DNA of 64,000 bases from a virus (IMGVR_UViG_3300025389_001023:50542-114541); one strand, 5' to 3'; shown: positions 1-64,000, counted from the first letter of the stretch. The notes: generated by a model from the sequence alone, not told the origin. Made by a program: numbers and translations.

Positions 1-10
1 CCAACATAAA

Positions 11-247
11 TTATTTTTCTAACTGTTCCCAGGCCCAATCACTTTCCTTAAGGTATGCAACTGGTTTAAGCCAACCATGTTTAATACATTCCTGAATAAG
101 ACTTTGGTAATTCTCAGGGCATCTATTACTAATCTCAAGTCCTGCTCTAGGGGTTAATGTAACGTTATCATGGCTCATGAACCAATCAGGATCATTTGGA
201 GTAAGTTTTTTAATTTTAGAATTTGAATTAGAATAGGTAACTGTCAT
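11..247 (-). CDS. hypothetical phage protein
   Basis: 78-aa ORF, overlaps the upstream gene's stop. Confidence 0.7.
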   Translation of the reverse strand: MTVTYSNSNSKIKKLTPNDPDWFMSHDNVTLTPRAGLEISNRCPENYQSLIQECIKHGWLKPVAYLKESDWAWEQLEK

Positions 248-477
248 AGTTGAAATTTTTTCAAATAGTCTTTAGCCATATCGTAATTATCCATAGCATC
301 ATCTATTAGTGTTAATACTAATAAATTTTTTAACTGTTCAGCCATTTGTGCCTCTTCAAGTGTAATGCTATCAAGCCAATCTTGATAATCTTGGTATGTT
401 TCAATACTCCACATCATGTCAAGCATTTGAACCTGTTCGGGTGTAAGGCCATGGATTTCAATATCTCGTTCACTCAT
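244..477 (-). CDS. hypothetical phage protein (likely start MSERDI at 477)
   Basis: GGAG RBS precedes the ATG at 477; acidic ORF. Confidence 0.7.
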   Translation of the reverse strand: MSERDIEIHGLTPEQVQMLDMMWSIETYQDYQDWLDSITLEEAQMAEQLKNLLVLTLIDDAMDNYDMAKDYLKKFQL

Positions 478-1472
478 ACTAATTCTCCTACATAAGGATT
501 GTTTAACCATTTTGCGTAGGTCTCTGCCTGTTCGCTAATTTTTGATAACTCATACTTGCCACAGAAACGCATGAAGTGTACGCCCACTTGCGGAGTAACA
601 GTAGTACGTACTGTTTCACGAATGCGTTGGTCAACTGCATCCTTAATATCTTGTGGTTGTGCAGTTAAGTCAATAAGTGTACGATTGCGTTCGTAGTCCT
701 CACGCACACGATGCTCAACACCATCATGGTCTACCCAACGTTGCAACATCATGTTATTCCAATTAAAGCCCTGTTTGTTGCGATCCTCGTAAGCCTCGAC
801 CAATCCAACTTTGTTTTTGCTACCTTTAGTACGCACACCTGGATATGCACTAAACACGTTGTCACTTGCATCACCACGCATACATTTTTCAAATAAATGA
901 AATTTGGGATCACCCAACAGTTTAGCTTCTTTTGTTTTCTTGTCTACAATCAATTTACCTTTTTCGTCATGATAGCCCTCAAGAGTAATAAATTGATTTG
1001 TTATACCATTATATTGAAAAACATGTTGGTCAATTAATTGGATGTAATCCGTGTCGCTACTGATGATGTAGTGTTGGTCCTCAGGATGCAAATGGATGAA
1101 ACGTGCAATTAAATCATCAGCCTCAGCACGTTCGTGACGTAATACACTTACGTTGGTCTTTTCCTTAAGGAACGTAGTGAATAATTCATACGTTTCCCAA
1201 AACATTTTGTTTTCCTCAACCTCAGCCTCTGTTTGCTGAGTGGCGTCTACAATACGATTTTTCTTGTAAGGACCATAATAGTCTTTGCGCCATGAACGAC
1301 CTTCTAAACAGAATACAACATGGCCAATCCCAAACTTGCGTACAACTTGATTTACACTTGCAAGTGTTAAGTGTAGTGCCATACCGATCTTTTCTTCTGT
1401 TGTACTATTGCGACTTGCAATGTGACGGGCACGGAAGAATGTGTTAGCTGTGTCAATGAGTGCGTATTTCAT
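474..1472 (-). CDS. rnh: T4-type RNase H / 5'-3' (flap) exonuclease
   Basis: LID..N, SWRK..Y..YK.NR, EADD, SSD.D..QL and GD.SDN motifs of the FEN/5'-nuclease family. Confidence 0.9.
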   Translation of the reverse strand: MKYALIDTANTFFRARHIASRNSTTEEKIGMALHLTLASVNQVVRKFGIGHVVFCLEGRSWRKDYYGPYKKNRIVDATQQTEAEVEENKMFWETYELFTTFLKEKTNVSVLRHERAEADDLIARFIHLHPEDQHYIISSDTDYIQLIDQHVFQYNGITNQFITLEGYHDEKGKLIVDKKTKEAKLLGDPKFHLFEKCMRGDASDNVFSAYPGVRTKGSKNKVGLVEAYEDRNKQGFNWNNMMLQRWVDHDGVEHRVREDYERNRTLIDLTAQPQDIKDAVDQRIRETVRTTVTPQVGVHFMRFCGKYELSKISEQAETYAKWLNNPYVGELV

Positions 1473-1498
1473 TTATAACCTTAAGATAATATACGTAT

Positions 1499-1527
1499 AT
1501 TATACGCAAAGTTTGAATTGTTGTCAA
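1499..1527 (-). promoter_or_regulatory. sigma70-type promoter, perfect consensus
   Basis: TTGACA-17 nt-TATAAT on the minus strand upstream of rnh. Confidence 0.85.
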
Positions 1528-1533
1528 TAAACA

Positions 1534-2022
1534 TTAGATTTTTTGGGTTACTTCATCAAATGAGCATAGATATTTTGTTAATTTACCCGAAATATTTCCG
1601 TTCTTTTCACGTATTGTAAATTTAAGTGCATCACTACCTATTGCATATTGTTGATAGGCCTCATAAGGTATAAGCAAAAACCACACGTGATGGTGAGTGT
1701 CCCCGGGCAAACACAAACATACTCGTAATGGTCCTATTTTAGTTCTAATATTACCTACAGAAACTTCGTACACATTATCTTTTCTTTTATAGAAGGTTCC
1801 CCATTTGGCATCGGAACCATCCAAAAAATCTCTACCAACAGCATTTTTGGTTAATAGTTTGGTATGGCTACTCATTGCTTTTTGTAGAACTTCTTCCCAA
1901 AAATGCCCCTTGTTAATATTGGCACTACTTTTGTACATTTGTTCCATTATATAATTTCTAGTAGCATATGGTTTATCACCATGAAGATAATCTACTAATT
2001 GATGCAAAAAATTAATTTTCAT
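1534..2022 (-). CDS. hypothetical protein, possible PD-(D/E)xK nuclease
   Basis: GHFWEE helix followed by RDFLDGSDAK; has its own promoter. Confidence 0.4.
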   Translation of the reverse strand: MKINFLHQLVDYLHGDKPYATRNYIMEQMYKSSANINKGHFWEEVLQKAMSSHTKLLTKNAVGRDFLDGSDAKWGTFYKRKDNVYEVSVGNIRTKIGPLRVCLCLPGDTHHHVWFLLIPYEAYQQYAIGSDALKFTIREKNGNISGKLTKYLCSFDEVTQKI

Positions 2023-2046
2023 AAAACCTTTCTGATTAAAACCTGT

Positions 2047-2074
2047 ATTCTACGTAGAAGTTAATTAATGTCAA
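2047..2074 (-). promoter_or_regulatory. sigma70-type promoter
   Basis: TTGACA-16 nt-TAGAAT. Confidence 0.65.
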
Positions 2075-2538
2075 CTAATTTCAGTACGCCCGTTACCCAA
2101 ATCTTTTTGTCTTACTACACGCATGTCTGTTGGCATTACACGATTCTCTGGATCAGCTTGTTGTTGTTCATACATCTCTAGCGCAATATTTCTGCACACA
2201 GTTTGGAACCAGCGGTCCACAATCATAGCATCAGTATCATCCTCACGAATCTTGTATCCTGCACGAATTAAGTTTAATACAAACTTATCATTCCAATCTA
2301 ATTCAAATGCACCACTATTAATATCATACGGGTCAATCTCCATCTTTAATACATTAACATAAGGTTGATTGTTTTTCTCAGCTAATTCTTTTTCGCTAGG
2401 TGATGTATCCTTAGGTGCACGTGGTTTGCGTGGTTTCTTAACCTTTGGTTCTTCTACCTTAACAGGTTCTGGTTTCTTTTTGAATATATCAAATAATCCC
2501 ATGTGTCTTTGCCTTTTCATATAATTTAAAACTTGCAA
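2071..2538 (-). CDS. hypothetical phage protein (true start may be MGLFDIF)
   Basis: 155-aa ORF downstream of uvsE. Confidence 0.7.
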   Translation of the reverse strand: MQVLNYMKRQRHMGLFDIFKKKPEPVKVEEPKVKKPRKPRAPKDTSPSEKELAEKNNQPYVNVLKMEIDPYDINSGAFELDWNDKFVLNLIRAGYKIREDDTDAMIVDRWFQTVCRNIALEMYEQQQADPENRVMPTDMRVVRQKDLGNGRTEIS

Positions 2539-3529
2539 GATTTTTAGCCTTGCTTTCGCACATTATATCAGCCCATTCATAATGTGTCAATGCCCAATCA
2601 TTTACTGCATCATTCCAGTAATAGTCACTATGGGCACGTAATTTTTGTTTGTTGTGACCACTCTCAATCAAGGGTGCAAGAGCGGGGCGTCCATGTTTGG
2701 TATGCTCAGTAAGTACATCTTCACGGCTGACGGAGTAATGTATAGTAGGACGCAGACCGCGCCAGCTATCAATAATTTTTTTAATACGGCTATCGTTGCT
2801 TTCAATATATTCTCCAGTTTTAATCCAGTGATGATGTATGTCTAAGACCAAAGCGAGATCCTTTGCGAGTTCCAGGGTGCTGTCAAGTCCCCATGACATT
2901 TCTTCGTTTTCGATTGTGATTGTGTTTCTTGCTTCGGGGGTAAGGCGTTTGAGGGCAGAGCGGATACCTTCGGGACCGGCTCGACCCGATATGTGTACAT
3001 TGATTTTAATGTCTTGAAATTGTTTACCGTACCCCATCCAACGTGCCATATCGACATGATATTCAAACTCCTCTATACTCTTATTTACTACCTCAGGACG
3101 GTCACTTGCTAAAACAACAAATTGGTCAGGGTGAAAACTTAGTTTAACATCATTGGCACGTGCAGTTTCACCAATTGGTGCCATCCAACGCTCTAAACTG
3201 TTTTGTACATCGGTAGATTTCCAAAAGTCACGATAGTCTTCATGTGTATAAAAACTAAACATATCACTTGTAAGACGAACCATGCGTAGTTCAGGAGCTA
3301 GTGTTGCTACCTTTTTAACAAGATTATGTGTGTTCATAATATTGCTTTTTGCAACATCTAAGATTTTTTGCTCTACAATATCACGTTTGTTACGCTTTGC
3401 CCATGCAAGAGTCGTGCCACCTGTGTTGAGTCCGTCAACACTGGCTATCTCGCCCTTCTTATTAATCTCTGCCCATTTACATGCAAAGCCGATACGTTTG
3501 ATAGATTGATTTGTCAAGATAATGTCCAA
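2489..3529 (-). CDS. uvsE: UV-damage endonuclease UvsE/UVDE
   Basis: RIGFAC, RLTSD, SFHPDQFVVL.S, EFEYH, IENEE, VLDIHHHW, HYS, HSDY and MCESKAKNLA motifs. Confidence 0.92.
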   Translation of the reverse strand: MDIILTNQSIKRIGFACKWAEINKKGEIASVDGLNTGGTTLAWAKRNKRDIVEQKILDVAKSNIMNTHNLVKKVATLAPELRMVRLTSDMFSFYTHEDYRDFWKSTDVQNSLERWMAPIGETARANDVKLSFHPDQFVVLASDRPEVVNKSIEEFEYHVDMARWMGYGKQFQDIKINVHISGRAGPEGIRSALKRLTPEARNTITIENEEMSWGLDSTLELAKDLALVLDIHHHWIKTGEYIESNDSRIKKIIDSWRGLRPTIHYSVSREDVLTEHTKHGRPALAPLIESGHNKQKLRAHSDYYWNDAVNDWALTHYEWADIMCESKAKNLASFKLYEKAKTHGII

Positions 3530-3534
3530 AGTGA

Positions 3535-3540
3535 TAAATA
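3535..3540 (+). promoter_or_regulatory. T4-late-like promoter (GATAAATA)
   Basis: TAAATA box upstream of the plus-strand gene at 3593; the same box recurs before many genes. Confidence 0.55.
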
Positions 3541-3548
3541 ATATACAT

Positions 3549-3577
3549 ATAGTAACACATACGGCTTTTTAAGTCAA
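3549..3577 (-). promoter_or_regulatory. sigma70-type promoter for uvsE
   Basis: TTGACT-17 nt-TACTAT. Confidence 0.65.
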
Positions 3578-3592
3578 TAAAAAAGGAACAAC

Positions 3593-4867
3593 ATGAAATT
3601 TATAGAATTATTTGAGGGTGCAACGCCCAAATTACCAGGCGCTCCTAAGGGAGTTGACATTATGACTCCTGAGCAATTTTTAGCCAAAAGTGCGAAAGGT
3701 GAAGAACCCGGTCCTGAAGAGGATGTAGATGAGGCAACAAAACTACCTGCACCAAGTCGTGAATTTGGCGACCAAGAATTCCAAGACTATTTAAAACGTA
3801 CAGTTGGTACACCTGATATTGATAAAAAGACAGGTAAGGTTAAAGTAGATAAAAAGGGTAAAGAAAAGTATGTGTCTGGTAAATTAAAAACAGACAAGTA
3901 TAAACTACCATACATTCACCGTAGTAGTGCTATCAAGTATTATAGCCCTGAAGAAAAACGCTACGACCCAGAACAAGTTAAAGATGTGCTTAAACAACGT
4001 CCTAAAAAGTTATTAAAGCAAAACGAAAAGATGAAACACAGTAACGGAGAATTAGAACAATTCTTCAATATTGGTTTTGCCGCATTGGTAGGTGTTGCTG
4101 TAGATGAAGCTACAGATAAATTGATTATTGTTAACACATGTCCTGGTGCTGGTAGCTGTAAAATTGATTGCTTTGCAATGGGTGGTGGTAAGATTCAATA
4201 TGAAGCTCCTTGGCAAAGTGATGGTAAAATATTAACATATCTATTAAACGATCCAGAAGGTTTCTTTAATCAACTAAGCGCAGAAATTGCAAAAGAAGAA
4301 AGCGATGGTAAAAAGGGTGGTTACAAGGTAAGTATTCGTTGGCACGATGCTGGTGACTTCTTTAGTCCAGAGTACATGGATTTAGCGTTCAAGTTAGCTA
4401 ACAAGTTCCCTGATGTAGACTTCTATGCTTATACTAAAATGGCAGGTGCGGCATTAGGTGCTAAGCCAAAGAACTTTATTATCAACTGGAGTGAAGGTGC
4501 TCATACTAGCCAAGAGAAACAAGTTAAAGCAAAGGATCCTAACTTACAACAGACTAAGAACAGTCGCATTGTTCCTGATGATGTATTCCAAGACTTATTG
4601 GTTAGAAATGAAAAGGGTAATTTAGAAAAAGGACCTAATGGTCAATGGCAAGTACAACCTGATAAACTACCTGAACTAAAACAACGTTTAGCAAAACAGT
4701 ATAACGTTAGTGCTAATTCAATATTGAGTTATGATGAGTGGGAACAAAAAACCAATCGCGGTAAGAAAGCAACACCAGTTAAGTACAACGTTATTGTAGC
4801 ACCGGGTGAGCCAGACTTATCAGCAAACTCACTAGGTGTACTAGGTACATTCTTACTAAAGCATTAA
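3593..4867 (+). CDS. Gp88-like Cys-motif (radical-SAM-like) protein with N-terminal extension
   Basis: TCPGAGSCKIDCFA (Cx5Cx3C), IRWHDAGDFFSPEY and FYAYTK motifs typical of the phage gene-88 family. Confidence 0.7.
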   Translation: MKFIELFEGATPKLPGAPKGVDIMTPEQFLAKSAKGEEPGPEEDVDEATKLPAPSREFGDQEFQDYLKRTVGTPDIDKKTGKVKVDKKGKEKYVSGKLKTDKYKLPYIHRSSAIKYYSPEEKRYDPEQVKDVLKQRPKKLLKQNEKMKHSNGELEQFFNIGFAALVGVAVDEATDKLIIVNTCPGAGSCKIDCFAMGGGKIQYEAPWQSDGKILTYLLNDPEGFFNQLSAEIAKEESDGKKGGYKVSIRWHDAGDFFSPEYMDLAFKLANKFPDVDFYAYTKMAGAALGAKPKNFIINWSEGAHTSQEKQVKAKDPNLQQTKNSRIVPDDVFQDLLVRNEKGNLEKGPNGQWQVQPDKLPELKQRLAKQYNVSANSILSYDEWEQKTNRGKKATPVKYNVIVAPGEPDLSANSLGVLGTFLLKH

Positions 4868-5694
4868 ACTTTTAGTAACTCTTCCATAGTGTAGAGATTT
4901 CTCATATAGGGCGATACATCTTTTAATACATAATAATCGATGTCGCCCTTTCTTCTTGGGCCTACTTTTGTAAGTAAATCCTTGTTAGGAATGTTATTGA
5001 CTTCTCTAAACATCTTTACAATCTCACCAACGCTATAACCTACACCATGACCCAAGCATTCAATTTGATTTGCAGGGTTTCCGATTGCTGTACGTAATGC
5101 ATCACATACTTCATTAACATGAACATAGTCACGCACACATGTGCCGTCTACTGTGTCATAATCATTACCATTGATGGTAAAATACCCTTGTTCACGTGCC
5201 TTCATTAAGTTGTACATCAATCCATCAGGGTTAGTTGGTTGATAGCCATCACTACCAATCACGTTATAGAATCTAAAGATTGTATATGGTGTGGGTTTAT
5301 GTTGTGTATAAAACTCACGTATCACATCTTCTGCCGCACGTTTGCTTACACCATATGGACTAACACAATGTTCTGCGGCACCTGTACTTGCAAAGATAAA
5401 GTTTTTTGTTTTAATCTTATTGATTACATTCATAGTACCATTTAAGTTAGTGATGTAGTATGTTAATGGTTGTTTTTCACTTTCACCTACATTAACCAAT
5501 CCTGCTAAATGAATGACACAATCAAATTCTTCTTCGATAGCAAATTGTTTTCTAATATCAATATGATAATGATTTTTTACTGGATGCTGTGGTGCACGAA
5601 AATCTAATCCATATACCTCACAATCACTTTCTAACATTTTAGTTAGATGACTACCAATGTAACCGCTGTTACCTGTGATTAAAACCTTTTTCAT
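4864..5694 (-). CDS. NAD-dependent sugar epimerase (GalE-like)
   Basis: ITGNSGYIGSH, YGVSK (YxxxK), RFYNV and DGTCVRDYVHV motifs. Confidence 0.9.
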   Translation of the reverse strand: MKKVLITGNSGYIGSHLTKMLESDCEVYGLDFRAPQHPVKNHYHIDIRKQFAIEEEFDCVIHLAGLVNVGESEKQPLTYYITNLNGTMNVINKIKTKNFIFASTGAAEHCVSPYGVSKRAAEDVIREFYTQHKPTPYTIFRFYNVIGSDGYQPTNPDGLMYNLMKAREQGYFTINGNDYDTVDGTCVRDYVHVNEVCDALRTAIGNPANQIECLGHGVGYSVGEIVKMFREVNNIPNKDLLTKVGPRRKGDIDYYVLKDVSPYMRNLYTMEELLKV

Positions 5695-7028
5695 TATAAT
5701 CCTTCAAATAGTGACAGACCAGTAGCCTCTTCCACGGGTTCAAAGCTAGGGTCTTTTGTTAAGTATGTGTTATCGTCTGTGTATATAATACGGAACTTAT
5801 GTTTATTTGTCAATACACTACGGATATCATCAATACAAATTACTTTACGATTTAAACTTTTAATAAAGTTGTCAACGGTGATAGTAGTTTCTTCACAAAT
5901 TTTTGCTGTATTGGTAGTAGACTGTTTACCATTAAAATCATTAAAGCAAACGTTCCATTTATGAAATACATCTTTTTCCAAACTAACTGAATGGTCCAGT
6001 GATCCTTTATTATACCAATCATTACTAGTTACAAACATATCATACGCACCTTTAACATCAGATGCCATAGATTTTTTGTTTGTCTCAAAGAAAAAATGTC
6101 CATCAAAGTTTTTAGTCCAACGTTGATTTTCTAAACAGAAAGTGGGTAGTTGTGTAATCTGCTCATAAAATGCCATACCATAGCTTTCAACTGTGCTAGG
6201 ATTAAACGCAACTCTACAACTTGTAATGAAGTCTACTTTTTCTTTACCAATGATACTTTCTTTAATGATATAATCAACACCAATCTTTTTTAATCTGTCT
6301 TCAAATTTTTTAGCACCATTGCTATTGGTCATTACTCTTGCAGGTAAGTTGGTCTGTTCAATAAGTTCCAAGTATAATTCAGGATTCTTACCTTCTTCCC
6401 AACGACCGACAAACAATACACCTTCACGTGGTTTATTGTGTTCTTCTAATAATGATTGTTCTGTAATAGGAATAGGCAAATGATAAGCATTATCAAACTG
6501 TAATTGATTAAACTTGCTTTGTGTTCCTATAAACACATTGTCAGTTTGTAACTGTTGTCTCATTAATACATTGGTATTATACAAGAATGGATTTTTAGTA
6601 TCTTTAAAAATCTGACTTTCCAAATGAGTATACGCAATGATTTGAATGCAGTCATCAAGCCCCATTGTACTTGCTACTTGTACAGTTTCATATGTGTTGC
6701 AAACAAATGCATCATACAAGTTATGTTCCAATGCCTCTACAATAGCATTTCGAAAGTTAGCCATACGCTCATAACAAAATGTATCTCCATACATAAAGAT
6801 ACTGCTATGGTCGGTATACTTTAATGATTCAACTGGGGCAATGATATTTGCTTTTAATGATTTAACAAACTCAGTATTTTGTGGTTGTTTGTCTGTAATG
6901 ATATCAACCTTGACACCATGACTATCCATAAGTTCACAAAAACTTCTAGCAAATTGACCAATACCACCATGTGGAATTAATGTTTGATAGCTAACTAAAA
7001 AACCAATGCGTTTACTGTACGTTCTCAT
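5694..7028 (-). CDS. GT-B (GT4-like) glycosyltransferase
   Basis: GGIG N-terminal motif, LFVGRWEEGKN and ESYGMAFYE (Ex7E). Confidence 0.8.
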   Translation of the reverse strand: MRTYSKRIGFLVSYQTLIPHGGIGQFARSFCELMDSHGVKVDIITDKQPQNTEFVKSLKANIIAPVESLKYTDHSSIFMYGDTFCYERMANFRNAIVEALEHNLYDAFVCNTYETVQVASTMGLDDCIQIIAYTHLESQIFKDTKNPFLYNTNVLMRQQLQTDNVFIGTQSKFNQLQFDNAYHLPIPITEQSLLEEHNKPREGVLFVGRWEEGKNPELYLELIEQTNLPARVMTNSNGAKKFEDRLKKIGVDYIIKESIIGKEKVDFITSCRVAFNPSTVESYGMAFYEQITQLPTFCLENQRWTKNFDGHFFFETNKKSMASDVKGAYDMFVTSNDWYNKGSLDHSVSLEKDVFHKWNVCFNDFNGKQSTTNTAKICEETTITVDNFIKSLNRKVICIDDIRSVLTNKHKFRIIYTDDNTYLTKDPSFEPVEEATGLSLFEGL

Positions 7029-7029
7029 T

Positions 7030-7290
7030 TTAATTATATTTTATATTAAACTTATCTTTAATGCTTTTTACACAACGTTGTTTGGTTCCTTCAATCATGC
7101 TTTTATCATAGGTTGTGTATGTTAACTCTGTTACCAGTGTTTCATTTATAGCATCAATACATTCTTTGATAAGCAATTCTGCAAAATCTTGTAATTTTTT
7201 ATCACTAACATCTTCGCCATAAAAATCACCGTCATCAGCTACACCATAAAAGCCTGCTCGTTCACCTAATTGTTTAATTTTTTCATTCAT
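7030..7290 (-). CDS. hypothetical phage protein
   Basis: MNEKIKQL...FAELLIKEC small protein; ATG overlaps the upstream stop. Confidence 0.7.
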   Translation of the reverse strand: MNEKIKQLGERAGFYGVADDGDFYGEDVSDKKLQDFAELLIKECIDAINETLVTELTYTTYDKSMIEGTKQRCVKSIKDKFNIKYN

Positions 7291-7532
7291 TTTTTTAATT
7301 TCCATATAATATGTTCAAGTTTATCATGCCATCTATGCTCAAACAAAGGTTCAGTAAGACCTGTATACAATGCAGTAACTTGGTAACCATACTTTAACCA
7401 AATGCGCTTACCAGATATGTCACATGTTTTTGGTAACCACGCAAATTTTAATTGAGCACCTATATACTTATTATAAAATAAATCATCAAATGAAGCCGTT
7501 TGGTAATTAGCACCCATCATTATGTTCCCCAC
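7287..7532 (-). CDS. hypothetical phage protein
   Basis: FAWLPKTC..SGKRIWL motif; coupled to its neighbours. Confidence 0.7.
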   Translation of the reverse strand: MGNIMMGANYQTASFDDLFYNKYIGAQLKFAWLPKTCDISGKRIWLKYGYQVTALYTGLTEPLFEHRWHDKLEHIIWKLKK

Positions 7533-8398
7533 TCATTCTTAAAGAGTGGTACTTGTAATCTGTCACTATAACGCCAGCCTCGCTTCATTGCGGCAAGGGC
7601 AACAGACTTAGCATTGAGATTATAAACAGACTCAACACCACCAACAGGCATAAGGTATACGTGACCCCTAAAACCCGACGCTCTAAATTGTTCAACTGCT
7701 TGTTCTGCATCTTTAACATCCTCTTCTGTCGCTACTACAAATTTCAAATATACGGTTCCAACTGTTTGATAATCACAAACAACTTTAGGCTTGATAGCAT
7801 CTTCCCAACTTTCACCACTACCTGGTAATTTAGCACTAACACTAAATGTAATTTCTTTGTTATGTAATCTATTCAATGCAGGCTGATGCATTTCTAACCA
7901 TTTAGTCTGTAAGTAGTGTTTGAATTCTGCTGTAAGTTCCTGTGTACCATTTGTCTCAAAAGTAATTTCTTTTAACTTTTGCATTTTAGGATGATTCAAC
8001 AAGTCAGGATACGCACGTTGCCAGCCCAACAATGGCTCACCACCTGTGATAACTAAATGTTCTTCTTTCCACTTATTGTGTGGAAGTATCTCCATAATAC
8101 GTGACACAATAGCATCACTTTCTAATACAGGACTTAAATCCTTAAAGTCAGGATGCCAACTTGCATAACTATCACACCCTGTACTAACTAGTGGCAGTTC
8201 TTCATACTTGTTATATAAATGTGCAACTGTTGCAATATCGTTAGCCTCTGCGCTTAGTTGTCCCCTAGGCATACCGAATCCGGCACACTTAAAGTTACAA
8301 CCAAACGTGCGTAAAAAGACTGAAGGTACTCCCATGTACCTTCCTTCACCTTGAATACTATAAAATAGTTCGGCTACTTTAATTTTACTCATCTTCAT
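7520..8398 (-). CDS. queE: 7-carboxy-7-deazaguanine synthase (radical SAM)
   Basis: ELFYSIQGEG, LRTFGCNFKC...GCDS, ITGGEPL, ETNGT, SVSAKL, YLMP and RLQV motifs. Confidence 0.92.
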   Translation of the reverse strand: MKMSKIKVAELFYSIQGEGRYMGVPSVFLRTFGCNFKCAGFGMPRGQLSAEANDIATVAHLYNKYEELPLVSTGCDSYASWHPDFKDLSPVLESDAIVSRIMEILPHNKWKEEHLVITGGEPLLGWQRAYPDLLNHPKMQKLKEITFETNGTQELTAEFKHYLQTKWLEMHQPALNRLHNKEITFSVSAKLPGSGESWEDAIKPKVVCDYQTVGTVYLKFVVATEEDVKDAEQAVEQFRASGFRGHVYLMPVGGVESVYNLNAKSVALAAMKRGWRYSDRLQVPLFKNEWGT

Positions 8399-8621
8399 CT
8401 TTCTCTAAAAATTGAGTTACCTGATCTTCTGCATCTTGTAAAAATTCTGCGTATACTTCAAAAGTAGCAATGCCATTTTTACATTTGATGTTAAATGGTA
8501 TAGTACCGTTTGGTAACCAACCGGGACCTACCTCACGTTTAATTTCAAAACGTTGTAGGCTTTTTACCTTAACCATTGTTTCGTTAAATATTTGTTCTGC
8601 TGTTTTCATCATTGATTCCAA
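8385..8621 (-). CDS. hypothetical protein
   Basis: ORF tightly packed in the operon. Confidence 0.65.
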   Translation of the reverse strand: MESMMKTAEQIFNETMVKVKSLQRFEIKREVGPGWLPNGTIPFNIKCKNGIATFEVYAEFLQDAEDQVTQFLEKDEDE

Positions 8622-8770
8622 TGTCTAATAACACCTGCTATAATAAAGCAATTTGTTGTGATATATGATAACACAATAATGGTACGAATACAAGCAATAC
8701 GGTCTGATTCTTTATCCGTACTGCCTGCTTTTTCGCCCAGTGCTTTGGCCCAAATTCGCCAAATATATTT
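8609..8770 (-). CDS. small membrane protein (start uncertain)
   Basis: IWRIWAKALGEKAG..D..SD.IA.IRT followed by a hydrophobic helix; the called ORF start overlaps queD. Confidence 0.5.
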   Translation of the reverse strand, partial: KYIWRIWAKALGEKAGSTDKESDRIACIRTIIVLSYITTNCFIIAGVIRHWNQ

Positions 8771-9296
8771 AGCCTTCGTAAGTAGCAGAATTAGCCCCGT
8801 GTTCAAATACTTCAACTGATTTTATCCTTACTGTTGGATTAATTGGATAACGCATATTGCCATTTACTAGTAAGTCTGCCATTTTATCGTATGCCATTTT
8901 AGCAAACATTTCACATCCTACAGCAGGAACAATACGTAAATCACACAACGCACCGCGCTCATGTGGTTTTAATTTATCCCACTCAGGAAGTGTGCCACTA
9001 CCCGGGATATTACCTTTGTTGTTCATGATTTTGAAAAAGTCTAGATGAGGATCATCTTCTGCAACAATCAATGTATGGTCAAACATATAATCTGCCCATG
9101 CTTTGAATTCTTTAAGTCCTCCAAAGTCCATACACCAGTTTTTGTCATCTAGTGTGTCGCACTCAAAAATTAATTTGATGCCTATCGAGTAACCATGCAA
9201 TGTTGAGCAATGGCTATGTGTAGCACGCCATTGTCTAAAACAGCAAGATAACCCTCTATCATTACCGTAAGTTTTTGTTGAATAAAATTTTGCCAT
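8769..9296 (-). CDS. queD: 6-carboxy-5,6,7,8-tetrahydropterin synthase
   Basis: HCSTLHGY, MDFGGLK, FDH, GCEMFA and VEVFEH motifs; next to queE and folE. Confidence 0.88.
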   Translation of the reverse strand: MAKFYSTKTYGNDRGLSCCFRQWRATHSHCSTLHGYSIGIKLIFECDTLDDKNWCMDFGGLKEFKAWADYMFDHTLIVAEDDPHLDFFKIMNNKGNIPGSGTLPEWDKLKPHERGALCDLRIVPAVGCEMFAKMAYDKMADLLVNGNMRYPINPTVRIKSVEVFEHGANSATYEG

Positions 9297-9370
9297 ACAT
9301 TTCTCCTATGTTAATTGTAGCATAGGCAGCAGAATTTGTAAAGCGGGAATGATGCCAAAAGACCGCTATA
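9297..9370 (-). ncRNA. candidate cis-regulatory pseudoknot / riboswitch-like leader of queD
   Basis: AGCGG/CCGCT stem, GGCA/TGCC pseudoknot, and a competing CCTATG/CATAGG hairpin covering the AGGAG RBS; TAAATA box at 9373-9378. Confidence 0.5.
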
Positions 9371-9371
9371 G

Positions 9372-9800
9372 TTATTTACCTTTTTTTAAAAGTTCTTGTG
9401 CAATAACTTTTGCCCATTTTTCACAATCTTGTTCGGTAACATGAAAATCGTATTTATATGGTGGTACAAACATTTTATTGGTATCTTCAAATCTACCTTT
9501 ATTAATTGTATCTACCCAAATAGTAATATCGGCATTAAAAATTTCACGCATTTCAGGTAATGGGCAAACAAAATCAACAATAGCAAAGTCTGATTCTAAT
9601 ATATCTGCCTCATTGCGTAGGCGGTTGGCTTGTCTAATACGACCTTCAATACTAAAATCCCAATCATTATATTTTTCTCTAATACGGTCTGCATTGATCC
9701 AAACACATTTAGATTGTGGATATAATTGATTGTATAATGAGTCTGCTAGTTTTGTTTTACCGGCACCAGGTAAACCCATAATTAATATTCGTTGTGTCAT
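9372..9800 (-). CDS. adenylylsulfate kinase-like (CysC-like) P-loop kinase
   Basis: GLPGAGKT, NADRIR, DWDFSIEGRIRQA and DFVCP motifs. Confidence 0.7.
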   Translation of the reverse strand: MTQRILIMGLPGAGKTKLADSLYNQLYPQSKCVWINADRIREKYNDWDFSIEGRIRQANRLRNEADILESDFAIVDFVCPLPEMREIFNADITIWVDTINKGRFEDTNKMFVPPYKYDFHVTEQDCEKWAKVIAQELLKKGK

Positions 9801-10267
9801 TTTGGTTTTTTACTGTGTTCTGCATCATAAACACGTTTACGCAAATTAGTGCTACTAAAACTATGGTCACGACCGTTAAACACAATCTCAATACCACGTT
9901 TCCAACATGCCTCATCACCTGTAAATTGTTTACCTTCATACTCTACACCTAAAACACGAACATCAATTGGTAAGGTTAATAGAATGTCAATTAGGTCTTG
10001 CTCAGTTGAATACACAACAACTTCATCAACATAACGGCATGCTGCCAATTGAATTTGTCGTTCAACAATACTTTGAATAGGTTTGTTCTTAGTATCTGGT
10101 CTGTCAATAGTAGGGTCAGTTTGTAATCCTGCAATTAAATAATCACAATGATTCTTAGCGTCACTAAGCATTGCAACATGTCCTGCATGTAACATATCAA
10201 AGGTACTAAATGTAATACCTATTTTTTTACCATCTTGTTTAAGTTTACGAATGTGATTGAAAATCAT
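9797..10267 (-). CDS. cytidylyltransferase (TagD/RfaE-like)
   Basis: FDMLHAGH (HxGH), PIQSIVER and RDHSFSST motifs. Confidence 0.88.
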   Translation of the reverse strand: MIFNHIRKLKQDGKKIGITFSTFDMLHAGHVAMLSDAKNHCDYLIAGLQTDPTIDRPDTKNKPIQSIVERQIQLAACRYVDEVVVYSTEQDLIDILLTLPIDVRVLGVEYEGKQFTGDEACWKRGIEIVFNGRDHSFSSTNLRKRVYDAEHSKKPK

Positions 10268-10497
10268 TTTTTTAATATCCTTATAATTTTTTCTTGTTCC
10301 TGCTCTTTAAGCCACTGTTCTTCACCACTGTATGTAGATGACTTATTTAAGGCTTCATCAACCATCCATTTTATTTTATACAGTTCTTGTTTGCAGTCCC
10401 ATGCAATATAACTATCAGTATATATATCAAGTAATTCCCCGCACATGGCTTGTACTTGATTTGATACCTGTGGTCCCCAACGCCTCATATAACCCAT
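10264..10497 (-). CDS. hypothetical protein (start likely MGYMRR)
   Basis: the ATG directly follows the stop of the small ORF 10499-10666. Confidence 0.6.
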   Translation of the reverse strand: MGYMRRWGPQVSNQVQAMCGELLDIYTDSYIAWDCKQELYKIKWMVDEALNKSSTYSGEEQWLKEQEQEKIIRILKK

Positions 10498-10498
10498 A

Positions 10499-10666
10499 TT
10501 AGCCTTGCAATCTATTTTTACAATCGCAATTGCGACCTTGGTTGCAGTCTCCTGTACAAGCTGAAGTATATGTTGCGTTATACGCATTAATGAATACTGC
10601 TTTTAGTACATTAATAAAAGGATAGCTAAAATAACCTAGTGCAAAACTACAAATAAGCCATTCCAT
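10499..10666 (-). CDS. 55-aa membrane-anchored Cys-rich protein (not in the ORF track)
   Basis: translates as MEWLICSFALGYFSYPFINVLKAVFINAYNATYTSACTGDCNQGRNCDCKNRLQG and fills the gap after folE. Confidence 0.6.
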   Translation of the reverse strand: MEWLICSFALGYFSYPFINVLKAVFINAYNATYTSACTGDCNQGRNCDCKNRLQG

Positions 10667-10668
10667 AA

Positions 10669-11346
10669 TTATTTACCCATTCGTGCAATACTTAAGAATT
10701 CACTACGTGCCGCGGCATCTGTTTTGAATCCACCACCTAAACGAACAGTAACTGTACTACTACCTGTATCCTCAACACCACGTGACTTTACGCAATAATG
10801 TTGTGCATCAATCATTACTGCAACATCTTCAGTCTCCAGTATAAATTGGAGAGTGTGGAAGATTTGTTCGGTGAGTCGCTCTTGGATTTGAGGGCGCTTA
10901 CTGAAATACTCAACAATACGGTTAATTTTTGATAATCCGAGGACTTTCTGTTTAGGCACATATGCCACAGTAGCGAGACCATCAATGACAACAAAGTGAT
11001 GTTCGCAATTGCTTTGGACATTAACGTTGCGTTCAACGACCATTTCATTGTAACGCATCTTGTTATCGACAGTCGTACACTTTGGAAATGCATCATAATC
11101 TAATCCCCAGAAAATTTCGTTAACGTACATTTTAGCAACACGCTTGGGTGTTTCCATCAAGCTATCATCACTTAGGTCTAGACCTAATACTTGCATGATA
11201 TGGCTAAAACTTTTTTCGATTTCTGCAATTTTGTCTTTACGATCCAATGCAGTTTGAAATGTAGGAGTTTCTACTCCCATAGCTACCAAGTGCTGATGTA
11301 CTTTTTGACCTAACTCAGGGTCGGTTTTCGTTTTGTTATATGACAT
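10669..11346 (-). CDS. folE: GTP cyclohydrolase I
   Basis: ETPKRVAKMY, CEHHF, GLSKINR, RPQIQERLT and HYCVKSRGV motifs. Confidence 0.96.
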   Translation of the reverse strand: MSYNKTKTDPELGQKVHQHLVAMGVETPTFQTALDRKDKIAEIEKSFSHIMQVLGLDLSDDSLMETPKRVAKMYVNEIFWGLDYDAFPKCTTVDNKMRYNEMVVERNVNVQSNCEHHFVVIDGLATVAYVPKQKVLGLSKINRIVEYFSKRPQIQERLTEQIFHTLQFILETEDVAVMIDAQHYCVKSRGVEDTGSSTVTVRLGGGFKTDAAARSEFLSIARMGK

Positions 11347-11349
11347 ATG

Positions 11350-11415
11350 TATCCTTCCTTACACGGATGTTATTTTTGAAAAGTATGCAACCTTTGTGTC
11401 GCATACTTTTATTTA
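11350..11415 (-). promoter_or_regulatory. folE leader: TAAATA box, 13-bp hairpin, and a small hairpin over the RBS
   Basis: AAAAGTATGCGAC-ACAAAG-GTTGCATACTTTT, then ATCC-GTGTAAGGAA-GGAT. Confidence 0.5.
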
Positions 11416-11418
11416 TCA

Positions 11419-11958
11419 TTATGGCTTTGTACCACTAGGAAAAGGCCAATTACTATCTACTTCTGTTTTATCTGTTTCTTCATCAAGAAAAGGCCAGGCT
11501 GCAGGTTCATTTACTTTATCGTTAACGGTAAAAGTTGTTTCTATTGTTACTGAATCTTCTTCACCTTCAAACTCTTCACCAGTGTCTAGATTTACTAACT
11601 TAAGTGGACCTTGAAAAAAGTATTCTGTGTCATCTTGTGACCAGCCTTCTTCTTCAAGACCTTCGTAATAGTTTTCGTCCCAAATTTCTTCAAGACGTTC
11701 TTGTTCTTCTTCGTCCATGTCATCAGGCCATTCCCACTCAGCCCAACACCCATCATCTAATGATACCAACTCCCAATCACTATCTAACTCAAACTCATCA
11801 GGATTGTTTAAGTCAACATCAGGCATAGTGTCTGATTCTATAGTAAATGTGCCCCAGCGATAACCTTCAGTACGAATGGCAACTTGACCATCCTTATACC
11901 AAAATGATTTCTCAATCGCAGATTTTTTATATAAAGTGGATAGTTCCCAAGTTGCCAT
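11419..11958 (-). CDS. acidic hypothetical protein with two C-terminal WPF motifs
   Basis: 179 aa, very rich in D, E and W. Confidence 0.75.
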   Translation of the reverse strand: MATWELSTLYKKSAIEKSFWYKDGQVAIRTEGYRWGTFTIESDTMPDVDLNNPDEFELDSDWELVSLDDGCWAEWEWPDDMDEEEQERLEEIWDENYYEGLEEEGWSQDDTEYFFQGPLKLVNLDTGEEFEGEEDSVTIETTFTVNDKVNEPAAWPFLDEETDKTEVDSNWPFPSGTKP

Positions 11959-11960
11959 GA

Positions 11961-12155
11961 TTAATTGTCCAATTCTTTACTTAGATATTCATTGATAACA
12001 TCAAACAATTGTTCTTGTGAAGTACAAAGAATTTTACAATTCTTCCAATCGTTGTCATCATCACGACCACTAAACTCAACCATAAATCCGTTATCGTAAC
12101 GATTAACGGTGAATGATTCATTTACTTTTTCTAACTTGTCTAATTGATTTGCCAT
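11961..12155 (-). CDS. hypothetical protein
   Basis: 64-aa ORF with AGGAG RBS. Confidence 0.7.
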   Translation of the reverse strand: MANQLDKLEKVNESFTVNRYDNGFMVEFSGRDDDNDWKNCKILCTSQEQLFDVINEYLSKELDN

Positions 12156-12167
12156 TTCTATCTCCTA

Positions 12168-13346
12168 TTAAAATTTGGCTTCACGTGTATACTTCCTATA
12201 ATCGGTAGTCATGCGTAACATGTCTTCACCTTTCCCTTCAAGTATATCACAGATTCTATCGATAGTGCTATCATTACGGGCACTAATCTTACCCATGTTA
12301 GGGTGTGGTTTACGAATAAGTTTTTCTAACTTACTTAATGCATCTTCTAAAGACCAGGGTACATAAAGACGCTCATTGTCATTAGCAAAAGTTTCGGGAA
12401 AACTTCTATAAGCAGGATAAAGAACATTACACCCAAGAGTATCTGCCTCCGATGCTGTGTTACTGACCCAGTCCTGTAAAGCGCAATTAAACAGCAGGCG
12501 AGTGTTGTTAAGAAGATTGTAATAATCATTTTTTTCTAGGTCCTCATAGATAGTTAATAGTCCACGTTCTTGCAAACTTCTGGTACGTGCCATATAACTA
12601 TCATTGTTAGATTTTAGTTTACTACCACTAAAAATTGCAAACTCAAGTTTTTGTCCAGGATGACGTTCGTGCCATAATTCAATCAAGTCCATATAGAAGT
12701 CAGGTTGTTTTTCCTGATCCCAACGTGCGGCAAAACCCACACGAAATGTGCGCTCATTAAATGGTCTTAATGGACCTTCTACACGACTGCGAACTTCATC
12801 TTTACCAAATGCCAATCCGCTGATATTGTAAATTGGAGACCTCCAACCTGCAATTTTCATGTGCATTACCATTTCTTCGTTAGTAGCAAGTACACCGTCA
12901 ACAAATGAATCAACCATTTTTTCATAGTGACCCATGAATTCACTCATACCCCATACATGTACAAAATCATCCGGATCGATTGATTGAGCAAGACAGCGGA
13001 CATATATCCTAGGGCGCATATTAGCATCAATCTGATTAAGTATGTAAGGAAGACTTTCGATTCCTGGCTGAAACATGTCTTCAAAATATATAACATCATC
13101 ACTTGATAGTTCCCCTGCTTTCATCATTTTGATTAGATTCATTAGTTGCGACATACCGTAGTATGTACGACCATGTGCATCTAATACTTGCCCAGTAACG
13201 ATTGCTTGGTCATTACTTAGTGTTTCGCCAGGGACAATAACATAGTCAATATCCCTACGTTCAAATACAGTACGATTCCACTCTTGTAATTGTAGAGTGT
13301 ATCGTGCTTTATAAGGCTCAAGGCCCATGTAATATAATTTACGCAT
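12168..13346 (-). CDS. GT-B glycosyltransferase (resembles phage DNA glucosyltransferases)
   Basis: GFAARWDQEKQP, LQDWVSNTASEA and YPAYRSFPE motifs of a GT-B C-terminal domain. Confidence 0.75.
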   Translation of the reverse strand: MRKLYYMGLEPYKARYTLQLQEWNRTVFERRDIDYVIVPGETLSNDQAIVTGQVLDAHGRTYYGMSQLMNLIKMMKAGELSSDDVIYFEDMFQPGIESLPYILNQIDANMRPRIYVRCLAQSIDPDDFVHVWGMSEFMGHYEKMVDSFVDGVLATNEEMVMHMKIAGWRSPIYNISGLAFGKDEVRSRVEGPLRPFNERTFRVGFAARWDQEKQPDFYMDLIELWHERHPGQKLEFAIFSGSKLKSNNDSYMARTRSLQERGLLTIYEDLEKNDYYNLLNNTRLLFNCALQDWVSNTASEADTLGCNVLYPAYRSFPETFANDNERLYVPWSLEDALSKLEKLIRKPHPNMGKISARNDSTIDRICDILEGKGEDMLRMTTDYRKYTREAKF

Positions 13347-13555
13347 TATGGTCTACGATTCTCTTCCCACTGATTTTTTACAGGCTTGTCATTCATCAAT
13401 TTAGTATATTGACGATAGACATAGCTACGTGGGCTATACAATTCAGCCTCGTTATAACGATATCCGTACTCTACACAAAACTCTAGATATTTTTCTAGGT
13501 CGTTAAAGATTTGACGAACACGATTGTTGGAGTTAAATTGTTGTTGCTTTGCCAT
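13346..13555 (-). CDS. hypothetical protein
   Basis: 69-aa ORF with AAGGAA RBS. Confidence 0.7.
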   Translation of the reverse strand: MAKQQQFNSNNRVRQIFNDLEKYLEFCVEYGYRYNEAELYSPRSYVYRQYTKLMNDKPVKNQWEENRRP

Positions 13556-13566
13556 TATAATTTCCT

Positions 13567-14022
13567 TTAAATGGATAGTTGTTGATAAGGTTTTGTTAAA
13601 TTGTAATAAATTGTAGCACCGTTCTCACCGTCTTCTGAAACAGTAATCTCGATATTACGGTCGGGATATCTACTAGCAATGACTTCATAGAGGTCATCAC
13701 TAATCATTTCACAACTTTTGTAATTCAACTCTAAGATGCCTTGAGAGTATTGATTCTCAAGCCAACGTTTAAATTGAATAAACTCAATATCCCTGTCGTT
13801 GTGAAATACTTCAATCGCCACATTAAAGTGAAAGATGTGACGATGTGGAGTTCCTAAAAAGCTAACATCATACTCATCACCTGTTGCAAGTGCTGGGTCT
13901 GTTGCCGCCGCTGGATAGCAATGAATGCCTTCCTTTTGAAAAGTTACAAAAATCATACGCTTTGCTTCCTGTGCAATACGTTGACGTTTTTCAAATAATG
14001 CTAGTTGTACTTGGCTATCCAT
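13567..14022 (-). CDS. second QueD-like T-fold protein
   Basis: EGIH, PHRHIFH, DRDIEFI, SCEMI and VSEDGENG match the 6-PTPS/QueD layout. Confidence 0.7.
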   Translation of the reverse strand: MDSQVQLALFEKRQRIAQEAKRMIFVTFQKEGIHCYPAAATDPALATGDEYDVSFLGTPHRHIFHFNVAIEVFHNDRDIEFIQFKRWLENQYSQGILELNYKSCEMISDDLYEVIASRYPDRNIEITVSEDGENGATIYYNLTKPYQQLSI

Positions 14023-14023
14023 T

Positions 14024-14203
14024 TTAATAATCCCTATCTAAGTCTATTGATTCATGGTCATGTTCCCATTGAAGTTTACGCACACGTGATAATTCTTTCT
14101 GATATTTGACTTTTTCATCAACTAAAGATGTATCACCTTTCTCCATACGTTCTTCAATCAAACGTAAACTATCTTCTAAAAATGCAATTCGTTGTGAATA
14201 CAT
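14024..14203 (-). CDS. 59-aa coiled-coil hypothetical protein (not in the ORF track)
   Basis: MYSQRIAFLEDSLRLIEERMEKGD...QWEHDHESIDLDRDY; AGGAG RBS; fills the gap exactly. Confidence 0.7.
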   Translation of the reverse strand: MYSQRIAFLEDSLRLIEERMEKGDTSLVDEKVKYQKELSRVRKLQWEHDHESIDLDRDY

Positions 14204-14204
14204 A

Positions 14205-15758
14205 TCAATCTCCTAAAACTTCTAACATAATATCATCACTATCTTCAATAGTTTCTTCAACCTCAGATTGATTTTTAACTTCAAATAACTGGTCAAACAT
14301 AGTCATAGCATTAACTGTTTTTTTACCACTAATACCTTGACTGCCACTTTGAAATTGTTTCCAATAGTTACTATGATAGTCAATCAAATCTAATGACTCC
14401 TGTTTAGTTTTCTTTGAAAAAATCTCATCAACCAAATCTGTAAAGAACCTATCACCTTCAAATTTATGTACAATCATTTTGGGAACAACGCCTTGTTCAT
14501 ATCTACGATTAGCCTCTTGTACTGCACTAATGTGCTGGTATACGTTATGACTTTGCAATAGAGTGTAACTTAATGTGTCCCAACTTGTCTTAGTTTCTTT
14601 GCCGTGCTGACCAATAAAACCTTGACCACGATAACATAAATCTTTCATAAGCATTATATCAGTTACAGGACTATCTGTAAACAACTTATGGATACCGTCT
14701 TGCAAAACACCATCTCTAAACTTGCGTGTGTCATTTGCATAACTTTTTTTCTCAGCGGTCTTTTCCATACTGTATGACCATTTTTTGTCATGTTCAATAC
14801 TGTTATTGAAATATGCAAGACCTTTAGCCGCACTAAAGAATGGGCTTGCACAGTCAAATGTAATTTGAAGTTTTGGGTTATGATACTTACGTACAGCTTT
14901 TTGAATATCAGTAAACAATACTGCATACTCTAAAATACTTGTACCCAAACAATGAATCAAGTCATGCTTACCTTCTTGCAGTAAACCATCGTGAATAATA
15001 CCAACCAACCTCTTTAGCATCAAGTGAATGTCAATCTTGTTTTGTCCACCAAATGCCCAACCATTGAAATGATTGTCTGGATAGATATTTGGGTCACAAT
15101 ACTTTTTCATTTCCTCATACCAATCGTTACTTTGAGTATGATTGCGACCTTGCAATACATTTAAAAATTTGCAGTTGCCGTTACGATTATTAATAAAATA
15201 CTCATTATTAATATGTGTAGCGGCTATAGCCTCTTCAATAGTACTGATACCGTGGGCACTAGTTCCTGTTTTTGGGTCTTTGATGTGAAATGTAGTTAAT
15301 GATTGTGAAGGAATATCTAAACACATACCATAGTCCATGTATGTGTCCATCCAGTTCAATACAGCCTTGCGCTTTTTCATGGCACGAGGACAGTTGGGAT
15401 CCTTCCAGTCAGCAGGCCATTGACACTTAAGAATCTGAAACCCACCACTATCACCTAACATGAAAGTACCTTGTTCACGTTTGCGAATGATACTTTCGTT
15501 ATGGTCATCAACTGTTGTATCTAAATTAGCATGACCAGCAGAGTATAGTCCCCACTTATAATAGTATAGACCTTCTTTGCTATTAAGAAAGTTTAGTTTT
15601 TCAACATCACCATTAAATCCCGCGGGGATACGTGACTGTTCAAAATAATTTTCACCCTCACGTTGCTTACCTAAGCCAGCAATATAAAAACTACTGACTG
15701 CAGGTAAGAACAATGCCCAATCGTTACTGTGTGCCGCCGATAAATTAATTTGTTCCAA
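14205..15758 (-). CDS. TGT/DpdA-like guanine transglycosylase, probably acting on DNA
   Basis: GDSGGFQI, LDIP, VLQG, HCLG, FDCASP and HN motifs of the TGT fold; no CxCxxC; inside the folE/queD/queE cluster. Confidence 0.8.
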   Translation of the reverse strand: MEQINLSAAHSNDWALFLPAVSSFYIAGLGKQREGENYFEQSRIPAGFNGDVEKLNFLNSKEGLYYYKWGLYSAGHANLDTTVDDHNESIIRKREQGTFMLGDSGGFQILKCQWPADWKDPNCPRAMKKRKAVLNWMDTYMDYGMCLDIPSQSLTTFHIKDPKTGTSAHGISTIEEAIAATHINNEYFINNRNGNCKFLNVLQGRNHTQSNDWYEEMKKYCDPNIYPDNHFNGWAFGGQNKIDIHLMLKRLVGIIHDGLLQEGKHDLIHCLGTSILEYAVLFTDIQKAVRKYHNPKLQITFDCASPFFSAAKGLAYFNNSIEHDKKWSYSMEKTAEKKSYANDTRKFRDGVLQDGIHKLFTDSPVTDIMLMKDLCYRGQGFIGQHGKETKTSWDTLSYTLLQSHNVYQHISAVQEANRRYEQGVVPKMIVHKFEGDRFFTDLVDEIFSKKTKQESLDLIDYHSNYWKQFQSGSQGISGKKTVNAMTMFDQLFEVKNQSEVEETIEDSDDIMLEVLGD

Positions 15759-16128
15759 TTTTTTCTTCTTCTTTAATTAAGATTTTAACCATGTCAATTT
15801 TATTTTTATAGTTAGCTATATCATTATTCATTTGACTAACGATATCTTTGATAGTAGGATGCTTTTCACATAAACTTGCTAGTTCATTTTCTTCTTGCAT
15901 CTTTTTCTCAGCCCACTTAAGTATAGTAATAGCATTTGCTGATAGATTAACTTGGGCACTACCCCCACCAACAGTCATCCAACTACTACCATCAAAGACT
16001 TTCATACTTTGACTAGGACCATCAAATGCCATCATGCCAGTAATGGGATTAGTAGTATTGATATAAGGAGTCGCCCCCTTATTACTAGTCACTTGCATGA
16101 ACTCGCCACCGTATACGTAGTCAATCAT
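15745..16128 (-). CDS. hypothetical protein
   Basis: 127-aa ORF, coupled to its neighbours. Confidence 0.7.
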   Translation of the reverse strand: MIDYVYGGEFMQVTSNKGATPYINTTNPITGMMAFDGPSQSMKVFDGSSWMTVGGGSAQVNLSANAITILKWAEKKMQEENELASLCEKHPTIKDIVSQMNNDIANYKNKIDMVKILIKEEEKIGTN

Positions 16129-16856
16129 TTTGTATTTGCTGGAAGTAAATAAGTATAAACTGCAAGACCACTGTCAACTACAATCTCAGTTACACCTGCA
16201 TCACTAATGCGTACAGTTTTGTCGCCAACTAAATCTAAGATACTAATAAATTGTTTTACGGGCCATAACCATGGTTTACTTAGCGTACCTGTGACACCTG
16301 GATGAAACACAAAGTTACCACTATGTGTGCTTGGATCACCAAAGTAAATCTTTAAGTCACCGTTTTCAGTTTTAGCAAGAAAGTTTTCTTCTTCAGTATT
16401 AGCCTGTTGTTGTTTTTTCAAACGCAAGATATTTGTAACCATTGGTTGAAACTCTACGTTCCATGTAGTACCTTTAAAAGCTACATCTTTAACCTTCTCT
16501 AATACTACACTTTTAAGCATTAAACGATAGTCATTTACAAAGTCACCTGTATTTGTTTCAAAGTGAATTGTACTAGGAATGTCTTCGTTGTTTTTGTTGG
16601 TGCGAGTAACATTAATAATACTTGTATTATCATATTCCTCAAAACCAATAATAGTTTTTAACTTACCTAAGTTAGGCATACCAAACACACCAATAAAGTC
16701 AGCAATAGGACCCTTAAACGTACCACTGATGATAACGTTTTTGTTCTCAGTCATTGCATTGATTTTAGTTTCAGTATCAGTACCTGTAACTTTAATAAGT
16801 TCAATGTCACCTAGACCATATGTATGGTCAATTAAATCTTTTAAATAATCTTTCAT
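16125..16856 (-). CDS. probable DNA polymerase sliding clamp
   Basis: 243 aa; follows polB; alternating beta/alpha pattern and a C-terminal YTYLLPA strand; a clamp loader is encoded in the window. Confidence 0.55.
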   Translation of the reverse strand: MKDYLKDLIDHTYGLGDIELIKVTGTDTETKINAMTENKNVIISGTFKGPIADFIGVFGMPNLGKLKTIIGFEEYDNTSIINVTRTNKNNEDIPSTIHFETNTGDFVNDYRLMLKSVVLEKVKDVAFKGTTWNVEFQPMVTNILRLKKQQQANTEEENFLAKTENGDLKIYFGDPSTHSGNFVFHPGVTGTLSKPWLWPVKQFISILDLVGDKTVRISDAGVTEIVVDSGLAVYTYLLPANTK

Positions 16857-16880
16857 GTTTTTCCTTTAAGTATACTACTT

Positions 16881-16931
16881 TATTTAGGTAGTTATTATGT
16901 GTATTATGATGGAATATATTACACAAGTCAA
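16881..16931 (-). promoter_or_regulatory. tandem sigma70 promoter and late TAAATA box
   Basis: TTGACT-17 nt-CATAAT (16903-16931) and TAAATA (16881-16886). Confidence 0.6.
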
Positions 16932-16939
16932 GTATCAAT

Positions 16940-19654
16940 TTAACCAAACGTAAATAAATCATCAAATGTTGATTTTGTGTTTGTACTGGAACGCAAGTCC
17001 CAATCTAACACGCCTAACAAATTATCAATCTTTTCATCGACCAATGTTTTTTCCATTTCATCATCATCAAATGGTAATTCTGTGAACCATGCAGGAAGTC
17101 TTAACTCATCTGTTGGATAAGCAATACTCGTAAAGCCAAGTGCGTTGGGTTTAAGTTTACAAACAATAACCTTCATACCATCAACAATTTTTTGACTATA
17201 CTGGTCACTATTGACTCTACGTAAATAATTATAGTTCAGTGCCGCACGAACATGACCGGGCATGTTTTCACGACCTTTTTTACTATTGGCTTCCTTTTCA
17301 CCATACATGGTTAGTTTGTTGACTGATTTAGGACTACCTTTCGTCCATGCTGGACGCATAGATAATTCACGTTTAAACTTCTTAACAAGTTCAATAACTT
17401 CGTCACGACCTTTACCTTGTTGTATAACCATAGCCAGTACGTCCATTAAGAATTCCTGAACATATTTAGGCGTATCAGCACGTTTCAAGTCAAGACCCAT
17501 AGCTTTGATATCGCCTTGCTTACCGTCTTTGTCTTTACGCTTACCCTCTTTATCAAAGATATTGATAGCATAACGTTTTTTTGTAATAAAGATGCTACGA
17601 TCACCGATCAACTCACGACCAGCTTTGATAATTTCACCATTCTTACGTGGTGCATGAAATGCACGTTCCATAAATGCAGGAAAACTAGCATTAGCCTCGT
17701 CAGCAATACTATCATATAAACCAATACAGGTTTCTTTATCCCAAGTTAATTCACCACTTGCTATTTGTTCTTTAAGCGATGGAAACGCAGTAAAATAACA
17801 GCTATCAGTATCACCGTAAACAATTGCTTCTCCTTCATGTGTGTATTCGCCAGTCACAGTTTGATTGATTTGGCTCATCATGTGACGAACGATTTGGCGA
17901 CCACTTAATGTAACACTTTGTCCTATGCGTTTATCATAGAAACGGCAATGTTCATTCAATAGTGCGCCATATGCAGAGTTAAGCAAAATCTTACGAACCA
18001 GTTGTCTTTTGTCCCAGTATTCTCTATCGTCACTGGTCGTTGCCTCTTTGAGTTTTTTCTGCATTGCTTTTCTATCACTATACCAGCGTGTTAATAAGCC
18101 AGGTACAATACCCTCTTTTTCATTGGTAAAAATTGTACCGTTCGCACTCAACATCCATGGTCTATGACTGTCAAAAATCATTTTCCATATCTCAGCCGCA
18201 CTATATTCTTCGCTACGACCATCTTCATAGTCAATAATCAATGTAGTGCCACGTTCTTGGTTCATAATAGCAGTATATTCTAAACAGCCAAATAAACCTT
18301 CCCACAAGATAGCACCACCCACCTCATCATCACCGTCTTTATATCTTTTCTTTTCTTGGGCTAATCGTAAACCCTTTTCTTTCATGTATTGGGCTGTAAG
18401 AGTTTGCCTAACTTGACCGACGATTGTTTCTCCTGCCATGTTGAGGGCCCTAATAACCGAGGGATAGAGCGAGTTGATATCGACTGCACCGACCCATTCA
18501 TGCATTCCTCTTTTGGGCGTAGCAACATAGGCACCTGCCGCTTGTTGTTCATCTTCATGTTCACTTCTCCTTTTTTTGTCTGGAACTACTAAACCTCGTT
18601 CGTGTGCCTCATTGAAAATTGCCATTTCAATCATAGCTACACTACCCATTACTGTTGGCAGTAATACTGTATTCTCATGCGCTAATTGATTAGCCAGTTC
18701 TAAGAATTTAAGTTTATTGTGAATTTTAACTAACAACATAGTATCCTGACGATTGTATTCAACAAATGTTTTGAAGTCTTTGTTATACAATTGGTCAAGA
18801 GTACCTTCGTATTGTGTCTTGTTTTCTCCTACTTCCATTTCACCAATAGCATCTAGTTTATAGCTATGGCGACTTTCGTAGTTGTACTTCTTGTAGAGTT
18901 GTAGATAGTCCATGTGAATGCGACCAACTAAATCATACGTTTGTTCTTCTTTACCAAAACGTTCGTATGCACGTGGTTTGGGAAGTTGTCCCAATAAACA
19001 AAACTTACGTGTATCGTCTTTACTCATCACACGTGTAACACGATTGACCATGTAAGGTATATCATAGCCTTCTGAATTCCAACCAGTCAACACATCAGCA
19101 TCTTCAATCAACTGAAAAAATGTATCAAACATGTCTTTTTCGTTATTGAAAATAATAGTGTTTTCAAATTGACTTACAGTTTCTTGTGCAGTTTCACTAC
19201 TCATGCTCTTTGGCGGAATAACTAATGTTACCAACAAGTCTTGCCAATCCAAATACATACTGATAGCAGTTACTGGATTAAATGGATCGCTTGTAGGACT
19301 AAAACCCTTTTCAGGATCAAAGTCTACTTCAATGTCAAAAAAACATGTGTGTAGTTTGGGCGCATCTACTTTAAGATAGTTTTCGCTTAGACAACGAAAC
19401 ACTACATTAACGTCACTTTCAAAGAGTGGTTTATTTGAATGAATGCGTTTTTCTTTTTCAAACTCTTGGCGTTTTCTAGTACTAAAACGTGATAAGGGAT
19501 CTCCATAGATGCTACGGTATTTACCCTTGTTGTCGGGATAATAAAATACATAATTAGCAGGATACTCGTTGTAGTAACGTTTACCGTCACTACCACGTTC
19601 AACTACGAAAATTCTATCGTTATCCCTGCTATGTATCGCATCCACATAACTCAA
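16940..19654 (-). CDS. polB: family B DNA polymerase (TTG start)
   Basis: exonuclease motifs FDIE, GWNSEGYD and YNRQD; polymerase motifs DINSLYPS, KILLNSAYG, YGDTDS and KKRY. Confidence 0.97.
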   Translation of the reverse strand: MSYVDAIHSRDNDRIFVVERGSDGKRYYNEYPANYVFYYPDNKGKYRSIYGDPLSRFSTRKRQEFEKEKRIHSNKPLFESDVNVVFRCLSENYLKVDAPKLHTCFFDIEVDFDPEKGFSPTSDPFNPVTAISMYLDWQDLLVTLVIPPKSMSSETAQETVSQFENTIIFNNEKDMFDTFFQLIEDADVLTGWNSEGYDIPYMVNRVTRVMSKDDTRKFCLLGQLPKPRAYERFGKEEQTYDLVGRIHMDYLQLYKKYNYESRHSYKLDAIGEMEVGENKTQYEGTLDQLYNKDFKTFVEYNRQDTMLLVKIHNKLKFLELANQLAHENTVLLPTVMGSVAMIEMAIFNEAHERGLVVPDKKRRSEHEDEQQAAGAYVATPKRGMHEWVGAVDINSLYPSVIRALNMAGETIVGQVRQTLTAQYMKEKGLRLAQEKKRYKDGDDEVGGAILWEGLFGCLEYTAIMNQERGTTLIIDYEDGRSEEYSAAEIWKMIFDSHRPWMLSANGTIFTNEKEGIVPGLLTRWYSDRKAMQKKLKEATTSDDREYWDKRQLVRKILLNSAYGALLNEHCRFYDKRIGQSVTLSGRQIVRHMMSQINQTVTGEYTHEGEAIVYGDTDSCYFTAFPSLKEQIASGELTWDKETCIGLYDSIADEANASFPAFMERAFHAPRKNGEIIKAGRELIGDRSIFITKKRYAINIFDKEGKRKDKDGKQGDIKAMGLDLKRADTPKYVQEFLMDVLAMVIQQGKGRDEVIELVKKFKRELSMRPAWTKGSPKSVNKLTMYGEKEANSKKGRENMPGHVRAALNYNYLRRVNSDQYSQKIVDGMKVIVCKLKPNALGFTSIAYPTDELRLPAWFTELPFDDDEMEKTLVDEKIDNLLGVLDWDLRSSTNTKSTFDDLFTFG

Positions 19655-19911
19655 AGTGTTTTACCCACTGTTTCTAAGATTGTGTTTAATTCTTCGTTGT
19701 CGGCGTTTGTCTGTGTAAGACTTGCCTTGTGTGCGATACGAATTGCTTTTTTAAGTACACTAGGTTTTACTTCTAGTTCTTCTGCAATTGCTTTTACTGT
19801 ATCTGATAACCCTTCGTTGAGTGTTTCAACTTCTTGCATGACTGCCATGCCTTCGTTGATAAGTTGGGTTAGTTTAATCTTTTGGTCACCGCTAAACATT
19901 CTTGCTGCCAT
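19651..19911 (-). CDS. T4 DsbA-like dsDNA-binding protein
   Basis: 86-aa helical protein; the EELEV...KKAIRIAHK pattern resembles T4 DsbA. Confidence 0.6.
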   Translation of the reverse strand: MAARMFSGDQKIKLTQLINEGMAVMQEVETLNEGLSDTVKAIAEELEVKPSVLKKAIRIAHKASLTQTNADNEELNTILETVGKTL

Positions 19912-19935
19912 ATAAACTCCTATAAAGAAGTACTT

Positions 19936-19964
19936 ATTATACGACAGTTGTGCAACAAAGTCAA
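19936..19964 (-). promoter_or_regulatory. sigma70-type promoter for the dsbA-polB operon
   Basis: TTGACT-17 nt-TATAAT. Confidence 0.8.
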
Positions 19965-19988
19965 ACTTTTTGCGAAATTAGGTTACCG

Positions 19989-20558
19989 TTATTGGAAAAT
20001 TTCGTGATGTTCTCTACCAAATATCTTGATGTATTTACCGGCAAGCATGTCAGCCATAACTTCAATTGGGCTACCCGGGTAACTATCGTTTGGGCCAATC
20101 ATGCCCAATTCGCCCTGACGGCAATGAACCATTTCATGAAATATTGTACGCATGATGTCTACCATGTTACGATTTTTTACGTATACCCAAATTTCATTAC
20201 TACCTTGAACATGTGATCCAGTGTGATGATTGTCTTGGGCATCTTTGGTATCGTTACTAAAAATAATTTTGGGTATTGTGTTTAGATGTAATCTACCTGC
20301 TGTCCATTTAATAAACTTTTGCATTACGGGGTCATGATTTAAGTCATCATCTTCATCAAGTTTGTGTTTAATAAAACTATCAGGGGTATTATATTTCTTT
20401 TTAAAATAATCGTACAATTCTTTGGTACTTATACCATGTCTATTAGAAATTTTTCTTATCAATGTATCGATGGTATCATACTTGTGTTTTTGCAGAGATG
20501 GCAAGGTTTTTACCAAATCACTGGCTGCGGATTCATTGATAACTTGATGTATCTTCAT
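19989..20558 (-). CDS. two-module protein: helical module plus zincin (HExxH) metallopeptidase-like domain
   Basis: RTIFHEMVH..Q and downstream E..A; N-terminus MKIHQVINE. Confidence 0.7.
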   Translation of the reverse strand: MKIHQVINESAASDLVKTLPSLQKHKYDTIDTLIRKISNRHGISTKELYDYFKKKYNTPDSFIKHKLDEDDDLNHDPVMQKFIKWTAGRLHLNTIPKIIFSNDTKDAQDNHHTGSHVQGSNEIWVYVKNRNMVDIMRTIFHEMVHCRQGELGMIGPNDSYPGSPIEVMADMLAGKYIKIFGREHHEIFQ

Positions 20559-20559
20559 A

Positions 20560-20796
20560 TTACCCTAAGAATGAAACGATTTCCATTACGCCAAAAACCA
20601 ATGCAGAACGTAATTGCATGTCTGCGGATTCGGCATCTAATTTTTCAGTATTGATTAAATCTAATAAGATTTCTTTTGCTTCGGCAGGTTGAATTTGACC
20701 TTGCTCTAGTGCTTGTCTTACTTGCAGTGCATATTGGGCACGTGCTGCCGCCCATTGTTGACCTGAACCTACTACTTGATTTAGTGCGTCTGACAT
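20560..20796 (-). CDS. hypothetical protein
   Basis: 78 aa, GGAG RBS. Confidence 0.7.
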   Translation of the reverse strand: MSDALNQVVGSGQQWAAARAQYALQVRQALEQGQIQPAEAKEILLDLINTEKLDAESADMQLRSALVFGVMEIVSFLG

Positions 20797-21189
20797 TTAA
20801 AATCTCCCTTGAACGGCTTTTGCTATCATGTCTGCTTGTTGTACAAACAGTTTTTGTTTTATATCACAATATAAAGGACTTACGGGTCCTGCATTAACTC
20901 TATCTTTAAATTCACCGTATGTGGTAGTAAACGTAGTTGTTAGTTTTAATACATCTTTGGTGTTTTTAGTTTGACTGTATATAGTCAACCATTGCAATGG
21001 TATTTCAATAGACTCTAGTTGTGGCTGTAATGGTTTACTGCAATCAAGGCGTCTTGAATAAAGTTGTAAATCAGTTACTACTTTGCTTTGATTGTCGTCC
21101 CAAAAGCTAGGAATCATATCTTTTACTGATTGTACCGTGCTACATGCTGTTAAACAAGAAACAGCTAGGATTATAAGTAATTTTTTCAT
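20797..21189 (-). CDS. lipoprotein (start MKKLLII at 21189)
   Basis: signal peptide with LTAC lipobox; TAAATA box at 21195-21200. Confidence 0.75.
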   Translation of the reverse strand: MKKLLIILAVSCLTACSTVQSVKDMIPSFWDDNQSKVVTDLQLYSRRLDCSKPLQPQLESIEIPLQWLTIYSQTKNTKDVLKLTTTFTTTYGEFKDRVNAGPVSPLYCDIKQKLFVQQADMIAKAVQGRF

Positions 21190-21208
21190 ATCAGTATTTA
21201 TCAAAAAA

Positions 21209-21300
21209 TGCTCACTTTCGAGTACTTCGGGCACGACTCCTATCTCCTCGGGCCAGCAGCCGGCCACACCGCAACCCGAAGGTCCTAAGGTAGGTGTTCT
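21209..21300 (-). ncRNA. candidate structured RNA (GC-rich intergenic element)
   Basis: GC-rich island in AT-rich DNA; ACACC/GGTGT stem, cUUCGg hairpin, GGCC/GGCC and CGAG/CTCG stems. Confidence 0.5.
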
Positions 21301-21803
21301 TATATAAGTGCGATTGCCCACTTCTGAAACACTTTGCACAACTCACGTATTTTTTCATTGCGTGTTTCTTCAATATGATATTTTTTATGTTTATAGGCTT
21401 CTGTCTCATCTTCAGTGGGGTCAACATATCCACAATAAACTTTCCTAATATTGCTATGATTTATTAAATCTGTGCAACTATCGCCTTCACGTTTATCAGC
21501 CATTTTATTGTGATATGTACTGCATGGGCTTAGTGTTGTAATACATATGCTACCCTCTGGAACTTTACCATGTTTAGCTTCGTATTTTTCAATAGCGGCA
21601 CGTTCAGCATGTACTCTAGTGTAACCATCATTGTAATAATTTACTGCGTATACGGTGTTATTGTCAGGGTCAAGTATGCAACTACCTACATAGCCGTAAT
21701 AGTCGCTATCCTTCTTTTGCCCTTCAACAATCATTTCACATAATTTGATGAGTATATTGTCTAGTTTTTTGTGGCTGTGTATTTGAAAATCAGTTAGTTT
21801 CAT
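21300..21803 (-). CDS. cytidine/dCMP deaminase-fold protein
   Basis: VHAE and TLSPC...SC zinc motifs, with an insertion between the two Cys. Confidence 0.8.
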   Translation of the reverse strand: MKLTDFQIHSHKKLDNILIKLCEMIVEGQKKDSDYYGYVGSCILDPDNNTVYAVNYYNDGYTRVHAERAAIEKYEAKHGKVPEGSICITTLSPCSTYHNKMADKREGDSCTDLINHSNIRKVYCGYVDPTEDETEAYKHKKYHIEETRNEKIRELCKVFQKWAIALI

Positions 21804-22479
21804 ATAAATTAAGAGAATATGTATTAAATCTCTTTAATCTATTTATGAATTCAGTAGTCTTTTCTGTAACTACACCAGTCAACTGAAATGTAACTCTTGG
21901 GTTATGTCCTGCGTTTGCTGTGCTGTGTGGTACATTCTTCCAATCAAATGTAGTAACATCTCCTGCACGCCATTGACTAAAATTGTAATTACCATAACTC
22001 CAAAAATGTCCTTGTTCCCAATCTGTTAATTGAATCATTATACGCATAATACGCCATGGTTCTTCAGGAGCCCATTTTTCTAATTTGTCTAGGTGCAAGT
22101 TCCAAACTTCGCCGGGCATCTGTACATGTATACGTTCCATGCAATCATCAAGGCCAAATAAGTTACTCATTTCTTTTAGTACCGGCGGAATGTTCCAATT
22201 AAGATGTGTAATCTTATAGTCTTTCCCATATCCTGTTTTTTCTAAATCATATTCTTCTGCGAGTGAATCTTCACGCGGTGCCATTACACCCTCGCCTTTA
22301 TACCCACGTGTTTCCCAAGTAGCCGATTTGCTATTGTCAATAATAGTCTTTAATTCACTAGACCAATCTCCCTTGATAGTTCCCAATCTGATTACCGTAT
22401 CATAATTATTATCCATTTTGAAATTATCAAAGTGGTACTTGCTTAGTGCTTTTCTTGTTTCCCAACTACTTGTTGTCAT
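21790..22479 (-). CDS. 2OG-Fe(II)/cupin dioxygenase-like protein
   Basis: HLD and PHSTANAG..PRVT metal/2OG motifs. Confidence 0.7.
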   Translation of the reverse strand: MTTSSWETRKALSKYHFDNFKMDNNYDTVIRLGTIKGDWSSELKTIIDNSKSATWETRGYKGEGVMAPREDSLAEEYDLEKTGYGKDYKITHLNWNIPPVLKEMSNLFGLDDCMERIHVQMPGEVWNLHLDKLEKWAPEEPWRIMRIMIQLTDWEQGHFWSYGNYNFSQWRAGDVTTFDWKNVPHSTANAGHNPRVTFQLTGVVTEKTTEFINRLKRFNTYSLNLYETN

Positions 22480-22480
22480 T

Positions 22481-23104
22481 TTATTCTCCTAATCCGCTTA
22501 CTTTACGTACAAGAATATCTAGTTCTTGACGTTCTACTGCATTAAAATATTTTTTATTAGAATCATTTTCTAATATTTTGTCTATCCGATTATCATATGA
22601 TATCGGAAAATTTAATTGCTTACTTAAACTCTTAATGTATTTATCCTTATATAGATATAACAATTCATGGCTCAGATAGACGGGGTCAAGTGTGTTTAGA
22701 TAATCTAATTCTGTTTGAAAATCAGGATAGCTATATCTATCTCTTACACGCTCTTGTTGATATTTAATGATGTTTTTGTCTCTGCCTATAATTCCTATTT
22801 TAACTTCAATATTTAATTTGTTCAAAGTTTCTATAAACTCTTTATACTTGGGTATTGATACCACACCTTTGTTAGCATAAGGGCAACTGATACTTGTCAC
22901 ATAATAATCATGTGTACTCCAATCTTTTTCTAATAAAAGAGTTGGATCGTTCCAATATTGTGCAAAGGGTTCATTATCATGAGGGTCCCAGTATTGTTCT
23001 AGTAACTTATCCCAAGCATAAACATCTTTGTGTAGTGCAAATATTTTACTGAATAAATGATTACCAGAACCTTGCGGCCCGGTAATAATCAATAACTGCT
23101 TCAT
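22481..23104 (-). CDS. sulfotransferase-like / P-loop protein
   Basis: LIITGPQGSGNH and IIGRD motifs. Confidence 0.5.
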   Translation of the reverse strand: MKQLLIITGPQGSGNHLFSKIFALHKDVYAWDKLLEQYWDPHDNEPFAQYWNDPTLLLEKDWSTHDYYVTSISCPYANKGVVSIPKYKEFIETLNKLNIEVKIGIIGRDKNIIKYQQERVRDRYSYPDFQTELDYLNTLDPVYLSHELLYLYKDKYIKSLSKQLNFPISYDNRIDKILENDSNKKYFNAVERQELDILVRKVSGLGE

Positions 23105-23721
23105 ATCAATGTAACTCTTACATCAGATTGTCCATAATCTTGGAAATATTCTTTAGGAGGTAAATCAATCTTTAACAACTTACATAATGCATGATTTGTT
23201 AGTGGTGCTGAACCCTTATACGTTAACATGGCATTAACAATACCTTGATTTTGTTCTTTGATGATAGTTGCCATTGTTTTTAAGTTTTTGTAATAACCTG
23301 CATAACTAGGATATGTGATATCAAAGTGACCGCACTTTACCCACCATCCTAAACAAGCATCATCAGGACGATGCACTAAAATTATAGGACATTCAGGCCA
23401 ATACATTTTTAAGAATTCAATATTATTTGCAAACACATGACTTTTAATAATGCGAATGCCTTTTCCTTTAAAGGGCCTATCAAACTCTGCCTCACATTTA
23501 TCTTTGGGATAATTTTTAATGTTATCAAAAAAACTACCAAACTCCATGCCTGGATCAAAGTACGCACCTAAATGCATCAAGTCCATTTTACCACTAGCAT
23601 CGTGATAATATGTACGTTCATCACTATAGTCGCTGTTGTCAATGTCAGGACTATAGTAGATGTTTTTAGTTACTGAACTCCACTTACTGCCAGGAGCACC
23701 GGCTACAAATATATATTTCAT
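23101..23721 (-). CDS. sulfotransferase-like protein
   Basis: FVAGAPGSKWS, IIKSH and ILVHRP (5'-PSB/3'-PB-like layout). Confidence 0.5.
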   Translation of the reverse strand: MKYIFVAGAPGSKWSSVTKNIYYSPDIDNSDYSDERTYYHDASGKMDLMHLGAYFDPGMEFGSFFDNIKNYPKDKCEAEFDRPFKGKGIRIIKSHVFANNIEFLKMYWPECPIILVHRPDDACLGWWVKCGHFDITYPSYAGYYKNLKTMATIIKEQNQGIVNAMLTYKGSAPLTNHALCKLLKIDLPPKEYFQDYGQSDVRVTLI

Positions 23722-24773
23722 TTTGCGATACTTGCTATACTGTCTTTATAAATAGCGTTTTGTTTGAACACAGTACTGTTCCACCATACTAAATTCTTTA
23801 ATGCTTTCTTTGTAGTCAATTTTTCTAAATATTTCATAGCATCGTTAACTTGTGAACCAACTAAGAATTCATATTTGCCGTTATCTTTTTCAATGATTTC
23901 CATTGATTCTTTATCAGCTAACATTTCTTTTAGAGCTTTACGCAATTTGTCGGCATTAGGATTGCCCTTGTTTACCCACAAACTCTTTTGTAGGACATCA
24001 CGCCAGTTCTTTACCAACATATATGTGTCATACAATTCACCCTTAGGATACTTACCCCACTTAGCTTTGTATGCTTCCTCAAAAAATTGTTCTTTAGGGA
24101 AGTTAGGATCGGCAACTACTTTACCTGTTTTAATGTTTAATATACCTTCATTGAACCATGGACCAACGTTAGGTATAGTAGTAAAGAACTTTAAGTAAGC
24201 ACTAGGTGTTTCACGCATAGCAGTTAATTCACCTCTAGCAAGTGATAATCTACGTTCACCTGCATTCATGCCAGGAATAAATTTTACGTTTTTATTATTG
24301 TAACATTGTGCATATGCTTCTATGTTAGGTAGTTCACCGCACAATAATAATGTCATAGCCAACATATCAGGATTGTTTCCTGAACCTGCGGCAAAACGTA
24401 AGTCTTGATAAACATCACGGTCTGTTCTACGTACAGTTTCAATCGTAATATTCATTGCACCAATTGCTTCCCAATCTTTATAGTCATAGCGAACATCTTC
24501 TACTAGATAACTTTCGGCATTACCACCGTGTGCAACCATAACAGTTTTGTTATCAAATCTCAATGTATCTTGAAATTTGTTTGCCCCTGGGATATCTCTT
24601 GCACCGGGGATATGTTGAATAACAATTTTTTCACCTAGTTTCTTTTCTAATTCGTGTGCAACAATACTTGTCCATACACTTGTACCTGCACCAGGTTCTT
24701 GTGGTACAACAAATGTATAATCAGCATGTGCTAACCCACTAGCTAGTAATAACGACAATAATAACTTTTTCAT
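23718..24773 (-). CDS. tctC: TctC/Bug-type periplasmic substrate-binding protein
   Basis: signal peptide MKKLLLSLLLASGLAHA; FVVPQEPGAGTS and HIPGA motifs; next to tctA. Confidence 0.75.
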   Translation of the reverse strand: MKKLLLSLLLASGLAHADYTFVVPQEPGAGTSVWTSIVAHELEKKLGEKIVIQHIPGARDIPGANKFQDTLRFDNKTVMVAHGGNAESYLVEDVRYDYKDWEAIGAMNITIETVRRTDRDVYQDLRFAAGSGNNPDMLAMTLLLCGELPNIEAYAQCYNNKNVKFIPGMNAGERRLSLARGELTAMRETPSAYLKFFTTIPNVGPWFNEGILNIKTGKVVADPNFPKEQFFEEAYKAKWGKYPKGELYDTYMLVKNWRDVLQKSLWVNKGNPNADKLRKALKEMLADKESMEIIEKDNGKYEFLVGSQVNDAMKYLEKLTTKKALKNLVWWNSTVFKQNAIYKDSIASIAK

Positions 24774-24781
24774 AATTTTCC

Positions 24782-26236
24782 TCAATAATAGTTAAGTTTT
24801 GTTTTGCTAAAAAATACCCCATACAATATGGAAATAAATGTAGCAATTAATAATCCAATTGCAATTGGATGATGTAATATTTCTTCAAGTTGATATATAG
24901 TAAAGAATTGCTTACCTACCAATTCAATACGTGGGCTTAGTACAAATCCAATAAGTACACATGCTCTACTAATCTTGAAGTATTTAAGTACCAATCCTAA
25001 CACCGTACAAAAAATCAACATAGCATAATCTTCCCAACCCCCGGTGTACTCAGCACAACTCCAAAAGATTAGTGCAATTAATGGAACAAAATAATACATT
25101 ACTGGCACACGTGTTAATAATGTAGCCCAACGTATAAACAATAAACTTATAAAGAATGTTATTGTTAAACTTAATATGAAACTATAGTTTAGTGCATGAA
25201 AGAATTTTGGATCAGCAAGTAATGTAGGACTACCCATTTCTAATCCAACATACATAAACAAACTCATAACGATAACTTCAAATGGTGCCGCTGGCACACC
25301 AAACAATATAGTAGGAACGTATGCAGTTGACTTTTGAGCCATGTTAGCTCCTTCTGCACCTACTACACCCCTGATATTACCATCACCAAATTTAGTAGTA
25401 TCATTTTTCCCTGCCGCAACTGTTTGACTATATGCTATCCAATCTACTACGGCACCACCTACACCTGGCAACAATCCAATGAATCCACCTATTAATCCTG
25501 AACGCATACTATCCCAACGATAACGCCACGCATCTTTTGCACCCTGATACATTTGACTAATGATATTATTTGATTGCGGAGTAAATTCTGCTTTTTTGAA
25601 TAGCGCCTCTAATATTTCAGGCATTGCTAATAGTCCTGACAATAATGGTAGCACTTGTATACCATGTGCAAGATAAAACCAACCACCTGTAAAACGTTCG
25701 GCATTGGTAACTGGATCGGTGCCAACTAGTCCTAAAAACAATCCTAAGGCAACCCCCAATAAACCCCTAAACCAATATTTGTTATTTACAAATGTAACTG
25801 TTGTCAATGCAAGTAATATAAAGCATAACATTTCAGGTATACCAAAATATAACACAACATTTGCATAGTAGGGTAAGAATGCAAACACTAATATACCCCA
25901 TAATAAACCTTGACCACATGCGCTAAAGATACTAGCACTTAATGCTCTTGCGCCCTCACCTCGTTTGGCTAATGGAAATCCATCTACCATAGTTGCGGCA
26001 CTTCCGCCACCACCGGGTATGTTCATTACTACACTTGCAAACAAATCACCAATACTAGATGATATCACTAACGCAGTAGTGAACACTACCAATGAGTATG
26101 GATCAGCACGAAAATAATCAATGAATGCATATATTGTTAGCAAGCCTGTGGTAGCCCCTGCAATTGGAATTATCCCAAAGATAAAACCATATATTGTGCC
26201 TGCTAACAAATAGGGTATGTAGTGTATATAATCCAT
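24782..26236 (-). CDS. tctA: tripartite tricarboxylate transporter large subunit
   Basis: multi-TM; NIPG...AAT..DGFPLA..G, GLVGTDP....RFT, GLLPGVG and GVVGAEGAN motifs. Confidence 0.92.
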   Translation of the reverse strand: MDYIHYIPYLLAGTIYGFIFGIIPIAGATTGLLTIYAFIDYFRADPYSLVVFTTALVISSSIGDLFASVVMNIPGGGGSAATMVDGFPLAKRGEGARALSASIFSACGQGLLWGILVFAFLPYYANVVLYFGIPEMLCFILLALTTVTFVNNKYWFRGLLGVALGLFLGLVGTDPVTNAERFTGGWFYLAHGIQVLPLLSGLLAMPEILEALFKKAEFTPQSNNIISQMYQGAKDAWRYRWDSMRSGLIGGFIGLLPGVGGAVVDWIAYSQTVAAGKNDTTKFGDGNIRGVVGAEGANMAQKSTAYVPTILFGVPAAPFEVIVMSLFMYVGLEMGSPTLLADPKFFHALNYSFILSLTITFFISLLFIRWATLLTRVPVMYYFVPLIALIFWSCAEYTGGWEDYAMLIFCTVLGLVLKYFKISRACVLIGFVLSPRIELVGKQFFTIYQLEEILHHPIAIGLLIATFISILYGVFFSKTKLNYY

Positions 26237-26787
26237 TAAAATTTCATTAAGTTTTGTATTTCATCTGGTAGCCAATGGTCTTCAGTTCTTTCAGGGTGCC
26301 ATACTACGCCTGCAACATTTCCATCAATCCATGCTTCACAATCACCGTCTACATCACGTGCTAAAACTGTAGCACTTGCTTGTGGTAATTTAATGTTTAG
26401 TCCATGAAAACTATTAACATCAAATTCTTGTCCTTTATAAGTTACTTTATGTGTTATTCCACCACTGTGTCCTTCTTTCTTAGACACAGTTCCACCTAAA
26501 GTATCAGTCAGTAAAAAGCAACCATGACATACACCTAGTATAGGTTTTTGCTGTAACATCATTTGTGTTGCTAGTTTTAATTCTGTCGTGCGTCTTATTA
26601 ATCTATCATCGCCACCAGTAATAATAAAACAATCAACTTCATCGGCAATTGCCTTAAAGTTTTGGTCTAATCTATTAGGGACAAAAAAGAGCGTATGCTC
26701 TTTCAAATACGAGTACCACCCGTGTTCGATTGAATCATACGCTCTGCCTCTAAACTTAATAATGCGTTGGCTTAGAGCTATTTTCAA
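26236..26787 (-). CDS. class I glutamine amidotransferase / peptidase C26
   Basis: ITGGDD, PILGVCHG, NSFH and WHPE catalytic motifs. Confidence 0.88.
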   Translation of the reverse strand: MKIALSQRIIKFRGRAYDSIEHGWYSYLKEHTLFFVPNRLDQNFKAIADEVDCFIITGGDDRLIRRTTELKLATQMMLQQKPILGVCHGCFLLTDTLGGTVSKKEGHSGGITHKVTYKGQEFDVNSFHGLNIKLPQASATVLARDVDGDCEAWIDGNVAGVVWHPERTEDHWLPDEIQNLMKF

Positions 26788-26788
26788 A

Positions 26789-34620: not shown

Positions 34621-35775
34621 TTATTTCTTCTTATTTTTGTTATCTAACATACCACGTTTGTTAGCTGTTTTCCAAGTAATAGTTTCTGCTTCTTTTTTAC
34701 CATGACCAGCTTTGATTTCGCTTTTCTTTACGTCTTTAACAAACTTGTCTACTTTTTTACCTTCTGCTACACCTTGTTCTTGACCCAAAGCCTGTTTAAT
34801 AAATGCTTGATGTTGTGGTTCTAAATCAGCCAGCATTTGTTTTGCCTGAGCAGTTTTATACTGTTGTCTTGCTACATCTGCCATAGCATAAGCACTGGCT
34901 AGTTTTGAAGCCTGGCTAGCTAACTCTGGATTATCTTTTAACCAAGAACGAATACTTCCATAAGCACTAGCTCTATCAACTGGATTTAAATCTTTTAATT
35001 TATTAAGTTTACCAGCAACAAATGGATCCATACCCTCTGACATTTTTCCAACATTTTCATCAATTGGCTTTTCTTCTGTACTCAATACTTCATGTACAGT
35101 TTGCAGTCTGTCATTTGCCACTGTGATATAACTATATTCCCATGTGTCTAGTTTTTTACCTTGCTTTAATAAAGCATAAACTAATTTTGAATTCTTTACA
35201 ATATTACGTAACTCACCTTCAGCCATTGAATCCATTTCTGAACCTGCATCACAACTGGCTTCATATGCTAAACCACCTGCAATCACACCACCATTTTCAT
35301 TCATAGCATCTGGATCATGTTTCATTTCTTGTGCGCTAATTAAATAATCCATAACACTTACCATCATGCTTTTAACAGCACCAATCTTTTCGCTCATCCA
35401 TTCTGGGAATTCATCATGTGTTGATAATTCTTTATCTAAGTGACTTGCCACACGAACAATAGTATGTAAACTGTTTTTGAATGTTTCACCCTCTGAGTCT
35501 CTGTCATTTGACATAAATCCAGATTTTCTTAATCTACCTAGTCTAGGATTAAGAATAATATCGTCTTCTTCTAATGTTGCCTCTGAAACTTTGCCTTCAA
35601 TAATACTGTTGGCATAAGGACCTTTTTTCTTGGCTTTACCTGTCATTACTTTACCAACAGGTTTTAATCCTGGAACATTTACACTTTCACGTGTTTGTGT
35701 ACTTAACGGCATAGCTACTGTAGATATTGATCCAGCTGTAGTAGTTGCGTTTTCTATTATTTGCTTGATTCTCAT
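34621..35775 (-). CDS. modular head-internal-type protein with a duplicated helical domain
   Basis: N-terminus MRIKQIIE; IIEG, LEED, MNEN, IDEN, MSEG and GVAEG linkers; late box at 35799-35804. Confidence 0.7.
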   Translation of the reverse strand: MRIKQIIENATTTAGSISTVAMPLSTQTRESVNVPGLKPVGKVMTGKAKKKGPYANSIIEGKVSEATLEEDDIILNPRLGRLRKSGFMSNDRDSEGETFKNSLHTIVRVASHLDKELSTHDEFPEWMSEKIGAVKSMMVSVMDYLISAQEMKHDPDAMNENGGVIAGGLAYEASCDAGSEMDSMAEGELRNIVKNSKLVYALLKQGKKLDTWEYSYITVANDRLQTVHEVLSTEEKPIDENVGKMSEGMDPFVAGKLNKLKDLNPVDRASAYGSIRSWLKDNPELASQASKLASAYAMADVARQQYKTAQAKQMLADLEPQHQAFIKQALGQEQGVAEGKKVDKFVKDVKKSEIKAGHGKKEAETITWKTANKRGMLDNKNKKK

Positions 35776-35827
35776 AGTGGTTTCCCAAAGTTATGTAGTA
35801 TTTATCAAAAAATTGTAATAAAGAAAC

Positions 35828-37153
35828 TTAAGAAACTTTGCCGTTTGTTCTGGCTGTTGGTGGAATACCTGCTCTACTGGTTTTCCAATAAAATGCTTTT
35901 GCATTCTTTTGTAGACTATCAGGACGAACATCTACTGTAAGTGCCGTTTTAAATCGTGGGTCGTTTCGTTGAGCATAACTTGGAATATACCCTGAGGCTT
36001 CATTTACTGACGGTTTCAAACGGGTCAATTCATACATAACTAGGTCACCATTATCATGTGTCATTAAATCATAACCCCAAACCTGTGCATATCTATGCAC
36101 CATCCTATTATATAATTTAGCTCTACTTTCTGTTTCTTTTCCGGACTCATTTGCTTTACTGGCTGAAAAAAATATGTTAACCGGGTGCTCTTTTTTGATG
36201 AATTGTTGAATAGCAGACAAAACAGTAGCAAATACTCGTTGAGCATCTCCTTCACCGGTTACTTCCTGGCTGTTGTTTCTATAAAATTCTACCTGCCATT
36301 CTTCATCACCTTCCTTGTTGAACATAATACTTAGATTAGTTCCGTCTGGTAATTTTACTAGTGCATCATAGTCACCAAACTCACCTTTTTCCCATGTCAT
36401 GGGATAGGGTTGGTCAAAGGCTTCATCAATATTTTGATACATAGTTTCAATGGTTAGTGTTTCACTATGTAGTTTGTTTTTCAAGTCGTATAGTTTAGTG
36501 ATATAACCTTGACTGCGTAATGCTTTGTATGCCAGATTTTCAGGACCAAACTCACCTGCTTTGTCTAATCCAGCTTGTCTATATCGTTTGATTGTTTTTA
36601 GTATCTCGCTTACTTTTTTATATTTTTTAGAATGCAACGCTAACTTTGCTAATTTCAACAGTTTTTCATACTTGTGTTTGGTAGCTGTTTGGTCAAAGTT
36701 TGCTCTGCGTTTAGTTGGAATTCTAAGCCACTTGTCATTCATTAAACTATACTCACCTAAACTAACAACAGGTTGACTGCTATCTTGTACGTACAATTCA
36801 ACAGGAACACCATGTATTTTTATATCATGTGTGTCGTTGTATATTGTTTTCTTTGCATCAAATAGTTCACGATAAACATCATCGTCAGGATACTTGCTCA
36901 TGTCAACTAAGATGTGTAAATCTAAGTCGCTATGAGGTGTATAGCTATATGCGGCATTGCTACCTGATACTGTGATATCTTTTACATCTAATCCATTGAT
37001 ACCAAGTTCTTCTAAAAAGTCTTTGGTAATGATTTCCAGTTGTTTCTTCACTTCAGGGCGTAGGTGTTGACCAGTCCAAAGTTTAGGATTCAAGTGGTCG
37101 TGAAATTTAACTGCATCAGCAATAGTAAATGAATGTAATTCTTTAATGTCCAT
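35828..37153 (-). CDS. Pol-beta-family nucleotidyltransferase domain plus extra modules
   Basis: GSNAAY...SDLDLH and VELYV motifs; IDEA and VNEA linkers; late box at 37158-37163. Confidence 0.75.
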   Translation of the reverse strand: MDIKELHSFTIADAVKFHDHLNPKLWTGQHLRPEVKKQLEIITKDFLEELGINGLDVKDITVSGSNAAYSYTPHSDLDLHILVDMSKYPDDDVYRELFDAKKTIYNDTHDIKIHGVPVELYVQDSSQPVVSLGEYSLMNDKWLRIPTKRRANFDQTATKHKYEKLLKLAKLALHSKKYKKVSEILKTIKRYRQAGLDKAGEFGPENLAYKALRSQGYITKLYDLKNKLHSETLTIETMYQNIDEAFDQPYPMTWEKGEFGDYDALVKLPDGTNLSIMFNKEGDEEWQVEFYRNNSQEVTGEGDAQRVFATVLSAIQQFIKKEHPVNIFFSASKANESGKETESRAKLYNRMVHRYAQVWGYDLMTHDNGDLVMYELTRLKPSVNEASGYIPSYAQRNDPRFKTALTVDVRPDSLQKNAKAFYWKTSRAGIPPTARTNGKVS

Positions 37154-37167
37154 CTAGTATTTATGAT

Positions 37168-39504
37168 TTAAGTGTGTTCACCCACACTTGGAAAATACGT
37201 AACAAATTTATCATTATTATTTGGTCTCATAAATTTAATTTTTTTATAAATTTCATTAAAGAAATTCCATGCCAATACTACAATAATTAAATCATCTGTC
37301 TCTTGTGTTAATATGCTACTATTTTGCACGGGAATATTACTACCAGGGCATAATAATCCTTGCTTTAATGGATTATCGTCAACGATATAATCTAATTTTA
37401 ATTTTCCGGCGTTTATAACAGTCATACCTTTAGCGGCAGCTCCATAACCTATGATTTTTTTACCTTGATTTCTATCAATATACAATTGTATATCATTCAA
37501 ACACTTTATAGCATTATCTCTGTATTTGTCGTAAAATTCTCGATTATATCTGTAATTTTCTGCATTAACAGCATCGTCTACCATTGCATTTCTATTGTCC
37601 GTTTTTTGTATTCGGAAACTATAGCTTTTACCATGAACATTTGGTTTAAACACATGATTTAAATATAATCCGGCACGTTCAACTGCAACTTTCATACTAT
37701 TAATACTAAAATAACTAATATGCTCATGATAAATTGTATCAAATTCATTATTATCAAACATTTCTGCTTGACTGGTTTCTATTATTAAAGTAGAAGAATA
37801 ATGCATAACTTTAATACATGCTTCTAAAAATTTATCAATATCAGCAGTATGTGCAAATACATTTTGTGCTATAATAAGATCAAACTTAGGTAATTTTTCT
37901 GCAACGTCAGTACTCCAATAATCACATATTACATTATGACCTTTAGCTGTGCTAATTGGATGTAAATTTTCTGCTGGGTCTACACCAAATGTTATCCAAC
38001 CTCTGTCTTTAAAACTATCTAATAGTGTACCGTCATTACATGCAATATCTAAAACTTTTCCAGCTGTTCTACTGTGACTTACAAATTGGTCTGCAAACCA
38101 ATCAAAGTATTCTTTCAATGTTTTGCTGGTACCACTTACATACAAATAGTTTTTGAATAGTATGTCAGGATTTACTGCAATATTTAATTGTGTGTGCCAA
38201 CATGTATCACACCCCATGAGTAACAATTCATATTCTTCTAACAATTCATCAGGTTTATGAAAACTATTTGCCAGCGGTTGTTTTCCTAAATCCAATACAA
38301 CAAATAAATGAGGACTACCACAGCATAAACAATTGTATAATCTTTTATATGATTCTTTGGGTACAGTTTTTTCTATTAATGCTCTAAAAGTTGGTGAAAA
38401 AGTACGTTCAACAACTACAGATATATTTTCTACTACAGGCTCTGCAATTGCATCAAACAACACACCAAAATTTTCTACGTTATCATTTGGTGTTTCAGTT
38501 TCAGGTTCAATAATTTTTGGTTCAACAATTTGTTCTATAACAGTTTCTATAACAGGTTCTATTACTGTTTCAACCACATGTGTGATTGGAGGAACAGGCA
38601 ATTGCTGGTTAACTAAAGAATCTCTAATACTCCATTTAATGGAATCATAATTATTATTAATATCATCAATAATGTTGTCTGGTTTGTCGTTAAAAGCGAA
38701 ATTAAATTTTGTTATAAATTTATTACAGTCTAATTCAAAACTAAACAAGTTGGTAATTTTTGATTCAAATTGTACTGGTACATCAAATTTTTTACCTACT
38801 ATATTAGCAAAATTTTCTATTGTATTACTAAAACTTGCAAGATTAAAAATCTCATGTTTGGTATCTATCACATGCGTATTTTTTATTAAAGTTTCTATTG
38901 CTCTTGCACAATCATTAATACCTAAAATACTTCTGCGATTTACACCATTAAAACAAATGATATTTTTATTTGTCTTTGCACTAATCGTCATTGCATTTAA
39001 CATTAAATCTGCTCTGGCATATTCGGTATATCCATTTACAGTTCCAAAACGTAAACCTATTGTTCTACATAATGCACCTGTTGCCATTTTTTCAATAATT
39101 TGTTTTGACAAGTCATATTCTAATTTTGGAGAAGATAATGCACTTGATTCTTGTCTACTTACACCACCAAAACCATATACACTACCACTACTTGCATATA
39201 TTAGTGTATGATTTTCTGAAAGTTTACCTATTAAATTTGCAAATCTAATAACATTATTTCCCCATGCATTTTCATGGTTGTCGGTACACATTGCAACAGA
39301 ACTATGTGCGGCTAATAAAATAATATGCGTATATTTACTATAAAACTCTTTGTCCAGCAAATCATAATCCATATTATATTCTGGTATGGGTCCACCAAAC
39401 ATTGTCCAATCAACTGTTGTTACATTGTAATTTAACTTTTGTAAATGTTTATATAAAAAGCTACCTATGTAACCACTAGAACCTATAATTAAAACGTTAG
39501 ACAT
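37168..39504 (-). CDS. fusion of an NAD-dependent epimerase and an NDP-hexose C-methyltransferase
   Basis: GSSGYIG and YDLSK; CLCCG/CDTC zinc site, LDIACNDG, DTIYHEH and GYGAAAKG motifs. Confidence 0.85.
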   Translation of the reverse strand: MSNVLIIGSSGYIGSFLYKHLQKLNYNVTTVDWTMFGGPIPEYNMDYDLLDKEFYSKYTHIILLAAHSSVAMCTDNHENAWGNNVIRFANLIGKLSENHTLIYASSGSVYGFGGVSRQESSALSSPKLEYDLSKQIIEKMATGALCRTIGLRFGTVNGYTEYARADLMLNAMTISAKTNKNIICFNGVNRRSILGINDCARAIETLIKNTHVIDTKHEIFNLASFSNTIENFANIVGKKFDVPVQFESKITNLFSFELDCNKFITKFNFAFNDKPDNIIDDINNNYDSIKWSIRDSLVNQQLPVPPITHVVETVIEPVIETVIEQIVEPKIIEPETETPNDNVENFGVLFDAIAEPVVENISVVVERTFSPTFRALIEKTVPKESYKRLYNCLCCGSPHLFVVLDLGKQPLANSFHKPDELLEEYELLLMGCDTCWHTQLNIAVNPDILFKNYLYVSGTSKTLKEYFDWFADQFVSHSRTAGKVLDIACNDGTLLDSFKDRGWITFGVDPAENLHPISTAKGHNVICDYWSTDVAEKLPKFDLIIAQNVFAHTADIDKFLEACIKVMHYSSTLIIETSQAEMFDNNEFDTIYHEHISYFSINSMKVAVERAGLYLNHVFKPNVHGKSYSFRIQKTDNRNAMVDDAVNAENYRYNREFYDKYRDNAIKCLNDIQLYIDRNQGKKIIGYGAAAKGMTVINAGKLKLDYIVDDNPLKQGLLCPGSNIPVQNSSILTQETDDLIIVVLAWNFFNEIYKKIKFMRPNNNDKFVTYFPSVGEHT

Positions 39505-40459
39505 TTTTTTTTAAATTGTTAATATAAAATTTGTTGACTTCGTATTCCACTGGATATGGCATTTGATTTACATTTATATTTCTATGTGGATCTAATGGTC
39601 TATGATGTACATACATTGATTTATAGCTCATTTCACCAGGCTTCAAATATGTTTCTGTTTTAATCCATGGTGTTAGTCCCCATATATGGTGACCGCCAAG
39701 GAACATATAATACCCTGTTTTAGCATCAATGTTAAGTGTTGGCGGAGCCCATTTCTTTTTAAAGTATTCCCAGTTATATTTAAACCATTGGTCATGTTCA
39801 CCTGAGCGATTACTAAATGAATGGTACGTGTATATTTTGCAAGTTTTACCACCTTCTGTTTGTACTAAATCTTCTTCTGGATAGTAGTCATTTAATAAAT
39901 TGTGCGGTATTGCTGGATATTTATTAAAGATGCTTGTCATTCTACGCCACAAGTCTATGCTTTCAAAATGTGTTACTGTAAAATTTTCATCACACAAATA
40001 ATTGTTTTCTATAAAAAAGTTTGGGTCCAGACTAAAGAATTGTCCTACATCACCACATAGATTTCCTTCAGTCCAACAGTTTCTAGGTTGATTAGGCCAA
40101 TACACAAAATCGTGAGAATCCCATGGTATACCGTTATATTGAACAAATAAATTTTTTATTGTTGTTGGTTCATGGACAAACACATCTGCTTGTAGGACTG
40201 CAATTCTAGGTGCTTTTAGTAATTGTCCTACACGTAAAAACCAATTATATCCACCCGTAGTACCTAAATTGTTTTCACTACGATGATATATTGAATTGGT
40301 TTGTATTGCCCAATCTCTGACAACATCTTGGTTACCATTGTCTAGTATAATAATTTGATATTCCCCGCTAGGAAAATATTTTTCATAATCATTTACATTA
40401 TAATATTCTACCCAACGGTCACCTTCTGAGTATGTAAGTATAAAAATTGTTTTTTTCAT
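39497..40459 (-). CDS. GT2-like glycosyltransferase
   Basis: IIILDNG, ENNLG..GGYN and QAD motifs. Confidence 0.65.
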   Translation of the reverse strand: MKKTIFILTYSEGDRWVEYYNVNDYEKYFPSGEYQIIILDNGNQDVVRDWAIQTNSIYHRSENNLGTTGGYNWFLRVGQLLKAPRIAVLQADVFVHEPTTIKNLFVQYNGIPWDSHDFVYWPNQPRNCWTEGNLCGDVGQFFSLDPNFFIENNYLCDENFTVTHFESIDLWRRMTSIFNKYPAIPHNLLNDYYPEEDLVQTEGGKTCKIYTYHSFSNRSGEHDQWFKYNWEYFKKKWAPPTLNIDAKTGYYMFLGGHHIWGLTPWIKTETYLKPGEMSYKSMYVHHRPLDPHRNINVNQMPYPVEYEVNKFYINNLKKNV

Positions 40460-40472
40460 TTAGATATTTAAC

Positions 40473-40511
40473 AAAAAACCCGCCCACCTAAAAAATTAGA
40501 GTGAGCGGGTT
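40473..40511 (-). terminator. intrinsic terminator
   Basis: AACCCGCTCAC...GTGGGCGGGTT followed by a T-run. Confidence 0.8.
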
Positions 40512-40529
40512 ACCACAAAAAACTTTTAA

Positions 40530-41459
40530 TTAGGCGACTTCATTGCCGTTTTGGTCAACAAGTTTCATGCCTTGTGCTTTCTTAGCGTCTAAGAACATAG
40601 GTCCAATTGTGTTCATCAAGTGTTCTTGGTTCTCCATACAGAAAACATAACTACCACTGTGACGTAACAATACACGTTTATCAACGTAAATCTTACCACC
40701 TAAGTCACGCCAGTTTTCACAGAATGTCCAGTCTTCACTATAGTAACGGTTCTGACGAACTGCTGTATCAAAATATGTCTTCAAGTATTGATCGTACTTT
40801 GGATCTAACCCAATGTCGTTCTTGTATTGCTTAACAGCTGGGTGACTGTTCATTTTAGCAAACACATGTTTCTTCATCAACAAGAAACCTGTACCAGCTT
40901 TACTTACTTCTTGGAATCCATCTGGTCCTTCTTCAGCACCTTCAAATCCGTTAACTACCCACTTGATAGGCATAGTCTTCATTGGGTATAGACCAGCGAT
41001 AACGTCAACGTTACGATTTAACAATACCAATAAGTGCCATGGTTCCCAACCAATGTCAGCATCAACAAAGAATAAGTGTGTTGCTTCAGGCATATCCAAA
41101 AACTTTGCAGTTAATGTGTTACGGGCACGACTGATTAAACTTTCGTTTACCATTGTTTCCAATGTCCAGTCAATGTTTAATTGACGGGCTGTGTTAGCCC
41201 ACTTGATAAAACTCATGAATGTTGATTCAGTCAACATACCACCATAACATGGCATAGCGATATGCACTTTGGTTGTACGTAAGAAATCAACGTTTACTTG
41301 AACTTGACCTTGTTGTGGGGCTTGTTGGTCACCTTGTGCTGGTGTTGCATTAGCGTCAGGTGTTGCGTTTTCTTGTGCAGGTTGAGCCTGCATGTCTTGT
41401 ACAATTTCTTGTAACTGTTCTACTGGAACAGATTTTTCAGCTTTTTTCTTTGTTGCCAT
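40530..41459 (-). CDS. GT-A fold glycosyltransferase-like protein
   Basis: MPCYGG, ESLISRARN, FVDADI, GTGFLL and SEDW.FC motifs. Confidence 0.78.
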   Translation of the reverse strand: MATKKKAEKSVPVEQLQEIVQDMQAQPAQENATPDANATPAQGDQQAPQQGQVQVNVDFLRTTKVHIAMPCYGGMLTESTFMSFIKWANTARQLNIDWTLETMVNESLISRARNTLTAKFLDMPEATHLFFVDADIGWEPWHLLVLLNRNVDVIAGLYPMKTMPIKWVVNGFEGAEEGPDGFQEVSKAGTGFLLMKKHVFAKMNSHPAVKQYKNDIGLDPKYDQYLKTYFDTAVRQNRYYSEDWTFCENWRDLGGKIYVDKRVLLRHSGSYVFCMENQEHLMNTIGPMFLDAKKAQGMKLVDQNGNEVA

Positions 41460-41510
41460 GTTTTCCTCTTGTTAAGATAGTAATATTTACTATCTGAGGA
41501 GCATGTCAAA

Positions 41511-43007
41511 TTATTTTTCTTCGAGATAATCAGCACTTTCGGTGATATTACTTTCATTGGTCATTGCAACCAAATGTCTGCCGTTATCATCACGTTTAGT
41601 CATATTATACTCTTGTTCATATGTACCGGGGAAGGGTAAACCTTTTCCACCACCTGTATGAAATTCTTCTGTCATGGTCTTACTGGCTTTATCCAACATA
41701 CCGTTTTGTTTAGCCGCCTGCAATTGCACAATCTCATCATGCGTCATAACAGAACTTAGTGGTTTACCTTGTTTTCTTGCTACAAGTGCTTTTCTTAGTA
41801 ATAACGCTATAGCCGCAAGTTTATCTTCATATTCTTTTTTGCGTTTATCCATAGTCATATTGTAATCACCTAAACCGTGAAATACTTCTTGCTTTTGAGG
41901 TGTGTTGTCCATTTGTTTAGCAAAGTAATCACGCATACCAGCTAATTGACCTTCTGTTAATCCTGCGGCTGCGATACCTGTACCAATACCTGCACTTGCT
42001 AATGTATACTTAATTGTATCAGCCCAATTCTTACCATTGATACGTGAAACTACAGTAGGGATAACTGTGTTTAATATTGCTTGTAATAACAAGTTTGTTT
42101 GTGCAGGATTTAATCCCATCTTTTGTGATGTAGATAAAATTCCACCTGCAAGTAAAGCACCAACTGTAGTAACAATACCACCTTGAATATATGGATTTTC
42201 TTTACCTTTTTTGAATATATCAACTAGTGTTCTACGTACTTCAGGGCTATCAGTCTTGTGCAATAATTCACGTGCTTTATCTGCGTAGTCATCTACTTTT
42301 TCTTTATGAATATCATGTACAACTGGCTTATAGAATTGTATAACTGTTTTAGTCAATGGATCAATACTTGCATCTTCTTCTAATGGTTCTATTGTAGCGC
42401 CCATTTTCATTTTTTCAGTTACAGCCTGACCCATTACGCTATCATATATTTTAACAATACTCTGCGCTAATTTAGTATTCTTTGCGGCAGCAGGATATAA
42501 ACTCATTACCATTGCTAGTTTGCGTTTTTCATTTAGTTTAGGCCATGCATTGCGAATCTCTGTTGCACTTGTGATGCCAGGACCAAACTCTACAGTTGGT
42601 AGATATGCTAAGTATGCATGTTTACTAAATGGTTGCATGTTTTTACCTGTATAGGGTTGAAAGTATGCAAGACTACCATCTTTCTTTTTACCACCTGGCT
42701 TAGGTTCTTCGTTACGATCCTTTTCGCTACGCACAAATACCAATACATCTTTATCAGGATCATAATTGTCTGTGATTTCATTAGGTCTAAAAGGACTTTT
42801 AACTTGTACAAAATGACCTGCAGGAACTCCTGATGCTTTTGCTAATTTTTCTTTTACTTTGAAGGGAAAAGGTCTTTCACTTGTGTCGTTACTTGCGGCT
42901 ACATATATATCAGCACCTGGAAAGGCTTTCACAGCACTTTGATATAGAGCCATGTGACCTGCATGAAATGGATGAAAGCCTCCCGGCATAACGACTATTG
43001 TACTCAT
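41511..43007 (-). CDS. HxGH nucleotidylyltransferase (NadD/CoaD-like) domain plus extra modules
   Basis: PGGFHPFHAGH and SATEIR motifs; LEED, LTEG, MTEE and ITES linkers; internal hydrophobic helices. Confidence 0.7.
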   Translation of the reverse strand: MSTIVVMPGGFHPFHAGHMALYQSAVKAFPGADIYVAASNDTSERPFPFKVKEKLAKASGVPAGHFVQVKSPFRPNEITDNYDPDKDVLVFVRSEKDRNEEPKPGGKKKDGSLAYFQPYTGKNMQPFSKHAYLAYLPTVEFGPGITSATEIRNAWPKLNEKRKLAMVMSLYPAAAKNTKLAQSIVKIYDSVMGQAVTEKMKMGATIEPLEEDASIDPLTKTVIQFYKPVVHDIHKEKVDDYADKARELLHKTDSPEVRRTLVDIFKKGKENPYIQGGIVTTVGALLAGGILSTSQKMGLNPAQTNLLLQAILNTVIPTVVSRINGKNWADTIKYTLASAGIGTGIAAAGLTEGQLAGMRDYFAKQMDNTPQKQEVFHGLGDYNMTMDKRKKEYEDKLAAIALLLRKALVARKQGKPLSSVMTHDEIVQLQAAKQNGMLDKASKTMTEEFHTGGGKGLPFPGTYEQEYNMTKRDDNGRHLVAMTNESNITESADYLEEK

Positions 43008-43465
43008 TTTGCGTTCGATGTATCGTAAGTTTGATTAAAAATATCTTTTTTCACAGCACCATAATCACCTGCACCATGACGAACAATATAATCATTGCCC
43101 GCAGTATATGCTAAGTCTCCCCATGATGTATGTAGTGTACCATCGTGGTCTGCTAACTTAGCAATTTTCATAATCTTTTTAGGTGTGCATTTACCGTCAC
43201 CTAAATCATCTTTTAATGCGTTAAACTTTTCAGGACTGATAGGATATTTTTCACCTTTTGGACCAGTCATAATATAATGACCTTTATCATATCCTACAGG
43301 TCCTTCTAATGTTTCAATTGTGCCAGGACGCTGTGCAATCTCATATTTTTCAACTGCAGGCTTTTTGTATGTTTGAAATGAACCAGACTTAAACCAGTCA
43401 TCATTAACTGGTCCTGCGTTTTCATTTAAAACATCAATATATCTTCTAAAGAATCTTGAATCCAT
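43004..43465 (-). CDS. PGDYG-like protein with an internal duplication
   Basis: TLEG...G.YIMTGPKGEKYP and TSWG...G.DYIV...GDYG. Confidence 0.6.
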   Translation of the reverse strand: MDSRFFRRYIDVLNENAGPVNDDWFKSGSFQTYKKPAVEKYEIAQRPGTIETLEGPVGYDKGHYIMTGPKGEKYPISPEKFNALKDDLGDGKCTPKKIMKIAKLADHDGTLHTSWGDLAYTAGNDYIVRHGAGDYGAVKKDIFNQTYDTSNAK

Positions 43466-43474
43466 GATTAGTCC

Positions 43475-43870
43475 TTAGTAGCTTAGTTTAACAAAATTAA
43501 CCACACCACCTTGAAAATCTTGTACAACTGCACGTAAGTACACAAAGTTTCCAACTATATTGGTATATACACTTGCGTTTGAATTTGCAAATGGGTCTGA
43601 ACTACTACTTGAATTTGCGTTGGCATCTAGTTCATATACATTAAACCATTGAGTATCGTCACCTACAACAATAGGATTGTTCAATGATGCTTGAATGAAT
43701 ACATTTCCTGTACAGTTACTTAAATTAATATTAACTGTTTGTAAATCTTTGTTACCTAAATAGTAACTAGCCGCTGGCTGAGGATCACCCACAACATTGT
43801 AGGGTGCACCGTTACCAGAGTTATTATATGCAGTTTGCGGTAATAGTATAAGTGTAGTGGTTTGGCTCAT
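43475..43870 (-). CDS. hypothetical beta-rich protein, possibly structural
   Basis: 131 aa; in a late transcript. Confidence 0.6.
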   Translation of the reverse strand: MSQTTTLILLPQTAYNNSGNGAPYNVVGDPQPAASYYLGNKDLQTVNINLSNCTGNVFIQASLNNPIVVGDDTQWFNVYELDANANSSSSSDPFANSNASVYTNIVGNFVYLRAVVQDFQGGVVNFVKLSY

Positions 43871-44037
43871 TATGCTTTCTCCACTTCAACAATGGCACTA
43901 GTGCCTACTAATTCTTGTGCAACTTGCTCTAATGCTTGTTGCATATCACTATCAACGATTGAGGAAACTTCAGTTTCAGATTCCTTAACAATTCTGCTGA
44001 ATTTAATGATTACAACATCTTCTATAATTTTCGCCAT
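43870..44037 (-). CDS. 55-aa hypothetical protein (not in the ORF track)
   Basis: MAKIIEDVVIIKFSRIVK...VEVEKA; GGAG RBS; TAAATA box at 44057-44062; stop overlaps the next ATG. Confidence 0.75.
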   Translation of the reverse strand: MAKIIEDVVIIKFSRIVKESETEVSSIVDSDMQQALEQVAQELVGTSAIVEVEKA

Positions 44038-44067
44038 AAATACTCCATTGATAGAGTATTTATCATA

Positions 44068-44787
44068 TTAAACTGTAACTGGGCGTTTTTCCAATTTGAA
44101 CTTTCTGCCAAAATAACCACCGCTAACCATGAGAAATAGATAGCTTAACATGCTTTCATCATTGTAGTCAATAAAATGACTGGCATGACTAAAATGATAT
44201 TTCCATACCATTGGTGATATTCTTGCATCCAACAACCAATTTTGCAACGCCTTACTTGGGTGCAAATTTTTAGAATTGTTTAGTGCTGACGCTAGATTAT
44301 CTACAAAATCTTTGTCTATTCTTTTACTTTTTAAGTATATTCTATATTTGTACTCTGGATCTTTGATAAAATATTTTGTATCTAATAACTGATTAGCTAC
44401 AGCTTTTGTATATGCGTAATCTATTTTAGAATCAATTGTTTCAATAGTTTTCAACAATGGCAAATCATTGGAGAATATTGACACGGTGTTATGTTCTATA
44501 CGTACAATAATAGTTTTATTAGGTTTATGAAGGTTACGCCATTCAATATATTTTTCTAATGTACCTTTATTTTTACGTGCCTCAATAATACTTGCTTTAC
44601 CAATATATTGGTTTCTATCATAGAGGTTATCATATAACTCTTGTGGTGTGTTTGAGTACCAAGTATACCTGCTACCTTTTAATTCAAATCGAACACGGTA
44701 TAGAAATTTATTGTAATATAGTTGGTCTCTATATTCAAGAAAATCTATACCTGTTTCATTAGTTGACTTCAATAATGCCATCGTCAT
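44068..44787 (-). CDS. hypothetical protein
   Basis: 239-aa ORF downstream of clpA. Confidence 0.65.
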   Translation of the reverse strand: MTMALLKSTNETGIDFLEYRDQLYYNKFLYRVRFELKGSRYTWYSNTPQELYDNLYDRNQYIGKASIIEARKNKGTLEKYIEWRNLHKPNKTIIVRIEHNTVSIFSNDLPLLKTIETIDSKIDYAYTKAVANQLLDTKYFIKDPEYKYRIYLKSKRIDKDFVDNLASALNNSKNLHPSKALQNWLLDARISPMVWKYHFSHASHFIDYNDESMLSYLFLMVSGGYFGRKFKLEKRPVTV

Positions 44788-47023
44788 TTACTGTTGCTGT
44801 TAATTTTTGTGTTACATTAAATTCAATTGTATCGTTATTCAATACAGCAGTAATGTTGCTGTTTTTAATTTTCTCAAACAATACTTTTTTACTCAATGGT
44901 ACACGAATTAATTCATCAATTTTGCGGGCTAGTGGTCTTGCACCCATCTTTTTATCATATCCCTTGTCTGCCAAATACTCAACAACAGGTTCTGTGAAGT
45001 TTAGTGTGATATTGTGTTTATCCAACAAACTCTTTTTCAACTCATCGGTAAACTTAATAACAATTTTCTTAATTGCCAACATATCAAGTTTACCAAACTT
45101 ACACACTAAATCAAGACGATTTCTAAATTCTGGCTTAAAGAATTCTTTCAATGCTTTATCATCTTCACCTTGTTTTTCTTGACTACCAAAACCAATATTA
45201 TTACGCTCACTATCAGTACTACCCAAATTACTTGTTAAAATAATAATGCAGTTTTTGCAATTGACTTCTTTACCATTGCTACCTGTAATGCGTCCTTCAT
45301 CTAACATTTGTAAAAAGATGTTAAAGATATCAGGGTGTGCCTTTTCAACTTCATCAAACAATAACACAGCATGTGGGTTCTTGCTTAAGTCATTAATCAA
45401 ACGTCCACCTGATACTTGACTATCACCAAAACCAACATAGCCTGGGGGAGGTCCAATTAAACTGCTAACACTATGCTTCTCACCATACTCACTCATGTCG
45501 TATTTGAGAAGTTTCATGTCGAGATTTTTACTTAACAACTTAGCCAACTCAGTTTTACCTGTACCAGTTGGTCCCAAGAACAAGAAACTACCTGTTGGTT
45601 TATTTTCATTACCAATACCTGCAAAGTTAACATACACACGTTCTAGTACTTTTTCTACTACATCGTCTTGTCCATACAACTTGCTCTTGACATTGATTTC
45701 TAAGTTGTTAATCAACTCATGATTATCACCCTTCATCTTGTCTGCAGGTACTCCTGTGAATCGTTCAACTTGGTCAAAAATTAATTCTTTAGTAATTTCC
45801 GCGCCTTTGTTCCCATCAACACGTTGTCTTGCACAAGCCGCATCCAATAAGTCAATACTCTTGTCAGGATTTTTACGGTCGTGAATATAACGTCCTGCAC
45901 TTTCCACACTTGCTTTAATGGCTTCGTCTGTAATCACAACATCATGAAATTCATTTAAACGACTGCTTAATCCATTTAAAATGCGAATTGTAGTATCGTT
46001 ACTTGGCTCATCAACACTTACACGATAGAATCTACGCATTAACGCACGATCCTTCTCAAAACTTTCGTAATATTCTTCCCATGTGGTACTTGCAATAACT
46101 TTTAGTGTACCTTTAGTAATTGCAGGCTTAATCATGTTACTAAAGTCAACACTACCATTGTTTGCACCACCTGTACCTTGCATAGTATGTGCTTCATCAA
46201 TAAACAAAATAGTCTTTTTCTTTGTGTTCAATGCTTCCAACACAGCCTTGACTTTTTCTTCAAAGTCGCCGCGGTACTTACTGCCTGCAAGTAAACTACC
46301 AATTTCTAACGAATAGACTTCATGGTCTACTAGAAACTCCGGGCAATCGCCTTCATGTATCAATGTAGCAAGACCTTCAGCAATGGCAGTTTTACCTACA
46401 CCTGGATCACCCACCATTAATACATTACTCTTAAATCGTTTTGCTAACACATTAAGAATTTCATCTAATTCTTTAGCACGACCGATCAATGGCTCTAGTT
46501 TTTCTTCTCTTGCTAGTTGTGACAAATTGATAGTGTATTCTTCAAGGATTTCATCAGCTTGGCTTTCGCTGAGTACTTGATTACTATCACTACCTTTGTA
46601 ATGTTTTTGCCAGTACGCAACAAATTCGTTTTTACTTATACCATATTTCAATAAGAAATACTGTGCATGACTATTGCCTTCAGAACAAATACTTAAATAT
46701 AAATCAATTGTTGTTACATGTCTACGACCGGTGAATAACACTTGAGTTACACTACGATTCATTACACGTTCTAAACTGCTAGTTTTACGTGGAACTACTT
46801 CGGCTTCTTTACTTACAATAGCATGTAAACTATCAATATAAGCAGTAACCTCTTGATTCATTAAATCATGGTCTACACCGAAACCAATCAAACATTTTTT
46901 AAATGCATTGTGATTGATTAAAGCCAACAATAAATGTTCTACTGTGACATATTGGTGTTTACGTTCATGTGCAAATCCAATTGCATGTTCAATGATGTTT
47001 TCAATTTCTGGTGAATGTGTCAT
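44759..47023 (-). CDS. clpA: ATP-dependent Clp protease ATP-binding subunit ClpA
   Basis: Clp-N domain, two AAA+ modules (GDPGVGKT, GPTGTGKT), IGF loop, no ClpB M-domain. Confidence 0.93.
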   Translation of the reverse strand: MTHSPEIENIIEHAIGFAHERKHQYVTVEHLLLALINHNAFKKCLIGFGVDHDLMNQEVTAYIDSLHAIVSKEAEVVPRKTSSLERVMNRSVTQVLFTGRRHVTTIDLYLSICSEGNSHAQYFLLKYGISKNEFVAYWQKHYKGSDSNQVLSESQADEILEEYTINLSQLAREEKLEPLIGRAKELDEILNVLAKRFKSNVLMVGDPGVGKTAIAEGLATLIHEGDCPEFLVDHEVYSLEIGSLLAGSKYRGDFEEKVKAVLEALNTKKKTILFIDEAHTMQGTGGANNGSVDFSNMIKPAITKGTLKVIASTTWEEYYESFEKDRALMRRFYRVSVDEPSNDTTIRILNGLSSRLNEFHDVVITDEAIKASVESAGRYIHDRKNPDKSIDLLDAACARQRVDGNKGAEITKELIFDQVERFTGVPADKMKGDNHELINNLEINVKSKLYGQDDVVEKVLERVYVNFAGIGNENKPTGSFLFLGPTGTGKTELAKLLSKNLDMKLLKYDMSEYGEKHSVSSLIGPPPGYVGFGDSQVSGGRLINDLSKNPHAVLLFDEVEKAHPDIFNIFLQMLDEGRITGSNGKEVNCKNCIIILTSNLGSTDSERNNIGFGSQEKQGEDDKALKEFFKPEFRNRLDLVCKFGKLDMLAIKKIVIKFTDELKKSLLDKHNITLNFTEPVVEYLADKGYDKKMGARPLARKIDELIRVPLSKKVLFEKIKNSNITAVLNNDTIEFNVTQKLTATVNDDGIIEVN

Positions 47024-47829
47024 TATTTTATTTTCTCTTTCGCTTGTAAAATGCTGTTAACAATTTGTTCATCTATTGTATCAGGTACAAAGGGTTTCAG
47101 CAATATTATTTGGTCGCCATATAAAGGTGTATTCATTATAGGCATACCTTCTCCCGCTATTTTTAATTGTTTATACGGTTGTGTTTTGGGTGGTACTGTA
47201 ACTTCTAGTGTTTTACCCGATATAGTGGTAAATTCAAAACTACCACCTGTTATTAAATCTAGTATTGAAATAGGCTGGTTGCATACTAAATCATGTAATT
47301 GTCTTTCAAATTTAAGATTTGGTTGAATTCTAAATTCAACTAACAAACTGGCATTTTGTATAATGTTGTCTAAACGTATTTGTCCGCCATCAACAATACC
47401 TTTTGGTATTTGTATTTGTGCTAATTGTAAACCATTGTTTGTTTGTAAACGCACATTACAACTTTCACCGTGATATACTTGTTCAAGTGTTACACCAATA
47501 TTGGTTCTAAACATTGGTTGATGATTTTGTGGTTGCCTTCTTTGTTGCCCAAACATTTGGCTGAATATATCTTCAAAACCAGGGGGCATACCTGTTTGAT
47601 GAAACTGAAACCCACCTGGGAATCCATTGAACCCTTGCGGTTGCGGATTGTCGTATTGTTGACGTTTGGCTGGATCGCTTAGTGTGTCGTAAGCAGTTTG
47701 AATATCTTGGAACTTGCTGGTATCACCACCCTTGTCAGGGTGATGTTGACTTGCTAGTTTTCTGTAAGCCTTTTTAATTTCTTCTGGGCTTGATGATTTG
47801 TTGACACCTAAAGTTGCGTAATGATCCAT
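47023..47829 (-). CDS. DnaJ/CbpA-type co-chaperone
   Basis: J-domain with HPD, G/F-rich region, C-terminal domain, no Zn finger. Confidence 0.92.
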   Translation of the reverse strand: MDHYATLGVNKSSSPEEIKKAYRKLASQHHPDKGGDTSKFQDIQTAYDTLSDPAKRQQYDNPQPQGFNGFPGGFQFHQTGMPPGFEDIFSQMFGQQRRQPQNHQPMFRTNIGVTLEQVYHGESCNVRLQTNNGLQLAQIQIPKGIVDGGQIRLDNIIQNASLLVEFRIQPNLKFERQLHDLVCNQPISILDLITGGSFEFTTISGKTLEVTVPPKTQPYKQLKIAGEGMPIMNTPLYGDQIILLKPFVPDTIDEQIVNSILQAKEKIK

Positions 47830-47835
47830 AAATTA

Positions 47836-47870
47836 ATTGTAACACAATATATTAGTGCTGTCAATATTTA
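47836..47870 (-). promoter_or_regulatory. sigma70 promoter with an adjacent late box for dnaJ-clpA
   Basis: TTGACA-17 nt-TACAAT (47836-47864); TAAATA at 47865-47870. Confidence 0.7.
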
Positions 47871-48620
47871 TTAGTTGGCTCCCGCTACCTTTTCTTTTGT
47901 TCTACCATAAGCCGCGATACCAAGAACAGCACCCATAGAGATATGGAATAAACCAGCACCCTGTAGTGTTACTGGTTGCCATTGACTTGTAACTTGTCCA
48001 TGACTATATGCTTGTAATAAGCTCCATAGAATTGGGAATACAACAAAGTCCATTGTACATACTAACATGTACATCCAACCCATAACAGGGCGCCATTTTT
48101 TGTTAATCCAATCTTCATTGGTATTTTTAACCAATGACTCTCCATCAACTGCGGCATTAGTACCAGCACCAGTTAATACAGGCTGATTACCAACGCTCAT
48201 GTTCATGTTGCTTGTGCCGACTGATCCCATGTTGTTGGTTGTTGAGCCGAAGCCGCTAGATGAGCCTCCAAAGCCGCTTCCGCTAGACCCAAACGTTGAC
48301 GCTCCAAAGTTTGAACTTCCTGTAGAGCCCGTTGATGTTGAGGTTGAACTTGTGGAACCAAAACCCCCTGTTGATGATCCGAATCCTGTTGACGTAGAGC
48401 CAAATGCTGTTGCCCCTGACGAAAATCCTGTTGTTGCTGTTGTTGCTGAGCCATTTGTTGTTGAACTCCCTGTTGCCACCACTGGTGGGTTTGAACTTGC
48501 GTATGTTGACCCTGGTGTAACTGCTGATACAGTGGGATCACTTGCTAGTGCATCGTGGTGATCGTCATCAGTTGTTACTAATTTTTCCGTTGTTGCTTTC
48601 TGTGCTAATATAGTTGCCAT
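47871..48620 (-). CDS. GTA-type holin-like membrane protein with a long low-complexity N-terminus
   Basis: W...WRP.MGW, TM helices and LG...YGRT.EK motifs. Confidence 0.65.
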   Translation of the reverse strand: MATILAQKATTEKLVTTDDDHHDALASDPTVSAVTPGSTYASSNPPVVATGSSTTNGSATTATTGFSSGATAFGSTSTGFGSSTGGFGSTSSTSTSTGSTGSSNFGASTFGSSGSGFGGSSSGFGSTTNNMGSVGTSNMNMSVGNQPVLTGAGTNAAVDGESLVKNTNEDWINKKWRPVMGWMYMLVCTMDFVVFPILWSLLQAYSHGQVTSQWQPVTLQGAGLFHISMGAVLGIAAYGRTKEKVAGAN

Positions 48621-48621
48621 T

Positions 48622-49164
48622 TTATAATCCTGCCATTGAAATATAATTTTTTAATTCATTATCTGGTGTACCATACAGTTTAACTGTGTCGATACCAGAA
48701 CGCTTACGCATCTCATTTAATTCACTTTCCTCTTTAATACGATACTCATGTGGACTTGTTGTTATAACTTGTCTTAATACTTCTACTTCAGGTTCGTATT
48801 CTTCTTCGTCTACTTCTATTGTCCAATCTTTAAGTGGTAAATCTGTAAGTGTTTCTAAGTCTTCAATTAATTCTATAATACGTTCTGGTACTGCAATTCT
48901 ACGTTTCATTTCAACAAACACCAAATACTTACCAGGGCGTAATTCACCATCGCTAACTGAACAATCTAATATCCAATCATACCCACGTTCAAACCAATCA
49001 ACTAAATCATCGCCAGCTGCCTTGCTATTAACTAAGAATGCCAATGTAACGATATCACTATCTTTACCCATTTTTGCTTTATACTCATCTACTGATACAA
49101 CAGGATTAACTTGCCCCACCATGTCTAAATAATCCAATCCTTCAACAATAATACGTTTGTTCAT
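48622..49164 (-). CDS. hypothetical phage protein
   Basis: 180 aa; IVEG and LNEM motifs. Confidence 0.7.
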   Translation of the reverse strand: MNKRIIVEGLDYLDMVGQVNPVVSVDEYKAKMGKDSDIVTLAFLVNSKAAGDDLVDWFERGYDWILDCSVSDGELRPGKYLVFVEMKRRIAVPERIIELIEDLETLTDLPLKDWTIEVDEEEYEPEVEVLRQVITTSPHEYRIKEESELNEMRKRSGIDTVKLYGTPDNELKNYISMAGL

Positions 49165-49165
49165 G

Positions 49166-49771
49166 TTATGCCCCTTGAATAGATTGGTCAGTATTTACCT
49201 GTGCACCGGTTGTGTCAGGCTGAGTACCTTCATTTTGTTCTTCTTGTTCACCTGTTTTATCTAAGTCTTGGTCGTATGCATTATCCAAATCTTCCAAGTC
49301 AATTGTTTGTCCTGCTAAGTCAACAGAACCTTCTTTAATATCGTCTAACAAGTCTTTTGGTATTTCAATATACACAAACCAAACACTACGTTCTTCCATT
49401 TTAGGATAACGTGTACCAGGTACATAATCTTCGTAGTTTTTAACTTCCATTGGAACTTTGATTTTAGATTTAGCAAATTTAACTTTGCATCCAACGTTTG
49501 TTAATCTACGTCCACCTTTTGGATTTGGCATTAAGTCATGTGGCCACATGAATACGCAACTAACTGAATATCTACGTACATCAGGGCCTTGAACTAATTC
49601 ACCTAAATCCCAATTTCTATAGGCGTATAGGTCTGATTCATCTAATACCCTTTCAAAGTCTAATAGGGTATTCATTGAACCGTCACTTGTAAAAATGCCT
49701 TTTACCGTATCAACGATACTGACAAAGTTTACGTTATCAAAAAATTTATCTGCGGTGCTAGTGTGTTTCAT
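49166..49771 (-). CDS. hypothetical phage protein (late)
   Basis: 201 aa; TAAATA box at 49777-49782. Confidence 0.7.
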   Translation of the reverse strand: MKHTSTADKFFDNVNFVSIVDTVKGIFTSDGSMNTLLDFERVLDESDLYAYRNWDLGELVQGPDVRRYSVSCVFMWPHDLMPNPKGGRRLTNVGCKVKFAKSKIKVPMEVKNYEDYVPGTRYPKMEERSVWFVYIEIPKDLLDDIKEGSVDLAGQTIDLEDLDNAYDQDLDKTGEQEEQNEGTQPDTTGAQVNTDQSIQGA

Positions 49772-49949
49772 TAATATATTTATCTTTATTGATATATTAG
49801 TAGCATTAAAAACGTTTTGGTATTTTAAAGCAGAGCCTAATATTTAGTCTAAAACTTTGTGTTAAAAGTACACTACATTACGCGGTCCTTAATACGTTAA
49901 GTATTATTGAGTATTATGAGGACTCATGCTCTTACAAAGGAGACATACT

Positions 49950-50735
49950 TTGAGCAAAAGAAAAACAAGTGCATTACGCACACAGCAAGATCCAAGATTC
50001 TCATACGGTAAAAAAGATAAAGAACAGACATTTTACATGAAAGAATCAAAAACCATAGATTTCTCCCAAGCGCAAAGAACATTGAAGGTCAACTCAAAAC
50101 CTATTCAATTAGTTCCTAAATCTTTAAATCAAGAGAAATACATCATAGCGTTACTTGATGAATCAACTGATATCGTAGTTGTTTCAGGTCCAGCTGGTAC
50201 AGGTAAAACATACCTAGCCATGCAAGCCGCAATCAAAGCAATGCGTGATGGTACATGTGATAGAATCATACTAACACGTCCTGCAGTGGGCGTTGACGAT
50301 GAAAAACACGGTTTTCTTCCAGGTGATATAAACCAAAAAATGGAACCCTGGACAAGACCTCTATTAGATGTATTACGTGAATACTATACAGCAAAGGAAA
50401 TTGCCCACATGTTAGAAGAACAGATAGTGGAGATAGCACCTCTAGCATTTTGTCGAGGCAGAAATTTCAAAAATAGCTGGATAGTTTTAGATGAGGCACA
50501 AAACGCAACTCCTGGTCAACTCAAAATGATTATGACTAGAATCGGAGTCAACAGTAAGATTGTAATTACCGGTGACATTGAACAAACCGATAGAAAAACA
50601 GCCGACAATGGGCTACTAGACTTACAAAATCGATTGAGGAAGGGGGTGATTCCAGGGTTGCAGTTATGCCACTTTGAACTTAAAGATGTTCAAAGACATA
50701 AAATCATTGAACATGTCTTAAAAATGTACGCATAA
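49950..50735 (+). CDS. phoH: PhoH-like ATPase (probable TTG start at 49950)
   Basis: GPAGTGKT, GFLPG, RGR, DEAQN and GD..Q.D motifs; AAGGAG RBS before the TTG. Confidence 0.93.
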   Translation: MSKRKTSALRTQQDPRFSYGKKDKEQTFYMKESKTIDFSQAQRTLKVNSKPIQLVPKSLNQEKYIIALLDESTDIVVVSGPAGTGKTYLAMQAAIKAMRDGTCDRIILTRPAVGVDDEKHGFLPGDINQKMEPWTRPLLDVLREYYTAKEIAHMLEEQIVEIAPLAFCRGRNFKNSWIVLDEAQNATPGQLKMIMTRIGVNSKIVITGDIEQTDRKTADNGLLDLQNRLRKGVIPGLQLCHFELKDVQRHKIIEHVLKMYA

Positions 50736-50754
50736 TTAAGTTATGCACGGGGAT

Positions 50755-50782
50755 AAAGAGGTGCTCATAACACCTCTTTTTT
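50755..50782. terminator. bidirectional terminator between convergent genes
   Basis: AAAGAGGTG-CTCATAA-CACCTCTTTTTT. Confidence 0.75.
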
Positions 50783-51050
50783 ATTTCTTTTCTCTAAGTG
50801 CTTCTGTATTTGAATTTTCTAGTTGACTAATTAAGTTAGGATAAACTTTTCCATAATATTCATTCATTTTATCCCATGTTGTTTCATGTGTTTTACCTTC
50901 AATCACACATTTATCAACTTTGCGTTTAGAATAATCCATAATGACATTGCATGATTGAATGTCTGATTGTTTTATACGTTTACTAATAGTAACTAATTCA
51001 TCAATCTGTCCGTTAGGTTTACGAACATATGTAATTAATAGGTATCTCAA
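50781..51050 (-). CDS. hypothetical protein
   Basis: 89 aa; coupled to the clamp loader gene. Confidence 0.7.
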   Translation of the reverse strand: MRYLLITYVRKPNGQIDELVTISKRIKQSDIQSCNVIMDYSKRKVDKCVIEGKTHETTWDKMNEYYGKVYPNLISQLENSNTEALREKK

Positions 51051-51973
51051 TTTGTTAACTCCACTAAAGTTGCCGCTAGACTGATTTCAGGAATGCCTAC
51101 TAAAGGCAATTGTGCAAGACCATTGCGAATAAAGATAATACTTGCATCACGTTTTTCTTGACCAGTTCCCCACAAGTCTAAGTTATCATACATCCATTTG
51201 TAACAGTCTTCGATGCGTGTTGGATACAATGCAATATACTGCATTAATTGTTGTCTTCCCTCTAGTATCTTACCCGATTTAAACAGATTAGTAGCCTCAA
51301 GCAAAATCTCATCTTCTCCGTTACCTTCACTTACCGGGGGCAACAATTTACCTGTACTACTATTAACTTGTAATGTGTTCAAACATTTACGCAAGTCAGG
51401 ATAACTAACACGTACATAACTGTCCAATGTGTCTAAATCAAAATCAATATTTTCTGTTACCAATACTGTTGCCGCACGTGCTGTAAATTCTGTTTTATCA
51501 GGCTTTGCAATATGAAACTTGTGACAACGGCTTTCACGTAGTGCAGGAATAATCTTGTGTTCATAGTTACAGGTAAGAATAAATCGTACTGTGTCAGCAT
51601 ATGCTTCCATATCGTTACGCAATGCCGCCTGAAACTCTGCTGAAGTGTAATCTGCCTCGTCTAACAAGATAACTTTGAAATTACCAAAAGGCATTGTTTG
51701 TGCAAAGCCATTAATCTTGTCACGTACAATTGCAACGCCGTTTTCACGACTTGCATTGATTTCTAACACATCATAGTCTTGTACACCTAATTCATGAATC
51801 AAAACTTTTGCAAGAGTTGTTTTACCTGTACCGGGGTCACCGCTTAATAGCAAATGCGGAATAGTACCATTTGCGATCCAGCCTTCTACTTGTTGCTTTT
51901 GTCTTTCGTCTACAAACACATAGTCACTAACACTTTGTGGACGATATTTTTCTACCCAGAGTTTATTCTTCAT
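51047..51973 (-). CDS. clamp loader AAA+ subunit (RFC/gp44-like)
   Basis: LWVEKYRP, GDPGTGKT, EINAS, LDEAD and SRC motifs. Confidence 0.93.
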   Translation of the reverse strand: MKNKLWVEKYRPQSVSDYVFVDERQKQQVEGWIANGTIPHLLLSGDPGTGKTTLAKVLIHELGVQDYDVLEINASRENGVAIVRDKINGFAQTMPFGNFKVILLDEADYTSAEFQAALRNDMEAYADTVRFILTCNYEHKIIPALRESRCHKFHIAKPDKTEFTARAATVLVTENIDFDLDTLDSYVRVSYPDLRKCLNTLQVNSSTGKLLPPVSEGNGEDEILLEATNLFKSGKILEGRQQLMQYIALYPTRIEDCYKWMYDNLDLWGTGQEKRDASIIFIRNGLAQLPLVGIPEISLAATLVELTN

Positions 51974-52619
51974 TCGTTATCCCATTAAGTTGTTTAAATT
52001 TTTCATACATTTCTGATACATCTACTTTGTCAAAGTTTAACCATTCACACAATCTATCAAATTCTTGCAGAAATGTGTTTTCTACAAAATGACTTATATC
52101 AAAGTCATACACACCTTCTATTATAGCATTATTTCTATGACCTGCAATAGCCGGCCATGAAACTGTTTTGGGATATTTTCCCGAAGACGGTATCATGTGT
52201 TGTATTGGAGAGCTTTTGATATTACGCATTTTTATAACAACGGGAATATATTTGTCCGGAATGGTAATTTTAATAAACTTAGCGTTTGGAAAAAAGGATT
52301 TTATATTAGCTGTTTGTTTTGGAACTAATAATCTGTGTATATAATACAAGCCAGACTTGACAAAATTTTGGTCAGGTATCCATTGTTCTTGTATAAAACT
52401 TTGTTTGTCGGGTAAATTTACCCATGAGTTAATATCATTTGGGTCGTGTAGTTTGTGCAGATAATGTTCAATGCCATAGTGGCTAGCCCCTACCTCATCA
52501 AAAAAATCACAATCTGTAGTTCTTAAAAATACACTGGGACTTGCTGATAAACATTTGAGCAAGAAAGATCCAAAACTACCTGGAACGTAGTTTATAAAAA
52601 CAATCTTGCTATCATCCAT
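51963..52619 (-). CDS. sulfotransferase-like hypothetical protein
   Basis: KIVFINYVPGSFGSFL and FPNAKFI motifs; paralog of 27583-28263. Confidence 0.5.
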   Translation of the reverse strand: MDDSKIVFINYVPGSFGSFLLKCLSASPSVFLRTTDCDFFDEVGASHYGIEHYLHKLHDPNDINSWVNLPDKQSFIQEQWIPDQNFVKSGLYYIHRLLVPKQTANIKSFFPNAKFIKITIPDKYIPVVIKMRNIKSSPIQHMIPSSGKYPKTVSWPAIAGHRNNAIIEGVYDFDISHFVENTFLQEFDRLCEWLNFDKVDVSEMYEKFKQLNGITNEE

Positions 52620-52993
52620 TAATATACTTTATCACTTAGTGTATCGTCACCAGGTAATTCATCACTAATTAATAATGCATCATTTGGGTCAATTCTACGA
52701 ATAGTTTTTTTACCTTCTTCGTCTTCAATATCAACACCACGTGACCATCTTCCATGACTAACTAGTACCCATTTACCAACTTTGAATTGTTCGTCTTTAT
52801 TTTCTTTACCAATAGCATATATTTTTCCCCAGCGTGGACGAATGCCCGAACTTTTCATATCATCGTTTGGTAGTAAAATTCCACTACTAGTAATACGAAT
52901 ATCAAAACTCATATCGCAGACAATAATGTGACTGCCGATTGGTTTGAAATGTTTTTTCTTAATTTTGTGTGCTTCAAATGCTTTCTTTTTCAC
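52619..52993 (-). CDS. groES: GroES-like co-chaperonin
   Basis: KPIG, TSSGILLP and G.IYAIG...VG..VL motifs. Confidence 0.85.
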   Translation of the reverse strand: MKKKAFEAHKIKKKHFKPIGSHIIVCDMSFDIRITSSGILLPNDDMKSSGIRPRWGKIYAIGKENKDEQFKVGKWVLVSHGRWSRGVDIEDEEGKKTIRRIDPNDALLISDELPGDDTLSDKVY

Positions 52994-53361
52994 TTTTTGC
53001 TATCCTTATCCTTGGCTTTGATTTTTTCAATTTCAATATCATCATCCATTGAATTTTCCAATTCAATTTCTTCTTTTGTTAATTCCTCCATTGAAGGAAT
53101 CTCAACAATAGGTTCTAATTTGTCAGCAACAATTTTAGGATTTTTACGTTGCGTAACTTGTGCTGAACGATTACCTACTGTTTTAGCGTATGCATTTCCA
53201 ACCTTTTCTGTTACGGGTACAATCACTTTACCAAATGCATCAATGGTGTCACCACGTGCATTTAAATTTTTTACATTACCGACTGCTCGTACTTTTTCAT
53301 TTTTAGCACGTAGCGCAGACATATCTACATTTTTACCCATTGCTGTTCTGTATACTGACAT
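52990..53361 (-). CDS. hypothetical protein
   Basis: 123 aa; AGGAG RBS; AVGN..NARGD motif. Confidence 0.7.
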   Translation of the reverse strand: MSVYRTAMGKNVDMSALRAKNEKVRAVGNVKNLNARGDTIDAFGKVIVPVTEKVGNAYAKTVGNRSAQVTQRKNPKIVADKLEPIVEIPSMEELTKEEIELENSMDDDIEIEKIKAKDKDSKK

Positions 53362-53371
53362 AATTTTCTCC

Positions 53372-53866
53372 TTATTTTAGAAATTCATCTATTGACAAAT
53401 CATAGTATAAACTATTTATGCGGTGAATTCCTATCAAAAACAATATAAAACTAGCAACACTACTACCCCTACCAACTCCCCAAACTATATTGTTGGCTCT
53501 CATTGTGTCTACTAGATACTTTAAGTATTTTAATAAAGTAAACATTCCACGGTCTTGAAACAACAATAATTCTTCACCTGCACGTTGTAATTCAGTTTCA
53601 TTAGCACATTGGTCTAAAATCCATTTAGCAATATCCATATCTAGATATTCTTTAGGTAGATACCACATGTTTTGTTGTAATTCATCAAATTCTTCAACTG
53701 ATAGTTTTGGATCAACATATTCAAATAAATCAATGTTTATGTCTTCATTTAATTTAATTTTAGTATCAGTATATGCAGTTTTTATCACACGATTAGGATC
53801 ACACAAATACAATTCGCATAAATCGTTTTCGTTTAAAATTATTTGACCGTATATGTCAGTACGCAT
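53372..53866 (-). CDS. stand-alone fragment of DNA polymerase III alpha (DnaE GRGS region)
   Basis: R..EEL...Y...D......I.WGVGRGSSVAS...FLIGI..I....YDL....FL. Confidence 0.75.
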   Translation of the reverse strand: MRTDIYGQIILNENDLCELYLCDPNRVIKTAYTDTKIKLNEDINIDLFEYVDPKLSVEEFDELQQNMWYLPKEYLDMDIAKWILDQCANETELQRAGEELLLFQDRGMFTLLKYLKYLVDTMRANNIVWGVGRGSSVASFILFLIGIHRINSLYYDLSIDEFLK

Positions 53867-53872
53867 GTGTCA

Positions 53873-53901
53873 ATGATACTACATTTTATTAAAGAAATCA
53901 A
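53873..53901 (-). promoter_or_regulatory. sigma70-type promoter
   Basis: TTGATT-17 nt-TATCAT. Confidence 0.5.
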
Positions 53902-54501
53902 CTATTCTGGTCTGTTAGCTTCATTTTTTAACTCTAATATATCGGCAATACTAGACTCATCTTCCCACTCTAATCCAACCATTTTCCAATCGATTGATTT
54001 GGTTAATTTTACAATTTTTTCTTTTTTATTATTTTTTACTAAATCACAGATAGTTGGGTATTTATCTAACCACCAACTTTTTCTATCAAATGGATTGTTT
54101 GCCGCACTTTCTAAATCATATATAAATTTAACATTATCACTTAATTCTGATTTTAATTCAATATGACGTATTAACAATCTACCTTCAGTAATAAAATTGC
54201 ATTTTAATATCAACAGCATTGCTATAATTTGGTCGTATGGTTCTTCAGGAAGAGTACAAACTTTCATACCTGCTTTTATATAGTGGTCTATAGCTTGTGT
54301 TTCTTTTGATTCTATGAAAACGCTATCAGATAAACATTCACCTAAAAAATAAATGATTCTATCCATAGCAATATTTTGTTCAAGTATGGATTCTGTTTCT
54401 ACTTCCATACCTAATTTTACTTCATACACGTTCATTATAAATTTTTTTTCAAAATGAACACCTGCCATGAATCTAAAATCACGTTCTATTTTTGTCGCCA
54501 C
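53902..54501 (-). CDS. hypothetical protein, possibly a degenerate QueD-like T-fold
   Basis: ERDFRFMAG..., YEVKL and EPYDQIIA pattern; metal His residues absent. Confidence 0.45.
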   Translation of the reverse strand: MATKIERDFRFMAGVHFEKKFIMNVYEVKLGMEVETESILEQNIAMDRIIYFLGECLSDSVFIESKETQAIDHYIKAGMKVCTLPEEPYDQIIAMLLILKCNFITEGRLLIRHIELKSELSDNVKFIYDLESAANNPFDRKSWWLDKYPTICDLVKNNKKEKIVKLTKSIDWKMVGLEWEDESSIADILELKNEANRPE

Positions 54502-54755
54502 AGTTTATGTTCCTCTACTGTATTTGCTTTTTGCTCAATATTGACACCTGTTTTGATATTTTGTTTATTAAGCAACTCATCTAATTTTTTACCGCTTTCT
54601 TTACGGTAACTTTCTAGAGCCATCTGTAATTGACTGATAAGCGGGCCGTTGCCCGTGCGATATGCAAACGTAAGTTTAGTTGTTAATTTACCAATGGTTT
54701 CTTGTAGTTCTTCTATTGTTTTATCTGATAAGTTGTGTATAAAAGGATGTTCCAT
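54486..54755 (-). CDS. hypothetical coiled-coil protein
   Basis: 89 aa; begins MEHPFI. Confidence 0.7.
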   Translation of the reverse strand: MEHPFIHNLSDKTIEELQETIGKLTTKLTFAYRTGNGPLISQLQMALESYRKESGKKLDELLNKQNIKTGVNIEQKANTVEEHKLWRQK

Positions 54756-56486
54756 TTACGCCACTGCGCCCTTAATAACTGCAAAACTAAATATGGGTTG
54801 TTCAACTGTTGTTCCAGTCCTGTCAGCAAATGTGATTTGAAAGCTACCTGCGGCTACTGTTGATATATATGCTTCATATTTGTCTATGCCAGCTTTTTGA
54901 TTAACAATAATAACATCGTTAGCACCAACTGTACTGTTAGTAACAGTAAATGAGACATATGAAGAAGAACCTGCCGCAGACACAAGAGTGATTGCACCTG
55001 TTGTTTTATTGATAGTTACACCACTAGTACGTGAACCAGTTTGTGTTACTGTACCGCCAGCACCTGCGCTATAACCTATTCCACCAGTACTATTTGACGT
55101 AATGGATCCTGAAGAAAGAATATTACCAGTAGCAGATATATTACCACCTGCTGTAATATCACTAGCGACATTCAATGTTGTAAATGCATTTGGCGTTACA
55201 CTTGGGAGTATTGGAATCTGTTGCCAAATATCATCACCAACAAATACATTGGCTGTAGTTGCGGTATTACCAGTGGCTGTCGTTAATGTTACTAATGTTC
55301 CGGCTACACCATTTGTGCGTGATTGGCTTACTGTGATATTTGGACTAGAAATTGATTTGATATAATAAACTGTATTTGCATACAATCCACCAATGTTTGC
55401 AGTAAAAATAATAGGACTATTTACTACAAGTGATGTTGTGTCTGGAGTACCTAGGGTAATATTATTTGTAGCTGATGCTGTGCTTAATACATTCCTAGAA
55501 TATACTACTGATGAATTAGGTTCATAGGTATCAGTTGCAATATATAAGTAGTTAACTGGATTGGCATACATTAATCCACTACTACCAGCTAACACAACAT
55601 TACTTCCGCCTATTGTACTTGAAATTGTAAATGAATTACTACTTACAACATTTTTAACATAATAAGTTGCCCCTGATAAAACGTTAGCCTCAAAACTTAC
55701 ACCTGTAAACACAACAGGTAAATCTGTGTATAATTGACTTGTAGTATCAGTAGTACTAAAACAGTTGTTAGAATTGCTTGAAGTTATAGTTAGTTGTGAT
55801 AGTGAAGGTCCTACTGCAATATCACCGGGTACATCTCCATTAAATCCAACTGGAGAAATTAATCTAGTTTGAACTTGTGTTGATTGTCTTGGTCTATTGA
55901 TTGGCGAAATTGATAATGAATTACCGCAATCTAATGAACTAATAAGATAATTCAACTGTGCTACACCATTTGGTGCAGTAACGCTAACTAAATTACCAGT
56001 CATTGAATAATTTTCTAACGTACTAGCACCATAATTATTACCGGTGATAACGTTACCTGAAAAACTAATTACAGCGTTTGCATTTGATATGGCTAATTGT
56101 AATGTAACATTACTTTGTGTTCCTGTTGGTGCCCAGCTACCAAAGTTAAAAACTGTGTTTGCCGCAACTGTACCATATTGTACGTCACCTAATGTAACGT
56201 TTACCAATACAGTACCGCTTAGTGCGTTACCTAAATTGTATGTAGTTGCTCTAAAACTTCTGGTACTTGCATTGCTAATTAATGTATTAGCCATGTCATT
56301 ATTGACAGTGGTATTTTTTAATGCGTTTTTAACAACTACATTATTTTGCAAGTCTGTGATTTCAGTACTTGCAATATCTAAATTGGTTACAATAGATGCA
56401 AAGTTGTCACGGAAACCTTGGCTGTTATTGTTAACGCCCGGTACTGGATAATTTACATTGATTGGGTTAGTGTTAATATTGCTCAT
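54756..56486 (-). CDS. tail fibre / baseplate-associated structural protein
   Basis: YPV.G.NN.SQGFRDNF N-terminus; N/S/T-rich beta repeats; late box at 56505-56510. Confidence 0.7.
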   Translation of the reverse strand: MSNINTNPINVNYPVPGVNNNSQGFRDNFASIVTNLDIASTEITDLQNNVVVKNALKNTTVNNDMANTLISNASTRSFRATTYNLGNALSGTVLVNVTLGDVQYGTVAANTVFNFGSWAPTGTQSNVTLQLAISNANAVISFSGNVITGNNYGASTLENYSMTGNLVSVTAPNGVAQLNYLISSLDCGNSLSISPINRPRQSTQVQTRLISPVGFNGDVPGDIAVGPSLSQLTITSSNSNNCFSTTDTTSQLYTDLPVVFTGVSFEANVLSGATYYVKNVVSSNSFTISSTIGGSNVVLAGSSGLMYANPVNYLYIATDTYEPNSSVVYSRNVLSTASATNNITLGTPDTTSLVVNSPIIFTANIGGLYANTVYYIKSISSPNITVSQSRTNGVAGTLVTLTTATGNTATTANVFVGDDIWQQIPILPSVTPNAFTTLNVASDITAGGNISATGNILSSGSITSNSTGGIGYSAGAGGTVTQTGSRTSGVTINKTTGAITLVSAAGSSSYVSFTVTNSTVGANDVIIVNQKAGIDKYEAYISTVAAGSFQITFADRTGTTVEQPIFSFAVIKGAVA

Positions 56487-56507
56487 TTTTTATGTTCCAT
56501 AGTGTAT

Positions 56508-58991
56508 TTAGTATTGAGTTTTGTCCGGTAAAATAGTTTGTCTAGGGAATAATACATAAAAATCTTCACTATCCAATGGATTTGGTGTTGGACTTGCGCT
56601 AGGTAATCCTGTCCATGCGGGAGGATTAAGATTATTGTCATAATCATAGGTAGCACTTTTATCTACACTAAATCTATCAATTCTAAAATTAATTTGATTT
56701 AATGTATATGGCCAGTTGTTTTGTATGTTTGCTTGAATAGTTGATGCAAATCCTGGTTTAGTATAACATATTACCCATGCTTGAGTATAACCTAACGTGC
56801 TACCGTCTGCTTGTTGACTTGTCATCCATAATGGTAACAAACTGCTATTATAAACTTGTCCAACCACCTCACCTACACGTGTACGCATGTTATACAAACT
56901 ATTTGGATATAATGTTCGTGCGTAACCTGGGGTCAAACTTGTATAATATTGTTGATTTAGTAACTCAATGTAGCTTGTGTAAATGTTTGTAACGCTAGTA
57001 TACCAAGGCCCCAAATTTAAATCAATTGCCACTGGCCAATATATACTCATGGGAACACTTTGACCATTTGAATTTACTAAGTTATCTATAACTTCGCTGT
57101 AAACGACTTCGTAAATTATATTACCGTTATCATCTTTTGCTACAGCAGTTTTTAGTTGACCTAATGTAATATTTCTCCAATAATGATTTTGAGTAACTGC
57201 TTCAAGGTATTCTTGTATGTCACTTGCAAATATACCATAAGCATGTTCGTACACTACATCAGTGGCTTTTCCAAAGTACTCATCGTCAGGTCTATACAAC
57301 ATACTAGTTGGTATTAATGTATCATCATTTAACAATGAATTAATAATATTTCTATCATTTAATGAAGGTGTTGCCTTTATGTATAATGTATCAGTGGGTT
57401 GGCTAAAATTTTGTAACACAGTTACAGTAAATGTGTTATTTGATTGCACTACATTAAATGTAGGTGAATACGCCTGAACAGTAAATGTGAAATCTGTTGT
57501 GGCTCCAACGGACAACAATTGGTTTGTTGGTTGATCCGCTACGAAACCTGTCAATTCGCCGTTGCTTAATAATGTTAAATTAGGGGGTAGTGTACCAGAT
57601 ACCAATCTGTATTCTAATGGTGTATCACTAGTGGCTAATACACTTAGCGTACTTATTGTGCCGTTATATATTTCACCTAAATTACTAGGTGTGATCCATG
57701 TAATTATTCCAGTAACATTTAAACTAACATTGAATGAAAAATTAAAGTTAACACTACTAATACTTGTGTTGCCGGCTTTTCTTACACTTACATTGAATGA
57801 GAAATTGTTTATTCCGGAACTGGATAACATTGGTGTTCCTGTTATCCATCCTGTATTAGGATCACCAGTTAAACCTCGAGGTAAATTTGAATAGATATAC
57901 TGTAGTGAATTACCATCAAAATCATAACCTATTACTTTAAAGGCAAATAAATTACCACTTTCAAATGTTCCTATAAATGCATTTACAGACGGACTTACTG
58001 GTGGTAATATATAATACCCATAATATGGATCATTTGCATTTACTGAAATAGTTAATGGTCTAGTGTTTAGTATAGTAGGTACTCTAGTATTAGGTGGGTT
58101 ACCAGGACCACCTTGACTAACAGGAGTATTCTGATTAATTACTGTTATTGAGTAACCCACAAGATTACCACCCAACGGGCTTAATAATCTAAGAGTAAAA
58201 TTATACGTTGTAATTGTTGGTTCACCTACAGATACAGGAGGTAAACGAACACTCATTACTCCAGTTGCATCACTTAATATAAATGTGCTACCATTTTGTG
58301 TAGAAGAAATAGTAAACGCATTATTTACTGTATCAATTGATGCAACATAATATGTTTGGTCAGCTGTTATTCCGCCAAATACGTTATCAAAAATAATAGG
58401 TCTGCCAACTGAAAATCCTGTTACACTTAAACAGTATATAGAATTTGTTGATGAAACTGTAGATAATGCTACTGTTGTTATTAAAGGTAGTGTTAAATCA
58501 ATAACAGGTGGCTCAGGATAACCCTGTATTAATCCACTAGTTGAAATTTCTAATCCTGGAGGAAGAAAACCTTCTTGTACTTCTACAATAACTGGATTAC
58601 TAGTATTTGGATTAGAATATTCAATTTGTATTTGTGTCCAAATACTATCTTGTGTACTCAATAATGAACCGCTTGGTGTTGTAAATTGAGGTACTGCAAC
58701 TCCAGTAATCGTAATACTAAATGTAGCATCACGTAAATTACCTAAATCGTCTGTGGCACGTACAGCAAATGTAGTAGTTGTGCTAGTTGTAACTAATGTT
58801 GGAATTCCACTAATGATACCTGTAGTTGAATCTAATACAAGATTAGTTGGTAATGCTCCGGCTAATAGTGTATATGTAATTGTTGTTGCGGGACTTACCG
58901 GTGATGCCGACAGTGGAAATGCCATACTAATGCCGTATGGATATGTTCCTATTGAGGATCCTGAGGGTGTGTTCCAAATTGGTTGTGCCAT
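56508..58991 (-). CDS. baseplate wedge-like structural protein with putative Ig repeats
   Basis: repeated G.LP.GL.L...G.I.G.P and FTF.V motifs. Confidence 0.75.
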   Translation of the reverse strand: MAQPIWNTPSGSSIGTYPYGISMAFPLSASPVSPATTITYTLLAGALPTNLVLDSTTGIISGIPTLVTTSTTTTFAVRATDDLGNLRDATFSITITGVAVPQFTTPSGSLLSTQDSIWTQIQIEYSNPNTSNPVIVEVQEGFLPPGLEISTSGLIQGYPEPPVIDLTLPLITTVALSTVSSTNSIYCLSVTGFSVGRPIIFDNVFGGITADQTYYVASIDTVNNAFTISSTQNGSTFILSDATGVMSVRLPPVSVGEPTITTYNFTLRLLSPLGGNLVGYSITVINQNTPVSQGGPGNPPNTRVPTILNTRPLTISVNANDPYYGYYILPPVSPSVNAFIGTFESGNLFAFKVIGYDFDGNSLQYIYSNLPRGLTGDPNTGWITGTPMLSSSGINNFSFNVSVRKAGNTSISSVNFNFSFNVSLNVTGIITWITPSNLGEIYNGTISTLSVLATSDTPLEYRLVSGTLPPNLTLLSNGELTGFVADQPTNQLLSVGATTDFTFTVQAYSPTFNVVQSNNTFTVTVLQNFSQPTDTLYIKATPSLNDRNIINSLLNDDTLIPTSMLYRPDDEYFGKATDVVYEHAYGIFASDIQEYLEAVTQNHYWRNITLGQLKTAVAKDDNGNIIYEVVYSEVIDNLVNSNGQSVPMSIYWPVAIDLNLGPWYTSVTNIYTSYIELLNQQYYTSLTPGYARTLYPNSLYNMRTRVGEVVGQVYNSSLLPLWMTSQQADGSTLGYTQAWVICYTKPGFASTIQANIQNNWPYTLNQINFRIDRFSVDKSATYDYDNNLNPPAWTGLPSASPTPNPLDSEDFYVLFPRQTILPDKTQY

Positions 58992-58992
58992 T

Positions 58993-59613
58993 TTAACCTT
59001 GTAGATACTGCATTGCTATATCAAAATTGTGTTTTCTTTCTTCTAAACCAATTGTACCACCGTTGATACGTTTGGTTAGTGTTACAAAATCACCACTATC
59101 GCAATATTGATTTAATTTGTTATTATCCCAAAACCATCCAGCACTTGCAGTAGCACCATTTGGTGTACCCATATAAACTACTGTATCATCTAAACTAATG
59201 CCTAAATCATTTGCAAATTTAGTATAATTGTCACGACCAGTCAATTGAATTAAACCACGACCTCTAAATTTGAAACCATCACCGCTAGCCTCATCGCCAT
59301 TGTTCATACGATTTGCATAAACACGATTAGCAATCTTTTCAGGTTGACGTTCATACTGCAATGCTAATTCTTCTGTTGGGAAATATTTTTTAAATGTTAC
59401 CATTAATCCCTTAGCACTATAATTTAGATTTTCTATCGTAGCATTAAACCCACCTGACTCATGCGCTACTTGTGCTATAAATCCTGCAACTCTTGCTGGA
59501 TTAACATTCATTTCATAATAATCAGCAACTGTGTTTAATGGTTCAAGATAGCTTTCAAGAACGCTTTGGTGTGTTTTAGGACACACATGAGTTAATAAAT
59601 CTAATGTTATCAT
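58993..59613 (-). CDS. GH19 endolysin (start likely MITLDLL)
   Basis: AQVAHESGGF, ENLNYS, GDG.KFRGRGLIQLTG and TKRINGG motifs; AAGGAA RBS. Confidence 0.9.
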   Translation of the reverse strand: MITLDLLTHVCPKTHQSVLESYLEPLNTVADYYEMNVNPARVAGFIAQVAHESGGFNATIENLNYSAKGLMVTFKKYFPTEELALQYERQPEKIANRVYANRMNNGDEASGDGFKFRGRGLIQLTGRDNYTKFANDLGISLDDTVVYMGTPNGATASAGWFWDNNKLNQYCDSGDFVTLTKRINGGTIGLEERKHNFDIAMQYLQG

Positions 59614-59623
59614 TGTATTTTCC

Positions 59624-62600
59624 TTATGAATAAGTTGCGCCACCAGTGTACCATTGTGTAGTAGTTGGAGCGATATAAGTTATTGTTGCACCCGCACCTT
59701 GAGTGTATCCTGCATTAGCACTTAGTGAATTAATTATACCACTTGATGCTGGATAAACAAGTAATGCATTTGCACTAGTGTTTGTTATATGTATAACCAT
59801 ACCAGCAACTGCGGTTGGTAATATAACACCTTGACCACTGCTAACAGTAGATACTACATTAATTTCTTTTGTAAGTGTTGTAGCAGTACCCTGTGTTGAT
59901 CCGGCTGCTGAAATACCCGTTCCAACTGAACGAATATGATACGCACTTGCAGTTATATTAGCACCACTGATATTACCAGTAACTGCTAAACTAGTTAGTG
60001 TGCCAACACTAGTGATGTTTGGCTGTGCCGCTGTTGCTAGTGTACCAGTAATTAAACCTGTATTTGCTGTGATGTTAACTGCGGTCAATGTACCATTAAC
60101 ACTTAATCCAGTTAATGTACCAACACTTGTAATATTACCCTGTGCATTACCATAAACAGTACCGGCAACCAATGCATTACCAACTTGACCAGTTACGTTA
60201 GCCCCTGCTACTGCATTGGCTGTAGTTGCGTATGCTACAGCGCCAGTAACGTTAGCACCAGCTACTGCATATGCATTTAGTGCGTTACCAACATTACCTG
60301 ATATGTTAGCACCTTGAATATTACTTAAGTTATTACCACTACCTATAAAATAATTAGCTGTTGCGGCATTACCCAAATTAGCATTGCCTGAGGTTAAATT
60401 GCCAGTTAAATTAGTGTAACCAGAAACATTCACACCGGTACTAGTAAATACCGCAGTATTTGCTGTCCCTCCTATGGATATTGCAATGTTACTATTTCCG
60501 TATACAGTAACATTTGAATTACCATTAATGAGTTGTGAGCCGGCTCCTACTGTAATACCGGTTAATTGACTACCGTTACCGATAAAATAGTTTGCTGATA
60601 AATTACCATTTACATCTCTTAATGCAATAGTATTTCCAGTGTTTGACGAACTTTGAGTATATGTATTTAAGTATGCAGAGTTATTTGCATTAGCAACAGT
60701 ACCGCTTACATTGGCACCTGCTACTGAATTAGCAGTTGTTGCGTATGCCACTGCACCTGTTACATTAGCTCCTGCCACTGAGTTAGCTGTAGTTGCATAA
60801 TTTGCTAGATTAATCGTACCTGTTATATTTGCGGCAGCTACTGAGTTCGCTGTAGTTGCATATGATACCGCACCTGTTACGTTAGCACCTGCTACTGCAT
60901 TGGCCGTTGTTGCGTATGCTACTGCACCTGTTACATTAGCTCCTGCCACTGAGTTAGCTGTAGTTGCATATGATACCGCACCTGTTACGTTAGCACCTGC
61001 TACTGCATTGGCCGTTGTTGCGTATGCTACTGCACCAGTTACGTTAGCCCCTGCTACTGCATTGGCCGTTGTTGCGTATGCTACTGCACCTGTTACATTA
61101 GCACCTTGAATATTACTTAAGTTATTACCACTACCTATAAAATAATTAGCTGTTGCGGCATTACCCAAATTAGCATTAGCTGTTATTAAATTACCTGTCA
61201 TTGTAACAAGATTTGATGTCTTGTTAAATGTAAATCCTGCGGTAGCATTTGCATTACCGTTGTCGTTAAATAACACTTGTGTGTTACTACCATTTACAGT
61301 AATGTTACCTGATATATTACCAACTACGTTACCAATAAAATTATTAGCTGTAATGTTACCGGTAGCAGTTAATGAACCTGCAACATTAACATTAGTTCCA
61401 GTAACTATTAATGTTGAATTACCTACTGCGGTTATTACTACATTGCCGTTGGCACTTGGAATACTCACATTACTATTACCATTAGCCAACACACCAATGA
61501 ATGCACTTGCAGATAAATTACCGGTAAAATTACCTGTACCCGCTACATTAATACCGGTACCAGTTATATTAGCAATGCTAACACCAACGGCATTAAAATT
61601 AATATTTCCACCACCTAATATATTAATGTTGCTGTTACCATTTGCAAGAGTACCAACAAAATTACCGCTAGTTGTATTACCGGTTACTGTAAGACTTGTT
61701 AATGTCCCCACACTATTGATATTAGGTTGTGCATTTGTAGTTACAGTACCAGCTGTTGATGCAGTATTGGCTTGTCCATATAAGTTACCAACAAAGTAAT
61801 TGGCATTTGCACTATTACCTAAGTTAGCATTTGCAAAATTTGCAAAACCACCAGTTGCATTACCTAACCAGGTTAAACCACGCACATTGCCTAAACTGTT
61901 GTATATTACTACACCATTAGAAGCTAAAGTTATATTACTTCCAAATGCAAATTCACTATTGGCATTAGTCCAACCCATGAATGCTGTTACTGGAGTTGTA
62001 GTATAATACTGTAACTCAATACCTCTATCTTTACCATCATTGGTTATTAATGCATTACCGTTAGGACCGCCACCTAATGATATAATAGGATCTTCTACAT
62101 CAAATGAAGTTACATTATAATATATTGCATTACCTTGAACTTCTAAATTACCAGTGATTATTGTATTACCATTAACAGTTAATGAATTTGTATTTGCATT
62201 CCCATTAACAGTCAATCCAGTTAAATTACCAACGCTCGTAATATTAGGTTGAGCATTTGTAGTTACCACACCAGCAAAAGATGCATAATTGGCATTAGAT
62301 ACACTTGCATTACCTATACTTAAATTACTAAGTAAATGTCCATCACCGCTAAAATAATTAGCTGTTACTAAATTACCTAAATTTGCATTAGCAGAATTGA
62401 TATTTCCCGATGCATTAACATACCCTGCAACATTAATACCTGTATCGGTAATGGTAGCAGTAGTGTTACTTATTGCAATAAGGTTAATATAGTTATTGGA
62501 AGATATTGAAATACTACTATTACCATTTGCATATGCACCTGTTAACGTATTGGCAACTATATTATTTGCTATTATATTGCCATCTACTGTTAATATATCA

Positions 62601-63280
62601 TTTGCGCTATCAAACGTGAAATTTGCGCTACCACCAAAACCACCGGTGTTATTAAATTGCACATATGAATTCAATCCTCCGGGGCTCCCGTTACCTGTTG
62701 CAACAGCAGACCAAAATAAATTTCCACTACCATTAGTTGCTAACACGTAGCCTGCACTACCTCCCGGAATATGTAAATTTGCTACATTACCAACACTAAC
62801 ATTTGAACCTGTAAATGATGCGTTACCTGATACATTTAATCCTGTTAATGTACCTATAGTTGTTATATTAGGTTGGCTATTAGAATTTGCTGTTAATGTT
62901 CCATTGAACTTTGATAAATTATTGCCTACATCAGCAAAATAGTTAGATTGAACTACTGCAGGATTAATATCTATGTTTAGTGTTTGAGAACTATTTACAA
63001 TAGTTGCATTACTCTTTGTGTTATCAGCACCAGTACCCATCACCAATGATGTTGTTGAAACTCTTACACATGCAATGTTAGCACTAACTACAACGTTACC
63101 TGTAGGTGAGTTAACAGTTATACCTGCACTTGGGGTATTATTTACTGATAAAACTGCCGATTCAGAATTAGCATTGAATAACTGTGTAAAGTTATTTTGT
63201 ACTTTTTGAAAAGCGGTTCTTATTGCGTCAGCGGAAGGATCATCAGGAAAGGATCCAAAGTCTATATTTTGTTGGCTCAT
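59624..63280 (-). CDS. long tail fibre
   Basis: IDFG..PDD..AD.IR.AF.K...NF N-terminus; AQPNITSVG and ANVTGAVAYATTANAVAG repeats; late box at 63304-63309. Confidence 0.8.
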   Translation of the reverse strand: MSQQNIDFGSFPDDPSADAIRTAFQKVQNNFTQLFNANSESAVLSVNNTPSAGITVNSPTGNVVVSANIACVRVSTTSLVMGTGADNTKSNATIVNSSQTLNIDINPAVVQSNYFADVGNNLSKFNGTLTANSNSQPNITTIGTLTGLNVSGNASFTGSNVSVGNVANLHIPGGSAGYVLATNGSGNLFWSAVATGNGSPGGLNSYVQFNNTGGFGGSANFTFDSANDILTVDGNIIANNIVANTLTGAYANGNSSISISSNNYINLIAISNTTATITDTGINVAGYVNASGNINSANANLGNLVTANYFSGDGHLLSNLSIGNASVSNANYASFAGVVTTNAQPNITSVGNLTGLTVNGNANTNSLTVNGNTIITGNLEVQGNAIYYNVTSFDVEDPIISLGGGPNGNALITNDGKDRGIELQYYTTTPVTAFMGWTNANSEFAFGSNITLASNGVVIYNSLGNVRGLTWLGNATGGFANFANANLGNSANANYFVGNLYGQANTASTAGTVTTNAQPNINSVGTLTSLTVTGNTTSGNFVGTLANGNSNINILGGGNINFNAVGVSIANITGTGINVAGTGNFTGNLSASAFIGVLANGNSNVSIPSANGNVVITAVGNSTLIVTGTNVNVAGSLTATGNITANNFIGNVVGNISGNITVNGSNTQVLFNDNGNANATAGFTFNKTSNLVTMTGNLITANANLGNAATANYFIGSGNNLSNIQGANVTGAVAYATTANAVAGANVTGAVAYATTANAVAGANVTGAVSYATTANSVAGANVTGAVAYATTANAVAGANVTGAVSYATTANSVAAANITGTINLANYATTANSVAGANVTGAVAYATTANSVAGANVSGTVANANNSAYLNTYTQSSSNTGNTIALRDVNGNLSANYFIGNGSQLTGITVGAGSQLINGNSNVTVYGNSNIAISIGGTANTAVFTSTGVNVSGYTNLTGNLTSGNANLGNAATANYFIGSGNNLSNIQGANISGNVGNALNAYAVAGANVTGAVAYATTANAVAGANVTGQVGNALVAGTVYGNAQGNITSVGTLTGLSVNGTLTAVNITANTGLITGTLATAAQPNITSVGTLTSLAVTGNISGANITASAYHIRSVGTGISAAGSTQGTATTLTKEINVVSTVSSGQGVILPTAVAGMVIHITNTSANALLVYPASSGIINSLSANAGYTQGAGATITYIAPTTTQWYTGGATYS
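60306..61177. repeat. exact 80-bp duplication (60306-60385 and 61098-61177)
   Basis: identical ttagcaccttgaatattac...cccaaattagcatt at both positions. Confidence 0.88.
60710..61102 (-). repeat. 54-bp (18-aa) tandem repeat ANVTGAV(A/S)YATTAN(A/S)VAG, about seven units
   Basis: seen directly in the DNA and the protein; one more copy near 60190-60260. Confidence 0.88.
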
Positions 63281-63333
63281 GTTATGTATACCTAATCATA
63301 AAGTATTTATCGTTTTTTTAGAAACATCTATCC

Positions 63334-63362
63334 AAAAAAATACCCGGTTGCCCGGGTATTTT
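63334..63362 (-). terminator. intrinsic terminator
   Basis: AAAATACCCGG-GCAA-CCGGGTATTTTTTT. Confidence 0.85.
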
Positions 63363-63377
63363 GAGTGCTGTGTACGA

Positions 63378-64000
63378 TTAGATACCAGCTAGTTTTTTCC
63401 AATCAGTAATAGATTCGTTAAGTTGTTTTGACTCCTTAACACCCATACGTGATGTTTGACCAGCAATAACAGGTATTGTTGTTTGACCTGTTGATTTAGG
63501 TTTATTCAAGCCACCTGCAATAACCTTAGTCATAAACTCAATGTCTTGTTCAAATGTAGTGTCAGATACTGTTTTACCAGGACCTGCATCGTTTGCCCAT
63601 TCGTCAAGTTTCTTATCTTTTTTGTCATCATACTCGATATCTTTTTTGACTTTTTTACCAGCTTTTTCAGCTTTGTCATCATCTTTACCTTTGTGACCTT
63701 CATCATATTCAATATCTTTTGCAACTTTTTTAGCAGCCTTTTCTGCCTTGTCATCTTTTTCACTAGTTGATTCTTCAGATAACCATGCTAACTTTTTGTA
63801 AAGACTTTCAAATGTAAATGATTCTTCTACACTCTCATCACACTCACATGGATTGTGATGACATGTTTGGCACATTTCACCTTCTTCAATTTCATCATCC
63901 GCATCAACTGGACCTAATTCTTCTGGTAATTTACAACCAAGAATCTTGCAAACTTCTTCGTAATTGATTTGATTTTCATCACCAATATATTGAATAGCTT
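63378..64000 (-). CDS. acidic, charged head-core/scaffold-type protein, 5' end beyond the window
   Basis: frame stays open to the window edge; many xEE/LxE linkers; C-terminal WKKLAGI. Confidence 0.6.
   Translation of the reverse strand, partial: AIQYIGDENQINYEEVCKILGCKLPEELGPVDADDEIEEGEMCQTCHHNPCECDESVEESFTFESLYKKLAWLSEESTSEKDDKAEKAAKKVAKDIEYDEGHKGKDDDKAEKAGKKVKKDIEYDDKKDKKLDEWANDAGPGKTVSDTTFEQDIEFMTKVIAGGLNKPKSTGQTTIPVIAGQTSRMGVKESKQLNESITDWKKLAGI

Follow-up and report, generated by a model that had tools for sequence, protein, structure and literature searches.

A conserved pseudoknot in phage queD leaders as a candidate riboswitch-like RNA class

We find an H-type pseudoknot in the leader of a viral QueD-like gene, and comparing the leader sequences of related phages confirms that this conserved pseudoknot is real. 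Its sequence and context suggest a new, so far phage-only, riboswitch-like RNA class with a shape related to preQ1-I. With moderate confidence, we consider it probable that the queD leader is a cis-acting RNA switch, in which a pseudoknot stabilised by an effector turns translation ON.

The queD leader and its pseudoknot

The window is a 64,000-nt stretch of an IMG/VR virus contig (IMGVR_UViG_3300025389_001023; record of 114,541 bp, ~30% complete by CheckV). The minus strand of 9297-9378 is a letter-for-letter match to the stems quoted in the original prediction. The leader is carried in the 75-nt intergenic gap between an upstream kinase-like ORF (9372-9800, minus strand; TAA stop codon at 9374-9372) and a QueD-like ORF of 175 aa (8769-9296, minus strand; ATG at 9294-9296), which matches Pfam PTPS with an E-value of 3.6e-15. 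The same neighbourhood holds folE (10669-11346), a nucleotidyltransferase-like gene (9797-10267), a QueE-like radical-SAM gene (7520-8398) and glycosyltransferase-like genes. The Pfam match, these neighbours and the gene association across phages all agree with the proposal that the leader belongs to a QueD-like gene of a 7-deazaguanine-type cluster. We chose the name 'QueD-like' because the protein scored 35.5 bits against NCBIfam QueD, below the curated cut-off of 89; the QueE-like protein scored 56 bits against its curated cut-off of 260. The product of the QueD-like enzyme may be non-canonical. Pfam models of QueC (PF06508) and TGT (PF01702) had no match in the 114,541-bp record; the genes may be located in the ~70% of the genome that the record does not cover, they may have diverged too far, or the pathway may end at or before CDG. 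Because the record is ~30% complete, their absence says nothing on the end product of the pathway. At the motif site, the QueD-like protein (8769-9296) shows C-S-T-L-H-G-Y, where we take the QueD motif to be Cx3HGH.

Read 5′ to 3′ on the minus strand, the aptamer (~50 nt) begins with the 5′ strand of the first stem (S1), AGCGG (9363-9367), which pairs with CCGCU (9342-9346); the pairing of the latter strand was counted in the two alignments, A1 and A2, described below. Loop 1, UCUUUU (9357-9362), has a C in the second and a U in the third position that are invariant in the family (A1 and A2). It is followed by the 5′ strand of the second stem (S2), GGCA (9353-9356), which resembles the UGGCA of the start region and pairs with UGCC (9325-9328). 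Loop 2, UCAUUC (9347-9352), contains an invariant UCA, and the C abutting the 3′ strand of S1 is also invariant. In loop 3, UUACAAAUUCUGC (9329-9341), three A residues at alternate positions are invariant and are followed by an invariant UCUGC. S1 has 5 bp; S2 has 4 bp in the window and reaches up to 7 bp in other leaders. UGCC, the S2 3′ strand, is the switching sequence, and its last two C residues are the first two bases of the hairpin masking the Shine-Dalgarno (SD) sequence. The original prediction had extended S2 by CA/UG past a U·C mismatch. This extension falls in the invariant nucleotides UCA and CUGC; the extra pairs are possible, and invariant columns give no covariation signal. There was no second copy of the motif in the window, where the next best matches scored ~10 bits or less. 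We dropped a terminator reading of S1, which has a 16-nt loop and no U-run and was not called by a terminator scan.

Folding a 101-nt stretch around the leader gave a nested minimum free energy of -16.6 kcal/mol, no better than that of shuffled sequences (-15.9 ± 2.8; z -0.24), and the nested structure did not use S1. Single-sequence folding is uninformative for a pseudoknot. We also ran the leader against Rfam, scanning the window and a related locus (L010) in 1301-nt, 96-nt and 141-nt stretches. No family matched: preQ1-I (RF00522), preQ1-II and preQ1-III had no match at E ≤ 10, the scans at the three scales otherwise gave chance matches of 10-21 bits (plastid 3′UTR, snoRNAs, miRNAs), and freshwater-2 reached 12 bits against a threshold of 49.9. 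As the 101-nt stretch alone was not beyond chance and no Rfam family matched, a comparative test was needed.

Relatives of the QueD-like protein were found at 354 loci in IMG/VR, of which we used the best 80 (78-88% amino-acid identity). The upstream regions of these 80 loci share a conserved block in which compensatory changes are visible. The first alignment, A1, consists of 51 distinct leaders picked via QueD protein similarity alone, without any RNA pattern. In its pair columns (S1, 11-15 with 37-41; S2, 22-26 with 57-61), 93.6% of the pair cells are standard pairs compared to 80.5 ± 0.9% with shuffled partners (0 of 500 shuffles reach the observed value); the leaders are related by descent, and such cell counts overstate the independent events. 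Sliding the 3′ partners by 1-3 columns decreased pairing to 36-57%. Eight of the ten A1 pairs were altered on both sides. For the second alignment, we used a covariance model (R1) with S1 as its sole structure, against which true instances score 37-74 bits. A2 contains 98 distinct instances aligned with R1; S2 is absent from the model, so the alignment was not fitted to S2. In A2, S1 is 99.2% paired, with four of five pairs altered on both sides, and the seven S2 pairs are 87% paired. The original prediction of an H-type pseudoknot formed by S1 and S2 is therefore upheld, as both stems covary in the queD leaders of related phages (51 and 98 sequences).

The exchanged pairs of S1 in A2 are AU75/UA21, GC89/CG5/UA3, CG68/AU18/UA12 and GC95/CG3, and those of S2 are GC43/GU23/AU20, AU32/GU18/CG5/GC4/UA3 and UA43/CG18. 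Across the family, the core pairs of S2 appear as GC/GU/AU, CG/GU/AU and AU/GU/CG/GC/UA. G-U pairs are frequent and would be A·C on the other strand, which identifies the minus-strand transcript as the RNA in question. For S1 there are seven fully complementary variants, five of which are found with more than one type of expression platform; the changes are thus not one inherited event. About 17 nucleotides of the loops are invariant, in contrast to the freely varying stems. As 14 loop positions were fixed in the pattern used to retrieve the loci L201-L280, our statements on invariant loops rest on A1 and not on A2.

Masking helices and wiring of the switch

In the window, the SD sequence AGGAG (9303-9307, minus strand) lies 6 nt ahead of the ATG. 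Its AGG is paired in a hairpin (9305-9326, minus strand) made of CCUAUG (9326-9321), a 10-nt loop and CAUAGG (9310-9305), as given by the RNAalifold consensus of 23 type-A platforms. C9326 and C9325 are common to this hairpin and to the 3′ strand of S2, so the two structures are mutually exclusive.

Three platform types follow one and the same aptamer. In type A, to which the window belongs, the helix CCUAUG/CAUAGG covers the AGG of the SD sequence. The helices of type B (UGUCAUC/GAUGGCA) and type C (GUCAUUG/CAAUGGC) cover the start codon. The alifold consensus helices of all three types begin within the 3′ strand of S2. In types B and C, the S2 3′ strand, extended by a few bases, serves as the 5′ strand of the masking helix, so that the 5′ strand of S2 in the aptamer mimics the start region (AUGGCA). 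Six consecutive pairs of the start-codon helix are intact in all 45 distinct leaders of types B and C. The pair at AUG-1 is U-A in 20 and C-G in 25 of these leaders, with no mismatch. The type-A hairpin hardly varies; in place of covariation, its case is made by conservation, energy and the parallel with types B and C. The predicted conflict between the knot and a hairpin occluding the ribosome-binding site (RBS) is borne out by the two shared C residues, the alifold helices and the 45 intact leaders of types B and C.

We estimated accessibility by folding the leaders free, and then with the aptamer blocked through the 3′ strand of S2. In the folding model, the unpaired fraction of the type-A SD window rose from 0.33 in the free to 0.76 in the aptamer-locked state. 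The AUG was unpaired at 0.09 and 0.35 in type B, and at 0.00 and 0.41 in type C, respectively. Locking the aptamer thus raised the modelled accessibility of the RBS in types A, B and C. The shift is moderate in type A, where the -13 to +4 window went from 0.47 to 0.60 and the AUG became less accessible when locked, through a weak alternative of -2.3 kcal/mol. The energies computed for the window are -5.8 kcal/mol for the hairpin, -4.8 kcal/mol for S1 and about -5.2 kcal/mol for the S2 strands before loop penalties. With the hairpin at -5.8 and S2 at about -5.2, the masked state should win unless the knot is stabilised. From these models we infer an ON wiring, in which formation of the knot should free the ribosome site. 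The translational ON direction put forward in the original prediction agrees with this structural reading, the 3′ strand of S2 being the anti-SD or anti-start strand.

Distribution and promoter context

Searching viral sequences with a loop-based pattern, we obtained at least 80 matches, of which 80 were listed and 73 were real as judged by R1. Among the viral matches listed, 71 of the 73 real instances sit directly before a QueD gene of the window's type. In L220, the motif precedes a QueD-like gene of a second PTPS subfamily. In L276 (5081-8732, minus strand), it heads an operon of a cupin gene, a second-subfamily QueD-like gene and a KDO8P/DAHP-synthase-family gene, with folE upstream; the gene content of this operon hints at a sugar-acid-linked base modification. 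The same pattern run on 185,579 bacterial and archaeal species genomes (one each) gave at least 119 matches, and none of the 80 listed was real. Among these, the best score was 20 bits, compared to 37-74 bits for true instances; the prokaryote matches listed are chance, and the listed set is a sample rather than a census. A blastn search of 50,697 GenBank phages yielded five weak matches, all within the queD coding sequence, and found the leader in no isolate. Among the matches listed, the motif is so far phage-only.

In the QueD-anchored loci (best 80 of 354), all leaders with an intergenic gap carry the motif. Five of the 55 leader types are without it, and there queD abuts or overlaps the upstream gene. 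The relatives lacking the motif are L021, L066, L067, L068 and L070 (at about 2900-3000), so the switch is dispensable in some lineages. Two loci, L050 and L056, contain a second full copy (1340-1399, plus strand) before a 312-aa radical-SAM ORF with a TTG start, which comes after a xanthine-phosphoribosyltransferase-like ORF in the same cluster. This extra copy has another masking hairpin, an AU-rich stem, and an SD sequence is not clearly discernible. In L033, L035, L038 and L039 (2260-2355, plus strand), a sigma-70 promoter and the S1 hairpin are duplicated without loop 3 or S2. The truncated copy precedes an inserted 183-aa ORF with a NUMOD3 motif, which by its sequence looks like a homing endonuclease and lies just upstream of the complete motif and queD.

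A TAAATA box (9373-9378, minus strand) precedes the aptamer in the window. With its flank, GGTAAATA (9373-9380), it resembles a T4 late promoter in sequence, and we assign it this function putatively. GGTAAATA ends 5 nt ahead of S1 and overlaps the stop codon of the kinase-like ORF (9374-9372). By analogy with T4 geometry, +1 is predicted at or next to the first base of S1. In type A, TAAATA ends 5-13 nt ahead of S1 in 25 of 34 distinct leaders, compared to 0.9% of random 20-nt windows from the same loci; this enrichment is only suggestive, because a Lys codon and the stop codon of the upstream gene make up much of the TAAATA signal, and because the loci are related. The T4-type late promoter is TATAAATA (PMC9004378). 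A perfect TATAAATA lies at 9451-9458 (minus strand) inside the kinase-like ORF, 84 nt upstream of S1. This sequence is not enriched in the 64,000-nt window (5 matches vs 11.7 expected), so the late-promoter reading rests on the position-specific TAAATA ahead of S1.

The other types show a different promoter context. A sigma-70 promoter of at least 10/12, usually ending 7 nt before S1, was found in 19 of 32 distinct type-C leaders, and one of at least 10/12 in 8 of 32 distinct type-B leaders. None of the 34 distinct type-A leaders had an upstream sigma-70 promoter at this threshold. From these sequences, we predict for types A, B and C alike that the mRNA begins with the aptamer or within a few bases of it.

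The type-A switch of the window also contains a putative sigma-70-like promoter (9314-9342, minus strand), composed of TTTACA (9342-9337), a 17-nt spacer and TGC-TACAAT (-10 at 9319-9314). Its -35 lies in loop 3 and its -10 in the loop of the SD hairpin. It scored 10/12 and has a TG extended -10. A promoter of at least 9/12 was found at the same place in 18 of 21 distinct type-A leaders, and two more have a 9/12 promoter only elsewhere. The type-A consensus is T[TA]TACA, 17-18 nt, TGnTAWAAT. Transcripts from this promoter would start just before AGGAG without the anti-SD strand, and would thus escape the switch. The arrangement suggests that host-type transcription would give unregulated expression, while late or read-through transcripts would be controlled by the switch. 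Both the position of the aptamer at the predicted 5′ end of the mRNA and the sigma-70-like promoter within the type-A switch may be new.

Proposed mechanism, rival readings and relation to known RNAs

In the proposed mechanism, the slightly more stable masking helix would form when no effector is present, and translation would be off. An effector would stabilise the pseudoknot and hold the anti-SD bases in S2; the ribosome site would then open, and the QueD-like gene would be translated. For the effector, a small molecule that binds where S1 and S2 meet is the most likely candidate. The pathway context and the invariant C at this junction lead us to guess at a guanine-like heterocycle belonging to the 7-deazaguanine pathway or close to it, such as a 7-deazaguanine, a pterin (e.g. 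the QueD substrate) or guanine. It is unusual for a biosynthetic gene to carry an ON switch, since the known preQ1 switches are OFF switches. As a speculation, ON control could reflect induction by the substrate or a signal that base exchange is under way. In this model we infer the dependence on a ligand, its identity, the ON direction in vivo and the start of transcription.

The leader shares general features with riboswitches, having a covarying structured aptamer in the 5′ leader of a metabolic gene and an expression platform that is mutually exclusive with it. Translational ON riboswitches (e.g. the add adenine riboswitch) free the RBS when the ligand-stabilised aptamer captures the strand that pairs with the SD sequence or start codon. 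The queD aptamer would similarly capture the strand otherwise paired with the SD sequence or start codon. The add riboswitch is a three-way junction, whereas the queD leader is a pseudoknot and would have a different ligand. Marine myophages carry glutamine riboswitches, a precedent for T4-like phages with riboswitches of their own; these belong to the bacterial glnA RNA family (PMC9004378), whereas the queD-leader motif is so far without a bacterial counterpart.

The closest comparison in shape is preQ1-I, an H-type pseudoknot with the specificity cytidine in L2, in which an L1 uridine and L3 adenines read the ligand, 4-5 conserved adenines directly precede P2, and the 3′ strand of P2 belongs to the SD sequence (PMC10622847). 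The queD motif shares with preQ1-I the fold of a small H-type pseudoknot, in which a first stem of 5 bp is combined with a short second one. Both RNAs sit in leaders of genes that act on the route from GTP to 7-deazaguanine, and for the queD motif, too, translation is predicted to be controlled through the 3′ strand of the second stem. An invariant C just ahead of the S1 3′ strand lies at the position of the specificity cytidine, and the invariant CU of loop 1 and the three invariant A residues of loop 3 take analogous places; these equivalences are positional only. Unlike preQ1-I, the motif has ~50 rather than ~34 nt, a second stem of up to 7 bp, and an A-rich part that directly follows S1 and is separated from the 3′ strand of S2 by an invariant YUCUGC. 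The 3′ strand of P2 in preQ1-I lies in or adjoins the SD sequence and gives an OFF switch, whereas that of S2 is anti-SD or anti-start and would give an ON switch. A further difference is that the queD motif has so far been found only in phage contigs. The likeness to preQ1-I claimed in the original prediction therefore stands for the H-type topology and the que-type leader, and falls for the Rfam model, the size and the extra YUCUGC. Because it departs from the Rfam model, the adenine run, the size and the OFF wiring, we did not file the motif as preQ1-I. It could still be a very divergent true member that binds preQ1 or preQ0 with an inverted platform, as its 5-bp P1 with a near-invariant top G-C pair, the invariant C directly 5′ of the P1 3′ strand, the loop 1 U, the loop 3 A residues and the queuosine-pathway-type gene that it precedes would suggest. 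We regard this as quite unlikely, given that RF00522, preQ1-II and preQ1-III were unmatched at E ≤ 10 on the 96-141-nt stretches, that the YUCUGC between the A-rich part and P2 is extra and loops 1 and 2 are longer, that the P2 3′ strand has the anti-SD or anti-start role, and that none of the prokaryote matches listed is real. The preQ1 riboswitches comprise three classes with five motifs, none of which resembles the queD-leader motif (PMC11625349). A full-text search of the literature, with incomplete coverage, found no description of such a motif.

Another reading assigns the effector role to a protein, encoded by phage or host, that would bind the pseudoknot or its invariant loops and thereby tip the equilibrium between knot and masking helix; proteins act in this way at the T4 gene 32 pseudoknot and at ribosomal-protein operators. 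A protein operator would have the same anatomy, a conserved pseudoknot with invariant single-stranded nucleotides by the RBS; T4-type phages use translational repressors, and the timing of phage expression is often controlled by proteins. At the T4 gene 32 operator, the protein bound is the gene's own ssDNA-binding product, which attaches cooperatively to an unstructured tract. The queD leader resembles it as an H-type pseudoknot at the leader 5′ end with a role in translational control, both predicted here. The anatomy of the gene 32-type operator named in the original prediction thus fits, but the gene downstream codes for a PTPS/QueD-like enzyme rather than for a protein that binds RNA or ssDNA, and switching would occur by a helix exchange that is backed by covariation. 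Because the product is an enzyme, the autogenous logic of gene 32 does not carry over directly, and a small T-fold enzyme (Pfam PTPS) offers no obvious autogenous basis. The motif is moreover tied to one metabolic gene family across differing phages and promoter contexts, which is typical of riboswitches, and its size and topology parallel a known metabolite aptamer of the same pathway. A protein operator is in our view unlikely, if by no means far-fetched. We give even less credit to an element that senses nothing and would keep translation at a constant level, serve as a timer of folding or as a thermometer, or shield the mRNA 5′ end from decay. Its place at the extreme 5′ end of the predicted transcript would suit such a role, as would two states so close in energy that temperature or transcription speed could tip the balance; about 17 invariant loop nucleotides beside freely varying stems are hard to explain structurally, and the strict tie to one enzyme family also speaks against it. 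It is scarcely credible that the conserved signal is DNA only, namely the sigma-70 promoter (TTTACA, 17 nt, TGnTACAAT) for queD with incidental RNA stems. That promoter scores 10/12 with an extended -10 in the window and is kept in most type-A leaders, but types B and C share the aptamer without an internal promoter, their promoters being upstream, and the compensatory changes and G-U pairs of S1 and S2 would be meaningless for a promoter. We therefore rejected the promoter as the sole explanation on the grounds of stem covariation and of types B and C; the embedded promoter may well be present alongside the RNA element.

Returning to the effector-stabilised ON switch, we hold a fuller version of it tentatively, with slightly more doubt than belief: a phage-only class would sense an intermediate of 7-deazaguanine DNA modification, or a by-product of it (such as guanine from base exchange, H2NTP, CPH4, CDG or preQ0), and turn translation of the QueD-like gene ON, with dual promoters in the T4-like members. 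In this dual-promoter design, late or read-through transcripts would carry the switch, and transcripts from the embedded sigma-70-type promoter, through which queD could escape the switch, would lack its control.

The motif is abundant, with 354 QueD-anchored loci in IMG/VR alone. To our knowledge, riboswitches are rare in phages and the known ones are borrowed bacterial families. If our reading is true, the queD leader would represent a riboswitch class found only in viruses, related in shape to the preQ1-I aptamer but of the ON type where preQ1-I is of the OFF type. The toolbox would gain a compact pseudoknot aptamer of the ON type, ~50 nt in size. 7-Deazaguanine chemistry shields phage DNA from restriction enzymes, and the leader would be the first RNA switch tied to DNA hypermodification. 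Its ligand would reveal the signal that a giant phage reads in the cell to time its base modification.
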